Below are positions 1-14,834 of a DNA stretch of 14,834 nt, piece by piece. The position numbers and the translations under genes are program-made. Under the pieces are notes generated by a model. That model was not told the origin of the DNA, searched no databases, and saw only the letters and a program-made list of their open reading frames with translations. The DNA is taken from contig JBGAQA010000072.1 in NCBI GenBank assembly GCA_044220955.1, forward strand, positions 21,311-36,144, given 5' to 3'. Each line of letters opens with the position of its first letter. Positions within the stretch are counted from its first letter, which is position 1. Source of the DNA: Sandaracinaceae bacterium (GTDB lineage Bacteria > Myxococcota_A > Polyangia > Polyangiales > Sandaracinaceae).

Positions 1-2
1 AG

Positions 3-185
3 CCGCCGGAGATCCGTCCGCTCCGGCTCCGCGTGAGCGTCGCGGCGCTGAAGCGCGCGAGCTTCGCGATCGTGCCGGGCATCCGCCAAGTGAAGAAGAG
101 TCGCATCCTCGGTCCGGCCGGACGCCTGTCTGGCGCCGACCTCACGCGTCTGGACGCCGCGATCCGTGACTACCTCGGCGACTGA
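3..185 (+). CDS. PemK/MazF-family toxin, C-terminal part (5' end lies outside the window)
   Basis: Not in the ORF track. Manual translation of frame 3 gives PPEIRPLRLRVSVAALKRASFAIVPGIRQVKKSRILGPAGRLSGADLTRLDAAIRDYLGD*, matching the MazF C-terminal pattern (L..S.a....ir.v.k.Rl....G.l.......d.ai...Lg). Stop TGA at 183-185. Confidence 0.7.
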   Translation, partial: PPEIRPLRLRVSVAALKRASFAIVPGIRQVKKSRILGPAGRLSGADLTRLDAAIRDYLGD

Positions 186-270
186 CAGGCGAGCTGGACG
201 AACGACCTCCCGCGCGGAGATCCAGTGCGTCGCGGGAGGCGTCGCGCCCGCCCGAGGCGGAGACCACCCG

Positions 271-313
271 TTGCGAGCTCATGGTCACGAATGTTAGATT
301 TGTGACCATGAGC
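271..313 (+). promoter_or_regulatory. Promoter and palindromic operator of the phd-vapC operon
   Basis: -35-like TTGCGA (271-276) and extended -10 TGnTAGATT (292-300), with ATG at 308. Perfect 12-bp inverted repeat GCTCATGGTCAC (277-288) / GTGACCATGAGC (302-313) overlaps the -10 and start codon, as is typical of TA autoregulation. Confidence 0.7.
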
Positions 314-541
314 GTGCGGAAGCGTGAGCGGACCCTGCCTGCCGGGCGGTTCAAGGCCCAGTGCCTCGCCGTGCTCGACGAGGTCGAAGCGCGGGGAGGC
401 TCGGTCGTCATCACCAAGCGCGGCCGTCCGGTCGCGCGCGTCGTTCCGCTCCGCGTGGCCGGCGGCTCGCTCCGCGGATCGCTCGTGCACGAGGAGGATC
501 TCCTCGCGCCCGTCGGTGTCGCGTGGGAAGCGACTTCGTGA
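308..541 (+). CDS. Phd/YefM-family antitoxin
   Basis: MSVRKRERTLPAGRFKAQCLAVLDEVEARGGSVVITKRGRPVARVVP has the Phd/YefM signature (FKA..l.llDeV......vITKrG.PVA.lvP). Start moved from 281 to 308 because 281-307 is the operator and -10. Its stop overlaps the toxin start (GTGA). Confidence 0.92.
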   Translation: MSVRKRERTLPAGRFKAQCLAVLDEVEARGGSVVITKRGRPVARVVPLRVAGGSLRGSLVHEEDLLAPVGVAWEATS

Positions 542-927
542 TCGTCCTCGACACGCACGCCTGGGTCTGGTGGCAGACCAAGCCGGAGAAGCTCGGTCGT
601 GCCGCAGCGCGGACGATCACGAAGGCGGCGCGGATCGGGGTGCCGGCGATCTGCGCCTGGGAGGTCGCGATGAAGGCCGAGGCGGGGAAGCTCCGCTTCG
701 ATCGCCCCTACGACGTCTGGATCGACGAGGCGCTGGCCGACGACCCGCGCGTCGAGCTCCTGCACCTGTCGCCGCGGATCTCCGTCGCGGCCACGCGCCT
801 GTCCTGGACGCACGGAGATCCCGCCGATCGCTTCATCGTCGCGACCGCCCGCGTGCACGACGCGCCCCTGGTCTCCGCGGACGAAACGATTCGCGACGCA
901 CGTCTGGTCAAGTGCATCTGGGATTGA
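538..927 (+). CDS. vapC: VapC-family PIN-domain toxin
   Basis: From GTG 538: MIVLDTHAWVWW...AICAWEVAMK...HGDPADRFIVATA......LVSADE. The conserved acidic PIN residues are present; 129 aa; translationally coupled to the antitoxin. Confidence 0.93.
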   Translation: MIVLDTHAWVWWQTKPEKLGRAAARTITKAARIGVPAICAWEVAMKAEAGKLRFDRPYDVWIDEALADDPRVELLHLSPRISVAATRLSWTHGDPADRFIVATARVHDAPLVSADETIRDARLVKCIWD

Positions 928-996
928 TCAGCACCGCGAGAGGCCCCGGGGCTTCGAGGCCATTCGGGATGACGCACTGAATCAGGGTCCAGCGCG

Positions 997-1039
997 GGGC
1001 GTAGGAACGACGGGCGTAGGAAGGAGGGCGTAGGAAGGA
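997..1039 (+). repeat. Three tandem copies of the 14-bp terminal oriIS motif
   Basis: GGGCGTAGGAACGA (997-1010), C, GGGCGTAGGAAGGA (1012-1025), GGGCGTAGGAAGGA (1026-1039). The transposase-linked end carries only one copy (5746-5759). Confidence 0.9.
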
Positions 1040-1129
1040 TGAAGCACCTGTTTCCCCGCGCGAGTTGTCGTAACCCATGTTCTGCGAAGTCGTCCCGCGC
1101 GTCCAGGCCCTGCCCCAGGTGCCTGCGGA
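1026..1129 (-). repeat. Orphan 104-bp copy of the IS91/ISCR-like oriIS end (direct repeat of 5746-5849)
   Basis: Identical to 5746-5849 except C1061 versus T5781; offset 4720 bp. Contains the inverted pair GCACCTG (1044-1050) / CAGGTGC (1116-1122). Confidence 0.95.
1063..1090 (-). other. dif-like XerC/XerD recombination site, copy 1
   Basis: Minus strand reads ACTTCGCAGAA-CATGGG-TTACGACAACT (11-6-11). The arms match B. subtilis dif (ACTTCCTAGAA / TTATGTAAACT) at 9/11 and 8/11, and E. coli dif (GGTGCGCATAA / TTATGTTAAAT) at 7/11 each. Reference sites are from memory. Confidence 0.72.
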
Positions 1130-1863
1130 GCCGCCGAAGGCCGCGATCACGGCGTCGGTGAAGGTCCACGCGCCCGTCGAGGTCTCGCTCGCGCTCGACG
1201 AGCCAAAGCCCGCGCGCGGGGGCCCGCCACTGCGCGCCATCACCGCGTCTGCGATCGCGCCCGAGTAGCAGGTGTCGGCGAAGAGCAGCGCGCGACGCAT
1301 GCGGCCGCCCTCGACCGCGCGAACGATCTCGTCGTAGGCCAAGCACGACGTGCTGCTGTCGTCGCCGGCGTCGAAGGGCACCGCGTACGAGTCCCCCGCG
1401 TCGGTGCGATCGCCGTGGCCGGTCCAGTAGAAGAGAAAGGTGTCGTCGGGATGGGCGGAGTCGATCGCCGCGTGCAGGCCCGCGCGCGTGGCGGCCAGCG
1501 TCGCCTCGCGATCGTGGAGGTACGTGATGCGCTCGCGCGGGACGCCGCGACGGGCGAGCGTGTCCACGAGCGCCTGGTCGCGCCGCTCGGCGCGCGGAAA
1601 GCTCGCGTAGACGTCGCTGCGATGCCAGCGCAGCAGGCCGACGGCGAAGACCACCGTGCGCGCCGGATCCCAGACGATCGGGCTACCCTCGACGGGCGCC
1701 GTGGTCGTCGGCGGCGCCGCGGGCGGCGTCACCGCGGGCGCGACGAGCGAGCGATCCGTGCCGCCGAAGCAGCAGCCGCCGAGCGGGAGCAGGGCCGCGG
1801 TCGCCGCGGCGTCGCGCAAGAACCGGCGTCGGCCGATCGGACTCACGCCCTCATCATACGCCG

Positions 1864-1885
1864 CGCGGCAGCGACGTTCCCTCGC
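1864..1885 (+). repeat. 22-bp perfect direct repeat, copy 1
   Basis: CGCGGCAGCGACGTTCCCTCGC, identical to 5486-5507. Both copies lie between annotated CDSs. Confidence 0.92.
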
Positions 1886-1896
1886 CCATCAGACTC

Positions 1897-2244
1897 TCAG
1901 TCCAGGTCCATCGCCACGCGTAGGCCGAGCGCGATCGCCGCGAGTAGCTCGCGGGGCAAGGTGCCGATCTGCTCTCGGAGCTTGGCCCGATCGAGCGTCG
2001 TCACTTGGTGGCAGAGGGCAACCGATTCTCGGTTCAGACCGGCCGCGCCGCGCGGCACGCGGACGGCGGTCGGACCTCGTGCGGCCTGCGTCACGGAGGT
2101 CGAGAGCGGCACGACCACGATCGACTGCCAGTTCGCCGACGCGTTGAATCCATCGTGCGAGACGACGACGACCGGTCGTCGCCCTGATTGCTCGGACCCG
2201 GACCTGGGCTGGAGATCGGCCCACAGGACGTCACCGCGCTTCAC
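1897..2244 (-). CDS. mazF: PemK/MazF-family mRNA interferase toxin
   Basis: MKRGDVLWADLQPRSGSEQSGRRPVVVVS...IVVVPLST...GLNRESVALCHQVTTLDRAKLREQIGTL shows the canonical MazF motifs; 115 aa. Confidence 0.95.
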   Translation of the reverse strand: MKRGDVLWADLQPRSGSEQSGRRPVVVVSHDGFNASANWQSIVVVPLSTSVTQAARGPTAVRVPRGAAGLNRESVALCHQVTTLDRAKLREQIGTLPRELLAAIALGLRVAMDLD

Positions 2245-2528
2245 TTGGCGCGCCGGCTCCGACTGCGCGGTGCGCGAAGGTGCTCGACGCCGGCGCGCTC
2301 GAGATCCGGATCGAGATCCACACCCGTGCCGCCCCAGCGCTCAGCGTAAGCGCGGAGCTCGGCGTGCTGCGCAGAGCGTCGGCGGGCGTCGAGCCAGCCC
2401 TCGACGGCCTCCCGCACGATCGCAGTGGTCGGCCGTCCGCTGCGGCTCGACTCGGCACGGAGCTCGCGATGCAGTGCCTCCGAGAGGGGCAGGTGGAAGT
2501 TGCGGACCGAACTCGTGGCGCGCGCCAT
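2241..2528 (-). CDS. Ribbon-helix-helix (CopG-like) antitoxin of the MazF toxin
   Basis: RNFHLPLSEALHRELRAESSRSGRPTTAIVREAVEGWL fits the beta-alpha-alpha RHH pattern. It has an acidic C-terminal segment (DLDPDLE) and a 4-bp overlap with the mazF start. Confidence 0.8.
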   Translation of the reverse strand: MARATSSVRNFHLPLSEALHRELRAESSRSGRPTTAIVREAVEGWLDARRRSAQHAELRAYAERWGGTGVDLDPDLERAGVEHLRAPRSRSRRAK

Positions 2529-2562
2529 GCCATGATTTTATGCCATGCGATGCTGGCGTCAA
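2524..2562 (-). promoter_or_regulatory. Promoter and operator of the RHH-mazF operon
   Basis: Minus strand TTGACG (2562-2557), 16 nt, TAAAAT (2540-2535), 6 nt, ATG (2528). Three CATGGC direct repeats flank the -10 and overlap the start codon. Confidence 0.7.
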
Positions 2563-2618
2563 TCGAGTCGTCGCCGCCCCTGACGCCTCCTGAGAACGAG
2601 AGCGCTATCCTCATCGCG

Positions 2619-3011
2619 ATGTACCGCAACGTCGATCTCGAGCTCCGAAGCCGCGAGCGGCTCGACTCGCTCGTCACCGCGCTCGCCGACCGGGTGCTCG
2701 TCCTGCACCACTCGCGAGAGCGTCGACGGTCGTTCCTTTGCCTGACCGTGCACGGCAGCGGGCTCGACCGGTTGCCGGGACGCACGCTGCGGCGCTGGTT
2801 CGAGCTGCTGCGTGCGCTTCGGGGCGAGCCGCGTCGGCTGTTCCGCGCGTCGCGCGTCCTAGCCTCGATCGGCTACGAGGCTGACGAGGCGCACTCCACC
2901 GCTGTCGTGGTGGAGCCGGCCGACGTCGCGGCGCTCGCTCGGCTCGGTGTGGGGATCGAGGTCGTCGTGTACGCGCGCGACGACCGTCGAGACGCTCAGG
3001 CCGGCGGGTAG
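2619..3011 (+). CDS. Hypothetical protein (130 aa)
   Basis: MYRNVDLELRSRERLDSLVTAL...SIGYEAD...DVAALARLGVGIEVVVY has globular, protein-like composition. TATCCT lies 7 nt before ATG 2619. The upstream part of the 2280 ORF is antisense shadow of the antitoxin. Confidence 0.7.
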   Translation: MYRNVDLELRSRERLDSLVTALADRVLVLHHSRERRRSFLCLTVHGSGLDRLPGRTLRRWFELLRALRGEPRRLFRASRVLASIGYEADEAHSTAVVVEPADVAALARLGVGIEVVVYARDDRRDAQAGG

Positions 3012-3023
3012 AGCAGCCCGGAG

Positions 3024-3048
3024 ATGGGGGCGAACGAGGTCGCCCCAT
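3024..3048. terminator. GC-rich hairpin between convergent genes (possible terminator)
   Basis: ATGGGGGCGA-ACGAGG-TCGCCCCAT stem-loop with no clear U-tract. A 12-bp palindrome GCTCTGCAGAGC follows at 3068-3079. Confidence 0.35.
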
Positions 3049-3099
3049 GCTTCCTAGAGACGACTACGCTCTGCAGAGCACGACGATCGCAGTCCACCG

Positions 3100-5232
3100 T
3101 CAGGGGATCGTCCAGCAGCCGAGGTCGGCGATGCCGCCGGGCGCAGCGTCGGCCGTGGGGTCGGCGAGGTAGCGAACGTCGTAGGTGCCAGGGAGCACGA
3201 TCGCGCTCGTCGTGTTCAGCATCGCCGAGGCCGACGTCAGTGAGAGGACCGTGGGCGACACGCGCGTCGGGTCCTCGCCCCGACGTACGAGCACGATCGA
3301 CGCGGCGCGGCTCGCGGGGCTGGGCCCGAGGCCGACGACGCCGACGGCGAGGCTGACGCTGCGCGCGGGCACGTCGATCGCGAGCGTTCCGTCCGCGCTC
3401 ACGTCGAGCCCGTGCGTGATTGTCCCGCTCGTCACCGGCCACGGCGGGCTGGCCGCGGCGAGGTAGCGAACGTCGTACGCACCCGTGACGAGGTGCAGCT
3501 CGCGCGTCGGCGCGAGCACGTCGGCGGCGTAGTAGACGCTCGTGTAGTAGTCGCTCGCGCCGGGTGCTCCGCCCGCGCTCGGCGCGAGGTCGACGGTCGG
3601 CGAGCGGAAGTCGCGCGGGTCGACGGGGCGCGGGAGCAACGGTGGCGCGGCGCCCGCGAGCGTGATCGGCGTGGTGACGTCGACCGTCGTGACCGCGAAC
3701 GTGACGCTGCGATCCACCGTCACGATCAGATCCGGCGCGATCGGGTTGCTGAAGAAGCCGCCCGACGAGGGCCATCCCGTCGGGCAGCCCGAGCCGCTCG
3801 CGAAGGCGAGCGCGTAATGACTGGGCAGGAGCTCCGCGCTGCCCGACGGCGGCACGCCGCGATCGCCGAGCACGATGCAGCCTCCGGTCGTTGCGGTGGC
3901 GCCGTTCACGCTGACCGCGTAGTCGAGGGTGACCGTGGCGAGGTCGTAGCTCAGCAGGGTGTCGGTCGTGATGGTGCGCGCCGCCTCGAGCGATGCTCCG
4001 AACGCAGGCATCGCGCCGAACGCCGCCGGGGACCAGTTCTCGTACGACACGTCGAACGTCCCCGCGACGATCGCCACGCTCGCCGTCGAGGGCGTGAAGT
4101 GCATGCCGTCGGACGCCGCGTCGTAGAGCGGGAGCCGCACCTGATCGACCCCGCGCGTCAGCACGATCGTGGGGACGTAGTGACCAGGCGCCGTGAGATC
4201 CACGTCGGCGAGCGGCGCACCACGGAGTGTCGCCGTCGCGCTCACGTGCACGCGCGGGATGTCGATGCTCGGAGCCACGTCGTGCGTGACGTCGATCGTC
4301 CCGAGGGGTGCCCCGTAGCTCACTGGCCACGGCGTCGACGTCGACGCGATCCCTTCGCGGTCGTACGTCGCGACGTACGTGTCCGCCAGAACGCGTATCG
4401 CGAAGTCGCCCGTGCAGCGGCTCGTGCTCGCCGTGACGGTCTCGCAGAGCATGACGCTCGCGAGGCCTCCGTGCGCGCCGGTGAGCTCGATGAACGGCGT
4501 GGCGCGGTCGCTCGTGCTCGGCACGTCGGCGCCCGCGAGCGTGACCGTCAGATCCAGCATCGCGGTGTGGACGTCGATCGCGAGCGAGGTGCCCTCGGCC
4601 GGCACGACGACGTGTCCGACGATGGCGTCGCGCGCCATCGGGAATCCCGACCCCTGGGACTGGAGCAGCACGTCGTACGTGCCCGGCACGACCTGGAGCT
4701 GCATCGCGGGGATGGGCGTCGCTTCGGTCGCGCCGGCGGGCAGCGAGTACAGCGGGAGGTACACGCTCGGGGTCGTGGTGTCGGGCGCGAGCAGCGGCGA
4801 GCGCAGCTCGAGCGTCGGCAGAAAGACCGCTCCTGCGGGGGCGAGCGACGGGAGCGCGCCGCCGTCCATGGTCACGTCGATCGCGAGCGGCGCACGTCGG
4901 ACATCGAGCGCCACGCGCGTGCCCGTGCGACAGCCGCTCGTGCAGTGGCCGCTGCCGAGGTCGCAGACCATGCCCACCGCGCAGTCGCCGTCGCGCACGC
5001 AGCGCGTGCCGCAGACGTGAGGCATCGCCTCGCCGCAGGGCATCGACGGATCGCAGATACCGCACGCGAGCGTGGTCCCGCAGCCGTCGTCGACGTCGCC
5101 GCACTCGAAGGCGAGCGACACGCAGGTGCGCGGGCGGCACGCGTCCGGCGTGGACGCGAACGGAACGCGCGGCGGATCGCACGCGACGAGCGCGAGCGCG
5201 AGCACTGCCGACCACGCGAGGCATGTGCGCAC
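3100..5232 (-). CDS. Large Cys-rich lipoprotein with about six repeated beta-rich modules (710 aa)
   Basis: From GTG 5232: signal peptide and lipobox (LALALVAC), a myxobacterial-type Cys-rich block (CRPRTC...ECGDVDDGCGTTLACGIC), then recurring motifs VVPGTYDV, VLADTYVA, IVAGTFDV, LLPSHYAL, LVTGAYDV, VLPGTYDV. Confidence 0.8.
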   Translation of the reverse strand: MRTCLAWSAVLALALVACDPPRVPFASTPDACRPRTCVSLAFECGDVDDGCGTTLACGICDPSMPCGEAMPHVCGTRCVRDGDCAVGMVCDLGSGHCTSGCRTGTRVALDVRRAPLAIDVTMDGGALPSLAPAGAVFLPTLELRSPLLAPDTTTPSVYLPLYSLPAGATEATPIPAMQLQVVPGTYDVLLQSQGSGFPMARDAIVGHVVVPAEGTSLAIDVHTAMLDLTVTLAGADVPSTSDRATPFIELTGAHGGLASVMLCETVTASTSRCTGDFAIRVLADTYVATYDREGIASTSTPWPVSYGAPLGTIDVTHDVAPSIDIPRVHVSATATLRGAPLADVDLTAPGHYVPTIVLTRGVDQVRLPLYDAASDGMHFTPSTASVAIVAGTFDVSYENWSPAAFGAMPAFGASLEAARTITTDTLLSYDLATVTLDYAVSVNGATATTGGCIVLGDRGVPPSGSAELLPSHYALAFASGSGCPTGWPSSGGFFSNPIAPDLIVTVDRSVTFAVTTVDVTTPITLAGAAPPLLPRPVDPRDFRSPTVDLAPSAGGAPGASDYYTSVYYAADVLAPTRELHLVTGAYDVRYLAAASPPWPVTSGTITHGLDVSADGTLAIDVPARSVSLAVGVVGLGPSPASRAASIVLVRRGEDPTRVSPTVLSLTSASAMLNTTSAIVLPGTYDVRYLADPTADAAPGGIADLGCWTIP

Positions 5233-5281
5233 CCCTTCAGTATGGGCGCGGCGACCTCGCGTGTCGCGGAGCGGCGGCGCG

Positions 5282-5486
5282 TCAGACGGTGTCGATCCGG
5301 CGCAGCGAGCGTCAGCGTCGAGGGCCGGCGCCGCGCGGGGAACACGATGGCGCGCGCCACACGTCGCAGACACGCACGCGCGCGCGCCTGCGGCTCCTCG
5401 GTGACCGACACCGATCGCACCTGCCCCGACGCCGCGATCACGAGCGAGACTGCGGCGCCCTCGTGCGCGCCGGCACAGCGCCAGAC
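5282..5486 (-). pseudogene. 5'-truncated fragment resembling an AgmX/PglI (TonB_C-like) C-terminal domain
   Basis: VWRCAGAHEGAAVSLVIAASGQVRSVSVTEEPQARARACLRRVARAIVFPARRRPSTLTL fits the C...v.l.i..sG.V..v.v......C........FP pattern. It has no start codon and begins at the 22-bp repeat; its 3' end is uncertain. Confidence 0.55.
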
Positions 5487-5507
5487 GCGGCAGCGACGTT
5501 CCCTCGC
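5486..5507 (+). repeat. 22-bp perfect direct repeat, copy 2
   Basis: CGCGGCAGCGACGTTCCCTCGC, identical to 1864-1885. Confidence 0.92.
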
Positions 5508-5531
5508 TGGCTGTATGCTCCGCCGCCCTCG

Positions 5532-5753
5532 ATGATCGAGCTCCCCGCGCTGACGCTCGCCCTGCCGCTCGCGCTCGCTGCGTTCCTCGGGTTCTCGGTC
5601 GAGACCGTGCTCGGGTTCGGAGCGACGCTCATCACGGTGGCGATCGGCTCGTTCTTCGTCGATCTCGAGGCGCTCCTGCCCGCGATCGCGCCGCTGAACC
5701 TGATGCTCTCGCTCTATCTCGTGGCCCGCTACCACCGCGAGATCGGGGCGTAG
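5532..5753 (+). pseudogene. TauE/SafE (TSUP) family membrane protein, 3'-truncated by the IS end
   Basis: MIELPALTLALPLALAAFLGFSVETVLGFGATLITVAIGSFFVDLEALLPAIAPLNLMLSLYLVARYHREI is a TSUP N-terminus (GFG motif) of only ~71 codons, against roughly 250 aa for the family. The stop TAG (5751-5753) is supplied by the oriIS sequence. Confidence 0.8.
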
Positions 5754-5782
5754 GAAGGATGAAGCACCTGTTTCCCCGCGTG

Positions 5783-5810
5783 AGTTGTCGTAACCCATGT
5801 TCTGCGAAGT
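5783..5810 (-). other. dif-like XerC/XerD recombination site, copy 2 (37 bp inside oriIS)
   Basis: Identical 28-mer to 1063-1090, in the same orientation and with the same 6-bp spacer. Confidence 0.72.
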
Positions 5811-5977
5811 CGTCCCGCGCGTCCAGGCCCTGCCCCAGGTGCCTGCGGACGCGCGGACGAACGGCCTGTGGACGCGCGGAAGAACGCCTCGCGCGTCGCT
5901 CGCACGGTACGAAAGGACGCGGGACGCCGCGCGGACGGAGCCGTCCGTTCGCGCGGGCCGGCCGGCGTGCGCGTGCG

Positions 5978-7357
5978 TCAGGTCCAGTCGTGCTCGGCCG
6001 GGCCGGGAGGCGGACGCGCGGGGCGGATCGGCAGCGCCTCGCACCGGTAGCCGTGCGCGCGCAGCGCTCGCGCGAGGCCGCTCCGCTCGATCAGGGTCGC
6101 CACGTACCTCATGCGGCCGCCACAGTCGCGACAGGACTGCACATCCAGGCCGAAGCTCTTGCGCATGAGATCGGCCCAGGCGGTGTTGCGGCGCCGCGGT
6201 GGGCCCGGCGGGCCCGGCAGCGCCCGCGCGCGGTGCGAGGCGTGTCCCGCGAGGATGCCGTGGTACAGGAGCGTGTTCGCGCGAGGCCGCGGGACGAGGC
6301 TCGCGAGGCGCTCGAGGAACGTGTCCGGGTCGTACGACACGTGCGTCGTGCCATCGGGCCACGGATGCCGCAGCGCGAGCACGATGCGGCCGTCGGGCAT
6401 GGCGCGGAGGCGTGATGCGGAGAACGGCGGACGCAGGATGTAGCGACAGAGCTGCTCGAGACGATCCCGGCGCCGGGGAGAGACGGCCACGGTGGCGTCG
6501 AGGTCGAAGCCGCCGAGGCGCGCTTTGCGGCGCTCGCGCTCGGGGACGAGCGTCACGTGCGGGTCCTCGTCCGGACCGAGCTTGCTCGCGCCACGCGACA
6601 GGACGGAGCGCGTGAGCGTGTGCGCGAGCGGGCCCTCCTGCCCTGCAGCCTCCGATGCGCCGCCGTCGCGACGCGCCAGCAGGCGCTCGACGCGCGTGAC
6701 GATCTTCGCGAGCAGCGCCTCCATCTCGCCGGGAGCCGGGGCGGCGACGGGGACGAAGCGCGGAGCCCGGCCCGGCGCGAGCGCGAACGCCCCGTCGAGG
6801 AACACCCCGTGGAAGTGCAGGTTGAGCCGGAGGTCGCCGCCGAATCGATGGATGGCCGTGACGTTCCCGCCTTGGAGGCGCGCCCCGGCCGGGCAGCGGA
6901 CGGAGCGGCGGTACCACCGGTCGATCACGCGGACGGCGACCCTCCAGATCGCGAGCGCGAGGGAGTGATCGTACGCGGCGCGGTAGCGGAGCCCGAAGGG
7001 CAGCGTCAGCACCCACTGACGGACGCGCACCTCGGGGAACACGCGCGAGACGAGATGGCCGGCCAGATCCGTCATGCGACGGCCACCGCAGCGAGGACAG
7101 AAGCCCCTTCCTTTGCAGGAGAGCGCGACCAGGCGGTCCCGGCGGCAGTCGTCACAGCGGAAGCGCGCCGCACCGTGCGCGAGCACGCCGCAGCGGAGGA
7201 ACGCGCGCAGCTCGTTCGTCACGAACGGAGGCAGCCCGACGCCCTCCGGGTCGGCCGAGGCGCGCGCGGCGAGGAACGTCTCGAGGTGCTCGCGCAGCAC
7301 GCGGTGCAGGACGCCAGCCTGGGGATCGCGCGGGCTCGTGTCGTGGGTGGCGCGCAC
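5978..7357 (-). CDS. IS91/ISCR-family HUH rolling-circle transposase
   Basis: Zn-binding region (CG..AHG...RCDDC...SCKGRGFCPRCG), RQWVLTLP, HUH motif HRFGGDLRLNLHFH, catalytic LCRYILRPP, LVPRPR...YHGILA and C-terminal CRDCGGRM; 459 aa, uninterrupted. Confidence 0.96.
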   Translation of the reverse strand: MRATHDTSPRDPQAGVLHRVLREHLETFLAARASADPEGVGLPPFVTNELRAFLRCGVLAHGAARFRCDDCRRDRLVALSCKGRGFCPRCGGRRMTDLAGHLVSRVFPEVRVRQWVLTLPFGLRYRAAYDHSLALAIWRVAVRVIDRWYRRSVRCPAGARLQGGNVTAIHRFGGDLRLNLHFHGVFLDGAFALAPGRAPRFVPVAAPAPGEMEALLAKIVTRVERLLARRDGGASEAAGQEGPLAHTLTRSVLSRGASKLGPDEDPHVTLVPERERRKARLGGFDLDATVAVSPRRRDRLEQLCRYILRPPFSASRLRAMPDGRIVLALRHPWPDGTTHVSYDPDTFLERLASLVPRPRANTLLYHGILAGHASHRARALPGPPGPPRRRNTAWADLMRKSFGLDVQSCRDCGGRMRYVATLIERSGLARALRAHGYRCEALPIRPARPPPGPAEHDWT

Positions 7358-7368
7358 GGGCGGCGCCG

Positions 7369-7384
7369 AGCAGCGAGCGTTCCG
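7369..7384 (-). promoter_or_regulatory. Candidate sigma54 (-24/-12) promoter of the transposase
   Basis: Minus strand CGGAACG-CTCG-CTGCT has GG-N10-GC spacing and resembles TGGCACG-N4-TTGC. It lies 12 nt from the GC to the GTG start. Confidence 0.5.
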
Positions 7385-7542
7385 GAGCCGGCACCTGCGA
7401 ACCGCGGAGGATCTCGACCGCGGCTGGCGGAGGTGGCGGCGGGCCGCCGCCGGTCAGGGCCCCGGCACGCGATGACCCCTCGTCCCGGCCCTCTCGCGAG
7501 CCGGCCACCGTCAGTCCGCCGCGCCGCGCGCGTCGACGAGAC

Positions 7543-7767
7543 ATGAGCCGCCGCCGGAGTCGCTCGCACGGATCGTGGACGGGGCGCTGCTGGATCGACG
7601 ATCTCGATCCGGAGCGCGAGTGGGTGGACACGGCGCCGCGGGACGTCGAGCGTGCGGCGGCGCCCCCGGCGCCGGCGAGGAGCGGGGCTCGGCTCGCGGA
7701 GCCGGGCGAGCCTGCGCTCGGGGATGCCATCGGGTGGCTCGGGGCGGTGCAGCGGGAGAAGGCGTGA
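7543..7767 (+). CDS. Small hypothetical protein (74 aa), divergent from the transposase
   Basis: ORF fills an otherwise empty gap and has a Trp/acidic core (GRCWIDDLDPEREWVD). No family recognised. Confidence 0.35.
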   Translation: MSRRRSRSHGSWTGRCWIDDLDPEREWVDTAPRDVERAAAPPAPARSGARLAEPGEPALGDAIGWLGAVQREKA

Positions 7768-7856
7768 GCGAGGGCGACGGCGATCGAGATGGACGGCTGA
7801 GACCCGGCGCGCACGACGAGACGCCGAAGTCGCCGTAGCGCTCCGGCTCGTCCCGA

Positions 7857-7877
7857 TCTACATTTCCGTAGACGAGG
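7857..7877 (+). promoter_or_regulatory. Operator, -10 and RBS of the RHH-GNAT operon
   Basis: Inverted repeat TCTAC-N6-GTAGA (7857-7872) overlaps TACATT (7859-7864). GAGG at 7874-7877 precedes GTG 7883. Confidence 0.5.
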
Positions 7878-7882
7878 TCCTC

Positions 7883-8167
7883 GTGAGCGACACCCAGATC
7901 TCCGCGTTCATCTCCGACACGACCAAGGAGAAGGTCGAGCGTTACGTCGACGCGCATGGCGTGAAGAAGGGACACCTCGTCGAGGAGGCGCTGCTGCACC
8001 ACCTGCAGGCGCTGCGCGAGCTGCCGGCGGATCTCGTCCTGCCGCCGCGCCTGCTCGTGTCCCGCGAGTCGCTCGAGAAGGTGGCGGGTCTCGTTCGCAA
8101 GCCGCCGCGTCCCACGAAGGCGCTGCGAGATCTGATGAGTGGCCGGCGCGTCGATGGCGAGCCCTGA
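7883..8167 (+). CDS. RHH antitoxin (DUF1778/TacA-like) of a GNAT toxin
   Basis: MSDTQISAFISDTTKEKVERYVDAHGVKKGHLVEEALL (RHH) ... RLLVSRESLEKVAGLVRKPPRPTKALRDLM (DUF1778-like tail); 94 aa; overlaps the toxin start. Confidence 0.8.
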   Translation: MSDTQISAFISDTTKEKVERYVDAHGVKKGHLVEEALLHHLQALRELPADLVLPPRLLVSRESLEKVAGLVRKPPRPTKALRDLMSGRRVDGEP

Positions 8168-8690
8168 CGAGACCCGCTTCCGCGTTCGGCGGCTCGCGCC
8201 GGACGACGACCGCACCGAATTTCGCTCCGGGAACCTCGAGCTCGATCGGTTTTTCCATCGCTACGCCGGGCAGAACCAGTTTCGGCACCACATCGGCACC
8301 ACCTACGTCGCAGTGCGCGACGACGGCTTCCTCGCCGGGTACGCGACCGTGGCCGCGTCGGAGATCGCGACCGCTGCGATCCCCGGGGCGACGCGCAAGC
8401 GACTGCCGCAGTATCCGCTTCCGGTCCTGCGCCTCGCTCGGCTGGCGGTCGACGAGCGCGCTCGTGGGCTGGGCGTGGGGGCGATCCTGCTCGCCGCCGT
8501 GATCGGCCTCGCAGACACGATGGCGACCGAGCTCGGCTGCGTGGGCGTCGTGGTCGACAGCAAGCCCGAGGCGACAGCCTTCTACGCGAAGCTCGGCTTC
8601 GTGGCGCTGGAGGTGGACGCCGGTCAGCTCGGCGATCGCCCCGAGCCGCTGCCGATGTTCTTGTCGCTCGGCTCGGTCCCGAAGCGCTGA
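8154..8690 (+). CDS. GNAT acetyltransferase toxin (AtaT/TacT-like)
   Basis: DDRTEFRSGNLELDRFFHRYAGQNQ...GYATV...PQYPLPVLRLARLAVDERARGLGVGAILL...GVVVDSK...FYAKLGF are hallmark motifs of tRNA-acetylating GNAT toxins. Confidence 0.92.
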   Translation: MASPDETRFRVRRLAPDDDRTEFRSGNLELDRFFHRYAGQNQFRHHIGTTYVAVRDDGFLAGYATVAASEIATAAIPGATRKRLPQYPLPVLRLARLAVDERARGLGVGAILLAAVIGLADTMATELGCVGVVVDSKPEATAFYAKLGFVALEVDAGQLGDRPEPLPMFLSLGSVPKR

Positions 8691-8708
8691 GCGGGCGTCG
8701 CCCTCTCG

Positions 8709-10022
8709 TCAGCTCGGCAGCCGCGCGAGCCTTCGCGCCGCGATGGGCGACTCCGGCCACACGCGCAGCACGCGCTCCCACGCCGCCCTGCGGCTCTGCA
8801 CGTCGCCGCCGCTCTCGGCGAGCAGCGCGAGGTTCATCAGCGGGTTCGGGTCGCTCGGGTCGATCGACGCCGCACGCTCCAGCTCTTCCCGCGCCTCCGC
8901 CTCGCGGCCCAGGTGCATGAGCGACGCGCCCAGGCCGTTGTGCGCGGCCGCGAGATCGTCGACGCGGCGGAGCGCCGCGCGGAACGCGCGCTCGGACTGC
9001 TCGTAGTCCTCCAGCAGCACCAGCGCGTTGCCGAGCTTCAGCCACGACGCCGCGTCGGCGTCCTCGCGGTCGATCGCCTCGCGGTAGGTGTCGACCGCCT
9101 CGGTCACGAGGCCCAGGTCCCGCTGCAGATCCCCGAGCGCCAGCAGCGGCTCGGCGTCGTTCGGCGCCAGCTCCGCCGCGCGGCGGAAGTCCTGCTCGGC
9201 GCCCTCGACCTGGCCGTTCGCCGCGCGCTCGAGGCCGCGGCCGAAGATCGCGTCGGGGTCCGACGAGGCGCGCGCGACCGCCGTCTCGAACGCCGTCAGC
9301 GCCTCCGGGTGCTCGCCCCGCTCGCGGAGCAGGCGTCCGAGGTTGATCCACGGGTCGTGCCCCACGCGGTCGAGCTCCGTCGCGTGCCGCAGCTCGCGCT
9401 CGGCGCCCTCGAGGTCGCCGCACGCCGCGAGCGCCAGCCCGTACCGGTTGTGCAGCGGGCCCGATGTCGGGTAGTCGGCGACCAGCGCCTCGAGGCGCTC
9501 GCGCGCGGACTCGTGCTCGCCCCGATCGAGCGCGAGGTCGGCCGCGAGCAGCAAGGCGCGCGGGTGGCGCGGGTCGATCGCGAGCGCCGCGTCGAGCTCG
9601 GCCTGCGCGTCGTCGAGCAAGAGGCGCCCACGCGAGAGCGCCGCCGCGAAGACGTGCAGGTCCGCCGTCTCGCCCAGGAACTGCACGGCGCCGCTCAGCT
9701 CGCCCTCGGCGAGCAGCAGGTCGCCGCGCTGCAGATCCTCCAGGCCGCGCGCGTAGTGCTCGAGGCCGCGGACCTCGTCGTCGATCGCCCCGAGCGCCTC
9801 GGCGCGCTCGATCAGCGAGGTCGCCGTCGACGCGTGCACGCGGTCCAGGCCGGGCGCCTCGAGCAGCGACGCGTCCAGCAGCGCGCGCGCCTCGTCGAGC
9901 ATGTGGGCCGCCTGCGCGTCGCGCCACGTCGTGTACCCGAGCGCGGCGCCCATCGCGAGCCCGGAGGTCAGGGTGGCCAGGAGCACGACGCGGCCGCGGC
10001 GCGCGCGGTTCGGGGTGGACAT
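8709..10022 (-). CDS. Membrane-anchored tetratricopeptide repeat protein (437 aa)
   Basis: N-terminal hydrophobic segment (VVLLATLTSGLAMGAALGY) followed by multiple TPR units (WINLGRLL, LLALGDLQ, WLKLGNAL, AHNGLGASL, LMNLALLA). Start set at ATG 10022, downstream of TTGACG (10057-10052). Confidence 0.88.
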   Translation of the reverse strand: MSTPNRARRGRVVLLATLTSGLAMGAALGYTTWRDAQAAHMLDEARALLDASLLEAPGLDRVHASTATSLIERAEALGAIDDEVRGLEHYARGLEDLQRGDLLLAEGELSGAVQFLGETADLHVFAAALSRGRLLLDDAQAELDAALAIDPRHPRALLLAADLALDRGEHESARERLEALVADYPTSGPLHNRYGLALAACGDLEGAERELRHATELDRVGHDPWINLGRLLRERGEHPEALTAFETAVARASSDPDAIFGRGLERAANGQVEGAEQDFRRAAELAPNDAEPLLALGDLQRDLGLVTEAVDTYREAIDREDADAASWLKLGNALVLLEDYEQSERAFRAALRRVDDLAAAHNGLGASLMHLGREAEAREELERAASIDPSDPNPLMNLALLAESGGDVQSRRAAWERVLRVWPESPIAARRLARLPS

Positions 10023-10155
10023 GGCCGGAGTCGATCCGGTGTGGATCGCCGCGTCAAGAAACCGGCGACCCACGAGCTCCTCACGAAAGCCGTTCTCGAC
10101 TGGCCCGGACGCGTCTATCCTCGGCACCCGAGGGTTCCTGGAGGGAAGGGCACGG

Positions 10156-11874
10156 ATGCGCACGACGACGTCGAGGGGATGGTTGGGGCTCGCGGCAGCG
10201 GTGATCGCGCTCACGGTGGCGCCCACGACCGCGCACGCCGGCGGCTTCGAGCTGAGCGGCGCAGGGACGCGGCCGCTCGGCCGCGGCGGCGCCTTCGCCG
10301 CCCGCGCGGACGACGCGCTGGCGCTCCTCTACAACCCCGCGATGCTGGCCGACCTCCCGGACAGCCAGATCCACCTCAGCGCGGGCATCGGCTTGCTCGA
10401 CGCGTGCGTCCAGCGCACGGGCACCTACGGAGGCAGCCTCGTGGGCGGCGCGACCGGGGCGCCCACGATCTTCGACTCGCCCGGCGGCATGCCCGACGCC
10501 TGGACCTCGAGCGCGTTCCCGCGCGTGTGCAACGGCGGCCCGCCGCAGATCCTGCCGCAGCTCGTCGCCAACGTGCGCCTGGCGGACGAGCTCGGCTTCG
10601 CGTTCGGCATCCTCGCGCCCAACGGCGTCGGCGCCTCCGCCTGGGGCGGCAGCGACGGCACCGTCTCGATGTCGGGTGACACGACCGGCAACGCGCTGCG
10701 GCCCTCACCGACGCGCTACGCGCTGGTGGACGCGAACCTGCTCCTCTTCTCACCCAGCGTCGGCGTCGGCTGGCGCCCGGTCGACTGGTTCCGCGTCGGC
10801 CTCACGCTGCAGTGGGGCATCGGCATCATCTCGTTCACCAACTACACGAACGCAGGCACGGGCGGCGAGGATCCGTCGGGCGACATCCGCACCCAGCTGC
10901 ACGTCGTCAGCCCCTTCGTGCCGGCGGGCATCCTCACGGTGCACTTCGTCCCGCACGAGAGCGTCGACATCGTGCTCGGCGGGCGCCTCTCCGACGCCGT
11001 CGGCGGCGTCGTCCCGGCGAGCGGCACCCTCACGCTCACCACGAGCGCGTTCGGCAACCCGATGGACGCCACGTCCGCCCAGCCCCAGGCGACCACGGTC
11101 AACGGGACCACGCTGCACTCGGGTCAGCCCTGGCAGTTCTGGGCGGGCTTCCGCTACGGCCACCGCCTCCGCCCGCGCGCCTACACGCGCCCCGGCGACG
11201 CGCGCCTCCGCCCGGGCCCCGACGACCCGATGGCCGACGAGCTCTTCGACGTCGAGCTCGACGTCGTCTACGAGTACAACCGCCAGGTCACGGACTTCGT
11301 CGTGACGAACCCGACCGGCGCGAGCGCGAACATCCGACCGGCGGGCTGCCCCGTGGGCGACGCGTCGTGCCTCGTGAGCATCCCGGTGCCCACGACGCTG
11401 CCCCTGGCGCACGGCTGGAGCGACAACCTCGTCTTCCGCCTCGGCGGGGACGTCAATGCGATCCCGGGCTTCCTCGCGTTCCGCCTCGGCGGCAGCTTCG
11501 AGCTGCCGCTCAGCCGCAGCTTCGTGCAGTACATGACGAACGACTTCATGCAGGGCTGGCGCATCGGCCTGCACGCCGGCGCCACGATCCGGATCGACAA
11601 CCACTTCGATCTCTCGGTCGCGTACGCGCACATCTTCTCGGAGACGATCCAGATCGGCGTCAACCCGGGCGATCCGGCCGGCAACTACCGCCTCGTGGCG
11701 GCCACGGGCATGAACGGCGCCTGCACGGGCACGGGCGGCGGCACGTACGACCCGAACAACCCGGTCACGAGCCGCGGCTGCTTCCCGAACGGGTTCGGCT
11801 CGGTGATCAACAGCGGGACGTACACCCAGGAGTTCAACGTCTTCTCGCTGTCGGGCACGTACCACTTCGACTGA
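10156..11874 (+). CDS. OmpP1/FadL/TodX-family outer-membrane transport protein
   Basis: Signal peptide ending AHA, then GGFEL...RPLGRGGAFAARADDALALLYNPAML (FadL hatch with NPA motif), amphipathic beta strands and C-terminal LSGTYHFD. Purine-rich RBS before ATG 10156. Confidence 0.88.
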   Translation: MRTTTSRGWLGLAAAVIALTVAPTTAHAGGFELSGAGTRPLGRGGAFAARADDALALLYNPAMLADLPDSQIHLSAGIGLLDACVQRTGTYGGSLVGGATGAPTIFDSPGGMPDAWTSSAFPRVCNGGPPQILPQLVANVRLADELGFAFGILAPNGVGASAWGGSDGTVSMSGDTTGNALRPSPTRYALVDANLLLFSPSVGVGWRPVDWFRVGLTLQWGIGIISFTNYTNAGTGGEDPSGDIRTQLHVVSPFVPAGILTVHFVPHESVDIVLGGRLSDAVGGVVPASGTLTLTTSAFGNPMDATSAQPQATTVNGTTLHSGQPWQFWAGFRYGHRLRPRAYTRPGDARLRPGPDDPMADELFDVELDVVYEYNRQVTDFVVTNPTGASANIRPAGCPVGDASCLVSIPVPTTLPLAHGWSDNLVFRLGGDVNAIPGFLAFRLGGSFELPLSRSFVQYMTNDFMQGWRIGLHAGATIRIDNHFDLSVAYAHIFSETIQIGVNPGDPAGNYRLVAATGMNGACTGTGGGTYDPNNPVTSRGCFPNGFGSVINSGTYTQEFNVFSLSGTYHFD

Positions 11875-11925
11875 AGTGAGCGATCTCCCCGCGTTCGCAG
11901 CCTCGTTGCGCGAGAGTGCGACGAC

Positions 11926-14202
11926 ATGCGCGTCAACGTCCTGGGCGGCGGTCCTGCGGGGCTCTACCTCTCCATCCTTCTGAAGAAGCGCGATCCGCGC
12001 GCTGCCGTGCGGATCGTGGAGCGAAACCCCGAGGGGCAGACCTGGGGGTGGGGCGTCGTCTTCTCCGACGAGACGCTCGGCAACCTCGAGGAGGCCGACG
12101 CGGAGAGCTACCGCGCGATCACCGACGCCTTCGTCCGCTGGTCGGCCATCGAGGTGCGCGCGCGCGGCGAGACGCACCGCTCGGGCGGCCACGGCTTCTG
12201 CGGCCTCTCGCGCCGGCAGCTGCTCGCCATCCTCGAGGCACGCGCTCGCGCGCTGGGCGTGACCATCGAGCACGGCTCGGAGGTCGCCGACGTGGACGCG
12301 CTGCGGCGCGCCTCCGACCTGCTCGTCGGGGCCGACGGGCTGCGGAGCGTCGTGCGCGCGCGCTGGGAGTCGGCATTCGCGCCCTCGCTCGATCCGCGGC
12401 GCTGCCGCTACGTCTGGCTCGGCACCGACCACCGCTTCGAGGCGTTCACCTTCTCGTTCCGGCAGAACGAGCACGGCCTCTTCCAGATCCACGCGTATCC
12501 CTTCGAGGCCGGGACGGGCACGGTGATCGTCGAGTGCGAGGAGAGCACGTACCTGCGCGCCGGGCTCGATCGCGCGACCGAGGCGGACACGCTGGCCTAC
12601 TGCGAGAAGCTCTTCGCGCCCGACCTCGAGGGCGGGCGCCTGCGCTCGAACCGCTCCCTGTGGACGCAGTTCCCGACCCTGCGAAACGAGCGCTGGTCGC
12701 ACGAGAACGTCGTCATCCTCGGCGACGCGGCGCACACGGCCCACTTCTCGATCGGCTCGGGCACCAAGCTCGCGATGGAGGACGCGATCGCCCTCGATCG
12801 CGCGCTCGCCGTCGGCGGTCGCGCGCTGCCCCACGCCCTCGAGGCCTACGAGGCCGAGCGCAAGCCGGAGGTCGGGCGCATCCAGACGGCGGCCCAGCAG
12901 AGCCTCGAGTGGTTCGAGACGGTCGCGACGCGGCACGAGCGGCTGCCCGTCTCGCAGTTCCTGTTCTCCCTCTTCTCTCGCAGCCGCCGCATCACGCACG
13001 CGAACCTGCACAAGCGCGACGCGGCGTTCGTCGACGGGCTCGACCGCGACTTCGAGCAGCGCTCGGGCTCCGCGCGGCCGGGCGCTGCGAGCCTGCGCCC
13101 GCGCCCGCCGATGTTCACGCCCTTCGCGCTCCGCGAGCTACGCCTCGTCAACCGCATGGTCGTCTCGCCGATGTGCCAGTACTCGGCCGTCGACGGGATG
13201 CCCGACGACTTCCACCTCGTCCACCTCGGCAGCCGCGCGATCGGCGGGGCGGCGCTGGTGTTCACGGAGATGACCGACGTCTCGCCCGAGGCGCGCATCT
13301 CGCCCGGCTGCGCCGGGATCTGGAGCGAGGCTCAGGCGGGGGCGTGGAAGCGAATCGTCGACTTCGTGCACCGCGAGAGCGACGCCAAGATCGCGATGCA
13401 GCTCGGGCACGCGGGGCGCAAGGGCGCGACCGTGCTTCCGTGGGAGGGCGGCGACGCCGAGCCGCTGCCGGACGATCAGAGCTGGGAGCTCGTCGCGCCC
13501 TCGCCCCTCGCGTACTCGGAGGCGAAGAAGAACAAGGTGCCGCGCGAGATGAACCGCGCCGACATGGATCGCGTGATCGCCGACCACGTGCGCGCGGCGA
13601 GGCACGCGCTCTCGGCGGGCTTCGACCTGCTCGAGGTCCACATGGCGCACGGCTACCTGCTCTCGACGTTCCTCTCGCCGCTCACGAACGTGCGGCAGGA
13701 CGCGTACGGCGGCTCGCTCGAGGCGCGCATGCGCTTCCCGCTCGAGGTGTTCGACGCGGTGCGCGCGGTGTGGCCGAAGGAGCGCCCCATGAGCGTGCGG
13801 CTCTCGGCGACCGACTGGGTCCCGGGTGGGACCGAGGCGGCGGACTCGGTGGTGATCGCGCGCGCGCTGAAGGACCGCGGCTGCGACGTCATCGACGTCT
13901 CGACGGGCCAGGTCTCGCCGCTCGAGAAGCCGGTGTTCGGGCGCGCGTTCCAGACGCCGTTCAGCGAGCGCATCCGGCTCGAGGTCGGGATCCCGACGAT
14001 CGCGGTGGGCAACGTGCAGGACTTCGACCAGGCGAACTCCATCCTGCTCGCGGGGCGCGCCGATCTCGTGGCGCTCGCTCGGCCGCACCTCTCGGACCCA
14101 TACCTCACGCTGCACGCGGCGGCGGCGCAGGGCTGGGACGACGTGCGCTGGCCCAAGCAGTACGAGCGGGCGCGGCCCAAGACGATGGCGCAGAAGACAT
14201 GA
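11926..14202 (+). CDS. abmA: Bifunctional salicylyl-CoA 5-hydroxylase / 2-aminobenzoyl-CoA monooxygenase-reductase (FAD monooxygenase fused to an Old Yellow Enzyme domain)
   Basis: [21 protein letters not shown] and [22 protein letters not shown] in the monooxygenase half. [45 protein letters not shown] and ARPHLSDPY in the OYE half; 758 aa. Confidence 0.92.
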
Positions 14203-14258
14203 CGCACGGCTCCCACGGAAACTGGACGGCGCGGGCTCGCGGGGCGTACGCGTCGGGG

Positions 14259-14693
14259 ATGCGCTCCCTGCTCGCCTCGCTCGTGATGCTCACCCTCGGT
14301 TGTGGCAGCGCGCCTGCGCCGGCCCCCACCGTGCACGTGGCCGAGGCGCCGCCGCCGCCCGTGGAGATCAGCGAGCCGGTGATCCAGCGCGCCGCGCTCG
14401 ACGAGGTGCTCGACGCCGGCCTCGGCGCGTTCCTCGGCCGCGTCACGACCGCGCCGAGCCTCGACGGGAACCGGTTCGTGGGCTTCCAGCTCGTCGCGCT
14501 GCGCGACGAGGCGCTCTTCTCGGGCGTGGATCTGCAGCCGGGCGACGTGATCCTGTCGGTGAACGGTCAGTCGATCGAGCGGCCCGACGACGCGTTCACC
14601 GCGTGGACGGGGCTGCGCGTCGCGAGCGAGATCACCCTCGCGGTGCTCCGCGACGGCGAGCGGCGCGACCTGCGCTTTCCGATCGTCGACTGA
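14259..14693 (+). CDS. PDZ-domain lipoprotein (GspC-type PDZ)
   Basis: MRSLLASLVMLTLGC lipobox, Pro-rich linker, then FVGFQLV...LQPGDVILSVNG...LAVLRDGE. An alternative in-frame ATG at 14199 overlaps the abmA stop. Confidence 0.85.
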   Translation: MRSLLASLVMLTLGCGSAPAPAPTVHVAEAPPPPVEISEPVIQRAALDEVLDAGLGAFLGRVTTAPSLDGNRFVGFQLVALRDEALFSGVDLQPGDVILSVNGQSIERPDDAFTAWTGLRVASEITLAVLRDGERRDLRFPIVD

Positions 14694-14703
14694 GGCGCGC
14701 GTG

Positions 14704-14834
14704 CCCTCACCCAACCCTCTCCCACTTCGTGGGAGAGGGCTTTCGAGCTCGGTTCCCTCTCCCACTTCGTGGGAGGGGGCCCTTCGAGCTCGGTTCCCTC
14801 TCCCACTTCGTGGGAGGGGGCCCTTCGAGCTCGG
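14704..14834. repeat. Tandem REP-like palindromic repeats (40-41 bp period, at least 3 units, runs off the window)
   Basis: Units start at 14715, 14755 and 14796. Each is a CCCTCTCCCAC-TTC-GTGGGAG(A/G)GGG hairpin plus a linker ending TTCGAGCTCGGTT. The array is preceded by CCCTCACCCAA. Confidence 0.9.

Follow-up and report, generated by a model that had tools for sequence, protein, structure and literature searches.

To our knowledge, the models of gene pickup by ISCR elements rest on sequence patterns. Sandwiches of the type oriIS–gene–oriIS are already known: passages of PMC12772301, which cite Yuan et al. (2024), describe an oriIS–armA–oriIS sandwich with ISCR28 and attribute it to two sequential oriIS, and a passage of a 2018 paper (PMC6218425) states that no ISCR had been shown to transpose. 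For the IS91 transposase, the passages considered describe two catalytic tyrosines, Y249 and Y253, four residues apart. Here, these systems are compared with a locus from a Sandaracinaceae bacterium; the window is the whole stretch of DNA analysed, with a length of 14,834 nucleotides. In the window, two copies of a 104-bp direct repeat enclose a cargo of ~4.6 kb in which a caspase gene and tauE are each cut at a joint. From sequence comparison, we hold it to be somewhat better than an even chance that the repeat is an ISCR-type rolling-circle origin end cut at a fixed inner site, and that the cargo was captured by the resident transposase at its own origin.

The repeats described in an earlier note on this DNA, with one mismatch (C at 1061, T at 5781) and a spacing of 4720, were confirmed at the positions listed in the table. 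The final repeat bases GA (1128–1129) are probably derived from the cargo, which would leave a stub of ~102 bp. The transposase is ~36% identical to clinical ISCR transposases, and the tip of the repeat, compared by eye, agrees at 17 of 22 positions with the ISCR1 oriIS 22-mer given in a passage of PMC13023784. As in the IS91/ISCR family, a HUH transposase with Y2_Tnp and Zn-binding domains (HFH motif at 181) has an oriIS with a conserved tip 3′ of its gene, the tip sitting 232 bp past the stop codon. Two canonical IS91 features are absent: instead of two tyrosines the window transposase has a single Tyr at 305, within an RYxxR motif, and no target tetranucleotide of the CTTG/GTTC type was found at the ori tip in 29 joints, where no tetramer occurred more than twice. 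The hairpin 5′ of the transposase gene is likely to represent the terIS region; comparison of copies revealed neither a sharp terIS end nor a right-flank target. The 11-bp direct repeats just inside the inner site are possible candidates for transposase-binding repeats. The two tip fragments in front of the first stub are likely to be abortive units added at the nick site; similar trains occur in two other loci (L100 and L130), short tip fragments carry 0–7 extra bases, which would fit abortive rounds, and a contig from run X4 is without the 15-nt unit. The pair GCACCTG/CAGGTGC, suggested previously as a mark of the minimal unit, is present (1044 and 1116) but was rejected as a unit boundary, since each 7-mer occurs four to six times in the window and deserves little weight.

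Table. Features of the window (positions counted from its first nucleotide)
Feature	Position	Strand	Basis or remark
Two tandem ori-tip fragments, 15 nt and 14 nt	997..1025	+	tip 11-mer at 997, 1012 and 1026
Ori stub copy 1: oriIS tip, dif-like site, fixed inner end at ~1127	1026..1129	+	sequence comparison
Dif-like site in stub copy 1	1063..1090	+	one arm 11/11 identical to host dif, other arm 3 mismatches
Caspase-family (Peptidase_C14) gene, 5′ part, cut at inner joint	1128..1846	-	profile match
22-bp direct repeat, left copy	1864..1885	+	bounds nested 3.6-kb insert between caspase and tauE
MazF/PemK toxin gene and putative antitoxin, nested insert	1897..2528	-	PemK_toxin E 3.8e-29
Hypothetical 130-aa gene, nested insert	2619..3011	+	no Pfam hit; 79% nt match in G003
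757-aa ORF, Cys-rich N-terminal part, no Pfam family, nested insert	3100..5373	-	
22-bp direct repeat, right copy	5486..5507	+	pattern match
tauE/safE, 5′ part, cut at ori tip	5532..5745	+	profile match
Resident oriIS end (copy 2) with dif-like site (5783-5810) and inner site; GAC after 5847	5746..5849	+	
Two 11-bp direct repeats just inside inner site	5847..5880	+	motif at 5847 and 5870
IS91/ISCR-family HUH transposase, 459 aa, intact	5978..7357	-	Y2_Tnp, Zn_Tnp_IS91
GC-rich hairpin motif 5′ of transposase gene	7426..7455	+	11 similar genome copies at <=5 mismatches

Stubs of this kind recur in relatives, where an ori repeat of 72–118 bp lies upstream in seven of the 28 related loci with at least 1.5 kb of ori-side flank and arrays hold up to five stubs, in agreement with the earlier proposal of integron-like arrays built from such units. 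In one related genome (G061), 27 of the 37 matches that are not full length stop at query base 127 (best 40 of 140 candidates). The same inner end is found in a diverged stub pair upstream on the contig of the window (C271:19005-19080 versus 19664), as well as in stubs of relatives in which the cargo differs. The bases after this end are GAG in 30 of 34 stubs versus GAC in all four full elements; in a second relative (G062) GAG follows five of five stubs versus GAC in two, and in the genome of the window GAGC was found in two of two. A donor-like copy with 95% identity (L276), the DNA upstream of which is unrelated, has the GAG itself; this 95% paralogue is the single donor copy in support of GAG, an 81% paralogue lacks it, and caspase orthologues at 71–84% have no GA at the joint position. 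At the sequence level, comparison of the copies shows that the inner stub end is fixed, that the cargo starts with GAG(C), that the tip joint is arbitrary and that units are stacked on the ori side. The order of events proposed in the earlier note, with tauE as the insertion target, was not supported: a sequence preference (GAG/GAGC) exists at the caspase joint and none at the tauE tip, and tauE therefore looks like an arbitrary end. As to distribution, close copies of the window ori gave one metagenome match only (L165), the exact tip 14-mer occurs in two of 201 genomes of the order, that of the window included, and a search of the phylum with half of the transposase was positive in 15 of 401 and added no loci.

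The fixed end also bears on the idea that copy 1 is the remnant of a random deletion in an independent full insertion, which we consider very improbable and largely refuted. Truncated ori-side copies of other lengths exist (409 bp in L085 and at least 268 bp in L278); however, dozens of copies that carry different cargo share the stub endpoint exactly, a G follows it in place of the element's C, and at the donor the cargo sequence runs uninterrupted from one joint to the other. The variety of the cargos speaks against a single ancestral deletion as well, and the earlier suggestion that the stub is a functional unit is supported. Solo-stub (MITE-like) insertion into one gene was considered separately and gained no support in a limited check: a coding-like frame on both sides was seen in two modules only, neither of them with matching Pfam hits.

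The cut genes were defined with the help of intact orthologues. On the + strand the cargo opens at the caspase joint with GAGC, and 239 codons of the caspase frame are left, compared with an open frame of 408 codons ending in Agenet/Tudor domains in the orthologue (C257:65980-67206, 78% nucleotide identity), which runs on past the joint. The window tauE keeps profile positions 1–58 of 237, whereas its orthologue covers 1–237 and aligns, with 83% nucleotide identity, to the final base before the tip. The truncation of both genes at the joints and the lack of their 3′ halves in the window, as first noticed from the sequence, were thereby confirmed; the missing halves were not found at high identity in the assembly, which is 88% complete. 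The search for donor copies suggested earlier was successful in part: the genome has its own intact caspase–tauE pair in the same arrangement, only 78–83% identical to the cargo, and no copy with an element in tauE was found in this 88% complete assembly. No donor with more than 88% identity was found in 31 family genomes (best nine candidates per genome). In the orthologous loci caspase and tauE adjoin each other without the 3.6-kb insert, and the 22-bp repeat bounding the insert has only two copies genome-wide at up to two mismatches. The antitoxin partner of the PemK gene is putative and was assigned by position and overlap. As judged by these comparisons, the 4.6-kb cargo is one contiguous, foreign piece of the chromosome of a related bacterium. 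In G061, another cargo agrees with a donor-like locus right up to both joints, and at other joints a gene is cut inside a domain in five of 19 frames tested (PPK2, D12 methylase, kinase, DDE and HEAT).

Misassembly at the repeat is hardly probable at all. The assembly comprises 301 contigs, an N gap lies immediately ahead of the window, and the caspase joint is crossed by no piece among the matches listed; however, this joint has the GAGC signature of the family and ends where the unrelated pair on the same contig ends, and the same layout is present in assemblies with very long contigs. In addition, contigs of run X1 cover most of the cargo with no differences, and one of them reaches across the tauE/tip joint, though its ori-side part is only 27 bases long. 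Pieces from run X4 contain the vapC–ori joint (858–1093) and the element (5788–7500), with no cargo among the pieces listed; this pattern fits an empty site, no single contig spans it, and it is not counted as support. The contig depth in run X1 was ~15 over the transposase and 6–11 over the cargo; as a contig depth, it was given no weight.

In arrays ending in a full element, co-oriented stubs lie on the ori side of the element, which bears out the claim of the earlier note that capture takes place on this side. The differences of the stubs from the resident ori grow with distance (0, 0, 2, 3 in G062; 0, 1, 2 in G064; 0, 2 on contig C24 of G061). This gradient is broken in two arrays by a foreign-type stub inside, namely on contig C9 of G061 (0, 33, 0) and in L130, and many G061 stubs are far from any full element or in mixed orientation. 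The gradient would also be expected if circles produced within one lineage entered by Campbell integration. It is possible, though rather doubtful, that a stub-plus-cargo circle forms at the donor site and enters the resident origin by a crossover in the repeat, through XerCD at the dif-like site or through RecA, and this route likewise predicts that the newest units adjoin the transposase. In the passages considered, the published model explains ISCR1 arrays by circle formation and homologous recombination, and the CTX and VGJ phages are known to integrate with XerC only. However, the circle route leaves the fixed inner end and the GAG bias unexplained and still needs the transposase, tip trains cannot arise from dif crossovers, and the genome of the window yielded no donor carrying an inserted element. 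In L130 and on contig C9 the inner stub is foreign-type on both sides of the dif-like site, whole foreign-type stubs thus standing between resident-type copies; one crossover per unit would not give this pattern, which counts against the Campbell route. Furthermore, the G064 stubs follow the resident ori to the left of the dif-like site as well as to its right, and the cargo of G061 stubs has, IS-like repeats aside, no identical second copy (four regions searched).

Entry by a crossover draws support from the 28-bp dif-like site, whose arms depart from those of a site on contig C133 at three of 22 positions. The C133-type pattern is present in 27 of 32 family genomes at up to three mismatches, mostly once each, with zero matches for the reversed control. 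With a matrix trained on 26 host sites and a threshold of at least 12 bits, matches were obtained in six of 50 ori-side segments versus one of 41 5′-side and none of 50 internal segments; a looser pattern, framed after several sites were known, matched 16 of 36 ori-side segments versus 1/32, 0/36 and 0/28 elsewhere. The site is thus common beside ori tips in this clade. Its XerC and XerD arms are assigned by presumed analogy to the E. coli site. Among 21 modules from G061, the lowest left–right correlation (r −0.03) and the highest four-gamete incompatibility (0.88) of 45 splits fall where the central region meets the arm on the transposase side, and the outer arm edge gives another dip (r 0.00, 0.69); the rows are related, three of 24 were dropped and no significance value is attached. 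On contig C199 of the window's genome the left half is common (53 of 56 bases), and the sequence then switches at the arm boundary to an integrase-type element. In both cases the types switch at the presumed XerC edge, and several G061 copies start or stop at the central region. The comparison supports the dif-like site reported earlier as real, with possible signs of crossover in G061 and on C199. Neither the ori nor the transposase has a match at the host dif on C133, the array itself being on C271, and xerC and xerD are represented in this assembly by fragments only. It is likely from these patterns that Xer reshuffles units after capture.

It is improbable that the inner joint is due to a tyrosine recombinase, namely the integrase found in sister elements with the same ori, and not to the HUH transposase. 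Integrase-bearing elements share the tip and the left half of the dif-like site, as on C199, and recombinases of this type accept very short secondary sites. Nevertheless, the inner joint of the window lies ~37 bp past the dif-like site and lacks two-arm symmetry, stubs ending there have the transposase-type right half, and the tip joint coincides with the position at which HUH enzymes are known to nick.

In the preferred reading, capture at the element's own origin, the transposase would nick at the tip and the origin strand would be copied up to the inner site. The copied stub end would be joined to foreign DNA cut at GAG(C), and the arbitrary other end of this DNA would be joined directly to the tip still held by the enzyme or, alternatively, a short-lived stub-plus-cargo circle would be put back at the nick. 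Every round would duplicate the stub and shift older units away from the transposase; afterwards, host XerCD or the integrase of a sister element probably recombines dif-like sites, which would swap halves and permit excision or movement of units. A point against this model is that the canonical IS91 tetramer adjoins the ori tip and not an inner site, which leaves the strand and chemistry proposed for the inner joint tentative; read on the opposite strand, the cargo end is (G)CTC, like the IS91 tetramer. More tentatively, and short of an even chance, a broad clade of ISCR-type transposases may act as a stationary capture enzyme that nicks its own origin, duplicates a ~100-bp stub and splices in foreign ssDNA at GAG(C), forming polar, age-ordered arrays with a dif-like site for Xer shuffling. 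If true, this would constitute an HUH-driven gene-capture platform and could explain the elusive mobility of ISCR elements despite their highly variable neighbours. If capture occurs where the element resides, ori-stub arrays would be ordered records of DNA uptake from relatives, and the many stub arrays now taken for debris would be traces left by an active mechanism. Concrete, testable substrates for the study of gene pickup by ISCR elements are offered by the fixed inner site, the GAG(C) bias and the polarity.

The comparison with known systems, as described in the passages considered, reveals both shared and distinct features. A fixed inner site, target bias and polarity were not found in a literature search of abstracts and passages, including those of PMC12772301, PMC5737581, PMC13181058, PMC13393415, PMC13023784, PMC7707992, PMC9226527, PMC6218425 and PMC5714925. 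The earlier note contrasted ori-side capture with classical terIS read-through; placement on the ori side is less unusual than this suggests, as ISCR1 complex integrons and the ISCR28 sandwich are, from these passages, already in print. With ISCR1 and ISCR3-like elements the locus shares genes beside oriIS and tandem units, which in those elements form via circles; the repeated homology is an ori stub of ~100 bp with a fixed inner end here, whereas in ISCR1 it is the integron 3′-CS, and three clinical ISCR3-like ori ends inspected by eye have no evident dif-like site. In the ISCR28 sandwich, likewise, a full element lies on one side of the gene and a remnant bearing an additional oriIS on the other; nothing is said in the citing passages of a fixed inner site, a target bias, polarity or a dif-like site. 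One-ended transposition of IS91, IS801 and IS1294 resembles the present case in the rolling-circle start at oriIS, the carriage of adjacent DNA and a target preference on the tetranucleotide scale. In those elements, however, the tetramer lies beside the ori tip and the cargo follows the whole element past terIS, whereas in the window element no tetramer marks the tip joint and the preference falls at the inner site, ~100 bp in. By analogy, integrons and CRISPR arrays also show polar growth by the enzyme gene and a per-unit repeat that decays with age; in contrast, no IntI, attI or attC-bounded whole-gene cassettes are evident here, there is no integrase or Cas gene and no Phage_integrase match on C271, and the cargo is kilobases long and cut inside genes. 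The IMEX of the CTX, VGJ and TLC phages and the pdif modules likewise have a dif-like site of which one arm is conserved and the other degenerate, and for IMEX the order of integration can be read from position. In contrast to these, the window array is not at the chromosomal dif (C271 versus C133), all of its sites are co-oriented, and units of the window type are bounded on either side by transposase-type joints, which cut genes.

The direct repeats claimed by the earlier note (1026–1129 and 5746–5849) were confirmed with one mismatch in the source assembly (window at C271:21311–36144; genome 7.5 Mb, 72.5% GC, 301 contigs, 88% complete); the repeat–cargo–repeat feature is real, and a misassembly at this place is hardly credible. 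Copy 2 is the origin end (oriIS) of an intact IS91/ISCR-family transposase gene, the product of which contains an HFH motif and an RYxxR motif with a single Tyr, shares ~36% identity with clinical ISCR transposases and has its closest named relatives in Myxococcota and other uncultured lineages. When compared by eye, 17 of 22 bases of the copy 2 tip match the ISCR1 oriIS 22-mer given in PMC13023784. Copy 1 is a stub, an origin-end copy with its tip outermost, and further co-oriented ori pieces lie upstream on the same contig (C271:16646, 19005 and 19664). The pieces at C271:19005–19080 and 19664–19880 (locus L002:3005–3880) form an older, decayed stub–cargo–ori pair of a different variant, with a spacing of 709 bp, the same GCCTGCG/GAGC joint and a stub that starts at the dif-like centre.

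Features of the window, with positions in its own numbering
Feature	Position	Strand	Remarks
Toxin–antitoxin modules around the element	1–927, 7884–8690		toxin-like gene end, vapBC, GNAT gene with small upstream partner
Two short tip fragments	997–1025		directly ahead of copy 1
Copy 1 (ori stub)	1026–1129
dif-like 28-mer	1063–1090		within copy 1
Nested 3.6-kb insert	1864–5507		separates the starts of divergent caspase and tauE; holds a mazF-type toxin gene, a putative antitoxin and two genes of no known kind
Copy 2 (resident oriIS end)	5746–5849
Transposase gene	5978–7357	minus	intact
250-bp stretch 5' of the transposase gene	7510–7760		recurs at C271:5188–5436, 85% identity
41-nt repeats	14697–14818		three in tandem, REP-like

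Both caspase and tauE are cut at the joints, as the earlier note had stated, and its search for donor copies can be answered in part: an intact divergent caspase–tauE pair is present on contig C257, but at no more than 78–83% nucleotide identity. The pair also occurs on a single contig in two other members of the genus and, taken with the identity of the genome's own pair, this indicates that the cargo is a single contiguous donor locus of a relative, cut within both genes. The nested insert is edged by a perfect 22-bp direct repeat that the genome carries at these two positions only, and no recombinase gene was found within it. Among 19 coding-like frames at other joints, five are cut within a Pfam domain, two have matches from which no cut is evident and 12 have no match.

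Integron-like ori–cargo–ori arrays, which the earlier note had envisaged, were seen in relatives by whole-genome search: the element is preceded by five partial copies in G062 and by three in G064, and G061 has at least 41 ori matches. Of 80 transposase-bearing loci fetched, 28 were usable (transposase 3' end included, with 1.5 kb or more of flank on the ori side), and seven of these have an upstream ori-end copy of 72–118 bp. G061 also contains at least eight copies of a 1.48-kb IS110-family element (e.g. L204:7144–8622), several of which sit in stub ori tips with the first tip bases lost; the tip may be their target.

The inner ends of the stubs coincide: 27 of 37 partial matches in G061 share a common end base, seven end 1–9 bases off and the other three stop no later than the dif-like centre, which makes a random deletion remnant a very unlikely account of copy 1. 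The bases that follow 38 anchor matches in G061 are GAG in 30, GAC in four (all full elements) and GAT in one, with an earlier difference in three; in G062 they are GAG in five and GAC in two (one unrelated pattern match dropped), in the source genome GAGC follows both stubs, and in G064 three stub ends lie no more than two bases apart and are followed by AGC. The inner end is a site rather than a scar. That a recombinase made this joint is improbable. One donor-like copy at 95% identity carries GAG itself, with unrelated DNA ahead, so that GA would belong to the target; neither GAG nor GA was found at the donor position in the 81% paralogue or in caspase orthologues at 71–84%. The 29 tip joints have no tetramer in common, and none occurs in more than two of them. 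This absence and the GAG bias at the inner joint point to the caspase joint as the targeted one, reversing the proposed order in which tauE was the insertion target.

In arrays ending in a full element, the co-oriented stubs are on its ori side, and in three arrays their differences from the resident ori grow with distance (0, 0, 2, 3 in G062; 0, 1, 2 in G064; 0, 2 on G061 contig C24), so that the resident origin seems to have been copied at successive times to give the stubs, with foreign cargo between them. The gradient is broken on G061 contig C9 (0, 33, 0) and in locus L130, each with a foreign-type stub inside, and many other G061 stubs are of mixed orientation or far from any full element.

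Compared with a site on contig C133, the dif-like 28-mer is identical in one arm and three bases off in the other. The C133-type pattern is present in 27 of 32 family genomes, mostly once per genome, with no match for a reversed control; C133 therefore carries the host dif, which places the array elsewhere than at that site. A host-trained 26-site matrix found dif-like sites in 6/50 ori-side segments versus 1/41 and 0/50 controls, and a looser pattern, written after the sites were seen, in 16/36 versus 1/32, 0/36 and 0/28. The genome tally and the matrix include the unpublished G026, on which alone no claim rests. Predicted dif-like sites adjoin ori tips across the clade; by eye, none was found in three clinical ISCR3-like ori ends (L277–L279). 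These clinical ends have a second tip-like motif ~38 bp inside, like the stub inner-end motif of L100 and L103. In some members of the clade, namely in the ori ends of L100, L108, L125, L132, L154 and L159, the dif-like site is reversed relative to the tip, and L100 still makes a stub.

Exchange at the dif-like site is likely, because among 45 splits of 21 aligned G061 modules (three of 24 left out: one duplicate, one deleted, one divergent) left–right linkage reaches its minimum precisely where the central region meets the transposase-side arm, because a copy on contig C199 of the source genome shares the left half and then changes at the arm boundary to a tyrosine-integrase element, and because CTX and VGJ phages are described (PMC9226527) as exchanging by XerC alone with resolution via replication. 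A second linkage dip lies at the outer edge of the same arm. Such exchange favours the main rival, in which a circle formed elsewhere was integrated by Xer or RecA, but the complete stubs of foreign type and the trains of tip fragments suggest that it is not needed for a unit to arrive, and we regard this rival as possible yet doubtful. Complete xer genes were not recovered in the source assembly (88% complete), only fragments. The C199 copy, at C199:75420–76400 (L004:7421–8400), belongs to a sister element that shares its ori tip and the left half of the dif-like site with the window element; a tyrosine integrase gene oriented away from the tip follows.

The reading that we prefer, with modest confidence, is that the resident transposase would nick the tip and copy the origin as far as the inner site, that the copied end would be linked at GAG(C) to DNA of foreign origin, that the far end of the foreign piece would be joined to the tip, directly or through a brief circle, and that Xer would reshuffle the units afterwards. 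The joint chemistry is modelled on HUH behaviour as described in PMC5714925 and PMC13181058.

In the literature searched, which did not extend to key reviews, the ISCR28 paper, TnPedia or supplements, we found no report of an inner site that is fixed, of target bias at such a site, of the polarity or of oriIS containing a dif-like site. Cargo on the ori side and tandem units are already known for ISCR1 (PMC13023784 among the sources), and the window element is alike in both respects; it likewise resembles ISCR28, for which an oriIS–gene–oriIS sandwich is reported, as cited in PMC12772301. The proposed capture at the ori would belong with ISCR gene capture, as a variant of it.

What the first reader, a model, noticed from the sequence alone, without database searches (positions are those of the whole stretch)
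1063..5810. XerC/D dif-like site built into the oriIS end of an ISCR-type HUH transposon
Seen: 37 bp inside the ori tip lies ACTTCGCAGAA-CATGGG-TTACGACAACT (minus strand; 5783-5810 and 1063-1090). It is an AT-richer 11-6-11 site with inner AA/TT edges and arms matching B. subtilis dif at 9/11 and 8/11. No recombinase gene is present in the window. Established: IMEX elements (CTX, VGJ, TLC) pair an HUH replication protein with a dif mimic to hijack host XerCD, and pdif sites shuffle modules in plasmids. I do not recall dif being a standard described part of IS91/ISCR ends. Inference: this is a hybrid element in which rolling-circle products are resolved or integrated by host Xer, at chromosomal dif or at sibling elements. 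It is the best candidate for an undescribed system here.
Basis: partly seen in the sequence, partly recalled or inferred. Interest (0 to 1): 0.9.

Follow-up and report, generated by a model that had tools for sequence, protein, structure and literature searches.

The report
Jumping gene end mimicking host dif
A rolling-circle jumping gene in this soil-type bacterium carries, just inside one end, a close copy of the host chromosome's own dimer-resolution site, and related elements in other phyla copy their own hosts' sites, which suggests that they borrow the host's Xer recombinase.

Summary
An ISCR-type (IS91-family, HUH) transposase gene lies at 5978-7357 (-). Its origin-side end stops exactly at 5746 (empty-site comparison). 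The 11-6-11 site at 5783-5810 lies 37 nt inside it and recurs in a solo end fragment at 1063-1090.

The best dif candidate in the host genome is C133:11389. It is single-copy, syntenic with relatives, and conserved in 27 of 32 family genomes. Its XerC-type arm is 11/11 identical to the element's arm. The other arm matches 8/11 and the spacer 4/6.

Among transposase homologues from other genomes, 23 of 46 carry a dif-like site in the same place, against 0 of 138 control windows. These sites track their own hosts' dif (permutation 0 of 20,000). ISCR1/ISCR3-type plasmid copies lack the site.

No recombinase gene lies in the window, and sister genomes encode XerC/D. No element sits at a chromosomal dif, so an IMEX-like life at dif is not supported.

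Function is inferred, not shown. Four literature searches found no description. Notes of this scan report the same theme on other genomes.

The parts
5978..7357 (-). ISCR-type (IS91-family) HUH transposase gene, 459 aa
   Evidence: Pfam Y2_Tnp and Zn_Tnp_IS91. HFH motif and a single invariant Tyr306, with 39-40% identity to ISCR-type plasmid transposases. It is the only full-length copy in the genome.
5746..5782 (-). oriIS tip segment; on the transposase-sense strand it ends ...GGTGCTTCATCCTTCCTACGCCC
   Evidence: Five genome copies share it. The terminal CTTCCTAyrC resembles the ends of ISCR1/ISCR3-type plasmid copies. Empty-site comparison places the boundary at 5746.
5783..5793 (-). XerD-type arm of the dif-like site (TTACGACAACT)
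   Evidence: 8/11 identical to the host dif arm TTATGTCAAGT. This arm is conserved in all 5 end copies.
5794..5799 (-). Central region CATGGG
   Evidence: 4/6 identical to the host dif spacer GATGGA.
5800..5810 (-). XerC-type arm (ACTTCGCAGAA)
   Evidence: 11/11 identical to the left arm of the host chromosomal dif at G000:C133:11389.
5815..5856 (-). Imperfect 42-nt palindrome (hairpin) between the site and the transposase stop
   Evidence: DNA fold of the 112-nt repeat: -26.4 kcal/mol, z = -2.8 on the minus strand and z = -3.7 on the plus strand.
7358..7850 (-). Upstream region that should hold terIS; the end was not located
   Evidence: Only one full copy exists in the genome and no close copy in the metagenomes. 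A small ORF plus GNAT gene pair, read by me as a toxin-antitoxin pair, starts near 7868.
1026..1137 (-). Solo oriIS-end fragment: tip, second copy of the dif-like site at 1063-1090, and most of the hairpin; no transposase
   Evidence: Repeat D1. The junction with the caspase-like gene falls at about 1130-1138.
988..1025 (-). Two extra nested partial tips (GGGCGTAGGAA...) abutting the solo end
   Evidence: A contig of another sample lacks one 15-nt unit (table 4).
1138..5745 (.). Segment between the two co-oriented sites: a 3'-truncated caspase-like gene (to 1846, -), a 757-aa secreted-type protein gene (3100-5373, -), and the first 71-73 codons of a membrane-protein gene (5532-5745, +) cut by the element
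   Evidence: Pfam Peptidase_C14. It is a diverged copy of the caspase-like/membrane-protein locus of the host's own contig C257 and of sister genome G021.

Best explanation
This is an ISCR-type rolling-circle insertion sequence. Its oriIS module of about 65-70 nt contains a mimic of the host's chromosomal dif site. The XerC-type half-site is full strength. The XerD-type half-site is weakened at its innermost bases, and the central region differs from dif.

Most likely the host XerC/XerD recombinases bind this site, with XerC as the strong partner, as at phage and plasmid Xer sites. They would then recombine element-borne sites with one another. That could resolve tandem or run-through products of rolling-circle transposition. 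It could also excise or re-insert double-stranded circles and site-bounded segments at resident copies and solo ends. Recombination with chromosomal dif is the less likely outlet.

Shown: the anatomy, the host-specific mimicry, its conservation across phyla, and the absence of a recombinase gene in the window.

Inferred: Xer binding, the XerC-first pathway, and the biological role.
For: (1) Match to host dif. The XerC arm is 11/11, the XerD arm 8/11 and the spacer 4/6 identical to the host's best dif candidate. That candidate is single-copy, conserved in 27 of 32 family genomes with 0 hits for a reversed control, and syntenic with relatives.

(2) An independent second case. In genome G004 an element whose transposase is 51% identical carries GCTTCGCAGAA-GCTAGT-TTATGTAAACT. 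It lies about 160 nt after the stop, on the same strand. G004's own dif is ACTTCGCAGAA-GATAGA-TTATGTAAACT, so the arms match 21/22.

(3) Recurrence in relatives. A panel score of 17/22 or more occurs in 23 of 46 downstream windows of homologues, against 0 of 138 control windows. All such sites lie at +130 to +230. By a loose regex, 15 of 51 loci carry a site, at 1.82/kb against 0.158/kb elsewhere.

(4) Tracking of the host.
- Across 16 element/host pairs, arm matches sum to 275 against 241.0 +/- 7.0 for shuffled hosts (0 of 20,000).
- The left arm gives 142 against 114.2 +/- 6.1 (0 of 20,000).
- The 13 outer positions, which the picking regex did not constrain, give 158 against 127.4 +/- 6.1 (0 of 20,000).
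- Variable left-arm positions 6-7 co-vary in four Acidobacteriota genomes: TG/TG, TG/TG, CC/CC and GC/GC.

(5) The two arms match only 6/11 as a palindrome (my count on the sequence), and folding does not pair them. A hairpin role is therefore unlikely.

(6) ISCR1/ISCR3-type plasmid copies share the tip but score only 13-14/22.

(7) All 5 sister-genus genomes encode two Xer-type recombinases, one at 326-341 bits and one at 264-270 bits.

(8) The pattern of a strong XerC arm, a degenerate XerD arm and a different central region parallels the IMEX attP and ColE1-type sites described in passages of PMC9226527.

(9) Two classes of end copies in this genome share tip, right arm and spacer, and diverge within 2 nt of the left-arm/spacer border.
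Against: - No binding or recombination data exist.
- The host MAG (88% complete) shows only a C-terminal Xer fragment at a contig end.
- The XerD-type arm deviates systematically from dif at its innermost bases (TTATG becomes TTCCG, TTACG or AAnnG). The site also keeps a fixed distance from the tip. Both facts could reflect constraints from the transposase rather than from Xer.
- The right-arm association with host is weak (133 against 126.9 +/- 2.2; 132 of 20,000 shuffles reach it).
- Three pairs fit their host poorly: L027 at 13/22, L038 at 13/22 and L006 at 14/22.
- Within the host's family only 3 of 17 evaluated elements have a site. This element's nearest transposase relatives lack one.
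- The breakpoints of two solo ends lie at about 112 and 218 nt from the tip, not at the site.
- Elements and hosts share ancestry, so the permutation overstates independence. There are roughly three host 'dialects'.
- Host dif candidates outside the family were chosen by pattern and context only.
Confidence: 0.6

Rival explanations
1. The 11-6-11 motif is only the second subterminal imperfect palindrome of an IS91-family oriIS. It is read by the HUH transposase, and its likeness to dif is incidental or convergent.
For: Passages of PMC13181058 say that IS91/IS801 oriIS regions contain two imperfect subterminal palindromes and that the last 82 bp suffice for transposition. Here the site sits at a fixed 30-46 nt from the tip and belongs to the minimal conserved end module. 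The XerD-type arm often carries TTCCG or TTACG, which dif never shows.
Against: This reading does not explain why left arms equal the host's own dif (11/11 here and in L050; 10/11 in L060, L045, L036 and L044). It does not explain why they switch dialect with host phylum. The arms are only 6/11 complementary (my count on the sequence) and are not paired in folds. ISCR1/ISCR3-type ends lack the motif.
Confidence: 0.15
2. The site is the target of a tyrosine recombinase belonging to the element family and supplied in trans, not of host XerC/D.
For: A solo end on contig C199 has the same tip, right arm and spacer but a non-dif left arm. It lies 170 nt from a Phage_integrase ORF (2.4e-28) that is truncated before the catalytic Tyr. 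A 44%-identical recombinase gene reads into a dif-like site copy in G036 (L151). G021 and G035 also pair a recombinase gene with a dif-like site. From memory, and not verified here, ISfinder lists IS91-family members with an extra integrase ORF. Notes of this scan say the same.
Against: tblastn with the C199 recombinase hit only 3 of the roughly 118 element loci searched. That was one query, so sensitivity is limited. The window has no such gene, and the only copy in this genome is truncated. Mimicry of each host's own dif is expected for host Xer, not for a private recombinase.
Confidence: 0.15
3. The dif-like arm is a fossil: a hybrid site left by a past Xer-mediated integration into, or excision from, chromosomal dif.
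For: Only the left arm is a perfect copy of dif; the spacer and right arm are element-type.
Against: In an integration hybrid, the arm that stays with the element is the element's own arm, not the chromosomal one. Flanks of the site show no similarity to the dif locus. The feature recurs at the same position in many divergent elements. No element lies next to a dif locus.
Confidence: 0.05
4. Chance resemblance in a GC-rich genome.
For: A single 28-mer compared with a distant dif (B. subtilis) would be weak evidence on its own.
Against: The reversed-pattern control gave 0 hits in 32 genomes. Control windows reached the score threshold in 0 of 138 cases against 23 of 46 downstream windows. The position enrichment has Poisson P of about 1e-11.
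Confidence: 0.02

Closest known systems
ISCR elements (ISCR1, ISCR3-type) of the IS91 family
   Same: HUH transposase with a zinc-binding N-terminus and a single catalytic Tyr. Identity is 39-40% to plasmid copies that I take to be ISCR1/ISCR3-type from their sul1 and qepA contexts; that label is recalled, and the records say only 'transposase' or 'IS91 family transposase'. The oriIS lies downstream of the gene and ends in CTTCCTAyrC. Solo ends and co-oriented copies border acquired gene blocks.
   Different: The ISCR1/ISCR3-type ends score only 13-14/22 against the dif panel. This clade has a host-tracking dif mimic 30-46 nt inside the tip. The flank at the one insertion that can be read is CGAT, not the GTTC/CTTG type listed for IS91 relatives.
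IMEX: integrative mobile elements exploiting Xer (CTX-phi, VGJ-phi, TLC-phi, gonococcal island)
   Same: A mobile element without its own recombinase carries a dif-like site with a good XerC arm and a deviant XerD arm or central region. TLC-phi and CTX-phi also replicate with an HUH protein (passages of PMC9226527).
   Different: IMEX reside at the chromosomal dif. Here 0 of 27 family and 0 of 17 further host dif loci have the transposase nearby. The element is inserted in an ordinary gene by its HUH end. It is a transposon, not a phage or an island.
Plasmid Xer sites (cer, psi) and pdif modules of Acinetobacter plasmids
   Same: dif-like sites used by host Xer outside the chromosome terminus. 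Modules are bounded by such sites.
   Different: As I recall them, pdif modules are bounded by sites in alternating orientation and are not tied to a transposase end. Here the four sites on the contig are co-oriented and each is welded to an oriIS tip. Papers that mention both ISCR and pdif were seen only as a search listing and abstract starts. As far as those show, they treat the two as separate entities on one plasmid.
Cointegrate-resolution sites of replicative transposons (Tn3 res/TnpR, Tn4430 IRS/TnpI)
   Same: A site-specific recombination site built into a copy-and-paste transposon near one end. This is what the present site would work like if it resolves run-through products. The comparison is recalled, not tested.
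   Different: Those transposons encode their own recombinase. This element would rely on the host's.

Membership tests
IS91/ISCR family (HUH rolling-circle insertion sequences) | Transposase with HUH motif and IS91-type domains | tested here: met
   Pfam Y2_Tnp 1.3e-21 and Zn_Tnp_IS91 1.8e-17. HFH is invariant in the alignment.
IS91/ISCR family (HUH rolling-circle insertion sequences) | ISCR branch: one catalytic Tyr (Y1) rather than two | tested here: met
   A single invariant Tyr306 in LCRYxxRP, shared with the ISCR-type plasmid transposases. The Y1/Y2 distinction comes from a passage of PMC10288648.
IS91/ISCR family (HUH rolling-circle insertion sequences) | oriIS downstream of the gene with the conserved terminal motif; no inverted repeats | tested here: met
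   The tip ...CATCCTTCCTACGCCC compares with ...GAACTTCCTATACGC/CCC in ISCR-type copies. No inverted copy of the end occurs in the element.
IS91/ISCR family (HUH rolling-circle insertion sequences) | terIS end and its cleavage tetranucleotide | tested here: inconclusive
   There is one full copy only and no close copies in the metagenomes, so the end was not located.
IS91/ISCR family (HUH rolling-circle insertion sequences) | Insertion next to a GTTC/CTTG-type tetranucleotide at the oriIS side | tested here: not met
   The empty-site comparison gives CGAT after the tip. Other copies show GACG, CGAG and TTCT. The target rule of this clade is unknown.
dif / Xer recombination site | 11-6-11 architecture with arms like the host's own dif | tested here: met
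   19/22 arm positions and 4/6 spacer positions equal the host dif.
dif / Xer recombination site | Single chromosomal copy at the replication terminus | tested here: not met
   The site is not the chromosomal dif. That lies on contig C133 and is syntenic with relatives. The GC skew of that 87-kb contig was uninformative.
dif / Xer recombination site | Binding and strand exchange by XerC/XerD | not testable with these tools
   Needs EMSA and recombination assays.
IMEX | Integrated at the host chromosomal dif, flanked by dif and a hybrid site | tested here: not met
   No transposase homologue lies within about 1.5 kb of 27 family dif loci or of 17 further host dif candidate loci. This copy sits inside a membrane-protein gene.
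IMEX | No recombinase of its own; dif-like site with altered XerD arm or central region | tested here: met
   No Xer-type match on this contig. Site anatomy as.
pdif modules | Modules bounded by dif-like sites in inverted (alternating) orientation on plasmids | tested here: not met
   All four sites on contig C271 are co-oriented. The definition itself is recalled.

The most novel reading that the evidence does not exclude
A large, multi-phylum clade of ISCR-like rolling-circle transposons has made a host-tracking dif mimic an obligatory part of its origin end. Host XerCD then works as the second enzyme of the element. It would integrate double-stranded circles, and circles of captured chromosomal DNA bounded by two ends, into the many solo ends scattered in genomes. 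That would amount to a recombinase-free, cassette-like gene-shuffling system.
Probability: 0.3. Interest if true: 0.9.

Novelty: new variant of a known kind. Interest (0 to 1): 0.8.

Why it matters
ISCR/IS91 elements are major movers of accessory and resistance genes, yet their mechanism is poorly understood and no ISCR has been shown to transpose (passage of PMC6218425).

A host-specific Xer site welded into the origin end would add a second, host-supplied recombination step to rolling-circle transposition. It would extend Xer hijacking from phages, plasmids and islands to insertion sequences. It would also give a testable explanation for the abundant solo origin ends and co-oriented arrays that border acquired genes.

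Because the mimic tracks the host's dif, it could serve as a marker of an element's host adaptation and host range.

Tried and rejected
- DNA-level search of the 240-nt end against 80 relatives' loci gave only weak hits. An exact tip-motif search found it in few loci. I therefore moved to motif and panel scoring.
- GC skew along contig C133 was uninformative.
- Public runs: one run holds 93% of the sampled words, probably the source sample. Contigs of four runs laid on 1-9000 break at the repeats and show no well-supported joint at the sites. This gave no verdict on excision or circles.
- Metagenome scans: the exact 28-mer gave 0 matches. The 21-nt tip gave 1 contig, whose site copy has a spacing 3 nt shorter, so it is decayed.
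- A CTX-type folded site was sought as an inverted second copy inside the element. None was found.
- Outward sigma-70-type promoter or terminator in 5650-6050: none found.
- terIS end: not located.
- Looking for the rest of the interrupted membrane-protein gene beyond the element: not there. Instead there is a small ORF plus GNAT gene pair that I read as a toxin-antitoxin pair. The intact locus is on C257.
- The careful tree search did not finish, so only the quick tree was used.
Full report
**What is in the window.** The window is the last 14.8 kb of a 36-kb contig (G000:C271:21311-36144) of a 7.5-Mb, 72% G+C, 88%-complete genome.

The ORF at 5978-7357 (-) is an IS91-family transposase. It matches Pfam Y2_Tnp and Zn_Tnp_IS91. 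It has an invariant HFH motif and one invariant Tyr in LCRYxxRP, and is 39-40% identical to ISCR-type transposases on plasmids. It is the only full-length copy in the genome.

Downstream of its stop lies the origin-side end. A 112-nt stretch (5746-5857) is repeated at 1026-1137 with 96% identity. Shorter or more diverged copies of the first 56-218 nt lie at C271:19664, C271:16646 and C199:75420. All four copies on C271 point the same way.

On the transposase-sense strand the tip reads ...GGTGCTTCATCCTTCCTACGCCC. This resembles the ends of two ISCR-type plasmid copies...GAACTTCCTATACGC and ...GAACTTCCTATACCC.

The element interrupts a membrane-protein gene. Intact homologues in the host's own contig C257 and in three sister genomes read ...GAGATCGA(T/C)CGG, whereas the window reads ...GAGATCG followed by the tip. 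Inserted DNA therefore starts exactly at 5746.

**The observation.** The 28-mer ACTTCGCAGAA-CATGGG-TTACGACAACT (minus strand) is at 5783-5810 and 1063-1090. Between it and the transposase stop lies a 42-nt imperfect palindrome.

No Xer-type or other tyrosine recombinase match lies on this contig.

**The host's own dif.**
- I scored every 28-mer of the genome against four Myxococcales/deltaproteobacterial dif sites printed in Table 1 of PMC2731167.
- Only one place reached 16/22 or more. It is C133:11389, ACTTCGCAGAA-GATGGA-TTATGTCAAGT, and it is intergenic.
- With up to 3 arm mismatches, this motif occurs in 27 of 32 genomes of the host's family, mostly once per genome. The same pattern read backwards occurs in none. 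One of the 27, G029, is an unpublished genome.
- The C133 locus is syntenic with the corresponding loci of many relatives.
- The family probably is Sandaracinaceae. One member's second contig has the length and transposase coordinates of a named Sandaracinus amylolyticus plasmid.

I therefore take C133:11389 as the chromosomal dif. GC skew on that contig was uninformative.

The element's left arm is 11/11 identical to this dif. The spacer matches 4/6 and the right arm 8/11. In the whole genome only dif and the two element copies fall within 3 arm mismatches. A BLAST search with the 70-nt end even retrieves the dif loci of five relatives.

**Relatives.**
- The scan of one genome per species found 509 stretches encoding a relative, and 80 loci were kept.
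- For 53 loci the transposase C-terminus was reached. Of these, 51 had at least 150 nt downstream.
- A loose 11-6/7-11 regex hits the transposase-sense strand at +90 to +260 in 15 of the 51. The density is 1.82/kb, against 0.158/kb in the rest of these loci on both strands (Poisson P about 1e-11; related elements are not independent).
- I then scored against a panel of 20 host dif candidates. A score of 17/22 or more is reached in 23 of 46 downstream windows and in 0 of 138 equal-sized control windows inside the transposase genes. One control window reaches 16. Five loci with under 150 nt in the scored stretch were dropped.
- Within the host's family, 3 of 17 evaluated elements score 17 or more: this one, G002 and G004.
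- The G004 element has a transposase 51% identical. It carries GCTTCGCAGAA-GCTAGT-TTATGTAAACT about 160 nt after the stop and 46 nt before its tip. G004's own dif is ACTTCGCAGAA-GATAGA-TTATGTAAACT.
- The two ISCR-type plasmid copies score 13 and 14.

On a quick transposase tree of 50 rows, site-bearing elements occur on both sides of the midpoint. The site's orientation is clade-specific: 7 of 7 site-bearing rows are inverted in one clade and 15 of 15 are same-sense in the other. The ISCR-type copies and one family clade lack it. This element's nearest relatives also lack it.

**Tracking of the host.** Host dif candidates were found with a core pattern in the genomes that hold the elements. 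They were chosen by pattern, absence of element context and similarity among related hosts. They were not confirmed by skew or synteny. In three genomes I chose among several candidates.

For the 16 elements picked by regex whose host candidate was known:

| Measure | Observed | Shuffled hosts | Shuffles reaching it (of 20,000) |
|---|---|---|---|
| Both arms | 275 | 241.0 +/- 7.0 | 0 |
| Left arm | 142 | 114.2 +/- 6.1 | 0 |
| Right arm | 133 | 126.9 +/- 2.2 | 132 |
| 13 outer positions not fixed by the regex | 158 | 127.4 +/- 6.1 | 0 |

One pair (L033 with G032) and one panel member rest on an unpublished genome. I did not recompute without it.

Examples of the tracking:

| Element | Element left arm | Host | Host dif left arm |
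|---|---|---|---|
| L050 | GGGTCTGATAA | G037 | GGGTCTGATAA |
| L060 | GGGCCCCATAA | G039 | GGGTCCCATAA |
| L045 | GGGTCGCGTAA | G042 | GGGTCGCATAA |
| L036 / L044 | ATTGCGCAGAA | G033 / G034 | ATTTCGCAGAA |

Poor fits are L027 (13/22), L038 (13/22) and L006 (14/22). Because elements and hosts share history, the effective number of independent comparisons is small, with about three dif 'dialects'.

**Anatomy of the mimic.**
- The XerC-type arm is the well-matched one.
- The XerD-type arm usually departs from dif at its innermost bases: TTCCG, TTACG, ATACG or AAnnG instead of TTATG.
- The spacer is G+C-rich and variable.
- In G036 three copies share arms and the 36-40 nt up to the tip but have spacers TTCGGT, GATAGA and TATAGA.
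- The arms are too unlike each other to pair, at 6/11 by my count on the sequence, and folds do not pair them.
- No second inverted copy exists that could form a folded CTX-type site.

Passages of PMC9226527 describe several parallels. XerC-first, FtsK-independent recombination is used by many IMEX and by ColE1. TLC-phi has an attP with a low-affinity XerD arm. XerD-arm changes there may prevent FtsK-driven excision.

**Where the elements live.** None of the 27 family dif loci and none of 17 further host dif candidate loci has a transposase homologue within about 1.5 kb. One of the 17 duplicates a family locus. Transposase hits occurred only at secondary, element-borne sites (L116, L175, L198).

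This copy sits in an ordinary gene. Residence at dif, the defining habit of IMEX, is therefore not supported.

**The array and the solo ends.** On C271 four co-oriented ends lie within 10.5 kb. Only the last has a transposase.
- The solo end at 1026-1137 is joined, inside the hairpin, to the interior of a caspase-like gene.
- The segment 1138-5745 is a diverged copy of the caspase-like/membrane-protein locus found intact on C257 and in sister genome G021. It is 78-80% identical in nucleotides. The membrane-protein fragment is 92% identical in amino acids to G021 and 80% to C257.
- Two end copies (C271:16646 and C199:75420) share tip, right arm and spacer with the others but diverge from them within 2 nt of the left-arm/spacer border. 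Their left arms are not dif-like.
- The C199 copy lies 170 nt from a tyrosine-recombinase ORF. It matches Phage_integrase at 2.4e-28 but is truncated before the catalytic Tyr.

A break of homology at a crossover point is what site-specific recombination leaves, but two copies are thin evidence. The other solo ends break elsewhere, at about 112 and 218 nt from the tip.

**Host enzymes.** All five sister-genus genomes have one XerD-type gene (326-341 bits, four of five over the curated cut-off) and a second Xer-type gene (264-270 bits). In this incomplete MAG only a C-terminal fragment at the end of contig C54 was found.

**Interpretation.** The best-supported reading is that the site is a functional mimic of dif, kept in step with the host's XerC. 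It would serve recombination between element-borne sites rather than with dif.

Possible roles, all inferred:
- Resolving run-through or tandem products. One-ended transposition is a known habit of the family.
- Giving double-stranded circles a way back into resident copies or solo ends. For IS91 such circles form but are not transposase substrates.

The rivals keep some weight: a transposase-only palindrome, and a private recombinase supplied in trans. Chance and a fossil hybrid site are rejected.

**Novelty.** Four full-text searches found no paper describing a dif-like site inside an IS91/ISCR origin end (IS91+XerC+dif; IS91+tyrosine recombinase+HUH; ISCR+pdif+XerD; rolling-circle transposition+dif-like+Xer). 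I saw listings and abstract starts. I read passages only from PMC12772301, PMC10288648, PMC13181058, PMC6218425, PMC9226527 and PMC2731167. The library lacks most subscription journals.

Unchecked notes of this scan report the same theme on other genomes. Some readers accepted the dif mimicry and some rejected it.

Noticed in passing
window 988-1040: Three nested copies of the tip start (GGGCGTAGGAA...) lie side by side at the solo end. A contig from another sample lacks one 15-nt unit (table 4), so the number varies in nature. This may record repeated initiation or termination at the origin end.
   Followed up: partly
G000:C199:75420-76543 (L088 15420-16543): A solo origin end with a non-dif left arm lies 170 nt from a tyrosine-recombinase ORF that lacks its catalytic C-terminus. 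A fragment of an IS91-type transposase (aa 6-143) lies 1.3 kb away on the other side of the tip.
   Followed up: partly
window 1138-5745 versus G000:C257:66037-67977: The segment between the two sites is a diverged second copy of a caspase-like/membrane-protein locus that is intact on contig C257. Its membrane-protein fragment is closer to sister genome G021 (92% aa) than to the host's own copy (80%), which suggests import from a related species.
   Followed up: partly
window 361-927 (+) and 7868-8690 (+): Two likely toxin-antitoxin modules flank the mobile region: a PIN-domain (VapC-type) gene, and a small ORF followed by an overlapping GNAT acetyltransferase gene. The toxin-antitoxin reading and the type of the small ORF are my own guess; Pfam gave no match for it.
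   Followed up: no
window 3100-5373 (-): A 757-aa protein with a signal-like N-terminus and no Pfam match; the stop-to-stop frame is 842 aa.
   Followed up: no
window 14697-14818: Three tandem 41-nt units, each containing the palindrome CCCTCTCCCACTTCGTGGGAGGG, at the very end of the contig (family D2).
   Followed up: no
L160 and L174 (G035:C10:1575249 and C22:5144): Two copies of a perfect palindrome made of two XerC-type arms (CTTTCGCAGAA-TGGCCA-TTCTGCGAAAG). One lies about 850 nt from a tyrosine-recombinase gene.
   Followed up: no
L199 and L201 (G044), L179 (G038), L181 (G039), G028:C2:3192: Further secondary dif-like sites in host genomes. Two in G044 share flanks and so belong to a repeat. 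One lies on the 210-kb second contig of G028, which matches a named Sandaracinus plasmid, and may be that plasmid's dimer-resolution site.
   Followed up: no
G021:C145:24885-26644: A tyrosine-recombinase gene (150 bits to the XerD profile) lies about 1 kb from a second dif-like site (ACTTCGCGGAA-GGGCGA-TTCTGTAAAGT) in a sister genome.
   Followed up: no
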